Positions 1 to 64,000 of a DNA stretch of 64,000 nt are shown here, piece by piece. Every line of letters starts with the position of its first letter. Position 1 is the stretch's first letter. The notes under the pieces are model-generated. The model searched no databases. It saw only the letters and a program-made list of their open reading frames with translations, and was not told the DNA's origin. This stretch comes from Monodelphis domestica. Its lineage: Eukaryota. The stretch lies in the NCBI RefSeq assembly GCF_027887165.1, contig NC_077233.1, positions 136,177,080 to 136,241,079 of the forward strand, read 5' to 3'. The translations under genes were made by a program, and so were the position numbers.

Positions 1-3958
<3,958 letters not shown>

Positions 3959-4133
3959 ACACCAATGGAGGGAGCAGGACCTTTGGGTGTCCCTTCCTGA
4001 CCTCCTCCCCCCAGACCAATCTGGGAAGGGGGAGGGAGGAAATATAGGGAACTGGACCCTCCACTTCCAGCTCTTGACACCTCATGCTTCCCCCTTTCCT
4101 TCCTTGTAAATATTCTAAGACCCCACTAGGGAC

Positions 4134-4139
4134 AATAAA
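4134..4139 (+). other. SEZ6L2: AATAAA poly(A) signal in the SEZ6L2 3'UTR (a second candidate lies at 4690-4695)
   Basis: Canonical hexamer about 180 nt after the stop; the alternative would give a UTR of about 730 nt. Confidence 0.5.
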
Positions 4140-5224
4140 CACCCTGGAGATCCTCTGGTATCTAAACCAGCATCCTGCCTCCCAAGTCATTCTTTTTCTC
4201 TGTTGCCAAATGCAGGGGATCCTTCCTTCTGCCTCCTGTATCCATCATCTGGCTCCCAGGCCCTAAATACAGGGCTATTCCTTGGAAGCTCAGCACTGTG
4301 GCCAATTGTAAGGGGAGAGGGCTGATATCCCTTAGCCCAAGTCATGACCCACTTGCCCCACGGGCCCCAGGGTCAATCTCAGAGGGCTTGATACCATTTT
4401 CCCTGCCCTCTGGTTGTTTTCATTGCTTGCCAGTTCCCTGGCCACACAAGTTCCTGTCCCACCAGCACTGTCCATTCTTGGCCTTCCCTTTTGCTCTACC
4501 CCTGTCCACTGCTCCCTCAGGCCAGGAGTTCCAGTCAGTCCCTTTCTGCCCAAAAGCCCTAGTCCTTCTAGGCAGAGTAAGAGTAGGGAAGGCTAGGGAG
4601 ATGACCCCCTATCCCCTGCAGTCCCTCCCTCCAGGTTTCCCTAACTCTACCCTTTATTCCTTCTGGCTTCTGGATTTTTGTTTTCAAGCAATAAACAGAA
4701 AATCACCATTTGTAACTGGGCCCAGTGTTATGATGGGGGCACTTTATAAGAGGGAAGAGTAGTGTTTGTTGGGAGAATGGCAAAACCAAAACCATACCAC
4801 TCACTCTTAAGGAAGCTGAATAGGCTCAGTTGAAGCTTGGAGAGAATATTCTTTGAACTCTAAATAAAGATCTAATGGCAACAGCCCTTCAGAGAGAAAA
4901 GAGACTGTGAGAATAAAAAGGGATCTTCCAGATCATACAGTCCAACCACCATATGTACAGCTGAGAAAAAAAGAGATCAAGAAAAGGAAAGGGACTTGCA
5001 CAAGGCCACACAATGACTTATAAGGGAGTCTAGAAACCAGGTCCCCTGATTCTTATTATAGTTAATATTAATTACATTCCAACATAATGGCTGTAAGGAT
5101 GGCCAAGAACTCCTTATCCCCAGAGCTGAACTGGAGAGTAGATGCTCAAAGGGTCAACCCTCAGCTCAAATGTTCAAATGGTGGGAAACTCTGGGAGAGA
5201 AAATCTAAAACCAGGGAATTTAAA

Positions 5225-5440
5225 GGAATATATGGGGCATGGAAGGTGGCTCAATAGCTGGGCCTATAGTTGGGAAAACCTGGGTTCAAATATGTCCTCA
5301 GATACTTCCTAGCTGTGTGATCCTGGGCAAGTCACTTAATCTCAATTGCCTAGCCCTTACTACTCTTCTGTGTTGGAACTGATACTTAGTGTCAATTCTA
5401 AGACAGAAGGTAAGGGTTAAAAAGGGGGGGGGGTGGGATA
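5225..5440 (+). repeat. Marsupial tRNA-derived SINE copy
   Basis: Same consensus (ggcatggaaggtggctcaatagctgggcc...ctgggttcaaatatgtcctcagatacttcctagctgtgtgatcctgggcaagtcacttaa...aaaagggggggg). Confidence 0.8.
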
Positions 5441-6039
5441 GATAATTCAAAATAGCAGATTATCAATAACACCAGATTAAAAAACCAGCAGATAATCTGC
5501 AATATGGGATAGTCCATAAGCACTAGACATTCTGTTTGAGGATGAAGTTATATGATGCTGATGCTTAAAATCTGCCTTTTTTGTGATGCCAAATTTTGGT
5601 GAATGCTACTATAAAAAAGGAATATGCCTTTTTACAGCAAACTGGTTGTGGAGGGGTAGACTATGGTTCAGTGGTAAAATGATGTTCTAGACAATCTACC
5701 ATGTAGAGCATATACACCTGAGGAATTCCTCAAAGAAGGATGAAACCACTATTCCCTTCCCTTCCTTGGGCTAGCAGTACCATACATCACCCTCTTCAGA
5801 GAAGATCAGACCAGAGCATTGACTGAATTGTGGGGAGGGGAAGGCGGGGGTCCCCGTCTCTTTATTAGTCTCTGGTTCCTGATGGTGTCATGGCCGGGCT
5901 GTAGAGGGTGAAGAAGTATGTCATTTTGTCTGAGAGAGTCTGGGCTTCAGGGATGATGATCATAGTTAGGAGTCCTCCCTGGGACTTTGTCAGTTGAGTT
6001 ATGAAGGTTAGGGCCTCGAGCTACATTCTAAAAGGGGAG

Positions 6040-6055
6040 AGAGAGAGACAGAGAC

Positions 6056-6088
<33 letters not shown>

Positions 6089-6125
6089 GATAGATAGATG
6101 ATAGATAGATAGATAGATAGAGTGA
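6040..6125. repeat. Compound microsatellite (GA)n-(GACA)n-(GATA)n
   Basis: gagagagagacagagacagagacagagacagagagacagagagagagaaagatagatagatgatagatagatagatagatag. Confidence 0.95.
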
Positions 6126-7589
6126 GAGAGAGAAGGAAAAGAGGAGAGAAGGTATGAGCTCTTTCTGATTGGCCTATAGGGTTGCTTTTTGGATCAAGAA
6201 TCCAAGGCAGAAGAATATCTGCCTCTAAAGCATTCTAAGGGAAGTACTCTGTCCTATGAGATTGGAAGTTACCTACTTATTTTTCCTATCCTATGAGTTT
6301 CTTCCCCTATCTTTTTCTGACCTTCTGCCCATTCCTCTCTTATCAATACCACAAATCTAGGTCTTGTATGCCTGAACAAAAAAGAAAAATCTTAGTGGTA
6401 GAAGGATTTTATACGGTCAGCTAGTCTAATATACCCTAATGAAGAAATCTCACCTCTGACCTCTTTGAGAGATGGCCATCCAGTCTCTGCTTTAACATTT
6501 TTAGTGACTTGGAGCTTTTTGAGGCAGCTAGATGGTAGACAGTTCTGACAGAAAATTCTTCCTAAATGGAAATTTGCTTCCCTGTTGCTTCCTCCCATTG
6601 ATTCCAGTTCTTCCTTCCAGAGTAACATGGACTACAACTATCCCTTCAAATCTATGTAGTCAAGTCTTCCACTGTCTTCTTTCTTCTAAGCTAGGTAGAT
6701 TTATTTTTTCCAAGAGCTACATGGAAGAATGGTTTCTAGGCCCATCTCCCATCCTAGTCACTTTTCTCTGGGTGAACTCTACCTTGTTAATGTACCTTTA
6801 AATCTACCTTAAAATGTTGCTCCCACAGTTCAAAGTACCTTGACATTTCCTTGCTCTTTCCTGGAGGCAAGGGAAGAGAGGCTTTCTGGTACAGCAGGGG
6901 GCCTACGAACAGGCCTTCTGGTAGTCAAAAACATGGTTCCACCTAGGGCCTCCTCCTGCCGAACAGTCTCTACCTAGGAAGGGCAAGAAATTAATGCAGA
7001 ATGCTATCCCAGGCATTAGCCAGCCTGAGATAGAGTAACAGGATCAGGTTTTCTCTCACCTGCTTGTGTTGGGATGGCTCTTTGTCTTTTGACTTCAGCA
7101 ATTTTCCTTTATCATCTTTGAAATCTTCAACCTGGAGCATTACCAGGAAGAAGAGGAGCTATGTTTGTTTCTGAGGTTTGGAGCAGAATCTTTCTTATCC
7201 TGGGGAAGGGGAATTCCTGTAGTTTCCTCTTTGAGGTGGGAAGGTACAAGAATCTTCTCCCTTTCAGATCCCTATAGTTGGCCACTTCTCCTTGCTCTAG
7301 GTAAGGCCCACCCAGTAGGAAGAGAGGGGATTCAAGAACCCTATCACATACCATCTCTCTGGATGGCAGGAGATGAGTTTTATTTCTGGTCCTGTTTCTG
7401 TCAGAACTACAAAGAAGAAAGGAAGAGGGTGAAAAAAATTGAACTCCCTGGTGGAAGGCAGCCTAGCTGCTCTCTCTTGGACATATCATAGTTCCCTCCT
7501 ACCTACTAGTTCTACACAAAATTTCTTTTTCCAGGTGAATTCTCATTTCCTGCTTCCCTTGGGATACCAGACCCTTCTTCCCTGTAGGG

Positions 7590-7720
7590 TGTAGCAGGAA
7601 GTCTACTAGACTTCAAGTCTGAAAACCAGAGTTCAAGGCCTGACTCTGACACTTTTCTAGACCTGTGAGCAAGTCACTTAGTTCTTCTGTTCCAGCATCT
7701 ATCAAATGGGAAATACATTT
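7590..7720. repeat. MIR-like SINE fragment
   Basis: ...agagttcaaggcctgactctgacacttttctagacctgtgagcaagtcacttagttcttctgttccagcatctatcaaatgggaaat... Confidence 0.5.
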
Positions 7721-9599
7721 GTTCTATCAACCCCACACAATTCTGATAAGGAAAACAAATTGTAAAGCACAATATAAAAATATTATTTGCTATTTTCAAC
7801 TTTCTCATACCCTGAGATGAGACTTTTCCCCTTAAAGCCTCTTACCGAGTATCCGTGCCCTTGGTCCTGGTGGTTGGCAGCACTGAAAACATAGGTCCTG
7901 GTTAGAAAGGTTGCTTCTTTCCATGACCAGAAAGGGAAGAAGGGATTGGAATGGCTAGTCACAGGGGGTGGGAAGTGAGGTTGAGGATAAGGAGATGAAG
8001 CACAAATGCCTGCCATGTTGTATGTAAAAGAGATGTTAAATGGAAGTGGTTTTTAAGAGAGGACCTGCTAGGGTTCAGAATGGGTTCCTAGGGAGTAGAC
8101 TTAGGGGCTGGAGTACAGGGCACTGAAATGTTATTAGCGCAGGGATCACCGTGTCGGGACATCTGAGTTCCCTGGTCCAGTTTTTTCAGTTCCTTGGGCA
8201 CGTCAGGGCTCATTGGGTATTGGGCTCCCATCAGGGCCTCATTGGTAAGTTCTGTGCTGACCCGGGCCAAATACTCCTCAGACCTGGTCATAACCTTGCA
8301 GGAGGGATGAGAGTTGAGGGAACCAGGGTCAGAAGGTTGACTCGATGGGGTGGGGGTGGGGCTGTCCCCTTCCCTGTAGCCCTCCCACAGCACTCACCGC
8401 TGATACAGTGGAATTGTGCGAGAGTCGAGTGGTCTTTTTTTCCTGAGTTCCTGAAGGACTGGGCTCCATCTCCTTGGGATCAGGTAGAGTGAGGTAGAGT
8501 ATTAAGGTGGGAAGCTATCCCTTGGTTTTTTGTTTTTGTTTTTGTTTTTAGGGAGGTGGGACGGGCAGAGTCTGAAACCATCCCCACTACCAGTTATTTT
8601 CACAGTTGTCTGGATGAACCTCGGGGAGTTTCCTTTCTCCGACTGAATAACACATAAACTGTCCCCCTTTATTTTTCCGACTGATGAACATCCAGACCAT
8701 CCCATGTCATTTCTTCCCGCCCCCTCTCACCAACTCGGTCCTCCTCCCTCTCCTCAAAAAGGTCCCTTCGCTTGCTTTCCCCCTCTTCTTCCCTCAGTCC
8801 TCGAGGTCCTTCCCCTAACCCAAGGGTCTAAGTCCTCATTCTGCGGACCTTATGTTGCGTAGAAATTGCTTAAGGCCCGGGAGGGAAGAGACGGGGAGGT
8901 CTTCTTAGTTAGCCCCGCGGTTGCTGTTGCTATGGGTACTGGTCGCTGAGGATAAGGGAATGGAAGGGGGAGGGGAAGAGTGGCACGGGGTGGTTGCCCC
9001 GGGAACCACGCAGGCGGAGGGAGCTCTGCAGCGCGTTGCTAGGAGACATCCCCTTCGAGTTCTAGAAGTCAAATCTGAAGTCATCTTTTTTTTTCCTTTA
9101 TTTTTTCCCGGCATCCCTTTCTTTCTTCTCCGCTCGGGCCTAATCGGTTGCAGGAGACGCACTCAGCTTCTAGGGCGGGGAGGACTATTTATCCTTGCAA
9201 TGGGCTTGGATCTTGGAAGAGTAGTGTCCTCCCAAGGGCCAGGGGGCGATCTCTCAAGTCAGCTTCCTCTAGTTTAGGGCTCCTTCTGGACCCTCTAGCT
9301 ACCGCCTCGATGCCCGAGAGTGGCTGAGACCAAATGAGGACGAAAAGGCTAGGGAGTCGGGGTTGGAGGAAAGGTATGATTCTGGACTGAACCAAATGCA
9401 CCGCTAAGTAGGGGTCTTCCAGGGTCAGATAGGTAGAATACGTCTCTCTCTTATTCCTCTTTAAGAAGATACACTCACACAATATTAAAAGTAGTTCTCT
9501 AGTCTTCTTATCTAGCTTCTATTCGATAACTTCCTCCGTTCTAAGTTTACCACTCACTTGTAATCTCTGCGCGTACTCCCTGTCTAACTCTAAACTTGG

Positions 9600-10400
9600 T
9601 ACGGTCCAATCTAGAGAGGCGGAGGGAGGAAAAGGAAGCGGGCCTTTCTTAAAGGTATAGAAGCTATTTTTTGGCCTTCAATTTTGCGTCAACAAGGGCG
9701 GTAGAGCCGATTTCAGTGACACCGGGGGCCTTCCCCCCCTTACAGCTGGTGTTGCGACGACAGGAAGAAGGGTGGAGAGGAAGGTCTTAGAACCGGTCCC
9801 GGGGCCCCGAGGGAGGGGCATAGGGGCACCTGCACCCTTGCAGGAGGAAGGAGAGCGAGGCGCCGGCGGCTGCACATCTGGACCGGCTGATGCCTGGGAC
9901 GGCTGGGGGGACTTGCACATCTGGGTCCCACTCGGGGCGCAGGCCGCTGGGTCCACTGCAACCCCGGAGCGGCTGATGCGCTGGAGCAGAGGGAGGGGCT
10001 GCACAGCGGCGGCGCCGAGGAGATCCCGGGGGCAGAATAGAGGGGCCGAGCGAGAGCCCGGAGCGCCTTAGCTCGCAGACAGGGCTTGCCCAAGCTGACC
10101 AGCGGGGGCCCGCGGCGTGAGCTGCTTGGGGACCGCTCTCCACCTCACTGCGAGAGGCCGACCATCCCCACCCTGCCGAGATGCCGGAAGAAAACATCTT
10201 TCTGTTCGTGCCCAATCTCATCGGTGAGTCAAGCGGGCACAGACCCCTAAGCCCAAGCCCCGGGGAGGGCGAGGGCGGAGCTTGGCCGGGGAAGGGGTTC
10301 CAACGCCAACTCTATCCCCCGCCCCCCCTCCAATTTACGTAACCTTGGCTGGTAGCTTCTGGTCCTCAGTCCTCCGCCTTTGTGTGGGGCATGGTCAGAT
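9600..10400. promoter_or_regulatory. CDIPT: CpG island and CDIPT promoter/5'UTR, possibly bidirectional
   Basis: Very high GC and CpG density (gcgccggcggctgcac..., ggcccgcggcgtgagc) immediately upstream of the CDIPT ATG at 10181; there is no TATA box. Confidence 0.7.
10181..10223 (+). CDS. CDIPT: CDIPT exon 1 coding part (MPEENIFLFVPNLI+g)
   Basis: The ATG follows an in-frame 5'UTR; donor atcg|gtgagt. Confidence 0.85.
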
Positions 10401-12821
10401 TCCTTGACTTCCAGCGAACCTTTAAAATTTTTTTGGTTCCGTTATTCTGATCTGTTTCAGTACTCTTTCACCTCTCTGTTTCCTTCCCTCAGGCTATGCC
10501 CGGATCCTCTTCGCCTTCATTTCCTTCTACTTCATGCCCAGCTGTCCTTTGACGGCCTCCTCCTTCTACCTGCTTAGTGGGCTCTTGGATGCCTTCGATG
10601 GACATGCGGCCAGAGCCCTGAATCAAGGTGATTGCATGCCTAGCCTTTATTCCTCTCTGAGACCAAGAGGCCAGCAGTTAACGTCCCAGTTCCCTACTTC
10701 CCCCATCTTCCTGAGGCCTCAATTTCCTCACTCTCCAGTCAGGATTTTGATTTGTGAAAGGCTTTGCTTTGGAATGGGGTGACACCATCTCCACTGAGGA
10801 TAGAACCAGAAGAAATAGGCTGGCACTACTTCTTCAGGAAGGATTTAGATTATTAGCCTCCAGGAAGAACTCCCTGGTTGTTAGGTTGTAAAACAGAACC
10901 AAGTGAGCAAGGTAGGTTTGGGGCTTCTCTTTTTCTGGGGAGCTCTCTTGTGAACTCATTGATTATTTAGACAGTTGATCTTGGAGATAGGGGCAGGGGA
11001 TGAGATAGCCTCTTGAGAGTTGTAGATGTCTTTTGCTCCTCATTTTTTAAGATTTTAGATTATTTGCCCTAAGTTCAGAGGATTTCTCTACCTCTGGCTT
11101 TAATATCTGATTCTGTCTACCCTGGTTTTATCTCATACTTTTGACATGGTTCAAGACATAGTCAGGACATAGGAATATAAGGTTTTATACTAGGAAGGAT
11201 ATTTACTGACCATCTAGTCCAATGTCTTTGTGTACCTATGCTACTAAACTCAAAGAGTGACTTTCCAAAGGTCACCCAAATAGTAGAGTTGGGATTCAAA
11301 TCAAAACTTCTGGCTGGTGATCCAGGGCTATTGCCCGGTAATATGATATACTGTACCTACCCACCATGCCTTCTATTCTAACCTTGACCCTCTCATAGAT
11401 CAGTATCTCACTTGGCAGGCTATTTCTGAGTTGTCATCTCAGAGCCCAGGAGAGAATGAACACTCGATTTCTCAGTTCCTGTACATTTTTGGATTTGGAG
11501 CAATGCTGGGCATGCTAACTTCAGCCATTGATCCATTCTCCTCCACTGTATTCATCCTGAACCACTGACTCTCTTCTTACCTCTTTAACATAGGGACACG
11601 GTTTGGGGCAATGTTGGACATGCTGACTGATCGATGTTCTACTATGTGTCTGCTGGTAAACCTAGCTCTGCTGTACCCTCGGGCCACCCTACTCTTTCAG
11701 CTCAGCATGAGCCTGGATGTTGCCAGCCATTGGCTGCACCTACACAGGTTATACCCATTGCCTTTGTGGGTTGAAAAATTGTAACCTTGGGTGTGGCCCA
11801 GAATTGGCTGAGTTACTTCTGAAGTTAGTTCCAAAGGGGTGGTAGCATGCACTTAAGGCAAGGTTGGTAGAAAGAGAAGGTTTTTAGACACTTAGCTGGG
11901 GAATGGACTTTCTTCTTGGGAGCAAGAGAAAATACATGGCTCATGGTCAATATTATTCAGAGAAATGTAGGCAATAGCTTGGGGAGGTAGAGCAGAATAG
12001 GAATTGGAATGGGAGAGGTATATTTGATCTTTTCATGTTTTCCCCTCTAGCTCGGTGGTCCAAGGTAGTGCAAGCCACAAAACCATTGACCTGACAGGGA
12101 ATCCTATCCTTCGACTCTACTATACTTCCCGGGTGAGTCCCAATCCAGGCCATACTCCCCCTCCCACCTCTATTCTCATTATCCAGCCTGCATCTCCATG
12201 CCATGTATCCCCCCTTTTTTAAAGTTTTAATTGGTTTTGGAGTGAATGTGGGTGGGCTTGTGGTAGGTACTCCCTCTGACCCAGTTGTTCTCTTTGTGTG
12301 TGAGGTACAGATGGGAGAGGGAAAGAGAAAAGATGGGAGTCCACTGTTCAAGTCAGAAACATGAGTTTTGCCTTCTTCCTGCAGCCAGTGCTATTCATCA
12401 TGTGTGCTGGGAATGAAATTTTCTACTGTCTGCTTTACTTGCTCAGTTTCTCAGAGGGACCCTCAGGTATGATCCAGATTTTAGGGATGGGGGGGGGGGA
12501 CCCAGGAGATCTGGGGACAAGCTGCATGGGGTGGGAGCTGGGGGAGATGCAGATAGGAGAAATGACTGACTTGATTGGATACTAATGACGAACCTTTTAA
12601 TTGGATTTTCTTCTCTCCTTTCCTCTTCTACCAATCCCCTCTCTATACTGGACTTTTTTCCCTCCTTTCTTGCAGTGGGTTCAGTAGGTCTGTTCCGAAT
12701 GGGACTCTGGGTCTCTGCTCCTATTGCTTTCCTCAAGTCCATCATCAGTGTCATCCACTTGGTCACTGCTGCACGAAACGTGGCTGCCCTGGATGCTGCT
12801 GATCGTGCCAAGAAGGAATAG
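10181..12821 (+). CDS. CDIPT: CDIPT (CDP-diacylglycerol-inositol 3-phosphatidyltransferase), complete 6-exon CDS, about 213 aa
   Basis: MPEENIFLFVPNLIG|YARILFAFISFYFMPSCPLTASSFYLLSGLLDAFDGHAARALNQ|GTRFGAMLDMLTDRCSTMCLLVNLALLYP... contains the CDP-alcohol phosphatidyltransferase motif D-G-x2-AR-x8-G-x3-D-x3-D. All junctions are AG/GT and the total length is a multiple of 3. Confidence 0.92.
10493..10627 (+). CDS. CDIPT: CDIPT exon 2
   Basis: Acceptor ccctcag|gc and donor caag|gtgatt. Confidence 0.85.
11594..11747 (+). CDS. CDIPT: CDIPT exon 3
   Basis: Acceptor aacatag|gg and donor cacag|gttata. Confidence 0.85.
12051..12132 (+). CDS. CDIPT: CDIPT exon 4 (SVVQGSASHKTIDLTGNPILRLYYTSR)
   Basis: Acceptor cctctag|c and donor cgg|gtgagt. 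Confidence 0.85.
12385..12466 (+). CDS. CDIPT: CDIPT exon 5 (PVLFIMCAGNEIFYCLLYLLSFSEGPS)
   Basis: Acceptor cctgcag|cca and donor tcag|gtatga. Confidence 0.85.
12676..12821 (+). CDS. CDIPT: CDIPT exon 6 coding part (...AARNVAALDAADRAKKE*), stop TAG at 12819-12821
   Basis: Acceptor ttgcag|tg; the C-terminus matches the recalled human CDIPT. Confidence 0.85.
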
Positions 12822-13934
12822 CCCTGATGTCTTCTCTGCCTCCAGCAAACTTCCTGCCCCATTCCTCTCCGCCATGCCTTGCCCACCATCCACCATGGTG
12901 CTGTTATGCCCTCCCCCAATGAGGTCAGCCTTTTATATAACATAAGGCATATCCTCCACAGTGCTGTGTTCCTTCCACTCCCACCCCATGCTGTCAGAAC
13001 CTCTTCCAGGATGTCACTGTTCTTTGTTCCCACTCCCAAACGGTGTCATTTCCCTGTGATGAGGGTAGAACCCAGATATTAGATGAGGGTTCTCTTTGTG
13101 GGGGCAATGATGAAGTCCCAGCCACAGGAGATGAGGCCATAGCCTCCATGACTTGGGGATGGCCATAGTCCAAGGGTGACTAGGCTCCTTAGGAGAAGGT
13201 ATGGAGGAACAGAGGTGTGTCCTTGCACTGAACCAGGCAAGGGGGCTGTTGTTCCAGTCCCAGGAGATGGTGTGACCCATGCAAGTGGTGCTGCTGTGTT
13301 TGAGGGAGACGGTGTGGGGGCTGGCTCTCCACTAGGGGCCAAACTCCCCTCCTCTTGGTCTGAATGTCTGAATTGGAGGAGTCTTTGCCCAGGAGGGAAG
13401 GAGGTTCACTGGATCCTTCCCTGTTGTACTATCTCATGATGTGTAACCTGGCCCTGAGGCCTTGATGATAAAGGAGGAAACTTCACAATCAGAGCCCAGG
13501 CTCCTGTCTTCACTTCCTTGACTGTTTTCTTAAGGTGGGGGACTGGATAAATCGCATAACACTCAGGAACAAAGAGACCTCACTTCCTTTCACTTAAACT
13601 ATGTTTGTCCTGTGGTACCTCTCCCCAATACTACCCCTTAGGTGGAAGGCTTTCCTTTCAGCTCTCTAACTACTTTTAAGACCTTTGTACTCAGAGAAAT
13701 GTCTTATGATTCCTCCTAGCACCTGGGAGCCAAATCATTGCCCATGGTTCTAGGTACTTTTATTTAATATTCTAACACTGTTGGCTAGCTCCTGGTGCCC
13801 ATAGGCCTTATCTCCCCATGAGTCTGAACTCTTGGGGGGGCAGAAATACCTTGATATCAATCAGTAGCCTTGAATCTCTAGAGCATCTGAGCTGGCAGAA
13901 GAGAACTCCTCAGGAAGCAGGACCATTGACCAAC

Positions 13935-14060
13935 TATAGAATATCAGAATATCAGTGGAGCTAGATGGGACCTTGGAGGCCAGCTAGTTCAACCCTTTCA
14001 TTTTACAGATGAAGAAAATGAGGGCCACAGGGTTAAAGGGATTGAGACTTAAACAAAAGG
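13935..14060. repeat. MIR/THER-like SINE fragment
   Basis: ...ttcattttacagatgaagaaaatgagggccacagggttaaagggattgagac... Confidence 0.5.
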
Positions 14061-16445
14061 CTTCTAACTCCACAACCAGTGCTCTTTGAGATCTAAGTTT
14101 GCTGACTATGGAATGTACTCATAGGCAGTGCATTCCAATTATCTCTCCTTCTGTATCAGGCATCAGGAAAATGTCAGTAATTGCACTTCTTATTGGGGTG
14201 AGGCAGGGTAGGATAAGATAGGCAGTTGACTAGAGTATTTGCAGCCAGAGGTGATTCTAAAGAACCACCTTAATTGCTAGGCTTATAGCATGCACAACAG
14301 GGTAAGATTGCCCCCCCCCCCCACTCCCTAGGGTAGAGGCAAAATGATTAATTCAGGGCCATGTACTTGAGCCCCTCTACCTCAGGAAGTCTAGAGATCT
14401 GACTTAGCTGCAGCCACGGGAAAGGAAGCTGGAGTTGGACTATAGGGGCTCTACCATCTCTAAAATCACTATTCTCTGAATCCCACCTCTGTCACATATG
14501 ATGTTGGGCCTCAGTTTTATGACCTGCAAAATGAGACATTTGAGCTAGATGGGCCCTTTGGTCCCTTCAGCTCTTACCCTTCAATAATCCTAGGCTCCCA
14601 AGAGAGCTCCTACAAACCCAAACAAAGGGGCTAAAGCAATGGCTATCATCAGCTGAGGAGAAAGCTCTGAAGGTGAGGAAAGGGTGGGAAGAAGGCTTCA
14701 AGTGGAGGATTCATCAGGGAAGCTGAACCAATTTGCTCTGGTCAGACCAAAAGGAAACAACTGGAATTGTATCATCTTTCAAAAAACAACAAAATTTATA
14801 AAATGCCATGTGTGCTGTGGATAAGATATCAAGACCTAACACTTCAGTCAAATGACACAAGTTATCTGTGGGCAGAGTAGATGACTCCATTTCCTGGCCA
14901 CCTGGCAGGGATATAAGAGACAGACCTCTCTTGGCTAGAGGCCCAAGCAAATTGGGACCAACCCACTAAACCCACAAGGTAATCAGAAGCATGTCTGACA
15001 TATGATGTCTTCAGTATCTCAAAGCTGGGGGCCTTGGGGGAGGAATTTGCTTTCCCTAGATCACAAAAGAGGTTAGAATTATAAAATTTTAGGATTGGAT
15101 AGGACTAGAAGTGTCATCCATCCAGTCCAGCTTCCTTTCTGTCCCCCCCCCCCAAAAAAAAACACTTTTTCTTTGGCAAAGGATGGATCTAAAAATGTAA
15201 GAAGTATGTATTTCACATTAGTAATAACTAATTGGGGGGCAGAAAATAATAACCAATTTGGGGAGAAGTCTTCAATCTGAAAGAAATCATCATTGGAGGA
15301 AATCTGGCTTAGCACCATTTCTCTGACCTGTAAAGCATTTTTCTACATACTGGAAATGCTAAATCCAACCCATAGCTAAAAAAACCTACTTTTCAACATG
15401 TATTGAAAGAATTGTTGCAGGACTTAGTTTTAGCAAAGCTTGTTTTTCCTGTCTTTTCTTGATTCTGAAAAGATAGAGATGAATAGAAAATGATCTTTCC
15501 CTGCCCTCCAGCTCAGGCTGTGGTTAATTCTTTGGGTCAGGATCTGGAGACCTGGGCCTTTTCCTCAAGGCTACATCCAATATCTTGCACCTCCGAAACC
15601 ATTATCATCAGCAAAAGAAAGCCAAAACAAGGAGTTGAAAACCTTAGTAATTTTTTTAGAAAAGCAAAATTAAAGGATATGGAGTGGAGGTGGAACCAAG
15701 ATGGCAGAGTAGAGGCATGGAGAGCTTGAGAGAATCCTTCAACGAACCTTAACACTTCAAAATGAATACTACTAGAGTGACAGAACCAATAAAGGAATAG
15801 AGTAAAGCAATTTTCCTGCAGAAAGTACATGGTGTGGTCTGGTGGCAATTAGTTGCCTTTGACCATGGTATTCTGTCTAGAGGCATCCTTTCTACTTTGT
15901 ACTTCCATGTTTGGTAAGAAGGGGAAACAGAAAAGGAACCAAGCCCTGGCCTATGCTTAACTGGGTCAACCCCACTCTTTTTATCTAAGGAAACAGGCTC
16001 AGAAGTGAAAGGGACTTGGTCCAGGGTCACCTAAACTCAAATTCAGGTTTTCCAATACCAAATCTATGGATTTTTCTCTTCCCTTATTATATCTTGCTGT
16101 TTTTTTTTTTTTAATCCACAGAGAAAAGGAAATCAGACCCACTTTCAAGCAGCCTACCCAGGTTAAAGGAGAGAGTATGAGGAATTCCTATGATCCTTTG
16201 CTGGATCACAGGTATCTTGTCTAACCTGCCCATCAAATCCCCATGAATGAGGCACTGAATGAGAGAAGCAGAGACACAAATGAATGAAAAAAAGGTTCAT
16301 TTTTCGGGGGAAAATAAGGCACAGAATAGTCCTCTCCTAAACCCTGGTGGGTGGGGAAGGGTGGAGGAAAAGAGAGACTCAGAGAGTGGTCTAACTATCT
16401 AATGGAGTTGGGGGAGAAATCACTATTTTTCTGTATCTTATCAAC

Positions 16446-16577
16446 TCACTTTTCCTCAGTAGGAAGCCTAGGCCCCCCCAGCCCCAGAAGCCCGGTGGCT
16501 GTGCTGAAGAGATTGATTGGAGTGGAGCCATCTGTAATGAGGGTTGATTTTAGTCCAAGACCCTGAAGTAGTTTTAC
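16446..16577 (-). CDS. MVP: MVP terminal coding exon, stop TGA at 16448-16446
   Basis: Acceptor tcttatcatag|gta; [43 protein letters not shown]. The tail is shorter than and divergent from the human one. Confidence 0.75.
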
Positions 16578-19500
16578 CTATGATAAGAGAAGGAAATACA
16601 ACAATTATAGGATGAAAAAATTTTACAGCGATAAGGAACCTTAGAAAATAATTCTTTTACATATAGATCTTAAAACAGTCTCTGGGGCTAAGTGGGCTTA
16701 ATTAACTAGCCCAGGGTCACACAGCAGGGACTTGCATACAGGTGTTCTGATTCTCTTTCTACTATACAAGTATCAAGTGGCATTAAAGCTGGAAGGGACC
16801 TTTGGGACTGTCTCTAGTTAAATTTCAATTTTATAAAGAGATTCAAAAGCATTCCTAGAACTCAGAATTTTTCCAGTCAGATCAGATCAACAGCAATTTT
16901 CTTCCCTTCCCACCCAAAACACACCAGCTTCTGGCCCTCAGAGATCTTCTTCCCAACCAGGACAGAAGGATTTTCCTTGGATTGCCAAGACCTTTTGGAC
17001 ATTCCTAAACTGGAGTGGTCTCCTCCCTCATTTCTTCTGGCTAGCTTACCTGCAGCTCAGGCCCAGCCAGCGCAAGGTCCCGAATAGTGCCAGAGCCCAA
17101 GGCCTCTGTCATCTCCTTGAACTTCTTAACCTCCACTTCTGCCAGTCTCTCTGCCTTGTTCAGTTCCAGCTCCATTTGGGCCTTGGAGTAGATGAGCTCC
17201 TGCTCCCTGGCTTTCTGTATTCGAAGTAATTCTGCCTCCTGAAGAAAGGAATTCAATCAGATCTCTGGGCCCTAAGGGGCAATATAAGCCACCACCCTCA
17301 TCTACCACTGCCTTGCTTTGTGGTTACCACTGCAAGTGCCCTACACTTTGAGGATGGATAAAAGTATAGGTGAAGCAAACACAGAATGGAGAAAAGAGAA
17401 AACAGAAATACAAAAAGAGGCTGATCACTAGGTCAGCCTTAGTGGGCTCAGTAAGGTTTTATGCAGAAAAGTAGGAATTTAGCTGAGCCTTGAAAGATGA
17501 GGAAGTAACACGAACCATGACACATAAAATAGGAAGGATATATCGACATTTCAGAAAAGAAGCTACTTTCCCCCTTTCAGGTTCCTTTCTTTTCTGCCTT
17601 GGCTCTAACCCAGGAACCTTTAAGGTGCTTCCTACTCACCGTTTCTATGGCTAAGGCCTCTGCCTTCAGCTTGGCCTGTAGAACTGCTCCTTCTCCCTCA
17701 ATCCGAGCTGCCTGGGCCCGGGATTCTGCCTCTGCTTTAGCAGCTCCAGTACTTTCCACAGCAGTGCTTGGGAAGGAAAAGTTGGATGAGACCCATGGCA
17801 AAAAAAGTCCTTTTCTTCCCTTCCCTACTTGAAACTTCCTGGCTTGGTACCATCTTTCTCCTGATTTCCTTGTTTCTTTCAATAATTCAATTCAGCATTT
17901 ATTAATCAGTATTAAGTGAGGCAACATACAGAAGAAAATAAGAACAGTAGTTTAAGGTTCAATGAGTGGGGATGAACTTTGGTTCTCACTTATTTAAATT
18001 GGTCAAAGGAGGGAAGAATACATACACACAGTTGGGTAGAGAAATATAGTTCACATAACTAGGAAATGGGTGAAAAGAAGAAAGATGTAGCAATAAGAGG
18101 AAGAGCAGATTGAAACTTAGTGGGTGTACAAAACACACATTTATAAATATTTACATATAGTTTTTTTGTGGTGATAAAGAATTGGAATTGATTGAGTACC
18201 CATCAGCTAGGGAGTAGAAGAGCAAGTTATAGTATAGAAATATGATAGAATACTATTATGCTCTAAGATACAATGAAAGGGATAGTTTCAGGGAAACCTG
18301 GAAAAATATATATGAACTGATAGAGTGAAGTGAACAGAAACAGGAGAACAATTTACACAGTGACAACAATATGGTAAAACAAATATCTTGAAAGATTTGT
18401 GAATTCTGATCAGTTTAACAATCAACCACAATTCATAAGATTTGTGTGATGAAACATGCTGTTTGCCTCAGCAGAAAAGTGAAGGGCTTGGAGTATGGAA
18501 GCAGATGTGTGTGTGTGTATCTGTGTAAATAAAATTTTCTTTTGGATAAGGCCAATGCAGAAATCTGTTTTGCTTGACTATACACATTTTTAATAAGGAT
18601 TTTTTCTTTTGATCATTTTGTGGGAAGGTAGATTTTTGCTCATTGAAAAAATTTAATGAAATTTAATAAAATTTAAAAAAATAAAAAAGGAAAGCAATTT
18701 GGAATTCTAATTCCAGAGGTACTCAACTCTCTATGTCCTTTGACCTAGCAATACTCCTACTAGACCCCAATATTTCAAAGAGAATAAAGGGGGGGAAAAA
18801 AGGACCCATGTACTTCTGTACAAAATATTTCTAGTAGCTCTTTATGTAGTGGCAAGAACTGGAAACTAAGGGGATGCTAAGGGAAACTAAGGATCACCTG
18901 GGGAATGGCTAAAGAAACTACAGTATATGAATATAAGGGAATACTATTGTGCTATACAAATGAAAAGATGTTTTCCACGAAACTTGGCAAGATCTGTATG
19001 GACCAAGCAAAACCAGAGCAATTTACAGGATAACATCAACATTTCAAAACCAAGCAAATCTGAAAGCCTTAAGAACTATTGATTATGCAGAAGAGCAGAA
19101 CCAGGAGAACATTGTACACAGAGACTGATACACTGTGGCACAATTGAACGTAATGGACTTCTCCATTAGTGGCAATGCAGTGATCCTGGACAACTGGGAG
19201 GGATTTATGAGAAAGAACACTATCCACATTCAGAGGAAGAGCTGTGGGAGTAGAAATACAGAAGAAAAACAACTGCTTCAATACATGGGTCGATGCTGAT
19301 ATGATTGAGGATGTAAACTCTAAATGAACATCCTAGTGCAAACAACAACATGGAAATGGGTTCTGATCAAGGACATGTGTAATACCCAGTGGAATTGTGA
19401 GTTGGCTGCGGGAAGGGTGGGTGGAGGGGAGGGAAGGAAATAATGTAATTATTGTAACCAAGGAATAATGTTCTAAATTGACTAAATAAATTAATTCAAA

Positions 19501-22500
19501 TTCTTTTAAAAAAACTGTTGATTACAGGAGCTTCATGATGAAGAAAGCTATCCACCTCATGACAGCGATGATGGACTAAGAGACAATGAGATACACATTT
19601 TTGTATGTGGTTAATGTTTACTTGACTAGGGTTTTGCAAGGGGAGGGGAGAGGAAGGGAAAAGAAATGCTTGATAATTTAAAAAAATTGTTTTAAGTGAT
19701 AGGAATAAGATAAGTACCACATAGACACCTCACCCTCAAGGAATTTAGAATCCCACATTGGGGAATATGATATGTAAACAGTAAGTAGGATATGATACAA
19801 AGCAGAGTAAAACAGACTAAAATGAGGAAGGAATATGTTCTAGGAATGGAGGCTGGTCTTTTTGGATAGATAGGAACAAATGAGCACAAGAAAGAAAAGG
19901 GAATAACAAATAGTTCAGTCTGTCCAGAATATCCCTTTTGTGAAACAAAAGAATTATAAAATAAAGGTGGGAAAGTAGGTTGGGACCATAACTGTGGAGG
20001 GCCTTTGATACCAGGCTAAAGGAGTTTGATATTTTACTCTAGAGGCCATGGTGAGCCATGAGGGTTTTTATAAGTAGAAGAGTGAAGTCATTAGCCCTGT
20101 GCATTAGAAACATGATTTTGGCAGTCATGTGATCACTAAATTGAGGATGGGGAGACTCTGGAGACAGGGAAACCAGTTAAGAGGCTATCATAATCCAGAT
20201 AAAGGCTTAACAGTATGCTGGGAGAACAGAAAATGCTCTCCCACAGCACTCCTTTTATTCTTTATTTCTTGCGTCAAGGAAAGACTGTACAAGGAGAGAG
20301 ACTGGATTATGATGATGGTGTCAACAGAAATGGAGGTTGGGGCAGATTTAGGGGAAATTTGATGGGAGCAGTTGGAAGATGAGTTTGAGGGACTGGTGAG
20401 ATATTTTGGTGGAGATGTCAAGCAGACAGCTGAAACAATGGAATAGAGGCTTTGGAGAGCTAAGTATTCAGAAATGGAAGTAACTCATATATTCCAAGGT
20501 TGGAGAATAAGAATAAATTGTAATATCTTCATGTAGTAGAATATTTTTTTTTTTTTTAAAGTGTGACATATGGGAGAGGTGGTGGGAGGGGGGAGGAGGA
20601 AAAGAAAATGATCTTTGTTTCCAATGAATAATGTTTGGAAATGACCAAATAAAATAATGTTTAAAAAAAAAAGTGTGAAATAAGGAGCTATGGAAAGACC
20701 AATGAGATGACGCAAAGTAACATCATAGCATTGAAACTGTATACATCAACGATATGTACCTCCTGTCCCCCTCTCCTCCCAAAAAAGTAAAGAAAATAGC
20801 CAAAAGGTGGCAAGGCCCAGAAAGGGACACAAACCATCTTATTTGCCAGTACTTCTGTTAACTCTTTTGGTTCTGTTTTGTAAAAAAAATTAGGGGGGAC
20901 TTTGAGAAGATTTCAGTCATTTCTCTTAAATGTTCATTTTATTGTTTTGGTGACACTTAAACTTAAGTTTTTAAAATTACTGGTGACATTGGAAAGTAAG
21001 AGTAACAGAAGGTAGGAACTCTCTCCTGTTCCTTTGGCCAGAGGGGGTCAAGGAAGTGGTCTCTTTGCCTTCTCTAGGTTTTCTTCTTTTCTCTCCTTAT
21101 TTAGTTGTGTCTGACTTTGCTTGACCCCATTTGGGATTTTCTTGGCAGAGACACTAAAGTGGTTTGTCATTTTCTTCTCCAGCTCATCTTATAGAAGAGG
21201 AAACTGAGGCAAACAGGGTTAAGTATTTTTCCCAGATCACAAAGCCAGTAAGTGTTGGAGGCCAGATTTGAACTCAGGAAGATGAGTTTTCCTGACTCCA
21301 GGTCTGACACTCCATCCCCTGTGCCACCTGGATACCCTCTTCTCTCCTTACCTCTCAGCTTCAAGGAGCAGCAGCTCCTTTCGAGCTTTTTCGGCTTCTG
21401 CTTGGTCCAAGATCTTCTGACGCTCCAGCCGCCCCCGAGCCTCCTGCTCTAGTCTCTGAGCCTCATGTCTGAAAGAAAAGGAGATGGGAAAAGACTCTTG
21501 AGGATAGTTGTAGAAGAAGAATGGGAGCGAGGCAGGGCCAGAGACAAGTACATTATGGGGGGAGGAAGGAAACTGGCATTTATCAAGCACTTGCTATGTA
21601 CGCAGCAACGTGCTAAGTTCTTTACAAAAATTGTTTCATTTGGTCTTTGAAACTCTGGGAAGCAGATCACACAGCTAGTGAAACATCTGAGGCTGAATTT
21701 GAATCACTTGGCTACCTTAAGGAGGTCTCTAGATGTTAAGTATACTCAATATACAAAGGCAGCTGAGTGGTGTAGTTGATATAGTGCTAGTCCTGGAGTC
21801 AGGATGACCTGAGTTCAAATATAGGTTTAAGTACTTACTAGCTATAGGACCTTGGGCAAGTTGCTTGACCTCTGTTTGCCTCAGTTTCCCCATCTGTCAA
21901 ATGGGAGTAATAATAGCACCTCCCTCCCCAAACTATGGAAATGAGTGCAGAACTGGGCATGGGTGGGGAAAGCTAGCTGCTCCACTTACTTAGCTGCAGC
22001 TTCTTGGGAATTGGTAGTGATTTCAATGGCCAGCTGGACACTCCGTTGTAAAGCATCCCGGGTCCGCTGGTCCACGGGTTCTACAGACTGGACATCCACA
22101 CTACTGACTACCAATCCATTCTGAGGGAAGAAGGCTCGGTCCCGGGGTGGAGGCAGGGCAGCACCCCCAGGTCCTTTCTCTGCTCTTTCCTCAAAACCAA
22201 AGACAGACATACGAATGATGCGAGCTGAATTCTTATGGAAGTCATCAAAGGTGACTGAGGCCACAGCCCCTCGAACCCTGGAGGCAATGGCTTTGCAAGC
22301 GTCACCCACAAAGTCTGGGACAGAGAAGAGCCGAGCAGCCTCTTGGGGGTCATTCCGGTCTGTCAGTTCAAAGTGCCTGTGGGTGAAGAAAGAGAGAAAG
22401 AGGTTCCATCTCCTTCTTCAACAATGAAGTCCTCTATTTAGGCCTCTGCCTAGGAGTCAGGATTTTTTTTTCAGATCTAATTACTTCTTGTCTCGATTAT

Positions 22501-25500
22501 TGAAATGGACTCCTAAATGGTCTCCTTACCTCTAGTTTTACCCCCCCTCCAATCTGTCTTCCACAGTTGCCAAAGTGATTTTTCCTTATGTAAAATTATA
22601 AGTAGGTCACCTTCCTACTCAAATTCTAGAGTTGTTTTATTATCTTTAGGATAAAATATAATCGTAAAAAATAATAATAGTAATGTAATATTTATATTGT
22701 GCATACTATGTGCCAGAGACTGTACTAAGCGATTTTTACAAATATCTCATTTGATCCTCACAGTTTTGGGAGGGAGGTGCTATTATTATCCCCATTTGAC
22801 AGGTGAGGAAACTGAGGCAAACAGAGGTCAAATGATTTGCCCAAGGTCCTACAGCTAGTAAATACTTAAGCCTACATTTGAATTCAGGTCATCCTGACTC
22901 CAGGACTAGAACTATATCAACTGCACCACCCAGCTGCCTATAAATAAACTCTTTTGTTTGGCTTTTGAAGTTCTTTACAATCTAATTTGGTGCTATGTAT
23001 CTGTTTTTGTTATAAATTATTCCTGTGTGGGAAAAAATAACTCTACTCCACCCCATGACACCCACAATGGCCTAGCATGGTTGGCATGTAACATCTCGAT
23101 GGAGGGGGCAGTGAGCTGAACTTTAAAAAAGCTGTTCATAATTCTCCCCTACTCCAAATGCCCTTTCTTCCTCAAACATCTCTTATTTACTCTATGTATT
23201 ACTTATACATTAATATTTTCTTCCCAAAGAATGTAAGCTCTCTGAAAGGATAATTTAATTTTTGTCACTGTATCCTCAGCACTTAGCACAGAGTATGGCA
23301 TCAGCTATAAGGTTCTCCATGATCCAGACTCTGCTTAGTCTGACTCTTGACTATTTCCTAGGAACCTCCCTTTCCATTACTCAGGAGTTGGAGGCGAGTT
23401 TCCCTCCCAGCTCCTCCCCCCACCACACCCCCCACCTACAAAGCTGGCGCTGGTCCTAGGAAAGGTCTGTGTCCACGGTGATCCCTAGTTACCAGTTGTA
23501 AGCCAGCTGCAGTTGTAGCCGGGCATGGTCTGCTGTTTCAATAGTGATGACATCAGTAAAGAAATCAGGCCCCAGCAGCAGGCAGAGTGTCCGGCGGGCA
23601 TGGGGGCGCTTGGGCCGGCCAGCTGAGAGGGACAACACTGTGAACTGCTCCTCAGGACCAAGGCATACCAACTCTGGCCCAAACACAACCCTGTGGAAAG
23701 TATGAAGAGTCAGCCAAATAGAGAAGCATCTTTTTTAGTGTTTTTAATAGATCCCAGGACTAAGAGAAAGAAACCACCTAACATTCCACTCAGGATAGGA
23801 TAGTCTTTTCCCCATGCTTTCCCTGACCTTGCTTTCTTTTCTCTGTAGTCATACACCTGTACAGCGGCATTGTGGGGAACTCGGTAGCTCACAACTCGAG
23901 TCTTATCCCTGGTGGCAGGGAGCTCACGATTTCTTGATTCTCCCACTGCACCCCTGTCTGCCAGTGGATCTTGCCCCTTGCTCAGCAGTTCTTCCACCCC
24001 AGGTGGCAGCTCCTTCTCCCATAGTTCTTCATCTTGGGTCAGCATATAGGTTTCACCAACAACTGCCCGGACCTAAAGAAGAGACCAGGCTAAAGACATT
24101 CTCCAAGAAGGCAGGGATAAGGAAATATAAAACCAAAGCTTTAACCTATCCTGTTCCTTTTAACTCAAACTATAATCTTATCTAACCATTTTACCCCTAT
24201 GTTAGGTGCTAACAGACAATTGATAAACATCTATTGAATTGAATGAAAAAAAAATCTGGATTTTTGCTCCACTACTAACTCATTAAGTGACTTTGGGCAA
24301 GTTTCTTCCCTCTCTGGGTCTCAGTTTTCTCCTATACACAGACTAGGGGAGGATAGAGCAGCAATTAGGTGATTTCTGAGGTCCCTCTGCTCTGAAACCT
24401 AGAGTGTTGAGATCTGAAATGCCACTCCTTGCCAGCTGAGATCCCACCCATTTCTAAGAGCTTAGTTCAAATGCTTTGTCTCTCATTAAGCCTTCTCCAA
24501 TTTCTCTTTCATCTGTTATAATCTTCCCAAAGCCTATTCCAAGTCCTCACATAGCATTGTGCATATATCTCTCTTAATAAATGTTTGATGAATTGAGTTT
24601 AGTAAGGACATATTATGCAGAACATTGGGCTAGGCCCTAGAAGAAACATTAAGTTAAATAATATATAGTACCTGCCCTCATGGAACTTCCCGCCTGATCA
24701 TTTTTATTTTCTTATATGGCTGGCAAGTAGCTGGCCCTTAAGACAATTCCAAAAGATGAGTATACCAGAAACATGGAATTTTTTTTTTTTTGAGCCTGTG
24801 TCTCCCTAGCTTATCCTGACCACAGTACAACAGCTACTCAGGGCCTGACCCCACTTGCTGATCAGAATGGAAATTCTGATCTGCTCTATTTTTCTAACAA
24901 GGGCTGGTTCTGCCCTCCTTAAGCAGCTCATGGTCCCCTGACTCGTAGAGGTTCATTATGTGGGTTTAGTATGAACACTTAAATTAGCTTTAGCCCTAAT
25001 AAATTTCAGAACTCCCAAACTCTGACAGCAATCTGCCAGCCTCAGTGTCCCCAGTAGCAGGGACCACCATGGTGTTCACCACCACACAAGGAAGCCACTC
25101 CATTAATATCTCTCTTATTACTGTCTCCCTCTTAGTCACTAGGATTGGTTCCCTTAATCTTATAGTTACTTCCTCTTTTTCTTACCTGTTTCATCTCTAT
25201 CTAGGCAGCTGACCATAAGAGCAGGTCTTCCAGAATATTTCCCAGGCAAGAGAGCATATTCAAATTTATAAATGATACCCCAGGATAAAGACAGTGAGAT
25301 AAAAGACACCATTTTCCTTTCTGTGACCTTCAGGGAGGTGGATATGGTGTTTTAGGTATGGAGAAGGTCAATCACCAGAGACTTGGAAAAACTGAATCAA
25401 AGTTTTAACAATCAGATTGGAACTAGGTTGTTTACATTCATATACTATACTGTAAAAATGGAGATTTGAACCTCAGACTTCAATCCCCAGAAGTCCTTGG

Positions 25501-28500
25501 CACTTCCCAGAATTCCCTATAATCTCACCTGAATCCCCACCTGGGCCAAGAACAAAATTTGTATTTAAATTGACTGTATCTCCCACTTGGTCTCTCTGCT
25601 TCTGCTTCTAAGCATACGAGTCTCTCAAGATGTAGTAAGTGAAATTGAATGGGTTATGTGCCCTAGGCACGTGCTTTCTTATTTTGTATTTCTTTATCCT
25701 TGATTTCTAATAATCTTTAATAAACCTCTAAAAATATAATACTTTTAGTAGAGAAACTAATTTAACTGTTACAATACTCTGGTTGGTATTAGTAATCAGA
25801 AAAAAAATTAGGTCAAGATCTGGCAGAATCATTTGATGAGAGGCCCACTGATTGGGGCTTATGGTTTACTTTACTCTTTAATCTGATTTAACTCCAGGTT
25901 CTAGACAAAAGTTTGGCTATCCCCCTCACATGTGGAATGCTCCTAATTTCTGCCTTCTGGTTTCTTCAAGTCCCAGGGAAAATTCCACCTACAGGAAACC
26001 CTGTATTTCCTTATTCTTTTTTTTTTTAAATAAACTCCTAACTTCTGTCTTTGATCAATACTATGAATTGGTTCTAAGAAGAATAGTAAGGGCTAGGCAA
26101 TGGGAGTTAAATGACTTGCCCAGGGTCTCATAGCCAGGAAGTGTGTGAGGCCAGATTTAAACCTAAGATTGCCCATCTCTATCCATTGAGCCACCTAGCT
26201 GGCCCTATTCCCTTATTTTAAATTTCTCTTCATTTTAATGCCTTCTTTTTGTTGACTATTTCCTATTTAACCTGTATATAATTTGTACATGGGAACTTGG
26301 ATGCTGTCACCCCTATTAGATTGTGAAGTTCTTGAGGGCAGGGATTATTACATTTCTTTGTAACCCCAGGTCTTAGCACAGTGCTTGGCACATAGCAGGT
26401 GCTTAAAAAATTGTTTACTAGCTACTTCTATAAATCACTTAGCATCAAGATTTGAGTTCTAATTTTGGGAACTTTGAGACCTTTTAGACTGTAAACTCCT
26501 TGAGGGCTTTTTATTAATTGTAACCCCAGGGTTTAGCACAGTACCTGGCATATAGTAGGAGCTTAATAAATGTTCATTGGATTAGGCTGGAGTTCTGTCA
26601 CTTATAAGTGGTCTGACTGAGGGAAGGTCACCTTTCTATTCTAGGTTTCTGTTTCTTCATCTAAAAAATGAGGATCTGCTTCTACTGTGGGAAATAATTG
26701 AGGTAAGATGTCAGAAAAAGGGAGGCAAATCTTTCCCTGGGAGCTTGGAGGTAGGCATGGGGTTCTATAGCTCCATGGCCAATTCTGTGTAAGCTGAAGT
26801 TTTAATTCAGACAACTGAGAAAGTTTCAAATCAGCCATGGAGAGAGTTGCTGAACCTGAAGTCTGGAAGATTTGTATTCAAATATGGTTTCTGACACTAA
26901 TTGTATGACCCTGAATAAGTCACTTAACATCTCTCTGCCTCAGTGTTCTCATCTGCAAAATGGAGACCATAATAACAGTCCCTCCCTTCCCTTCACAGGG
27001 TTGTTGCTAAGACTAAAGGACATAGTGCAACCATTACAAATATGAATAACATGAAAATAGGTTTTGAGTAATAAGACGTGCATAAACCAGTGGAATTGCT
27101 TGTCAGCTCTGGGCGGGGGGAAGGAAAAGGGGAGAGAGAGCACATGAATCATGTAACCATGGAAAAATATTCTAAATAAATTAATTAAATTAAAAAATAA
27201 AATTCAAATGAAATAAAATAATGTGAAAAAAATAAAGGAGGTGGTATATGTAAAGGAATTGATGAACCTTAATGAGCTATAAGTCAAGCTATTATTCTTT
27301 CATTTCGGATCTGAGTTTGGAAGTCTTTCCCCAGGTTCCAGACTCACCTTGCCAGTCTTGACATCTCTCACATAGATGCCTTCATTCTCATCCAGGGGAA
27401 TGGCCTGGCGTTGCTCTATCACTTCTACTTTGGCTGGAGGAACATACTCCAGGGGTCCCCTAATCAGCCAGCGATCTCCAGCCCGCTTGCTGGAAACCTT
27501 TTCCTCACCAATCTCCCCACCTTCTCCCTCGGTCAGAGGCTGGAGGGCCCTTAGGAGCAGTCCTTCATCTTCTGACAGCACAAACACCTGCTGGATCCCC
27601 TGCTCCAAACTCTCCCCAGGCTGAAGGAAGAAGGATTTCTCCCCCTGTCGGGAAAAGACACAAAGTCAGGACAAAGGACGCTTTCTGTTCGCGACGGGGC
27701 CTGCCCGCGTCCTGCCGGCCTCGTCACCTTCACCACGCGCTTGTGTCCCAGCTGGTTCTTGCCGTCGGGCCCCACGGGGTCGACAATCACACAGTAGTTC
27801 CGAGGACCCAGGGTGGTGATTTTCACAATTCCCAGCACCTCCTCGTAAACATCAGGCACGTGGGCTTCGGCGTCCGCCTGGGTGACCAGCCACTCTTCTC
27901 CGGTGTGGCGCGGCACGCCTCTCACGTCGCGGAAGTTCTGCAGAGCCCGGAGGTGCAGGGCTATCTGTGAAGGGAGACGAGAGCTAGAGGGACCTTTTGC
28001 CTCTCAAGAAATCCAGAAGGATGTGATCTCCCGCTCAGTGGCCATAACATTAATGCCAGGAGAGCCGCCATGTATATGCTGCTCTTTGATCTTGACCATC
28101 AACTCATCCTTTCTTAGCCTTCTTCATCCTGACAGGATCTCTGGTTCCTTACTACTGACTACTTCCTCCCTGATCCAAGAGACTTAGGAAAGCTATACGG
28201 ATAGAAAAGGGTCTTCCATTTACCCTACTTCCAGAGTGATGCCCCAACACCTGCCAGTGAGGTTAGAAGAATGGCGTTAACTTATTCTTGTGTCATGGAT
28301 GCTTTTGGGAGTCTGGTACCCATGGATTCCTTCTCAGAATAGGGATTTTCAATGCATAAAATAAAACGTAAAGGATTACAAAGGAAATCAAGGCTATTGA
28401 AATATAATTTAAAAAATTAGGGGGCAGCTGGGTGGCTCAGTGGATTGAGAGCCAGGCCCAGAGATGGGAGGTCCTGGGTTCAAATCTGGCCTCAGACACA

Positions 28501-31500
28501 TCCCAGCTGTGTGACCCTGGGCAAATCACTTAACCCCCATTGCCTAGCCCTTACCACTCTTCTGCCTTGGAACCAATACACAGTTGTATTGGTTCCAAGG
28601 CAGAAGGGTTTAAAAAAAATTTAGAGACTGCAAAGTTAAGAACCAATGGGCTAGGGGTTCTTGAAATGAGAACTGAATTCTCATTTTCTAGACTGATCGC
28701 TATTCATTTTCTCCCTTGATACTCCCCCTTATCCTGCTTTCCTACAAAATCTCATCGTCCATGGGAGTCTTCCCCATTCAGCTTCCTGTAGTGCTTTAGT
28801 GCTTGTGGGGTTCCTCCCATTCCCCAGGAGCTTATAAACCTTGTCTGTGAGGACCACAGCATTGACCACATCCAGAACTTCTTCAAACACACCTGGGAGG
28901 TAAGCTCCCACCGAGCGTACCAGCCATTCTTCTCCTATCAGAGAATGGAGAGAGTCATGTTAAAAGTTTAGAAACTTGGCAAACCCTGAAAAAACAATCC
29001 CCTTTGATTCTGGTCACGAATGCTCCTCCTCAGAACAGACAGATGGAGGTCAGAGACTGAGACGCTACCTGTCTCTGGTTAGTCCTATCTGAAAAATTCT
29101 GCTCATTATAATTTATTTCTGTTGTTTTCTAACCTCAGCAATGCTTTTTTTTTTAAAGGCTGATCTTGAACCTTGGGAGAAAAAGCCCTTTGATGTGGAG
29201 ACTTCATAATTGCCAGTGCTTATGTATCTTCCAGCCTCCTTCAGATACTTTGCCTTTTTCTTTTTCTTTTTTTTTAAACCCTTACCTTCCATCTTGGAAT
29301 CAATATTCTATGGGTTCCAAGGCAGAAGAGTGGTAAGGGCTAGGCAATGGGGGTCAAGTGACTTGCCCAGGGTCACACAGCTGGGACGTGTCTGAGGCCT
29401 GATTTGAATCTAGGACCTCCCATCTCTAGGCCTGGCTCTCAATCCACTGAGCCACCCAGCTGCCCACACTTTGCCTTTTTCTTAACTTTAAACACTGCCA
29501 AGTTCCTGAGGCTTCTTGGAGAGAGCTAAGTTCTCCATGCCCGTGGTTCCTCCACCTTCCCCCCAGTCCTTCTCTTTATAAACATATCTACCCTTATCTT
29601 TGTTCTCCCCATTCCAGATCATCCCTTCTTCCTTACCTCATCCCCATTTCATCTGCCTCTAGCCCTACTCTCCCCTTACCTGTCACCCTCTGTTTGCCAT
29701 CCCGGTCCAGACATTCCTTCCGGGCCCGTAGTCGAAGAGCCTGGTTGTGTAGGATCACCGTGGCCTGGATTGTCTCCACCACTTCCACCTCCTTTTGGGG
29801 GATGTATGTGCCTGAGAGGTTGGCATGGAAATGGCATTATTGTATTGTTCAGAAAACTGATTATCATACTGTTTAAATCTAATTTTATGTGATTAGAGAT
29901 TGTTTGAATCCAGAATGTTGTCTTGATCTCAGTAATTCTCTAGGAATGCCAGAGATAGTTAGAAGGAATTTTGGGCTCCCTTCACCCCCACTCTGGGATC
30001 AATCTAAAACATTTTCTGTTTTGGGTTGACTTAACCAGAATCATGTTTTAGTTTTTCACCCGAGCTTGTGTATTGGATTCTCTTTGTGTTTTGGCTTTTT
30101 ATTTTATTCTATTGAATATTTTTAATTTGAACATAATTGAATATTTATGTTGATATCCATCTCAATCAACTTTTTTTTGAAGCTGCCCTCTCTGCAAAAT
30201 TGCTTAATTGCATGTGAAGTTCATATGCCTTTGTCTAAATCCTATATAATGTGAAACTTTCCAGAGCCTGGAGAATATGGAGCCACACTATTTTCTGCAC
30301 TCTCTCCTCCACCAAATGAGCTAATACATTTCTAAAACTACTTCAGATTTTGGGATTTGTTCTCATCACTGACAAAAGAAAGGGAAAAGAGGGAATAGGA
30401 AAGGTCAGGATAGTGTAATGCCCAGATTTTAGCCAATAAAAAATATGAGGACATTTCCCAAAGAATAACATTGTTTATTAATGGGAGTATTCAAATCCAT
30501 TAAGAAAGAGTGCATCTTTCCAGTGAGCTAAGATGGTTTGGTGGATAGAGAGCCAGGCCTAGTTTTGGGAAGTTTTTGGAAGTAAATCTGGTCTCAGACA
30601 CTTTCTAGCTGTGTGACCCTGGGCAGATCATAATGCAAATTGCCTAGCCCTTACTTATCTTCTGCCTTGGAACCAATGTATATTATCGACTCTAAGAGAG
30701 AAGGTAAGGATTTAAAAAAACAACTGCATAATACATGTAAAGTCCAGTGGAACTGCTTGTCAACTATGGGAGTGGGGAAGGAAGAGGGGAAGGAGACAAC
30801 ATGAATCCTGTAACCTTGGAAAACTTATTGTGTAAATTTGTCACTGGAATAAAATAAATTTTGAAAAAATGAATTTTTCACTAGTCTTTTTTCTTCTTTT
30901 TCTTCCTCTTCCCTTCTTAGAATTACTATTAAGTACTGGTCCCAAGGCAGAAAAGTGGTAAGGGCTAAGCAATTGGGGTTAAGTGACTTATCCAAAGTCA
31001 CACAGCTGGGGCACTCTTTGTGGTGGCAAAAAATTGGGAAATGAAGGGGTTTCCCCTTGATTGGGGAATAACTGAACAAATTGTGATATATGATGGTGAT
31101 GGAATACTATTGTGCTTTAAAGAATGCTGAATTACCCATTCCTACTAAAAACACTAGAAAGCATAGGAATAGAAAAGTCATTCCTAAAAATAATAAACAG
31201 TATATATCTAAAACCATCAACTAATATCATCTGCAATGGGGATAAACTAAATCCATTCCCATTAAGATCAGGAGTGAAACAAGGATGCCCATTATCAGCT
31301 CTATTATTTGACATTGTATTAGAAACACTAGCAGTAGCAATTAGAGAAGAAAAAGAAATTGAAGGCATCAAAATAGGCAAGGAGGAGACCAAATTATCAC
31401 TCTTTGCAGATGACATGATGGTCTACTTAAAGAATCCTAGAGATTCAACCAAAAAGCTAATCGAAATAATCAACAACTTTAGCAAAGTTGCAGGATACAA

Positions 31501-34500
31501 AATAAACCCACATAAGTCATCAGCATTTCTATATAATTCCAACACAGCTCAGCAGCAAGAACTAGAAAGAGAAATCCCATTCAAAATTACCGAAGACAAA
31601 ATAAAATACCTAGGAATCTCTCTCCCAAGACAAACACAGGAACTATATGAACACAACTACAAAACACTCTCCACACAACTAAAACTAGACTTGAGCAATT
31701 GGAAAAACATTAATTGCTCATGGATAGGACGAGTCAATATAATAAAAATGACCATCCTACCCAAACTTATTTATCTATTTAGTGCCATACCCATGGAACT
31801 TCCAAAATTTTTTTTTACTGATTTAGAAAAAAACCATAACAAAGTTCATTTGGAAGAACAAAAGATCAAGGATATCCAGGGAAATAATGAAAAAAAAATA
31901 CAAAGGAAGGGGGTCTTGCAGTCCCAGATCTCAGACTATATTACAAAGCAGCGATCATCAAAACAATTTGGTACTGGCTAAAAGACAGAAAGGAGGATCA
32001 GTGGAATAGACTGGGGGCAAGCAACCTCAGCAAGACAGTATATGACAAACCCAAAGATCCCAGCTTTTGGGACAAAAATCCACTATTTCATAAAAACTAC
32101 TGGGAAAATTGGAGGACAGTGTGGGAAAGATTAGGTTTAGATCAACACCTCACATCCTACACCAAGATAAATTCAAAATGGGTGAATGACTTGAACATAA
32201 AGAAGGAAACTATAAGAAAATTAGGCGAACACAGAATAGGATACATGTCAGACCTTTGGGAAGGGAAAGACTTCAAAACCAAGCAAGAATTAGAAAGAGT
32301 TACAAAATGCAAAATAAATAATCTGGATTACATCAAATTAAAAAGTTTTTGTACAAACAAAACCAATGTAACCAAAATCAGAAGGGTAGCAACAAATTGG
32401 GAAACAATCTTCATAAAAACCTCTGACAAAGGTTTAATTACTCAAATTTATAAAGAACTAAATCAATTGTACAAAAAATCAAGCCATTCTCCAATTGACA
32501 AATGGGCAAGGGACATGAACAGGCAGTTCGCAGCCAAAGAAATCAAAACTATTAATAAGCACATGAAGAAGTGTTCTACATCTCTTATAATCAGAGAGAT
32601 GCAAATCAAAACAACTCTGAGGTATCACCTCACACCTAGCAGATTGGCTAACATGACAGCTATGGAAAGTAATGAATGCTGGAGGGGATGTGGCAAAGTG
32701 GGGACATTAATTCATTGCTGGTGGAGTTGTGAATTGATCCAACCATTCTGGAGGGCAATTTGGAACTATGCCCAAAGGGCGATAAAAGAATGTCTGCCCT
32801 TTGATCCAGCCATAGCACTGCTGGGTCTGTACCCCAAAGAGATAATGGACAAAAAGACTCGTACAAGAATATTCATAGCTGCGCTCTTAGTGGTGGCCCA
32901 AAACTGGAAAACGAGGGGATGCCCATCAATTGGGGAATGGCTGAACAAACTGTGGTATATGTTGGTGATGGAGTACTATTGTGCTAAAAGGAATAATAAA
33001 GTGGAGGAATTCCATGGAGACTGGAACGACTCCAGAAATTGATGCAGAGCGAGAGGAGCAGAACCAGGAGAACATTGTACGCAGAGACTGATACACTGTG
33101 GTACAATCGAAGGTAATGGACTTCTCCATTAGTATCAATGCAATGTCCCTGAACAATTTGCAGGGATCTAAAAAATACTACCCACAAGCAGAGGACAAAC
33201 TGTGGGAGTAAAAACACCGATGAAAAGCAACTGCTTGACTACAGGGTTGGAGGGGATAAGACTGAGGAGAGACTCTAAATGAACACTATAATGCAAATTC
33301 CAACAACAGGGAAATGGGTTCGAGTCAAGAACACATGTTATAACCAGTGGAATCGTGCATCAGCTATGGGAGAGGGAAAGGTGGTGGCAGGGGGGGAGGG
33401 GAGGAAAAGAAAATGATCTTTGTTTCCAGTGAATAATGTATGGAAATGACCAAATAAAGTAATGTTTAAAATTAAAAAAAAAAAAAGAATGCTGAATTAA
33501 TGGATTTCTGTAAGAACTGGAAAGACCTCCAAGAACTGATGTGCAGTGAAATAAGCAGAACGAGGAGAACATTGTACCCAGAGACTGAAACATTGTGGGA
33601 CAATCAAATGCTACTAAAAGCAATGCAAGGATCCAGGACAATTCTACGGGACTTAGGAGAAAGAATGCTATCCACATGCAGAGAAAGAACTGAGGGAATA
33701 GAAATCCAGAAGAAAACATGTGATTCATCATTTGTTTGTACGAGTATGTCATTTGGGGTTTTGGTTTTAAAGGATTGATCTTTTATAAAAATGAATAATT
33801 TGGAAATGGGTTCAAGGAATAATATATTTATATATAATCCAATAGAGTTGCCTGTCAACTCCAGGAGCAAGGAGGAATGAGGGGAGGGAGAAAACATGAA
33901 TCAAGTAACCATGGAAAAGATTAAAAACAAAACCCCCTCCAAAATTACACAGCTGAACCCAGGACCTCCTATCTCTAGGTGTGGCTCTCTATCCACTGGG
34001 CTGCCCCTGTGCTCAGCTTCTTTTAGCAATCTTTGGCTAGACAGTAAAAGTTGGCTCAAGCAGGTTTTTGGTAGCTTTGGTCTTTTTCCTTATTTGGGAC
34101 CTAGTTATCACAAATCTAGATGATCTCTTTAGCAATGACAAGGAGGGCTTATGCTTTCAAATGTCTCAGAGAGAGTTTTTAATTATAAAGGAGCAGGACT
34201 CCATCCTGCTTACAAGGAGAGATTTTTCAAAGTGGGGTTATTATCTGAATTCCCTAGAAAGAAAGGAATGAGGTACAAACTTGTATCTCATTTTGAGGTT
34301 TGAGTCTCACAGAGACAATTTCAGAAATTCAATATAAAAAAAATAAATCCTCAAGTGATCAGGGATCCTTTCTCATGTGAAACCTTCAGAGTAGGGTCAA
34401 ATCCTAAACAGTCAATGATGAATAAGGAGACAAGACTTACCAGGCCCTTCAAACAGCCACTCATCTCCTGCTATTCTCTCCCCTTTCTCATCTTCAAAGT

Positions 34501-37500
34501 CAAGCAAAGCCTTAAGGTGCAGTGCTGTATTGGGCAGAACCACCTGCAGTGGGGTTATGTCCTAGGAGAGAAGAAGAGAAATGCATGATCCTTCTTCTGG
34601 GGCCCTCAGAATGAGGGCTCTCAGATATCTGAAGAGGGAGACCTGAAATTCAAGGTGGGAGCCCCGTTTCAGAACCAGGTAATCAAGTTCTATCAGAAAC
34701 AGAAAAGACTGAAAAGGGAATTCTCTCTAGTTTTGGTTTTCCTGAATTTTACTATCAGTGGAGCATCCTGAAGAACTGTATTTTGTGAATCAGGGAGCAG
34801 AAAACCCTTTACTAGACATAAGTAGTAAATGCCCAAATATCCCACTATCACGTGGAGTAGCAGATAGAAGACTGGACTTGGAATCCAAGGATCAAGGTCA
34901 GAGTCTTGACTCTTCCAATGACTAGCTTTGTGTAATCTTAGATAAGTTGATTAATCCCTCTGAGTCTCAGTTTCCACCTCTGTAAAAAGTGGAGGTTAAG
35001 ACTCTTGGTCTACATTCAAATCTAGTTGGTGAAATGATGGGGATCTTGGAAGTGAGTGATAATGCCATCTTAGCATTTAGTGGCAGACTGGAATTATCTA
35101 TAATTAGGAATATAAACACATTTTGTCATGTCCCTTGATTTTACAAGAATATATTTCAAAGGTTTCAGAGATTCTCAATTTAGAGTAGGTTGACAAAGGA
35201 TTGAGGGGAAGGAGAGGGGGAAGAAGGCAATGAATGAATCCTGCTGGTGAACATAAATGATTTTCACTAGTAAGAAAAACGTCTTAACAAGAAGTCAAAT
35301 GGTTATGGAGAGACATTACTGATAAATTCCAATTTTGGAAAGGCAAATGAGCAAAGTCTGAGCTGAGACAAAAATACAAAAATGGGTCCTGTAAGAATAC
35401 CAGAAAGACTAAAATTCTGAAAGAGCTGGAACTTACAATAAATATTAATGATGACAAAATAGGGTTTTAAAAACTATGATAGAGGCAACAGACAGAAAGC
35501 AAAAAGAGAATCACTATTCAAGGTGTATGTAACAATGATAAAAGAAGGTAGATTTACTCATCTAATTTTGCTTGTTTTTTTCTCCACCAAGGAGAAAGTC
35601 CCTTAGGCCTGAGAAAGGCCAAACAAAAATGGTTAATGAACTGAAGTAAAAGTCAAGAGATGAAATTGTAGGTTATAACTGCTCTCAATTATTGTCAAGG
35701 CATTATGGCACTCTGTCCCAGAATCCTGGAAGAATTTGTATAAGCTATCAACCTGAATTACAAAAAAATAAATAAATAAAACCCACAACAAAAAACCAAA
35801 GTAGCAATAATAGAAGATCTTTAAAGAGGCAAGAAAAGATTGTAATCTGGGGTACTTCAATGCACAGGAGTACAAAAGTAGCCAAGAAGGGTAGAGTGTA
35901 AATCTTAAAATTGCTCAGACTATACATTAGATTTGATTAAGTTATTCCCCATTCTCTACAATGGAGGTACTTGGTCAGAAATGTATTGAGAACTTTAAAA
36001 TTACTCCACCCTGCTCAGACAGTGCCTTAGGGGAAGATAAAGTGGCAAATTCCTGATTGAACAATGAAAAGTCCCCAATTCATATTTATAGTGAAGCAAA
36101 AACCCTAAGCTAGGTGATCTATTTTTAGATCTAATACAAAAGGGTGCTAAGTACCTATAAAGGTGAAATTAATCACTAAAAGGTCAAGCAACTTACAAAA
36201 GGCAAGTTTAACAAAAGAGGTGTGAAGTACTCAGAAGATATAATCTACCCAGAGAAGGTGAGAACTAAAGAGTGGTGAGAACTAAGAATGGGCAGTCCTA
36301 GGAAAAGGGTCTACTATGATTGGTAGATGTGAAAATTTAGGGAAGGTGACATAAGAGAAAATTTCTTTAAAAGGAGAATTCAGTTCAGTTTGGAAGCTGA
36401 ATTGGAGCTCTGAACTCAGTTCAGGAGTTCAGTGGAGGGTTGGAGCTTGCTTGAGACACTTGTGGTGAATGATAAAGACTGACTCGCTCTCCCTTAGGCT
36501 CAGGCCTATTGGTCTAGGCCCTTTACTTTTTCTCTCTCTCTCCTTCCCTTAATTCCTTCATTTGTATTCATTAAAATCTCCATAAAACCCAGCTGACTTG
36601 GGTATTTTCATATTTGGGAATTTTCCCATGGTGACCACTTAATTTTTAGATTTTTAAATCAAGACACTAAAAATTATCTTTACAGTTTGGCCAAAGGCTT
36701 TACAGTTTTGGCAATTCACAGTCTTGGCAAACCATATTTTCACGGTTACAAGAGTTAAATAGTCTTATGGGAGGTGCAGCCTGAAGAAGCTGTTACATAA
36801 ATTGTTTCACCTAACAAGTGAAAACCCACAGAGGAGGTTAGAAAGCCTGGGAGGGGAAGTTGGAGGCTGGGGAGGCAGACTGTCCTCAGGAAATTCATGG
36901 TTGAGGGGAACATGGCAAAAATCAGAACAAGAAGAATCAGAACAAATAATTCTGGATTGTTTCACTTTTTGTTTTTTTGATGAATTTACTGGATTTTTTA
37001 AAAAACCCTTACCTTCCATCTTGGAATCAATATTGAGTATTGGTTCCAAGGCAGAAGAGTGGTAAGGGCTAGGCAATGCGGGTTAAGTGACTTGCCCAGG
37101 GTTACACACCTGGGAAGTGTTTGAAGGCAGATTTGAACCTAGGATCTCCTGTCTCTAGACCTGGCTCTCAATCCACTGAACTACCCAGCTGCCCCCCGAG
37201 GTTACTGGATTTTGAAAATGCCACAGACAGTTTTCAGCAAGCCACCAGTCAAAATCTCTCACAATGTTGTTAAGGACAATATAGACAGATGTGGGGAATA
37301 GGTTAGCAATCAGGGAGAATTAGAAATAGGCAAAAGCCTGGACTTAAAAATAGAATGTAGCGTAGCAATCTAACCTGAAAGTAGCTCTCTAGAAGAATGC
37401 TTTACATAGGATGTGGTGTTGTCCTTAGTATTTGGGGAAAATGTAGATCTCATGAGGAAGAACAAATGTATAATGTGAAAGAATTGAGGTCCTTAGATAG

Positions 37501-40500
37501 TAGAACTGGTAGAACAGTGGACCAAATTTAGTAAGATTTTTTTTACCCTATTTAAAATCCTCCTACTGAAAAAGATAAAATTTTGGGAATAGTTAATATT
37601 AATTAATGATTTATTTAGTAAAAGTTAGTCTTAGTTGTTGGCCAGGCTTAGCGGCTAACTAGTATCAACACTTTCTTTAAGATGTAGTTACCTATAAATT
37701 CAGTAAAAATAATTCATTTAGTAGCATTTAAATTAAAACAAGAAATAATATATTTGTAGGACTAAGAATAGATACTAGATTAAGTTAGAGATCGTAGGTT
37801 TTAATTTTCCTTTCTGATAGCTGGCTGTTGAAGGGAGACTTCCCTTATTTCGGTGGCCTCAAGCCCTTTGCAATATTAAGTTCCTGAAAATTACAAAATT
37901 TCCCTGATATACTCATGCTGAAAATTGGCAATAATGAAAAAGTTAATGTAAGAATCATCTCCAAATTTTCAACCTCTCTGATATGTCAAAAACACCTCCT
38001 TGTTGTAAATCCTTTCTCTAAGTTTCTCTTTTCCTCCTTAAAAGAAGCTCTGTCAATCAGTCAGGTGTCTCTGACCAAACTGGAAATCAGACAACCATTG
38101 ATCTGATATAACAACTGGTCATACATTAAAATCAATCAAGCTCAGAAGTTTGCTTTTCCCAGTCTTTTCCTTTTATAGGTAAAGAAGTTTATTTTAAATA
38201 CACTGTAGTTTTGTTTTGTTTTTAATTGCACAAATATAGAATTGGGATGTAGGAGCAGACAAAAACTCTTAAGGAAAAGATCTGGGGTTAAGTATTCTAC
38301 AAGCTCAAAATGGGCAAAACATGTTATGTAGCAAATCAAGTCAACATTTATTAAGCACCTATTATGTATTGGGCACTGTATAAAGCATTAGGGATACAGA
38401 AAGGAGCAGAAAGAAAAACATTCCCTGCCCTTGAGAAGCTTGCATACTAATGGAAGACAATACACATAAAGAACCTAAAAATGTGGGGAAGTGGAGAAAG
38501 TAGAGAGGTAAGGACAGAGAAAATCTGGGCAGCCAGGAGTGGAGCCCAGTAAAGAAGGAAGGCATGACTGGAATAGGTGCTGCAGAAATTTAACACTAGC
38601 TTGTACCCTTTTTTTGGCACCCTCAGATAACCTTTTGATTATAAAGAAGGTCTCACTTCTGAACCTCTGAACTGTATTTCTCTGAGGCCATGGATGAAGT
38701 CCTCCCTACCTTGCCAGAAGATGCTGTACCAGTACTGTGGGGCCATTCTAACACTCTCCTAGTGACTATTGGGATCTGGAAGATCCTGTCAAGACTGTGA
38801 TCAGAGTCCTCCAAATCAGAGGGGGCTCAGGGAAATGGACATCATGAGGACCATAAATTGGAGTAGAGGAAGAAAATAGGGGCTTTTTGTCTTGGAATCA
38901 AGGACAGAGAAAGTGCTTAAGAGAACACTGAGGTGACCCTGATCTGGCTATACAGTTGACTAGGAGAGGAGGCTGCTAAAGGAATGGCCAGTCACACATG
39001 GCTGATGCCTCTTCTTTCTCTGGCCCACTTTTTATTATTTAATAATTATAAATTAAGATACAGTCTTTAGAGAATTTTAATCATAACAGGATGGCGACCA
39101 CAAAGGGATAGAGTCTGAAATTCTCCTTTTTTTTGCCTTTTTCCAAATTGTTGGGTTTTTTGTTTTGTTTTGTTTTTTGTCACAAGGAGTGACTTATCTA
39201 TAGAGTAGAAATTTTAAGTTTCAGGTTCCTGAAAAGTTCAGACTGTTCAGGAGAAACTTTGGATAAGGTTACGGTTTCTTTTATGTATCTACTTCTTGTG
39301 AACAGGCCTTCTATATGTTTGCCAATAATATTGTTTTCTTTTTGGTTAGAGAGAGAAGAAAAGCTGGCAAAGTAAACAGTGAAGTCAGCAAGATCTCTGT
39401 TAGGATCCTATCACAGAATGTTGCTAGGAAAGTCTCTCTCTCTTCCTGTCTCAAAGTACTAGCAAAGGAGCTCAAAGTAATAGCAGAGGAGCTATTTTTT
39501 CCTGAGGAAAACAGGATAATTATGGAAGTTCAGGAGAAGGGAAAGAATATAGGTTGTAGGGGAGAAGAAGTCTAATTATGGTAAACCAATACATTTACAA
39601 TGGACAATATGTTCCATTTTTAATACATATATACTGCTGCTCCTCTGTCTAGAATAGTCATAGGCTCACAGGAGGCTAATGAAAGATAGGAAGGACCTTA
39701 AGTGCCATTCAGGTCCAATGCCTTCATTTAAGTGTGATGAAACAGACAAAGAGAGGTACTGGCGGTCATAAAATAAAGGAGGTGAGAAAGTATGAGTATG
39801 TTTGGGGAATGACAATCTACAAAGAATGTCAATGAGCAGAAGTGGAGGGATTTGGGTGTGTAGTGCAGGAAGGAACTCCTTGCTAATTTGACCCCCTTTT
39901 AGTGTCCACAAATACCCCTCACCCTCTGACTTCTAGCCCTAGCAGAGCAAAAGGACACAAGAGATATTCTAGGTACCTGTTCCAGCTCTTCCCCAGGGTA
40001 CAATGGGAAGGGGTCCTGGGCCAGCCGGATCTCCAGGTCTGCATGCCGAAGTCGTGCTTGTCCTGTAGCTTCCTCAAATAGCACAAAGCCCTCTTTATCC
40101 CGGGCTACAGGGTTGGCTACAATGCAGTAATGTCGTGGTGGGACTGTCACCATACGTGATGGGGGAAACAGTACCCTGGTGAATAGAGGCAAAGTATAAG
40201 GGACTGTAAAGACCTTCTTTCCTCCTCTAACTCTTGTAACCCGGCTGGACATATCTAGAGAAAGAGAGAGTAGGCCAATGCTATAGCTGGAGGATGGAAA
40301 ATAAGACATAAACTCCAAGATAACAAAAAATTAGAATAAATGAACAAGAAATGTATTTCTCCAATAGGCCAGAATCCTTTGCCTGCTCACACATTGACTT
40401 GAGAGAGATATCACTCCTACCTGGAAATAAGAACAGAGATGAATGATCTGGAGAGGATTTAGCCAGTTCAACAAGTATTCCTTCCCCAAATTTTCCCTTT

Positions 40501-40785
40501 TAATATATTTTTAATATTTAATTTAATATATGTAATTATCATTTTATAATTATATATTATATATAAAAATTAAAAATTTAATAAATTTAATAAATAATTT
40601 AATATTTATTTAATATATTTTCTAGGACTCAGTGGTTCCTGATCTCAAACCAACCTTTCATTGTCCTGCCGGATGTAGGTTTTGGGCCCAACCTCCACAT
40701 GGGATACATTGCTGTTCTGGTCAAGCACATGGATGAAGTGGTATGGGGGGATTCGGATGATGGAATCTCCTCCCTTATTTGCCAT
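16446..40785 (-). CDS. MVP: MVP (major vault protein), complete CDS in 14 coding exons, 868 aa predicted
   Basis: Exon peptides match the recalled human MVP along its length ([27 protein letters not shown]..., vault repeats, shoulder, coiled-coil cap helix ...[24 protein letters not shown]...). The exon sum is 2607 nt, which is 869 codons, with all phases consistent. MVP is convergent with CDIPT. Confidence 0.92.
16660..16760 (-). repeat. Marsupial SINE fragment in the MVP intron
   Basis: Reverse-complement of ...cactt.agc.agcccagggtcacacagc... Confidence 0.5.
17050..17238 (-). CDS. MVP: MVP coding exon 13 (cap-helix / coiled coil)
   Basis: Acceptor tttcttcag|gag; [63 protein letters not shown]; donor cag|gtaagc. 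Confidence 0.85.
17640..17766 (-). CDS. MVP: MVP coding exon 12
   Basis: Acceptor cccaag|c; (S)[42 protein letters not shown]; donor acg|gtgagt. Confidence 0.8.
17940..18430 (+). mobile_element. Older L1 3'-end fragment
   Basis: The ORF2 C-terminal-like reading ...aatgagtggggatgaact... resembles the [14 protein letters not shown] region of other copies. Confidence 0.5.
18690..19500 (+). mobile_element. L1 3' fragment (ORF2 C-terminus plus 3'UTR plus A-tail)
   Basis: About 85% identical to the L1 3' end at 32750-33487 (...ggggaatggctaaa.aaact..gtatatg...gcagaaccaggagaacattgtacacagagactgatacactgtgg...aataatgt...aaaaaaa). Confidence 0.8.
20530..20680 (+). mobile_element. L1 3'-terminal fragment with poly-A
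   Basis: Matches the last roughly 120 nt of the L1 3' end (ggaggaggaaaagaaaatgatctttgtttccaatgaataatgtttggaaatgaccaaataaaataatgtttaaaaaaaaa). Confidence 0.75.
21180..21320. repeat. MIR-like SINE
   Basis: ...atagaagaggaaactgaggcaaacagggttaagta...cagatttgaactcagg... Confidence 0.6.
21352..21468 (-). CDS. MVP: MVP coding exon 11
   Basis: Acceptor ttctttcag|a; (K)[38 protein letters not shown]+ag; donor ag|gtaagg. Confidence 0.85.
21740..21925 (+). repeat. MIR SINE
   Basis: ...ctagtcctggagtcaggatgacctgagttcaaatat...cctcagtttccccatctgtcaaatgggagtaataatagcacc... Confidence 0.8.
21990..22376 (-). CDS. MVP: MVP coding exon 10
   Basis: Acceptor cacccacag|g; (W)[55 protein letters not shown]...[19 protein letters not shown]+aa; donor aa|gtaagt. 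Confidence 0.85.
22770..22935 (-). repeat. MIR SINE (reverse)
   Basis: Reverse-complement of the copy at 21740-21925. Confidence 0.8.
23493..23690 (-). CDS. MVP: MVP coding exon 9
   Basis: Acceptor ttccacag|g; (R)[65 protein letters not shown]+tg; donor tg|gtaact. Confidence 0.85.
23828..24072 (-). CDS. MVP: MVP coding exon 8
   Basis: Acceptor ttctttag|gtc; [41 protein letters not shown]...[23 protein letters not shown]+ag; donor ag|gtcagg. Confidence 0.8.
26030..26195 (-). repeat. Marsupial tRNA-derived SINE (reverse)
   Basis: ...gggctaggcaatgggagttaaatgacttgcccagggtctcatagccagg...ccattgagccacctagctggcc. Confidence 0.8.
26330..26590 (+). repeat. Two tandem MIR 3'-half fragments
   Basis: The motif cttgagggca...gtaaccccagg.cttagcacagtgc.tggcacatag.agg.gcttaa.aaatg appears twice. 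Confidence 0.6.
26860..27010 (+). repeat. MIR SINE
   Basis: ...gtcacttaacatctctctgcctcagtgttctcatctgcaaaatggag...acagggttgttgctaag... Confidence 0.7.
27348..27644 (-). CDS. MVP: MVP coding exon 7
   Basis: Acceptor cccgacag|ggg; [99 protein letters not shown]; donor aag|gtgagt. Confidence 0.85.
27728..27964 (-). CDS. MVP: MVP coding exon 6
   Basis: Acceptor cttcacag|ata; [79 protein letters not shown]; donor aag|gtgacg. Confidence 0.85.
28420..28625 (+). repeat. Marsupial tRNA-derived SINE
   Basis: ggggcagctgggtggctcagtggattgagagccaggcccagagatgggaggtcctgggttcaaatctggcctcagacacatcccagctgtgtgaccctgggcaaatcacttaa... Confidence 0.9.
28840..28934 (-). CDS. MVP: MVP coding exon 5
   Basis: Acceptor tgatag|ga; (G)[31 protein letters not shown]; donor aag|gtttat, which is a weak donor. 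Confidence 0.75.
29255..29470 (-). repeat. Marsupial tRNA-derived SINE (reverse)
   Basis: Reverse-complement consensus ending ...ccactgagccacccagctgccc. Confidence 0.9.
29680..29811 (-). CDS. MVP: MVP coding exon 4
   Basis: Acceptor ctctcag|gc; (G)[43 protein letters not shown]+g; donor g|gtaagg. Confidence 0.8.
30520..30720 (+). repeat. Marsupial tRNA-derived SINE
   Basis: Consensus match with an A-tail. Confidence 0.85.
30895..31020 (-). repeat. Marsupial SINE fragment (reverse)
   Basis: ...ggttccaaggcagaa.agtggtaagggcta.gcaat.gggttaagtgactt..cca..gtcacacagctggg. Confidence 0.7.
31115..33486 (+). mobile_element. Young 5'-truncated L1 insertion, about 2.37 kb. It carries the C-terminal two-thirds of ORF2 (reverse transcriptase and C-terminal domains), the 3'UTR and a poly-A tail, and is flanked by a 15-bp target-site duplication aagaatgctgaatta.
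   Basis: ORF-track peptides 31124-31981 and 32119-33042 show the L1 ORF2 RT motif FADDMMVYL, ...[16 protein letters not shown]... and the C-terminal Cys-rich WRGCGK..HCWWSC. The poly-A lies at 33472-33486. The direct repeat aagaatgctgaatta occurs at 31100-31114 and again at 33487-33501. Confidence 0.9.
33502..33930 (+). mobile_element. Older L1 3' end that was the target of the young L1 insertion; its 5' continuation is at about 31030-31114
   Basis: 31040-31114 (...gaataactgaacaaattgtgatatatgatggtgatggaatactattgtgctttaaagaatgctgaatta) and 33502 onward (atggatttctgtaagaactggaaagacctccaagaactgatgtgcagtgaaataagcagaacgaggagaacattgtaccc...) join into one continuous L1 ORF2 C-terminus and 3'UTR. 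Confidence 0.8.
34441..34561 (-). CDS. MVP: MVP coding exon 3
   Basis: Acceptor ctcctag|gac; [40 protein letters not shown]+g; donor g|gtaagt. Confidence 0.8.
34900..35010. repeat. MIR fragment
   Basis: ...ctgagtctcagtttccacctctgtaaaaagtggaggttaagact... Confidence 0.6.
36985..37200 (-). repeat. Marsupial tRNA-derived SINE (reverse)
   Basis: aaaacccttaccttccatcttggaatcaatattgagtattggttccaaggcagaagagtggtaagggctaggcaatgcgggttaagtgacttgcccagggttacacacctggg...ccactgaactacccagctgcccc. Confidence 0.9.
39977..40175 (-). CDS. MVP: MVP coding exon 2
   Basis: Acceptor ttcaccag|g; [66 protein letters not shown]; donor cag|gtacct. Checked against the ORF-track frame. Confidence 0.85.
40495..40625. repeat. 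AT-rich low-complexity tract (TTAATAT/AATTTAATA variants)
   Basis: ttaatatatttttaatatttaatttaatatatgtaattatcattttataattatatattatatataaaaattaaaaatttaataaatttaataaataatttaatatttatttaatatattt. Confidence 0.9.
40655..40785 (-). CDS. MVP: MVP first coding exon (ATG at 40785-40783)
   Basis: [43 protein letters not shown]+ag; donor gaaag|gttggt. Confidence 0.85.
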
Positions 40786-42589
40786 GGTGATTTCGGAGTT
40801 AGGAAGGCAGGAGTCAGATCTGGTTAAAACAGGATCCCTGGGGTGGGGAGAAAGAATACAAATGAATGATGGAAAGGGCCACCGAGAGCAAAGGAGTAAC
40901 ATGAAGGGAGGGAATGTGATACAGCCATGAATAAATGTTGGGGCCTGACCCATTTGTGTTTTTTTTCTCTCTCTCTCTCTGATTGAACCCTGACATCAAC
41001 AGGGATGGAATATTATTTTGTGATATGATTAGGAATTATAATATTTTGCCCCTGAAAGATCATTTGAGGGCATATTCTCCAGATTGTAGAATCTTGTGAG
41101 CTCCAAAGCAAATATATTGGAATTTGAGGCTGCCATTTGGAGACTTGTCTTTTGCCCAAGGTTAAAACGAAAAAGACTTAGGAATAAAAAGGGTTTTGTG
41201 CTACAATATGAAAACTGCTATGGGTGGATGTTTGTCCTTGGAAAAAGTTGAGATGACCTTGGTATGACCTTAGAAGGATCATCTAGACTCAGTTTCCTGA
41301 TTGTACTATTTCCTTTTGTTGTTGGGGACAGGTACCCTTTGCAAGAATGCAAAACTCCAAAAGTTAGCTTAAAAATAAAAAGAGAAATTTATTAATTTGG
41401 TAGTAATGTTGAAAGGTTAGGAGACAGGTGCAAGAGCAAACACTGCCTCCTAGAGGGGATGGATTCTGGGCTTTTTATACCTTTTTGACAGCGGGGTCCA
41501 TGTGACCAAGGATGAGAGAAAGGAACGAGGTTGGGCAAAAGTTGGGGATGTTTGTCACCTGACTGGGGCTGGAGTGATGTTTAGTGTCCCAAAGATACAG
41601 GGTTTGACTGGGCATAGTATGGGACAAGTAGATGTCCTAGATTACAACCTGATGGTATCAGAGCATATCAGAAGATGTATATCTTTGTCCATTTTGAAAT
41701 CTAGGGGAGAATCCAAGAGGAATACTTCTCTCAGGGGTCTTTGCTTATTGTGAGTCTCTGGGGCCCAGAGTCACCTTTTCCTCAGCATTACAAGAATGCA
41801 AGGAGGGAAAGGAATTTTCCTGCTTTTTCTTTGACCTGAAACACTTTTGGAGTTTTGGGGGTGTCCAAAGGGAAACCCAGGGTCCTTTGCCACTTTCATA
41901 ACAGTTAATTTCCCCACCTGGTTTATCTTGACCCTGACTTTTGATACCATGTGAATAATGTGGGTTTACTATTACTATTTACTATTACTAATAATTGGTT
42001 GTCAAATATGACTCATGTCTAGAATCAAAGAGAGCTAAGGGAGTTTTTTTCCCTGTTATGTTATGTCAGGTCAATCTGTACTCTTGAGGGGATGAATCTT
42101 GACGCTGTGATCTTCCTTTTCCCTTTTGTAGCAAATTTCAATAATTTGGCTGTGAACTGTAGGAGTTTTGTAACTATTATACTGAATACTAATTGATTGA
42201 TCCTGGAACATCTCTGAGTTACTACAACAGGACATAAATATGAAAAATCTTACATTTTTTTCCCCTTTCAATTTAATTTCCCCTCAATTATGTGTAAAAG
42301 CAGTTTCCAACATTTTAAAAAAGAACTTTGTCTCAAATTCTTTCCCTTCCTCACCTCCCCACTGAGATGGTAAGCAATCTGATACAGATTTTACATTGGC
42401 AATCATATAAAACATTTTCCCATATTAAATCCTTTTGCAGAAGAAAACTCAACCAAAAAAAAAGAATAAAGTAAAAAAAGTTTGCTTTGGTCTGGATACA
42501 GACTCCATTAGTTCTTTCTCTGGAAGCAGATGACTTTTTTTTTTTTAATCACAAGTCCTTTGAAATTATTTTGGATAATTGTATTGTTG

Positions 42590-44400
42590 AAAATAACTAA
42601 GTTATTTACTCACAGTTGTTCACTTCACTCTGCTTCAGTTTGTTTAAGTCTTTCCAGGTTTTTCTGAGCTCCTCTTGCTCAACATTTCTTTCAGCACAAA
42701 AATATTCCATTACTATCACGTATTATAATTTACTCAGCTATTCTTCAATTGAAAGGTATCTGCTCACTTTCCAATTCTTTGCCCGCATAAGAGTTGCTTT
42801 AAATGTGTGTGTATGTATACGTACATACATATATGTATCCCCTGCCCCTTTTTGGTTTTATTTCTTTGTGTACTACAAACTTAGTAATGGTATTGCTGGG
42901 TCAAAGGATATATTCTGTTTTATAGCCCTTTGGGCATTGGTCCAAATTGCTCTCTAGAACAACTGAATCAGTTTACAACTCCTCCAATAGTGCATCCATG
43001 TTTCAATTTTCCCACTTTCCTTCCAAGTTTTGTCATAAGCCAATATGACTGATGTGGGATGGAAGCTCAAAATTGTTTTAATTAGAATTTCTTTGATTAA
43101 TAGTGATTTAGAGCATTTTTTTTGCATGACTATGGAGAGCTTTAATTACTTTGAGAACTGTCTGTTCATATCTTTGAACATTTATCAATTGGGGAATGAC
43201 ATAATTCTCATACATTTGACTCATTTCTCTATGTAGTTGAATAATTAGGTTTTTATTAGAATTCTTTAAAATTTTTTGTACTTTTATAATTACTGTCCTA
43301 TTCTCCATTCTATTTTCCCCTGTTTAGTTTCTGACCACATCCCCCAATTTGCCCTTTTATCTATTAGCCCTGCACCACTTCTCTTATTCCCTTCTCCTCC
43401 TACTTTCCTGAGGAGTAAAATGGATTTTTATCCCTAATTGTGTATGTTCTCCCCAATTTGGATGAGAGTAAGGTTCCCTTCCCACATCTCCTATCTTCCC
43501 CTCCACTGTAAAGGCTCTTTAATGCTTCTTTTATGTGCAACAATTTATCCCATTCTTTTTTTCCCTTTCCCCTTGACCCAATGCATTCCTCTCTCACACC
43601 TTATTTTTATTTTTTTTAGATATCATCCTATAATATTCAACTGACACCCTTGCCCTCTCATTGCATATTACATCTAACTGCTCTAATGATAAAGTTCTTA
43701 ATCTTCCCATATAGAGATGTAAGCCTTATTGTCTTTTGATTTCTTTCTTGTTTACTTTTTTATGCTTCTTTTGCATTTTGTATTTGAGAGTCAAATTTTC
43801 TATTCAGCTCTATTCTTTTCATTAGGAATGTCTGAAATTCTTCCATTTCATTGAATACTCATTTCTCCCCCCCCCCAAAAAAAAATCATGCTTGGTTTCA
43901 TTGGGTAACTCTCTGATCCTTTAATGTAGGATCTGCTAAATCTTATGTTATTCTGACTATCAGTGTGGCTCCCTAATATTTGAATTATTTCTTTTTGACT
44001 GCTTGCAGTATTTTCTCCTTGACCTGGGTGTTCTGGGATTTGGCTATAATATTCCTGGAAGTTATCCTTTTGGGAATCTCTTTCAGGAAGTGATCAGTAG
44101 AATTTTTCAATTTCTGTTTTACCCCCTGGTTCTAGACTCCGTAATCTCCTTCTGAGCAGTTGTCTGACTCTTTACCATCTTTGACTGAGAGCCCCACAAG
44201 CCTTTCTAAGGTGATTCAGCTGCTCCCAAGGTCTGCTACTATAGTAGAGCCTGCCTTGGCATCTTGCTTTGAGTCCCACTCCCACCCCACTGCCCTAGAT
44301 CTTTCATGCCGTCTTCTAAGCTGGGCTGCAAAATTATTTCACCTTGTCTTTTTGTGGGTTGTGCTGCTCCAGAATTGATTTTAAGGTGTTTTACTGTAGT
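42590..44400 (-). mobile_element. L1 fragment in antisense orientation (ORF2 region)
   Basis: The antisense reading of 42700-42780 gives the conserved L1 ORF2 ...SPIDGHLGCFQ.LAI.N.AAMNI... segment, and antisense ...FDKNCWENW-like text follows. Confidence 0.6.
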
Positions 44401-47400
44401 TGTTTATTGGATAATCTTGTAGAGATAAGGTAGGTCTGTATACATTCTCCATCATTTTGGTTCTGCCCTGTGTGTGTAGTGGGGGTAGGTTTGTCCCAAG
44501 ATAATCCAATTCCCCAAATGGTCCTATGCTATTTGTTATACTCCAACTTTCAAGGTCTGCTCCCTTGCCTGATTTCAATGTTAGGGAACAAGTTCAAATC
44601 TAACTATTTTAATCTGTGTTTGTGGTCAAATTATAAGGATGATATTCTCTAAAGGGAGGATTAGACAAAGTAATAAGTAAAGATATAAAAGTTTTCTAAT
44701 TAAATGGAACAGTAAATTTTGAGAAAGCAACAGGAACTAAAATATATACATATGTATATGATAGACTTCCAAATGTATTTAGTATGGAAATTTTAGTAAC
44801 AAGTTCTCAAAACTGGATTAAGGATTTTACATATACAATTCCATTGAAATTTTAAAGAAAGTGAAATTATTTTCCCATTTTAAAGTATCTACCTAACAAT
44901 TTTAAAAGACAGAAAGGTTATTTTGCCAACTTAGACTCTCTTGAATTTTTCTGTAGATTCTTATATTAGGTACAAAGTTTAGGTAAAATAATTTGGCAGG
45001 ATTATCAGAGCGGTTTTAGCTTTTGCTGCTAATCTTGGCTCTGCTCCCTAGTAAAGTAATTTAGAACCAAAGAAGCAGTGCCTCCTTCAGAGCTGTCCTG
45101 AGAATGAGTCTTACTCCAGAATATCCAAGAGAAGATATTTCTGGGGTTCACATGAGTACATGGGACATCTGAGACATAAGACAAAATGTGATGATTAAGC
45201 AGACTTTTGAACTGGGTCTCTAGGATACAAAAGAAATCTGATGTGATTTAATACTGATAGTCCATATGCTTGAAATCTCAAGCTCTTATCTCCTCAGTTA
45301 TTTCAGATTTCACCCATCAAAGTTTTTGGGTAAAGCCAGTCAGAGAAAGGTCTCAGACCCCTGGATCAGCAGAGAAGCTTCATAGAAGATTAAGATGAGG
45401 TAGGATTTCCCCTTGATTTCAAATTCTTCTCTACCTCCCCAACCTTACCCTTTCTAACTTGGCTTTGACACTATCTTCCAAGCCACCCAGGCTTACAACC
45501 CAGATGCCATCTTTGACCCATCATTCTTACTTTCCCCCCTATGGGATCTGTTGCCAAGTCCTGACATTGCCACCTTTTGTGACATCTCTCTTACATGTCT
45601 AGTCCCCTTCTCTCCTTTGACACTAACTACCTTGGAAGAGACCCTCATCACCTTGTCTGGTCTTCCTGGTGGATCTCTGCCTCAAGTCTCTCCTCACTAC
45701 AGTCCATCCCAGACTAACTTCAATCATTCACCAAAGTGATTTTTCTAAAGTGCATGTAACCATGTTACACACCCTCTCCCCCACCGACTCAAAGTCTAAT
45801 GGCTCCCTATTACCTCTAGGATCAAATAAAAACCCTTCTGCTCGCCTTTGAAAACCCTTCACAAGTTGCTTCCTACAGTTCCAGTCTTTTTTACACTTTT
45901 CTCACTTCCATCTAACTCTACAATCTAATACACTGGCCTCTTGGTTATTCCTTGTACAAGACACTCCATCTCCTGAATTTTTCCTCCCTTCTGCCTAAAC
46001 TCATACCATCACCTAGCACCTGTTATCCAGAGGGTATAAAAAACCCAGAATCCACCCCCCCCCAGCAGTACCCACTCTCTCTGTCCTTCTAGCCAATTCA
46101 ACATGAATTCTAAATTTTTTATTTCTATTTCTAAGTCTTGCATTCTTGTCCTGAACTCTAGGGGTTCACCCCAAGGCACCTCATAACAGAATTAATGCTA
46201 GTAGCATTTGTGCCAATGTTTTTATTTCTGGGGGGCAGGTGTTTTAATTTGGCCTAACCAACAAATAATTATAATAGTTGGCAATGTATATTAGCTAAGA
46301 ACAATCCTCCTGAGCTTCCTCAATGCAATCATCTCCCTTTGATAGATGAGAAGGGCCTGAGGAAGGGAAATTTTTTTGCCCAGGGTCTTCTAGCTACTAA
46401 GGATCTGAGGCCAGATCTGAACCCAGACACCCCCCAGCTCTACCCACTACACCTCCTAGTTGGGAATAGGTCAGACTGCTTCCTGCTTTTCCTTAGGCAA
46501 GTCCAAGGGCTGGCCTAGAACCAGAATGAGTCAGGGACTAAAGAACCTGAGGGAAGGGTGGGTCCAGAGACACTCATTCCAGGGAGTACTTTGGTCCTAG
46601 TGGCAAAGTGACATTTCTGGGAGCAGAGGATCTCCTATCATCACTCTGAATTTAAAGGAGAGGAACAGTTAACTAAAATCACCCCTCAAGGCTCTGGAGT
46701 CACTTCACCCCAACTGCCTGGCCCTGAACACTCTTCTGCCTAGTCTAACACAGATGGTAAGAGTCAAAAAATGACCAAAAAAAAGGAATGAAAATTTCCC
46801 CATGGATTTGAGGCGTTGTGCAAGTTAAGTGAGCTCGGAGGACTGTTAAAATCTGTGGGTATGTGTGGCCTCCCCAGCATCCTCAGGTCTCATTTGGTAG
46901 TCCTAGAGCTCCCAGAATCACAGTCCTCCTTCCCCTTGGGAAAAGTGTTTCCATGAGGCCAGGCTGATCCCCAAAGTCAAACCCCTCCAAGGGGGAGGGA
47001 AAAGTGGGAGCTTGACCCTGACAGCCCGTGCTTTCCTCCTCGGTCCTGTCTGCTCCAGAAGAGATCTTAGATCAAGTGTGCCAGGGAGCCAAGAGGAAGC
47101 CTTGTCCAGTCTGTGCCAAGGACAGATAAGAGGCCAGGGTGGGGCAGTACAGGAAGGCTAAGCTCGGCTCTAAAGTTCTTTTACCACAAATCCCCGGGGT
47201 AGGGGATTTTTTTTTTTTTAACCACAAATCCCACTTGGTAGGATGGGTCTTCTCAGAGGACCCCCAAAACTTCTTCCCAGCAGTACATCCCTCTTATTTG
47301 GACTGCTGCCAAGTGCCCTTTCCAGAATTTAAGGAGGTTGCCTAGGGAAGAGCATGTTCCTCTCCACAATGCCTAAGAGCCTTCCTTACTAGCAAGGGCA

Positions 47401-47552
47401 CCGCACGGAATACACGAAAGGCTGAGGGACCTGCGGATGGGAGACGGGGTGAGGACAAGCTCATCCGGGCCCGCTAAGTACACTTTAGGCTGCTGCTTCG
47501 TGAACATTTCCAAGGTCTCCAGGGCATCGGAGCCGTCTTCCACACTCACCTG

Positions 47553-47700
47553 GCCGTGTCCTAACAATCCTTATGGAAAGAGTGGGGCGAGAGGGGGCAC
47601 TTACGGCTGGGTCTCGGGGCCACTGGGTTGGGACTGGTTTCGACGTTGCCGACGTCTCATCCCTCTGAAGACTCCGGAATTTCCCCCCCCCCCCCCCCCC
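47553..47700 (-). other. MVP: Candidate MVP non-coding 5' exon and TSS region, abutting the PAGR1 3' end
   Basis: GC-rich island. Minus-strand donors occur at about 47552 (cag|gtgagt) and about 47604 (g|gtaagt). In human, MVP exon 1 is non-coding and lies next to or overlaps the PAGR1 3' end. Confidence 0.3.
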
Positions 47701-47716
47701 CCCCCCGCCCCACGCC
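47686..47716. repeat. Homopolymer (C)26 interrupted by one G
   Basis: ccccccccccccccccccccccccccgcccc sits in the GC-rich MVP 5' / PAGR1 3' region. Confidence 0.95.
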
Positions 47717-48138
47717 CGCTTTTTATGGACTTCCTGGTAGACGAGCCCAAGCACGTGGAGGGGTGGGGTTGGAGCATTTAAAGAGCCCACAGCGAGAGTC
47801 TGTGGAAGGGCTGCCTCCGGCTCTCCTGCGGCGGGACCCTTAGGAAGTTCCCGGCGCTCCCTCCCTCCGCTAGGTTTCATAACCTCCCCCTCTTTTTGGG
47901 GGTGGAGGGAGACTGGGAGGAAGAGCCAGGGCTTTTTGGAAGATAAGTCTCTTGAACCCAACTCCCGAGGAATCCTGGGGGGCTTATTTCTCCCCGCCTG
48001 CAGGAACAGCAAAGCTGCCAGAACTTCTGCGGTTCCCTCCGCAGCAAGGAGCCCTCCTCTGTAGCCAGCGGATAAAGGGGAGTGGTGAGGGGGACTAGCT
48101 GTCTGTATAGATACAAGTCTTTATTTATGTTGGCCTAA

Positions 48139-48144
48139 AAAACC
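48139..48144 (-). other. PAGR1: Probable PAGR1 poly(A) signal (AATAAA on the minus strand)
   Basis: Plus-strand tttatt at 48139-48144, about 160 nt downstream of the PAGR1 stop. Confidence 0.45.
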
Positions 48145-48299
48145 TCTGGATGTAACTGCTCAGTTACAAAAACACAGCCACCGAAACACAGTCCACCCCA
48201 CCACTTTGCTCTCCTCCAGCCGCTAGCTTCTTCTCCAGCCGGCCTCGTGCCAGGCTCGCTCACGGTCTGGGGGGCTGCAGGGGGGAGTCCCCTGTTCCC

Positions 48300-49832
48300 T
48301 CAGTATTTGCGCTGCCTCAAGAAGAGCCCTCCTCCGGTGGGTCGGACGGGAGTGGTCGAAGGCGAAGGGTCTTCCGAGTCTAGGCTAAAGAGATCTCGGC
48401 CAGTCCTGAGGATCTGCTCCTCCAGCTTCTTGTGCCGCTTCATGTCCGACAGAACCTTGTCGAGGCGGGCCTCGCGCTTCTGGCTCCGGGCCGAGCTCCC
48501 TGGAGGACCGCACGGGATGGGAAGACTGAGGACCAGTGCCCACTGCCCCACTACCGCTAGGAGATCCGGGGAGTCGCTAAACTCGATTACACAAACTCCA
48601 CTGCTCTGGGGAATGGGCCCTTGGCCCTAAGCCTAGCGGGCCTAGAGGGGAAGAATGATCTGAACTTCCCACCTGCTCCCCTCCCCTTCAGTTTCCACAT
48701 AAGCTTCCCAACTCCGTACCTGGGGTACGTCTTCTGTCAATCAGAGAATCCTTGGGCGTCATGGGCTCATCATCGAAGTCAAATTCTGTGGGCACATGAG
48801 GTCTGGGACCCGGCAAAAAGAGAGAGAGGCTGTGGGCAACTTCTTTGGTTAAACATACCCCAACTGCTGAGGTGGGGACAAGGGGGGTGGGGGCAGAACT
48901 GAGGGGCCAGAGAGGTCCCCCTCAGCTTTTTTTCTTCAACTTGCTTCCGGGGTTTCTTTTTCTTCTCTGCCCTTTAATTCCTTCCTGCTCAGTTTATTCC
49001 TTGGCCTCCCAACCCCTTCATCTTTCCTTAGGCATTCATCCTACTTTACTGGTAGTGAAGTGGATAGAATATTGGGCCTGGAGTTAGGAAGACCCGAGAT
49101 CAGATGAAATCTCCCGCCCTTACCAGTTGTGTGACACTTAACCACTGCCTCCCTCAGTTTCCTCGTCTGTAAAATGGGGATCATAAAAGCACCTGCTTCC
49201 CTCAGGATCAAATGAGGTAATATTTGTAAAGCACATAGTGAATACTCTATAAATGAAAGCTATTGTCAGTTGTAGCCCATTCCCTCCCATCCCTTGGTAC
49301 CCAAGAGCAGGAGGCTGCCTCACTCAACTCACTTTTCCTCTTCCTCCTCCTCCGCCTCAGGCTCTTCATCTGATTTTTCTTCCTCACTCTGGACTTCTGG
49401 AGTGGGAGGCCTGCGGGGTAGAACCTCAGCCTGGAGCTCCAGAGTCCCATGGGTAGCCAGCAGCTCATAGAGCTTTCTAATTTCTGCAGGGGGTGGCATC
49501 CAGGGTTCCCCATCCTGGGGTAACTCTAGCTCTTCATCGCTGCAAGGCACACACCAATCTTCCTTTCCCTCATCTTCTTCATCATCTTCTTCTTCCTCCT
49601 CTGAGGTACCCGTTGGCTCTACCTGTGCCTCTTCAAGGACTGGTTCCTCAGCTTCCACCTCCACCTGGACTTCTTCTCTGGCCCTTTCCCTTCCCTCCTC
49701 CTCCACCTCTTGGGTCGAGTCAGTCCGGGCAGGGGCCCCCGCAGGGTCCTCCACAGCCAAAGCTTCCAGGCCAGAAGTCACCTCCCCTTCCCCTGGCTCC
49801 AACGCTGCAGTGGTCACCACCAAGGACTCCAT
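48300..49832 (-). CDS. PAGR1: PAGR1 (PAXIP1-associated glutamate-rich protein 1, PA1), complete 3-exon CDS, about 260 aa
   Basis: Exon 1 is 49333-49832 ([29 protein letters not shown]...[76 protein letters not shown]+aa, donor aa|gtgagt). Exon 2 is 48720-48802 ((K)[27 protein letters not shown]+g). Exon 3 is 48300-48499 ((G)[47 protein letters not shown]...LRQRKY*). The sum is 783 nt and the peptides match the recalled human PAGR1. Confidence 0.9.
49080..49260 (+). repeat. MIR SINE in PAGR1 intron 1
   Basis: ...ccactgcctccctcagtttcctcgtctgtaaaatggggatcataaaagcacctgcttccctcaggatcaaatgaggtaatatttgtaaagcacatagtgaatactctataaatg... Confidence 0.85.
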
Positions 49833-50149
49833 GGCCCTGGGCCAAGGCCCTAGAACCTCTGGGGAAGAAGCCCAACAATGACTGATAGCTTGAGAGTTTG
49901 AGGGCCTGGTGCCCTGGGGATAAGGGGGTGCGGGAGTCAATAGGGGATCACCAATTCCTAACGAAGGAGTAGGATCCGCTGGAGGGTTCTTGAGGGGATC
50001 TTGAGGCTGAGAGCAAAAGGGCTAGCTGCATCCCTCCCCTCTCCTCATTCCCTGCCAGTACCCCAAAAGCCTACACTGTGGGCTTTGGGGCTCTCCCCCC
50101 CAAGAATCTTAAAACGTAGGGGACAGGAAAAGTAATTTTTTACAAAAAG

Positions 50150-50760
50150 CCACGCCCCCATCCCCAATTTATAACGCCACCTCGAAAGAAAAGGCCACAC
50201 ACCTAGATGAGGCGGAGTCTTCAGCCTCTCTCCCCCTTGCCCCCCGGGGGTCAGACACGGACAGGACTGGGGGAGGGGCCGGTAAGCGAGAAAAGTCCAC
50301 GAGCGCGCGCTTTTCCCACGTTAACTCCACCCCTTCCCCACTCTCCGCTCCAGCGACCGCGGCGCGCGCATCCACGTGAGTCCCCTAGAAGTCGATCTCG
50401 GGACCAACTCCCACGGCCGTTCCACGTCGAGCCGCGTCCTTGCCCCTAGCGCGAGGAGGAGATCCGATACGCACCTGGTGCAGCACCCTTGCCCACCCCC
50501 TTCCTCACCCCCTAACTCCGATCATGGTAGGCGCATGCGCCTGGAGCAGGACTCGCCGCTCCAGGGTTGAGGGAAAAGCCCTGTAATGCTGCGGGTCTGG
50601 CGTCTGCCAGAAATTAAGATGGCTACCAAGGCAGCGCATGCGCACCGCACCAAAGATGCCTGGCGTAGACTCAATCGTCTCCTTGCACCTCCCCCTCCCC
50701 TCGCTCCATGCGTCCTGCTTTCTCGGAGCCTAGGGGACTTGAGGGTCTTGAGAGTGAGAG
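50150..50760. promoter_or_regulatory. PAGR1: CpG island, probably the PAGR1 promoter/5'UTR; it contains two perfect NRF1 palindromes GCGCATGCGC (50531-50540 and 50634-50643)
   Basis: High CpG density; gcgcatgcgc occurs twice about 100 bp apart, and aagatggc (a YY1-like core) lies at 50616-50623. Confidence 0.55.
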
Positions 50761-50779
50761 CAAATCACTAATCTCACAA

Positions 50780-51000
50780 GTTTCAGCATCGATTTAGGCT
50801 TTGCTAAGCGCTTTCTTCATCTAAATTCTAGAAGGCAGGCAGGGTGTGCATCATTATATCCACTTTACAGATGAGGGAAATGAGCCTCAGAAGGGGGGGG
50901 GGGGGGGCTACTAGGCAGCCGTTTGAGTACTGAGAGTAGTATGTGCCGAGGACCACCTAGGAACTGATTAGGAGGTGGCAGAAGCCGAGGCGAGAGGAAA
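50780..51000 (+). repeat. MIR-like SINE containing a (G)16 run
   Basis: ...atccactttacagatgagggaaatgagcctcagaagggggggggggggggctactagg... Confidence 0.6.
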
Positions 51001-51127
51001 GAGCCCCGGGAAGGAGCAGACGGACTGATGAAGCCGTGAGAGCCACATCTCATGCACAATTTCAATTTATTGGTGTTCAGATTCATGCAGCATCTTCCAT
51101 ACAAAAAGAGTAACCAGTTAGGTGATT

Positions 51128-51165
51128 TGTGTGTGTGTGTGTGTGTGTGTGTGTGACTTCTTTAG
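51128..51165. repeat. (TG)n microsatellite
   Basis: gtgtgtgtgtgtgtgtgtgtgtgtg. Confidence 0.95.
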
Positions 51166-51169
51166 ATCC

Positions 51170-52973
<1,804 letters not shown>

Positions 52974-53416
52974 TCACCAACAGCATTGAGGATCACAGTG
53001 AGGATTCAACAAGATGGCCAGAGTCAAATGATTCAGCATCCAGCCAGAGTATCAGTCAGGATAGAGAGGAGAGGGAAGAAGGAAAAGATGATAAATTATC
53101 GATCAAAGATAAACAGACACAACTCTTCTTTTCCTTTACCCCTCCCTGGGAATTAGAATGTCTTGGAAGAAGTTTCTGGGAAACAAGGGCCTGGGAGAGA
53201 TGAGACCAAAGGAGAGGAATAAGTGGAGAGAAACTAAAGGAAGTGGCCCAGGATTTTTTGGATGTGTGGGTTCTCAGGGCTGATAAGGAGGTGGCTCAGA
53301 AAGGACCCCCCATTCTCATCACCTTCATCTCTGGGTTTTCCAAATCATTTAACTGGAGAGACTTGGGTATTAAAGAAGCAAGGGCAAAGAGAAAGTGGGG
53401 ATTCCTAGAGACTCAC

Positions 53417-54358
53417 CATGATGGCATAAGCGAAAGCCACAATGTTGACAGGCCACATTGGGCAGAAACAAGATAAGATGGCGATGATGATGTAGTCACG
53501 AGGCTTTGGGATCCCTTCACCCCCCTCAACTCCTGGCCCCCCCAGCAAGGAGCTGGGCTGTCGGCTCAGGCTGCCTCTGGGGGAGCCAGGCCTTGCACCG
53601 TGCCCCCCAACGCCTCTCTCCTCATCTACCAGCTGCTGTAGCACCTTTGGGGGTGCCCCATTGGCTGGAGGGCCTTTGGGTGGAGGAGGAGAGTGGGGTT
53701 GAGGGATTGTGCCTTTGTCCCCCTCACCAGCCTTCATTGGCACTACTGCTCCATTTTCTTGTTTCTCCATTAGGTCCTCTGTTAGGTCCTCAGGGGCTGT
53801 TGAAATAGGCATTGCCTTTTGGACAGGAGATATAGGCTGGGGGACTGGCCTGATGTCAGACACTGGTTCCTGCTTGGCCTCCTGCTCTGTGGCTGGGCCC
53901 AAGACTGGAGAAGGTTCTTTGTCCACTTCTGGAACTGGAACAGGTTCTTTGCTTCCTTCTGGGGCTGGCTCTTTACTCCCTTCTGGGTCTGGGACAGATT
54001 CTTTGTGGGTTTCTGGTGTTAGCTGAGCATGTGAGTCTGCTCCACAGATTTGTTCTGCCAGTGAATTTCCTGGATCTAGTATGGAATTTGTGTCCTTGGC
54101 TGGGCCTGGGGTCCCTTCTAGGGCCTCTGAAGTTTTTATTGCTTGCTCAGGGGATGTCCCCACTTCTGGGCCTTCATCTGAGGGTCTGGTGGAATCTGAT
54201 CCTGTTTGGGAGGTTTCTTTGAAGTCCTGGGCCCCAGCTGGAGCCTGGGGAAGGACAGTCTCTGCTCCAAGAGTAGCTGTTCCAGTTCCTTCACCATGGG
54301 CCGAGGTACCCTCCTCATCCCCCTTCATCTCTGTCCCTTCAGAGCCATTGGATGCCAT
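53417..54358 (-). CDS. PRRT2: PRRT2 (proline-rich transmembrane protein 2) main coding exon; ATG at 54358-54356 is the first base of the exon
   Basis: [13 protein letters not shown]...[117 protein letters not shown]|gtgagt. The C-terminal half is near-identical to the recalled human PRRT2. Acceptor ctcaag|ATG. Confidence 0.88.
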
Positions 54359-55299
54359 CTTGAGATGGGAGAGGGAAGGAATTGGATAGTGAGGGGAAGG
54401 GAAGAGAGCAGCAACAGGAAATCCTGGAATAAGAAGAGACACAGCTGGTTCTGGGGAAGGGAAAGTGTAGCATATGGGACCCCAGAGAGGTTAAGCTGTC
54501 TGAATTGAGGTACCCCTGACTCAGAGATAGTGGACAAGTGCCATTGGATTCAGAGGGAGAAACCTCAAGAGGTCCATGCTCTTCCCTTTGAGCTTGAGGG
54601 CAGGCTAGTAGCTCTGGGTAAGTAAAGGAAAGAGCTGAGACTTTTCCTCCTAGTTGGGACAGCAATGGGAGAGGGGGAGAGTAAAGTGGGGAGGAAGGGC
54701 TGCCTGTAGGATTCTTAAAGTGAGGAAGGTGATGGGGTACCTTATAAAGTGAGATTTTTTTTCCCTTGACTCTCTGGGCTTTATAATGCTGGAGAGGCCT
54801 GGGTTAACTATTTGGGGACCAAGAGTAGAAAGCTAGCCTTCCTTCAGCTCTCCACTCACACCCACTTCCTTCAGGCCCCCCTCCCTGGGTGTCATCAAGC
54901 CATGGATAGAGATAGAGATGCAGACAGGCATATAGACAGCCCCAGATGCTGAGCCATAAGCAGGCATGCTGGCAGGCAGTGCCTTGCCTACCAAATACAG
55001 TCTCACAGATTCAAATGAAGCCCTTCCCAGGCAGATGGACACTTCCTTTCTGTCTTGCCCTGGCACCCTCCCCTCTTTCCTCCATTCCCCCTCAAACTGG
55101 TTCCAATCTCCTTCGTTTGATAACTCTCCATTCCTTCTTCTTCTCTTCCCTCATGCATCCTCCCTCCCTCCCCAAAAGCTCAGACTGGTGGTTTTCTTAC
55201 TGCGTGTGTACGGAGCCCCCACCCCCAGGGAAGGGGGAATCCCTTCCTTATCTCTCTCCAATCCCTTCTCCCAGGGGAGCGCCACCCTCCCTGCAGCTT

Positions 55300-56300
55300 T
55301 TCCCTCAGGTCTCCGTGCCTTTCCATTCCCTCAACATCTTGGTTTCGTAGGTACCCTTTCCCCACAGCTCCTCAACTCACTATCGGGAGCCTGGGTACCC
55401 CGTGGCCTTCCCCCCTTCCTGCAGGGACCCCGCATTACTGCGCGGGGGCTGCATTCGCTCTTGCACCCTACATCATGCCTTGAATCCCTTCTACTTCTTC
55501 TTCCCGCCCCCCTTCCCCATCTCCCCATTCTGCAGCACCCTCAGCTCACCTCTTCTTTTCCCAGAGCCTTGGGGGCTGCTTCAGTCGCTGCCGTCGCCGC
55601 CGCCGCTGCAGCAGCCGGGGAGCAAGCGAGCGAGCCAGCGAGCCAGCTAGGAAGCGAGGCAGCGGTCCCCCCCTCCCTCCTTCCACCCCGCCTTGCGCGC
55701 GCCGCCCCCGCCCCCTGCACTCCATCGCCTCCCCTCCCATCCTGGACCCGGGGGAGCCTCGCGCGCCGGGGCCCTGAGTTACCCTGGCAACCAGCAGGTT
55801 GCCTCGCGCCCCCACCCCTTCTCACCCAGCGACCCCCAAGGCCCTCGCGCCCCACTCCGGGCCAACGGTCATCGAACTTCCCCTCCCCCTCCCTAAGCTT
55901 GAAGGGCTGCGGTGCGGGGTGTGAGACCAGACGGGAGAGGCTGGCATGGGGGGAAGGGGAGAGGAGCCAGGGCTGTGTCCGGAGAGGGGGGCCCGGATAG
56001 GCTGCGGGATTAGGGTATGGGCAGTGGGAGAGGGAAGAGATCCACTGAGGAGCTCGAGAGGGGTCCCTTCCCCCCCCCTCCCCAAAGGTGGACCAGGGGC
56101 AGCCCGAAAGGGCCGGAAGAGAGAAGGGTCCGAGAAGTTTTAAGGAGGGGGAGGTGGGGCGCAGGTAAAGAGGCTGCGAAGGAGCACCTCAGGGAAGGCT
56201 GGTAAGCGTCCGGGTAGGTAAAGGCAGGAATAGGTGTCGATAGGGGCCAACTGCAACTTCCCTTCTTCATTGGCCCCACCCACCTACGGTCCTGGGGCTC
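55300..56300. promoter_or_regulatory. PRRT2: CpG island (PRRT2 promoter)
   Basis: Dense CpG and GC content (gcgcgcgccgcccccgccccctgc...). Confidence 0.55.
55549..55700 (-). other. PRRT2: Candidate PRRT2 non-coding exon 1 and TSS inside a CpG island
   Basis: Minus-strand donor gaagag|gtgagc at about 55549 follows the GC-rich gcagcggcggcggcgacggcagcgactgaagcag...; human PRRT2 exon 1 is likewise non-coding. Confidence 0.4.
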
Positions 56301-57008
56301 AGACTTTCCCCAGCCTTGCCACTGTTCCAGCTTGCATCGATGACATGACTTTGCAGGTATTTGACTGTGGGGTCCCAAGATTATGCCCTTTGGCAGGGAT
56401 GCTGGGGGGAGCGGGCACTGCACTAAATGGAGCAGAGAGCCCGCGAATGTCTAACAGAAGCCTTGAATTGGCATCAGCTTCTCCAGGAAAGGGATTTCCC
56501 CAGAGACCTAGGAGTCCTGGAACTTGCTTGCCACAGACACTGGATCCTCCCTGCTCCACCCTGCATCTGGGCTGCAGCCACTGGTGTCCTCAACTGAGGA
56601 GGGAGATTAGACTGTGAACTGAGGAGACTGAGAGCAGAGCCCAAAGCAAGGAAAGAAATAGACTCCAATGTTGGGGGGAGGAAGGGAAAAGAGGGAGAAG
56701 TGTATTATTGACCCCAGGTTGATAGGTATAGGTGTCTGTGGATTGAGATGGTAGTGGGGTAAGAGACAAATAGCCAGAATCGGGTATCTGTTTTTGTTTA
56801 AAATTTATTGTAATGGGGTCCGCAAAGGGAGGGGGTGAAGGGTGGGGAACATGCAGGGGACACAGGAACACGATGTCATGGCTAGGGCCACAATTTCTGT
56901 TGGGGAGAGGTGGGGAAAAAAGGGATTAAAAAAAAAAGGACATAACTACAGTTGAGATGAGAGGGAATGGGGGAAATACTGCCGCTGCATTCCCCCCTGG
57001 GAAGCACC

Positions 57009-57014
57009 TTTATT
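57009..57014 (-). other. MAZ: Candidate MAZ poly(A) signal (minus-strand AATAAA)
   Basis: Plus tttatt at 57009-57014; an alternative is at about 56804-56809. Confidence 0.35.
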
Positions 57015-57757
57015 TTCTGGCACCCCAAAAACTCTACCCTCTCATTTTGTCCTTTACATATCCTACTCCCCTCCCCCAAGTTCCCGTCTCTTACTCTGCC
57101 TTCTCCCCAAAATGTTTTATCCCCTTACTCGCCCAGTCTTCTTTATGATACACTCTAGAGGGATAGGATTAGGGCCAAGGACCCCAAACAAACCTCCACT
57201 TGTGACACTAAGTCCTTTATTGTTTGTCCCTCACCTCGGCCTCTTTCTTTCCAAATCTCTCTTCTTCCCAGACCTAGGACAGAGTCTTTGATTTCCCTCC
57301 TTTCTTCCTCCACACTTACCCCACCCTCCCGCCCCCCATTTAAACAGCACCAACTCCCCAGGGATGGGCAGCAGACAGTAGGCAAATAGGGGATTGGAAA
57401 GGTGGGAAGGAAGAGGACCTTTAAGGAAAAAAGGTTCTTGAATCCCTGGGAGAGCATGGGAAGGGCGATGGAGAAGAGAGGGCAATGAGACAGCTGGTAT
57501 GTTCTTTGTCACCCCTGTTATCAGTTTAGGGTGCCCCCAAATCACCAGAGGAACAATGGGGTTCATATAGGGAGAGGGGAGAGAGGAGAAACGAATGTTT
57601 AAAATCTAGTGAATTCCCCTAAGGAAAACATTTCTTCACTCCTTCCTTCTGATGGCTCCTTGGTTGGTGGGGGAAGGAACTGAGTTGGTGGGAAGGGGGT
57701 AAGAGAGGAGAGAGGGACTGAGGCCTTTCCTCTATACCCCAAACCCCACCTCAGGGC

Positions 57758-57912
57758 TCACCAGGGCTGTGAGGGAAGTGGCTGAGAGCTCACAGGGATA
57801 CCCTCTGCCCCAGAAAGGGAGCCCACAGCTGTGGGGGTAGCTGCCGCAACTGCTGCTGCCGCTGCCGCCGCTGCCGAGGCTGCTGCTGCCATAGGACAGA
57901 CTTCACCTGTAC
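57758..57912 (-). CDS. MAZ: MAZ alternative terminal exon B (canonical poly-Ala C-terminus): (G)TGEVCPMAAAASAAAAAAAAVAAATPTAVGSLSGAEGIPVSSQPLPSQPW*
   Basis: Acceptor ctgcag|gt; phase-1 compatible with exon 4; stop TGA at 57760-57758; gives a 474-aa product that matches the recalled human isoform-1 tail ...SQPLPSQPW. Confidence 0.8.
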
Positions 57913-60900
57913 CTGCAGCAAGTGGGGAGGGGAAGCAGAAGTGGGGGGGGGGGGAGGGAGAGAGAGAGAGAGGGAGAGTTATCAGTGTGGACCTGTGGCA
58001 AGAGTTTTTCCCTCATAGCTGCTTCCTCTCTCTCTGCCTGGGAAGCTATTTCTTCTACCATTCCCTCCCCTGGGACACAGCCGTTGCACATTTCCTGCTC
58101 CCTCTCCAGAAGTTCAGGTTTTCTCTTTCCAGCCTCTCTTCTTTCCCTTGGAGACACTTCAACAGTTCTCCTAAAAGGCCCTCCTTACCCCAAATATCCT
58201 CTCTAGCCTATATTTCCTAGTGACCTATCCTGCCCCTCTGGGCCTTCCTGAGTACCCCTATCCTACCCCTAGGGTCTTCTGATCCCCTTCCACCCCTCAC
58301 CCCCCATGCCCCACCAGCCGTGCGCCTCGCCTTGCCTGGTGGGTGCAGGGGTTCCCCTCAGCAGGTGGGCTGCGGCGGTGGTGGCTGTGGCTGGGGGGCG
58401 TCTCCAGGGACAGGGGGTGCGCCCCCACTGAGGTGGGTCTGCATGTGGCCAGCCAGCTGGGTGGGGGTCTTGCAGTGCACACTGCAGAGCTTGCACAGGA
58501 GCCGGTCGGGCCGGGGGGCCTGGAGCCCGTGGTCCTTCACCGCATGGACGCGCAGGTATGCCGCCGTGGTGAAGCCTACGGGGTGACCAGGATGGGGACA
58601 GGGACAGGGGTCAGCTAAGTGGAGACCCCAGAGACGGGGATGTTCTCCTAGGTTGGGGACTCACTTCCCCAGTAATGGTCAGGTCATCTATACCCAAAAA
58701 CCTGGGGATATCTTTCTATTTAATTAGTGGTCTTTTGCCCAGAGGTGGTAATATCTTCTCATTCCCCAAACTTAGAACTTTGTCTACTCAGCAGATATTC
58801 CTTTCCAGAGATAGCTATGATCTCTCTTCCCAGGACCCATAGAGCTTACTCTTCCCAACTGGCAAAACCCTCTCCAGAGGTGGCAGGAGATAGGATTCCT
58901 AGTCACTCAGGGCATTTGTTCTACTAAGTGAATGTATCTTTCCCCAGAGACGGCTGTGTCCCCCAACCCCCCCCCCCAAACCCTAAAGATTTGGTTCCCA
59001 GTTATTGAGGAAACTTACTCAATTTAAAAGGAAGCTTGTTCTACTTAACAAGTATTCTTCCCCAGAGCTGCCTGCATTCTCCCTCAGATGCAGGTCTTTG
59101 CTCTTCCATCACCCACCCACCATTCAGTTGTAGTTACTGTCACCCGGTGGGTTTAGTATTTCTGCCTTGTGTCCTTCTACAAAAGCTATTTGTTACATGT
59201 TCTTCCCCAAACCCTGATGAGCCCTATTCAATCAATATTCAGTCAACTTGTTCTCCGTGAATTGTATCCCTTTGCAGAAGCAGTTGCATCTTCTGTTCCT
59301 CAACACTGAGGGAAACCAGTTCCCCATCTCCCATGAAGTTTGTTCTACTTGGCTACTTTCCCCCCAGAGATTACTGTGCCCACCCAGCTTTTCCTCTCAG
59401 ACGAAGAAGATGGAGCATCACTTCTCAGCAATAAGTTGTGTTTTCTCCCCTATAACATAAAAGTGATTCTGCTAACTTTAGGTCTTTTAATAAGCTACTG
59501 TGTCTCTCTTCAGATGCAGCTGCATTCTTTTTAACCAAAGGGACACTAATCTTTTGAATCCTACACCAGAAAATCATTCCTTTCTTCTACAGCCTAAAAT
59601 GGCCCCATTAATTCATTTATTATTACAATTTGTTGTGGAATTCAACAACATATTAAGCCCTTTGCTAATTTTCCCCTAGACCCTTCCAGCCCCTTCACTC
59701 CCTACCTTTGTTGCAGAGTTCGCAGACATGGTGAGGCCCTTGGCTGTGCACCTTCATATGGTCAGAGATGTAGGCTGCACTCAGCATTTTGCCACATACG
59801 TGGCATGGTACCTTCTCTTCATGCCGCACTGTATGTGCTCGAAGTCGGTCCTTGGTAGCAAATGCAGCTTCACATGTCTGGGATGGAGAAGTCAAAAGAT
59901 AGTTAAATGCTGTTAGAAAGAGGATGTATGCTGGGGATGAGGGAATAAAGTCAAAGCCCCAGAAATGTGGAGTATGGGATCTTAGAGCAATAGGCAAATA
60001 GGAATAAAAAGATTAAACGTTTAAGAATTAGATTTGAATTAAAGGCCAAATAGGAATAGGAATCCTGAGAATGAGATCTTAGAGGCTGAGTCTTAGGTAA
60101 AAAGGGGTTTAAATAACAAAAAAAGTATCAGTACATCAAGGTCTCCATACCGCACATTTGAAGGGCCGTTCTGTTGAGTGCACCTGTCTGACGTGGCTGT
60201 TGAGGTGGTCTGGCCTGGGGGAATTTGTTAGGGGAAGGGGTTAGGCCTTTGGCCTTAAAATTGGGGGTTACCCCACCTTTCCTACTCTGTACTGTATTCC
60301 CATTAGAGAATGCATTCTTTTTTGAAGTCCAGCAACTGTTATTTACCCAGGAAGTCCCTCCCCTCATGCAAGACTTCTTCCCATTGTAAGGCCATCCCTT
60401 TTTACTTTCCTTGAGGCCTCCTTTAGGTGAGGCATCTCCCTTTTGCTCTCATTATATTGAAACTACCTTTTCTCCTCCCCCATCCTTGGAAGCCTTCTTC
60501 CATGCCTGATGGGCATCTCTCCCCCCACCCCTTGTGGGTGGCCCATCCCTGTGCACACCGGGAAAAGCTCTTGCCACAGTGGGAGCAGTTGTACGGCTTG
60601 TGCACAGCGCCGTCATGTGAGCGCACATGGTAGCTCATGCGGTCCTTGCGCTTGAAGCGCTGCTGACAGACAGGGCACTGGTACGGCTTCTCATCAGAGT
60701 GTGACAGCTTGTGTCGGTTCAGGTGGTAGACATCACGGAAGGCCTTTCCGCACATCTCACATGCATGATTCTTCCGGATCCGCTTCCCAGAGGCTGTGGT
60801 GGTTACCACGCCACCTCCACCAACTCCAGCCCCTCCACCCCCAGCACCCCCTTCACCCCCACCCCCACCAGCTCCACCCAGTGTTGCTGGCACACTTAGG

Positions 60901-61720
60901 AGACTCAGGGGCACCATGGTGGGCATCCTCATAGTACCAGGGCCAGCCCGCCCAGCCTTGGCACCCGTATGAATGGCTTCATGCCGTCGAAGGTTATAGC
61001 CGTTCTTAAACTCCTTGGCACAGAGGGCACAGATATATGGCCCTTTGCTCTTTGATTTCTTCTCCAGAGCAGTAGCTACAGGAGCTACAACAGCTGTGGA
61101 GGTTGGGGCAGCAGCAGCTGTGGCAGTAGCAGCAATTGTAGCTGGAGGTGCAGCTTCAGGAGCTGGTGCAGAGGTTGGAGGGGGTGGTGGAGGTGGTGCA
61201 GGGGGTTGCTTCAGGGCTGCTGTGTCCACTGTGGAAGCTGTGGCAGTGGCTGGGGGTGCAGCGGCGGCTGCAGCCGCTGCTGCAGCTGCTGCTGCCACAG
61301 CAGCCGCTGATTCCTGGGCTGCAGCGAGGACAGGGAGGAGGTCAACCTGGAGGGGCTCAGCAGATGGGGCCTGAGGAGTCGGTGGGGGGGCTGGGGCAGC
61401 CTGAGAGGGAAAGAAGGGAGTGGAAAGAACGTGTGGGACTTAGGTGTCCCACTCCTTGATTTCCCAGAACCCAATATCCTGTGTACCCCCTCATCCCCCA
61501 ACCTCCACCTGGTACTCAGAGTACTCACCTGGAATGGACTCTGGTTGCAGCCCTGGGATGCAAAGAACCGGGACTGAAGCTCAGCCCCAACCTGCAGGGG
61601 ATTCTGGGCGTGACCCTGAGGTGGGGGAAAAGAGTTCATTAGATTGCCAACCCCCCTGGAATCCAATCCCAATACAGGGAATGGGGGGGCCAGGAGGGTG
61701 CAGGGGAAAACAGGAAACAT
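57758..61720 (-). CDS. MAZ: MAZ (MYC-associated zinc finger protein) CDS span, with two alternative terminal coding exons
   Basis: Exon peptides match the recalled human MAZ (MFPVFPCTLLAPPFPVLGLDSRGVG.LMNSFPPPQGHAQNPLQVGAELQSRFFASQGC.QSPFQ|AAPAPP..., poly-Ala tracts, six C2H2 fingers). Both isoform sums are multiples of 3 (1488 nt and 1425 nt). Confidence 0.9.
58358..58575 (-). CDS. MAZ: MAZ alternative terminal exon A (the extra zinc-finger isoform, which I recall for human MAZ as an isoform 2 / SAF-2-like form): (G)FTTAAYLRVHAVKDHGLQAPRPDRLLCKLCSVHCKTPTQLAGHMQTHLSGGAPPVPGDAPQPQPPPPQPTC*
   Basis: Acceptor ccccgtag|gc; phase-1 compatible with exon 4; stop TGA at 58360-58358; gives a 495-aa product. 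Confidence 0.75.
59706..59877 (-). CDS. MAZ: MAZ coding exon 4 (TCEAAFATKDRLRAHTVRHEEKVPCHVCGKMLSAAYISDHMKVHSQGPHHVCELCNK+g)
   Basis: Acceptor tccatcccag|aca; donor aaag|gtaggg. Confidence 0.85.
60151..60214 (-). CDS. MAZ: MAZ coding exon 3 ((R)PDHLNSHVRQVHSTERPFKCA)
   Basis: Acceptor cccccag|g; donor gcg|gtatgg. Confidence 0.8.
60559..61400 (-). CDS. MAZ: MAZ coding exon 2 (poly-Ala/Pro region plus zinc fingers 1-4)
   Basis: Acceptor ccctctcag|gct; AAPAPPTPQAPSAEPLQVDLLPVLAAAQESAA...KGPYICALCAKEFKNGYNLRRHEAIHTG...HACEMCGKAFRDVYHLNRHKLSHSDEKPYQCPVCQQRFKRKDRMSYHVRSHDGAVHKPYNCSHCGKSFS+cg; donor cg|gtgtgc. Confidence 0.85.
61240..61305 (-). repeat. MAZ: GCN trinucleotide repeat encoding the poly-Ala tract in MAZ exon 2
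   Basis: gcggcggctgcagccgctgctgcagctgctgctgcc, with antisense MAAAAAAAAAAAAA. Confidence 0.9.
61529..61720 (-). CDS. MAZ: MAZ coding exon 1 (ATG at 61720-61718)
   Basis: MFPVFPCTLLAPPFPVLGLDSRGVGNLMNSFPPPQGHAQNPLQVGAELQSRFFASQGCNQSPFQ|gtgagt. Confidence 0.85.
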
Positions 61721-61799
61721 GGCCTCCAGCCAGTCGGGTGTTAGGAAGAGAGGGAAAGAGTACTTGGGGTAAGGACCCCTTAAAACAGGCTCTTGAGCT

Positions 61800-63500
61800 C
61801 CCTGGATTAAAAGTGTCATATAAACAATAAAACTGGAAAAAAGAGAGTAATCCTCATGAAAGTGCCCGTCCCCTTAATTGGGGGGAAAGGTCAGATCCCC
61901 TTGGGGGGAGATGGCCCCGTAAATTGCCTCAAAAGTGGCCAAAAGGGCAATATGCTCCGGAAGAAGGGACAGGCAAGCCAGCGAAAGCCGGGTGGTGGTG
62001 GCAAGAAGCCCGGGGTTGTGGGGTCAGCCCCCCGACCCCCTTCAATGGCACACCACTCTCCTCACTGCAAGAGAACAATCGTTTTTGACCTGGGGAGGCC
62101 GCCTCCCCTCATTGTTGAGGGAGCGCGCCGGGCAGTGGGGGCTGGGGGACAGTCACATCCACATCCCCTCCCAGAAGGCGAGAGGACCAACTGCCACCCC
62201 ACCCGCTCGGAAGGCTGAGGCGGAGAGAGGCAACGCCCCCTAGGCGGGAGGGGGAAAAAGTCCCCTCAGGTGGGGAGCAGAAGCTGGTGCAGGAGCCGAG
62301 GGGGGGGCGGGGCCGAGGGGCAGGACCCGGGAAGGGAGCGGGAATGGAGGGCGAGACGACGCGGGAAGCGGCGCGAGGCGGCGGGCTGGGCGCCCGGTAC
62401 GCTGCGGCGGTTGGAATCCCCGGGGTGGGTGGGGGGAGGGGGGAGCGCGAGGGAGAAGCCTCTGCCCCCGCCGCGCGCGCTCCCTCTCTGCGCCTCGGGG
62501 AGGGAGGGAGGGAGGGAAGGAGGGGGGCAGCTGCGCGCGCACCGGGCGCGCGGAGGGGGGGTGTGGAACGGAAGGGAGGGAGGGGGGGTGTAGGGAGGGA
62601 GGTGGGGTGGGGGGGAGGAGAAGGCGTGGGGGGGTGGGGGGAGGGGGGTTGTTACCTGGAAGATGAAGCTGCTCCAGTTGCCTGGATCCATGGCGGAGGG
62701 AGGGAGGGAGGCGGCTCGCGCTCACCCCGGGGCGGGAGGAGGAGGTGGGGGGAGGGGGGACCAGAGGGAGGAGGAGGGCGGGCGGGAGGCGCGCGGGGCG
62801 GGAGGGATGGGAGGAGGAGGATGGGGGGGGAGCGGAGCACACACTGCGCGCGGGGAGGGCGGGAGAGCGGGCGGGAGGGGGGCGCGAGGACACACACACG
62901 GAGTCTCGGGCAAGCGCGAGCGCGGGCGCGCGAGTCCAGGGGGGAGGGGGAAGAGAGTGAGGGACACAGGCGGGAGGGGGAGGGGGAGGGAGGCACCCAG
63001 CTGCCCCAACCTCCGTTAGCGCGAGACCCTCAAGACAAGCGCTGATTGGCCTAGGATAGTGCAGGTGGTGGGCACGCGGGGGATGGGGCGGCTCCCCCCT
63101 CCCTCTACCGAGTCCCCCCTCCTCTCTCCGCCAGCGGCCGTTATTCCGCGCGCACGCGCATAATGTCGCTGCCTTTGCTGAACGAGAGAAGCTGGGGCGC
63201 GCGCGTAGTGATGGGAGGGGCGGAGAAAATCCTAGGCACGCGCCTAACGGTCGTCACCCTCCAGGCCTCTCAAAAGTATTTTGTCTGGTTTCGGCCACCG
63301 TCCCTCCCCCCAGGAGTTTATTTACAATTGTCGTTCTTCCCCTCCCCCCCTTCTCCAAAAATGGCGGCTGTTGACCCTCCCCGCCCATTTCGCCTGGAGA
63401 GATTGTTTTCCCCAGGAGAAATGGGGGCGAATGTTAAATTATGCTGGAAAATAGATCAGTAATTAGCCCTCCCAAACCCACCTACCACTCCCCGCTCCCT
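61800..63500. promoter_or_regulatory. MAZ: CpG island and MAZ promoter with reiterated GGGAGGG / GGGGAGGG motifs (MAZ ME1a1-type sites) and CGCGCG blocks
   Basis: More than 20 occurrences of gggaggg on one or the other strand between 62440 and 63010 (for example ggagggagggagggagggaaggagggggg at 62497-62525); aaaatggcggc (a YY1-like motif) at 63358-63368. Confidence 0.6.
62656..62691 (-). CDS. MAZ: Candidate alternative first coding exon of MAZ (MDPGNWSSFIFQ|gtaac)
   Basis: An ATG in reasonable context followed by a 12-codon ORF that ends exactly at a GTAAC donor in phase 0. This is the same phase as the canonical exon-1 donor (..SPFQ|gt), so it could splice in-frame to exon 2. It lies in the CpG island about 950 bp upstream of the canonical ATG. 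Confidence 0.4.
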
Positions 63501-63688
63501 GAGTAAATGCGCGGGTGGCGGGCTCCGCGAGCCCCCCCTCCCAAGAATCAGGCAGAGGCGACTGGACAAAACACTCTATTTACAGAAACCCGCACCCCCA
63601 CCCCCCACCCCCCGGTAAAACACGGACAGAATCCAGGTGTTCCGCGGGACTAGGAAGCGATGGTGGGGGCGACCAGCAGCAGCGGCGC

Positions 63689-63748
63689 TCAGGCATCCTT
63701 CAGCGGCAAGGCCCTGAAGCACTCGGCGGCCAAACTCAGGATGTTGGC
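63689..63748 (-). CDS. KIF22: KIF22 (kinesin family member 22, Kid) terminal coding exon: ANILSLAAECFRALPLKDA*, stop TGA at 63691-63689
   Basis: Acceptor ttttccag|gcc; resembles the recalled human KIF22 C-terminus ...ANILGLAAGQRCGAS. Confidence 0.75.
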   Translation of the reverse strand, partial: ANILSLAAECFRALPLKDA

Positions 63749-63830
63749 CTGGAAAAGGAGAGCGGAGGCAATTAGACCCGCGGGCCAGCCACCCCCCCCT
63801 CCTGCCCGGCCCAGCCTGTGCCCCCCTTAC

Positions 63831-63890
63831 CTTCACAAAGGTGGCCACCTGCTTCTCAGAGATGCCTTCCACCTGCCCCAGGTCCTCCAC
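63831..63890 (-). CDS. KIF22: KIF22 penultimate coding exon: VEDLGQVEGISEKQVATFVK (helix-hairpin-helix DNA-binding region)
   Basis: Acceptor ccccgcag|gtg; donor aag|gtaagg; matches the human ...VEDLEKVEGITGKQMESFLK. Confidence 0.8.
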
Positions 63891-63964
63891 CTGCGGGGTA
63901 GGAAAGAGCCTATCACTCTGCCTAGGGAAGGCTCGCCTGTCTTGTCTGCCTGCCTGTCTCCCCT

Positions 63965-64000
63965 CACGTCGTCGTCGTCGTCGTCGTCCTCCTCCTCCTC
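63965..64000 (-). CDS. KIF22: Possible further KIF22 exon at the window edge (acidic D/E run)
   Basis: The minus strand reads gaggaggaggaggacgacgacgacgacgac|gtgagg, that is EEEEDDDDDD followed by a GTGAGG donor; it is truncated by the window end. Confidence 0.3.

What the first reader, a model, noticed from the sequence alone, without database searches (positions are those of the whole stretch)
5861..9700. Candidate unannotated spliced minus-strand gene divergent from the CDIPT promoter, possibly encoding a small protein
The minus strand between SEZ6L2 and CDIPT holds a set of exon-like segments with good splice signals and ordinary vertebrate codon usage.
- 8150-8294: tccctcctgcaag|GTT ATG ACC AGG TCT GAG GAG TAT TTG GCC CGG..., giving MTRSEEYLARVSTELTNEALMGAQYPMSPDVPKELKKLDQGTQMSRH followed by g|gtgatc.
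- 7853-7930: joins in the same phase as EATFLTRTYVFSAANHQDQGHGYS|gtaaga.
- About 7349-7403: a 55-nt exon with a strong pyrimidine tract-AG acceptor and a GTATGT donor.
- 5865-5963: a terminal block (MIIIPEAQTLSDKMTYFFTLYSPAMTPSGTRD) ending in TAA TAA that overlaps a minus-strand AATAAA.

The 5' end would sit in the CDIPT CpG island, making a bidirectional promoter. In human this position holds the non-coding CDIPT-AS1/CDIPTOSP. The 47-aa ORF that begins exactly at a predicted acceptor and reads in-frame into the next exon does not look accidental to me. I could not assign the peptide to any family from memory.
Basis: partly seen in the sequence, partly recalled or inferred. Interest (0 to 1): 0.6.

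Follow-up and report, generated by a model that had tools for sequence, protein, structure and literature searches.

The report
Opossum CDIPTOS/T-ENOL small-protein gene
The flagged stretch is a real seven-exon gene for a small, mostly unstructured protein conserved across mammals, but public databases already annotate it (opossum LOC103092874, the counterpart of eutherian "T-ENOL"/Cdiptos and of human CDIPTOSP), so it is not a new discovery.

Summary
The window is Monodelphis domestica. The minus strand between SEZ6L2 and CDIPT carries a real spliced protein-coding gene.

**Gene model.** A seven-exon model built by hand from the window translates to 198 aa. It is 100% identical over its full length to RefSeq XP_016279678.1 (LOC103092874 isoform X2), so the gene is not unannotated.

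**Orthologs.** They sit in the same CDIPT / gene / SEZ6L2 arrangement in wombat, Antechinus, tammar, Peromyscus and Bos. Dromiciops and echidna show the divergent CDIPT side. Eutherian copies are named "putative protein T-ENOL" or "CDIP transferase, opposite strand". The human copy is CDIPTOSP, also called lnc-CTHCC.

**Coding signal.** dN/dS is 0.18-0.43 among marsupials, about 0.3 against echidna and 0.21 for Peromyscus-Bos. The other two frames give 0.77 and 1.71 and hold 6-10 stops each.

It had exon 2 exactly, and the 55-nt exon, terminal exon and poly(A) signal nearly. The start codon, the exon-3 acceptor and frame, and the terminal ORF frame were wrong. Three coding exons were missed.

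**Protein.** It is basic (pI 9.9) and largely disordered, with one confident helix. It matches no Pfam family and no solved structure.

**Side finding.** A conserved cluster of three RFX X-box motifs lies 470-580 bp upstream of the start codon.

The gene is known; its function is not.

The parts
8840..9095 (-). Conserved upstream block and candidate promoter. It holds three RFX X-box-like motifs: 9047-9035 GTCTCCTAGCAAC, 9006-8993 GTTCCCGGGGCAAC and 8939-8926 GTACCCATAGCAAC.
   Evidence: In sliding 40-column windows, 62-85% of columns (mostly 72-85%) are invariant across 5 marsupial genomes. The motifs keep their positions in Dromiciops, wombat and Antechinus, and 2 of 3 in tammar. Echidna has two, at -286 and -231. 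Peromyscus has an identical GTCTCCTAGCAACG at -471. This is the only 3-site cluster in the 64 kb window; the Poisson estimate is about 0.004 for the whole window. Promoter function is inferred, not shown.
8398..8469 (-). Coding exon 1 (72 nt of CDS). ATG at 8469-8467 in context GAGATGG; encodes MEPSPSGTQEKKTTRLSHNSTVSA; donor GCG|gtgagt. The 5' UTR and transcript start were not determined.
   Evidence: (donor at the 98.8th percentile). The same 72-nt exon is present in four other marsupials.
8150..8294 (-). It encodes the family's conserved helix and the DQGTQMSRH motif.
   Evidence: Nucleotide identity to other marsupials is 90-94% with no gaps. The profile search found 36 proteins at E<=1e-3; apart from one 2552-aa repeat protein that matches only profile positions 6-16, all inspected sequences show the family motifs, and every hit whose source name was looked up is a mammal.
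7846..7882 (-). Coding exon 3 (37 nt): ttttcag|TGCTGCC...ACTCG|gtaaga, reading (V)LPTTRTKGTDT(R). If the donor is not used, CGG TAA ends the ORF, which explains the Ensembl models ending in ...GTDTR.
   Evidence: There is a 37-nt exon in all 6 non-eutherian species examined and a 34-nt exon in Peromyscus and Bos.
7352..7406 (-). It reads SDRNRTRNKTHLLPSREM and is the most conserved part of the protein.
   Evidence: There are no amino-acid changes among 5 marsupials (pN = 0, pS = 0.117).
7060..7131 (-). Coding exon 5 (72 nt): VEDFKDDKGKLLKSKDKEPSQHKQ. Its donor CAG|gtgaga is the best-scoring donor in the region.
   Evidence: It was found in every marsupial and monotreme gene mapped here, but not in the Peromyscus and Bos gene models or the roughly 120-aa eutherian proteins aligned.
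6839..6973 (-). Coding exon 6 (135 nt): VETVRQEEALGG...RKEQGNVK.
5861..6027 (-). Terminal exon. ORF; poly(A) signal AATAAA at 5866-5861. An alternative internal acceptor at 5898 gives RefSeq isoform X1, with stop TGA at 5808-5806.
   Evidence: AATAAA and its flank are conserved in 4 marsupials. A 1-nt deletion in tammar and wombat brings the 'MIIIPEAQ' frame into the CDS in those two species only.

Best explanation
**What it is.** The region is the Monodelphis domestica ortholog of the mammal-wide gene known as CDIPTOS, or 'putative protein T-ENOL'. RefSeq calls the opossum gene LOC103092874. The human counterpart is CDIPTOSP, also called CDIPT-AS1 or lnc-CTHCC.

**Structure (shown).** It is a seven-exon, GT-AG-spliced, minus-strand protein-coding gene. 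It lies head-to-head with CDIPT and tail-to-tail with SEZ6L2. Its main product is a 198-aa (22 kDa) basic protein.

**Evolution (shown).** The coding frame has been held under purifying selection in marsupials, a monotreme and eutherians.

**How it probably works (inferred).**
- The protein is intrinsically disordered apart from one conserved amphipathic helix at residues 28-47 (RSEEYLARVSTELTNEALMG).
- Two short motifs are also conserved: DQGTQ(M/I)S(R/K)H and (R/K)GTDTRSD(R/K)NRTR(N/T)KxHLLP.
- It most likely acts as a small binding or adaptor protein through these motifs. The arginine-rich stretch fits nuclear targeting or nucleic-acid binding.
- Transcription is probably driven by its own promoter, about 0.4-0.6 kb upstream of the ATG. 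That region carries a conserved cluster of three RFX X-boxes, which predicts expression in testis or ciliated cells, matching the testis-restricted expression reported for the human locus.
For: **Identity**
- The hand-built model from window exons translates to a protein 100% identical over 100% of its length to XP_016279678.1, LOC103092874 isoform X2.
- Isoform X1 is also reproduced exactly.

**Family**
- A profile of exon 2 finds 36 proteins at E<=1e-3; one is a repeat-protein false positive and the others inspected share the family motifs. A search with the full-length protein finds 60.
- Sources name them 'putative protein T-ENOL' or 'CDIP transferase, opposite strand'.

**Synteny**
- A divergent CDIPT (PF01066) is present in all seven other loci.
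- A convergent SEZ6L2-like gene (CUB/Sushi) is present in five of them.
- In the window, CDIPT and the end of SEZ6L2 were confirmed.

**Exon structure**
- Exon sizes are 72/145/37/55/72/135 in marsupials (exon 6 is 126 nt in Dromiciops) and 84/148/37/55/72/132 in echidna.
- They are 81-90/145-151/34/58 for the first four exons in the two eutherians.

**Selection**
- dN/dS is 0.18-0.43 among marsupials, with Fisher p from 9e-9 to 3e-4 for opossum against each.
- It is 0.26-0.31 against echidna and 0.21 for Peromyscus-Bos (p = 7.5e-9).
- The other two frames give 0.77 and 1.71 with 6-10 stops per species.
- Third codon positions change most.

**Exons versus introns.** Exons align without gaps to echidna at 65-75% identity (exon 1 only 52%), whereas introns fall to about 49% with many gaps.

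**Protein properties**
- AlphaFold2 with 35 sequences gives one helix at residues 28-47 (10-residue block means 70, 89 and 72 over residues 21-50). The rest is low confidence, with mean pLDDT 55.8.
- pI is 9.9, GRAVY is -1.16, and there is no hydrophobic segment.

**Promoter inference**
- The X-box block is conserved.
- Mouse testis RFX2 ChIP-seq lists Cdipt as bound (PMC4498915 Table S1).
- Human CDIPTOSP is described as highly expressed in testis (PMC10779127 and PMC10111779).
Against: - No transcript, ribosome-profiling or peptide evidence for opossum could be reached with these tools. The RefSeq and Ensembl entries are computational models.
- The protein has no Pfam family, no solved relative and no confident fold, so the proposed mode of action rests on composition and motif conservation alone.
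- The C-terminus is not stable. The terminal exon changes frame by a 1-nt indel between lineages, and other terminal exons are used in dasyurids and koala.
- Exons 1 and 6 evolve faster, with pN/pS about 0.5-0.6.
- Wombat has lost the canonical exon-3 acceptor, AG to CG.
- The human ortholog is classed as a pseudogene and has been studied as a lncRNA. Ape sequences break otherwise invariant residues: DQGTQ becomes DQATQ and EALF becomes EALC.
- RFX binding and the transcript start are untested in opossum. The mouse ChIP peak is assigned to Cdipt, not to Cdiptos.
Confidence: 0.92

Rival explanations
1. The locus makes only a long non-coding RNA, a marsupial CDIPT-AS1 or lnc-CTHCC. Its ORF is fortuitous and was picked up by automatic annotation.
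For: [quoted passage not shown] The protein has no known domain and is mostly disordered. The 5' and 3' ends of predicted proteins differ between annotations.
Against: A 172-codon frame spread over six exons is open in all five marsupials and echidna, and the first four exons are also conserved in two eutherians. dN/dS is 0.2-0.4, highly significant, while the other two frames are full of stops and give dN/dS of 0.77-1.71. Exon lengths and phases are conserved.
Confidence: 0.05
2. One reading: a protein of about 72 aa that starts at ATG 8291, continues into a long version of exon 3 (7916..7846, EATFLTRTYVFSAANHQDQGHGYS) and then into the 55-nt exon.
For: The sequence can be read this way. A koala RefSeq isoform (XP_020862488.1, P0005) uses the same frame of a long exon 3 (ERGALFLTRAYVFSAANHSDQGHRSS), but it skips exon 4 to stay in frame. 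The same skip would also stay in frame in opossum.
Against: The required acceptor aaag|AAG scores at the 56th percentile of all AG sites scored, whereas the canonical acceptor has the strong ttttcag motif (not scored). With exon 4 included, the frame stops after one codon. Met at 8291 is not conserved; it is I, L or V in other marsupials. The canonical frame VLPTTRTKGTDTR-SDRNRTRNK is nearly invariant from monotremes to eutherians.
Confidence: 0.03
3. Dual-function locus. The mRNA encodes the conserved protein, and the transcript, or the act of transcription next to CDIPT, also has a regulatory RNA role like that described for lnc-CTHCC.
For: An RNA-level role is reported for the human transcript. 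Intron 2 is unusually conserved among marsupials at 82-88%. Intron-2-retaining '...HGDP...' ORFs are predicted in many species. The gene lies close to CDIPT, head-to-head.
Against: Nothing here tests an RNA function. Constraint falls on the reading frame rather than evenly on nucleotides: pS of 0.11-0.33 against pN of 0-0.16.
Confidence: 0.2
4. The Ensembl/TrEMBL model (A0A5F8G8G2, 92 aa) is the true product. It has a first coding exon at 12943..12848, antisense to the CDIPT 3' end, and terminates right after exon 3.
For: The protein maps exactly to 12943.., 8294..8150 and 7883..7845. Not using the exon-3 donor gives CGG TAA, a stop.
Against: Its N-terminal 32 residues have no counterpart in any other species. 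That exon lies where the 3' end of the minus-strand MVP gene is expected (MVP-like ORFs), so it looks like a read-through chimera. Exons 4-6 downstream are conserved and under selection.
Confidence: 0.04

Closest known systems
RefSeq LOC103092874 (Monodelphis domestica), isoforms X2 (XP_016279678.1, 198 aa) and X1 (XP_007499481.1, 202 aa)
   Same: Identical. Both proteins are reproduced residue for residue from window exons 8469-8398, 8294-8150, 7882-7846, 7406-7352, 7131-7060 and 6973-6839, plus 6027-5947 for X2 or 5898-5806 for X1.
   Different: Nothing in the sequence differs. RefSeq gives no name or function ('uncharacterized protein').
Eutherian 'putative protein T-ENOL' / Cdiptos (CDIP transferase, opposite strand)
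   Same: Same genomic slot between CDIPT and SEZ6L2. Same first four coding exons and phases. Same conserved helix and the GTDTRSDRNRTR..HLLP motif. Purifying selection applies (dN/dS 0.21). NCBI already uses the T-ENOL name for a didelphid, Gracilinanus.
   Different: The eutherian proteins aligned here are about 115-120 aa and end shortly after exon 4, with a short tail such as ...GVLPNSLTTGG. Marsupials and monotremes carry two extra coding exons (5 and 6) and reach about 200-240 aa.
Human CDIPTOSP / CDIPT-AS1 / lnc-CTHCC
   Same: Positional ortholog, named in the paper's table of 16p11.2 transcripts as lying between CDIPT and SEZ6L2. Described as testis-restricted and conserved.
   Different: It is classed as a pseudogene or lncRNA and is credited with an RNA mechanism: hnRNP K tethering at the YAP1 promoter. 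Ape ORFs have lost residues that are invariant elsewhere. The opossum gene has an intact, constrained ORF.
RFX (X-box) controlled testis and cilia genes
   Same: A cluster of three X-box-like motifs (GTNRCC N0-3 RGYAAC) lies a few hundred bp upstream of the ATG and is conserved across mammals. RFX2 ChIP-seq in mouse testis flags the neighbouring Cdipt. RFX2 is a major regulator of spermiogenesis (PMC4498915, PMC4745085).
   Different: Binding, the transcript start and dependence on RFX are not shown for this gene in any species. In the mouse table Cdipt is bound but not differentially expressed, and Cdiptos itself is not listed under that name.

Membership tests
CDIPTOS / 'putative protein T-ENOL' gene family | Genomic position: divergent from CDIPT and convergent with SEZ6L2 | tested here: met
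   In the window, CDIPT exons run from 10181 on the + strand and the SEZ6L2 CDS ends near 3958 on the + strand. Divergent CDIPT is present in all seven other loci (wombat, Dromiciops, echidna, Antechinus, tammar, Peromyscus, Bos). Convergent SEZ6L2 is present in five of them.
CDIPTOS / 'putative protein T-ENOL' gene family | Significant sequence similarity to proteins carrying that name, including the conserved motifs | tested here: met
   Similarity to eutherian T-ENOL proteins gives E-values mostly from 1e-13 to 1e-20. Residues of SEE-L--S--L--EAL--A, D-GTQ, TD--D-NR and HLLP are invariant in a 35-sequence alignment.
CDIPTOS / 'putative protein T-ENOL' gene family | Shared exon-intron structure and phases for coding exons 1-4 | tested here: met
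   Exon sizes are 72/145/37/55 in opossum, 81/151/34/58 in Peromyscus and 90/145/34/58 in Bos, all GT-AG.
CDIPTOS / 'putative protein T-ENOL' gene family | Reading frame under purifying selection | tested here: met
   dN/dS is 0.18-0.43, with frame controls.
CDIPTOS / 'putative protein T-ENOL' gene family | Testis-enriched expression, as reported for the human locus | not testable with these tools
   No opossum expression data were reachable. Only indirect support exists from the X-box cluster.
Long non-coding antisense RNA (CDIPT-AS1 / lnc-CTHCC type) | Absence of a conserved, selectively constrained ORF | tested here: not met
   A 172-codon frame over six exons is conserved from opossum to echidna with dN/dS of about 0.3.
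Long non-coding antisense RNA (CDIPT-AS1 / lnc-CTHCC type) | RNA-level function (hnRNP K binding, m6A-dependent stabilisation) | not testable with these tools
   This is known only from literature on the human transcript.
Bidirectional CpG-island promoter pair with CDIPT | Two divergent transcript starts less than about 1 kb apart within one CpG island | tested here: inconclusive
   The two ATGs are 1712 bp apart. CpG-rich sequence is confined to about 9750-10250. The conserved X-box block is at 9095-8840. No transcript-start data are available.
RFX X-box regulated genes | Conserved X-box motif(s) close to the promoter | tested here: met
   Three sites with at most 1 mismatch lie within 122 bp. 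They are conserved in marsupials, partly conserved in echidna and Peromyscus, and only degenerately conserved in Bos.
RFX X-box regulated genes | RFX occupancy and RFX-dependent expression | not testable with these tools
   The only available data point is that mouse RFX2 ChIP-seq lists Cdipt as bound, without differential expression.

The most novel reading that the evidence does not exclude
CDIPTOS/T-ENOL is a genuine, ancient (pre-therian) microprotein of testis or ciliated cells, driven by RFX. It is under purifying selection in most mammals and decayed only in apes. The locus studied in human and mouse as the 'conserved cancer-testis lncRNA' lnc-CTHCC would then act, at least in non-primate mammals, through this protein. 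That includes the mouse knockout's protection from liver cancer.
Probability: 0.2. Interest if true: 0.55.

Novelty: already known. Interest (0 to 1): 0.27.

Why it matters
For the scan, this finding closes as a correct detection of a real gene that public annotation already holds. It shows that reading splice signals plus an ORF can find small genes, but that exon boundaries and frames need cross-species checking.

The biology has one point of wider interest. This locus lies in the 16p11.2 interval. In human it is labelled a pseudogene and has been studied as a lncRNA, yet its ORF shows clear protein-level constraint in marsupials, a monotreme and eutherians. No paper found here reports a function for the protein.

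Separating protein from RNA function in mouse Cdiptos, and testing the conserved X-box promoter, would be straightforward experiments.

Tried and rejected
**Lookups that failed**
- Exact-sequence lookups of the Ensembl devil and wombat proteins, Petaurus P0057, and opossum isoforms X2 and X1 returned nothing. No opossum record or transcript contig could be fetched.
- The collection returned no protein from an assembled marsupial RNA-seq run, so splicing could not be checked directly.

**Searches that found nothing**
- Pfam at E<=10 found nothing for the opossum, Peromyscus or echidna proteins, and only sub-threshold noise for tammar.
- PDB sequence search gave a best E-value of 1.
- Rfam on 5500-10300 at E<=0.1 found nothing.
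- Self-comparison of 5700-9700 against the rest of the window found no repeats at E<=1e-5. The MIR-like and CR1/L3-like stretches could therefore only be recognised by eye.

**Not run**
- A fold search was not run, because the AlphaFold model is one helix plus low-confidence coil (pLDDT 55.8, pTM 0.18) and would give meaningless matches.

**Motif ideas considered and dropped**
- A PP1-docking RVxF motif: eutherian S(R/K)HVFF fits, but marsupials and monotremes have RHVLP.
- An AKAP-type RII-binding helix: the hydrophobic-pair pattern fails at Ser37 and Thr41. This was judged by inspection against a consensus recalled from memory.
- A CTCF site in the conserved upstream block: no convincing match to the core consensus by eye.

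**Other**
- The primary lnc-CTHCC paper (PMID 35122073) is not held.
- The third large protein search, intended to look for non-mammalian homologs, was deliberately not spent.

Full report
**1. What is in the sequence**

It runs 8294..8150, with acceptor tcctgcaag|GTTATG, donor CACG|gtgatc, and the peptide MTRSEEY...QMSRH.

The 55-nt exon is real, at 7406..7352. The ORF MIIIPEAQ...GTRD (5963..5865) exists and ends in TAA TAA overlapping AATAAA at 5866-5861.

- There is no AG before 7930.
- The stated frame needs the weak acceptor aaag|AAG at 7917/7916. That site scores at the 56th percentile of all AG sites scored, using a simple weight matrix written from memory.
- The donor lies at 7846|7845.
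- In that frame the 55-nt exon gives Phe-stop.

**2. It is already annotated**

A profile of exon 2 searched against 1.84 billion representative proteins found 36 hits at E<=1e-3. One is a 2552-aa repeat protein matching only profile positions 6-16. The other sequences show the family motifs, and every hit whose source name was looked up is a mammal. Longer marsupial and monotreme models among them showed further exons.

I then built a seven-exon model from the window:

| Exon | Window coordinates (minus strand) |
|---|---|
| 1 | 8469-8398 |
| 2 | 8294-8150 |
| 3 | 7882-7846 |
| 4 | 7406-7352 |
| 5 | 7131-7060 |
| 6 | 6973-6839 |
| 7 | 6027-5947 |

All introns are GT-AG. The 198-aa translation is 100% identical over its full length to NCBI 'uncharacterized protein LOC103092874 isoform X2 [Monodelphis domestica]', XP_016279678.1. 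Isoform X1 (XP_007499481.1, 202 aa) is reproduced by using an internal acceptor at 5898. So the window is opossum, and the gene is annotated by both RefSeq and Ensembl.

**3. What family it belongs to**

Sources name the eutherian relatives 'putative protein T-ENOL', and in Peromyscus 'CDIP transferase, opposite strand'. NCBI uses the T-ENOL name for another didelphid, Gracilinanus.

I fetched the genomic loci of orthologs from wombat, Dromiciops, echidna, Antechinus, tammar, Peromyscus and Bos.
- In every one, the gene lies divergent from a CDP-OH_P_transf gene (CDIPT).
- In five of them, a CUB/Sushi gene (SEZ6L2) converges on it.
- In the window itself, CDIPT coding exons start at 10181 on the + strand, and the SEZ6L2 CDS ends near 3958.

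This establishes positional orthology with human CDIPTOSP, which the literature places between CDIPT and SEZ6L2.

**4. Is it really coding?**

*Exon structure.* Exact spliced mapping of each species' protein onto its own locus gives these exon sizes:

| Group | Exon sizes (nt) |
|---|---|
| Marsupials | 72/145/37/55/72/135 (exon 6 is 126 in Dromiciops) |
| Echidna | 84/148/37/55/72/132 |
| Peromyscus | 81/151/34/58, first four exons |
| Bos | 90/145/34/58, first four exons |

*Selection.* Nei-Gojobori estimates on the exon 1-6 codon alignment give the following:
- dN/dS of 0.18-0.43 for all marsupial pairs. Opossum against each gives Fisher p from 9e-9 to 3e-4.
- 0.26-0.31 against echidna.
- 0.21 for Peromyscus against Bos (p = 7.5e-9).

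*Controls.* The same alignment read in the other two frames gives 0.77 and 1.71, with 6-10 stop codons per species. Differences concentrate at third codon positions.

*By exon.* Exon 4 has no amino-acid change among the marsupials despite pS = 0.12. Exons 1 and 6 are looser, at about 0.5-0.6.

*Exons versus introns.* Exons align to echidna without gaps at 65-75% identity (exon 1 only 52%). Introns drop to about 49% with heavy gapping.

Direct evidence of transcription or translation could not be obtained. No RNA-derived contig or exact record was reachable.

**5.

- The CDS starts at ATG 8469, in context GAGATGG. The ATG at 8291 is Met26, and that position is I, L or V in other marsupials.
- Exon 3 is the 37-nt ttttcag|TGCTGCC...ACTCG|gtaaga.
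  - If its donor is skipped, the frame reads CGG TAA. That explains the Ensembl proteins ending in GTDTR.
The same skip is in frame in opossum, but the acceptor there is poor.
- The terminal exon starts at 6027.
  - In opossum and Dromiciops the CDS ends after ...NYDHHP (opossum) or ...CQHHHP (Dromiciops). The monotreme tail resembles this frame.
  - A 1-nt deletion in an A-run in tammar and wombat shifts those species into the 'MIIIPEAQ...' frame. In opossum that block is therefore 3' UTR.
  - The AATAAA and its flank are conserved in four marsupials.
- The Ensembl opossum protein's unique N-terminus maps to 12943-12848. That is antisense to the CDIPT 3' end, where the 3' end of minus-strand MVP should lie. 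It is probably a read-through chimera.

**6. What the protein looks like and how it probably works**

Measured properties:
- No Pfam family, no solved relative and no Rfam hit in the region.
- 22 kDa, pI 9.9, GRAVY -1.16, no cysteine or tryptophan, and no hydrophobic segment. A signal peptide or membrane span is therefore unlikely.
- AlphaFold2 with a 35-sequence family alignment predicts a single helix at residues 28-47 (10-residue block means 70, 89 and 72 over residues 21-50). Everything else is low confidence (mean pLDDT 55.8, pTM 0.18).

The invariant residues fall in that helix (SEE-L--S--L--EAL--A) and in two short motifs: D-GTQ, and TD--D-NR...HLLP inside an arginine-rich stretch, RSDRNRTRNK.

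My inference is that this is a disordered small protein working through short binding motifs, with the basic stretch suggesting nuclear or nucleic-acid association. This is the weakest part of the account.

**7. Promoter**

The two start codons are 1712 bp apart, and CpG-rich sequence is limited to about 9750-10250.

The most conserved intergenic block among five marsupials is 9095-8840, which is more conserved than several coding exons. It holds three X-box-like motifs (GTNRCC N0-3 RGYAAC, at most 1 mismatch) at 9047-9035, 9006-8993 and 8939-8926.
- This is the only such cluster in the 64 kb window. The Poisson estimate is about 0.004 window-wide.
- The sites keep their positions in the other marsupials.
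- Two are present in echidna.
- One is identical in Peromyscus, and degenerate versions are present in Bos.

RFX2 is a major regulator of spermiogenesis (PMC4498915 and PMC4745085). Its mouse testis ChIP-seq table lists Cdipt as bound. Human CDIPTOSP/lnc-CTHCC is described as highly expressed in testis.

I therefore infer a dedicated RFX-type promoter a few hundred bp upstream of exon 1, rather than a shared CpG-island promoter. This is untested.

**8. Comparison with what is known, and verdict**

The gene is a member of the CDIPTOS/T-ENOL family by position, sequence, exon structure and constraint. It differs from the eutherian proteins aligned here in having two extra coding exons.

It does not fit the 'lncRNA' label carried by the human locus. 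Ape ORFs show decay of residues that are invariant elsewhere, which is consistent with the human pseudogene label.

No paper in the library reports a function for the protein. Mentions are gene lists, a CTCF-insulator example, and reviews of lnc-CTHCC.

| Item | Score |
|---|---|
| Novelty | Already known as a gene; function unknown |
| Interest | 0.27 |
| Most novel reading not excluded | An RFX-driven testis or cilia microprotein underlies phenotypes credited to lnc-CTHCC |
| Probability of that reading | About 0.2 |

Noticed in passing
window 8926-9047 (within conserved block 8840-9095), minus strand: Three RFX X-box-like motifs lie within 122 bp, 470-580 bp upstream of the gene's ATG. They are nearly invariant in five marsupials and partly conserved in echidna, Peromyscus and Bos. 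Mouse testis RFX2 ChIP-seq lists the neighbouring Cdipt as bound (PMC4498915 Table S1).
   Followed up: partly
window 12848-12943 minus strand; MVP-like ORFs on the minus strand at 17577-17882, 21348-22309 and 27300-27925: The Ensembl/TrEMBL opossum protein A0A5F8G8G2 takes its first 32 residues from an exon antisense to the CDIPT 3' end, just past the CDIPT stop at 12821. The 3' end of the convergent MVP gene should lie there. The model looks like an MVP read-through spliced across the whole CDIPT gene into exon 2.
   Followed up: partly
window about 6400-6630 minus strand (intron 6): This stretch resembles the 3' end of a CR1/L3-type retroelement (...aagcagagactggatggccatctc...attagactagctgacc...). 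In dasyurids, koala, Petaurus, tammar and bilby the orthologous piece is used as an alternative terminal coding exon (REELDSMEGSDRE...LKQRLDDHLSKRL). In opossum the frame is broken. The repeat was recognised by eye only.
   Followed up: partly
window about 7570-7800 minus strand (intron 3): A MIR-like SINE fragment (...cccatttgatagatgctggaacagaagaactaagtgacttgctcacaggtc...gtcagagtcaggccttgaactc...). It was recognised by eye from a remembered consensus. No second copy was found in the window at E<=1e-5.
   Followed up: no
window about 6035-6130 minus strand (intron 6, just upstream of the terminal exon): A compound microsatellite, (TCTA)n followed by (TC)n and (TCTCTG)n, abuts the polypyrimidine tract of the terminal-exon acceptor.
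   Followed up: no
L001 (wombat) 6574-6575: In wombat the canonical exon-3 acceptor AG is CG (ttttccg|TGCTGCC). The RefSeq wombat protein instead carries an in-frame 17-residue insertion (GDACANNSALLSRPMFS), made from an extended exon 2 and an upstream acceptor. The frame is preserved despite loss of the splice site.
   Followed up: partly
window 7883-8149 (intron 2): Intron 2 is unusually conserved among marsupials (82-88% identity, against 68-84% for the other introns). Read-through of the exon-2 donor gives ...SRHGDP... ORFs, which are also predicted in many eutherians (HGDP.., HGDL..). A conserved intron-retention isoform or a regulatory element is possible.
   Followed up: no
proteins P0033, P0034, P0037, P0041 (apes and Old World monkeys): Primate T-ENOL ORFs replace residues that are invariant in all other mammals examined: DQGTQ becomes DQATQ, EALF becomes EALC, and SRH becomes SKR. 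This is consistent with relaxed constraint leading to the human 'pseudogene' label.
   Followed up: no
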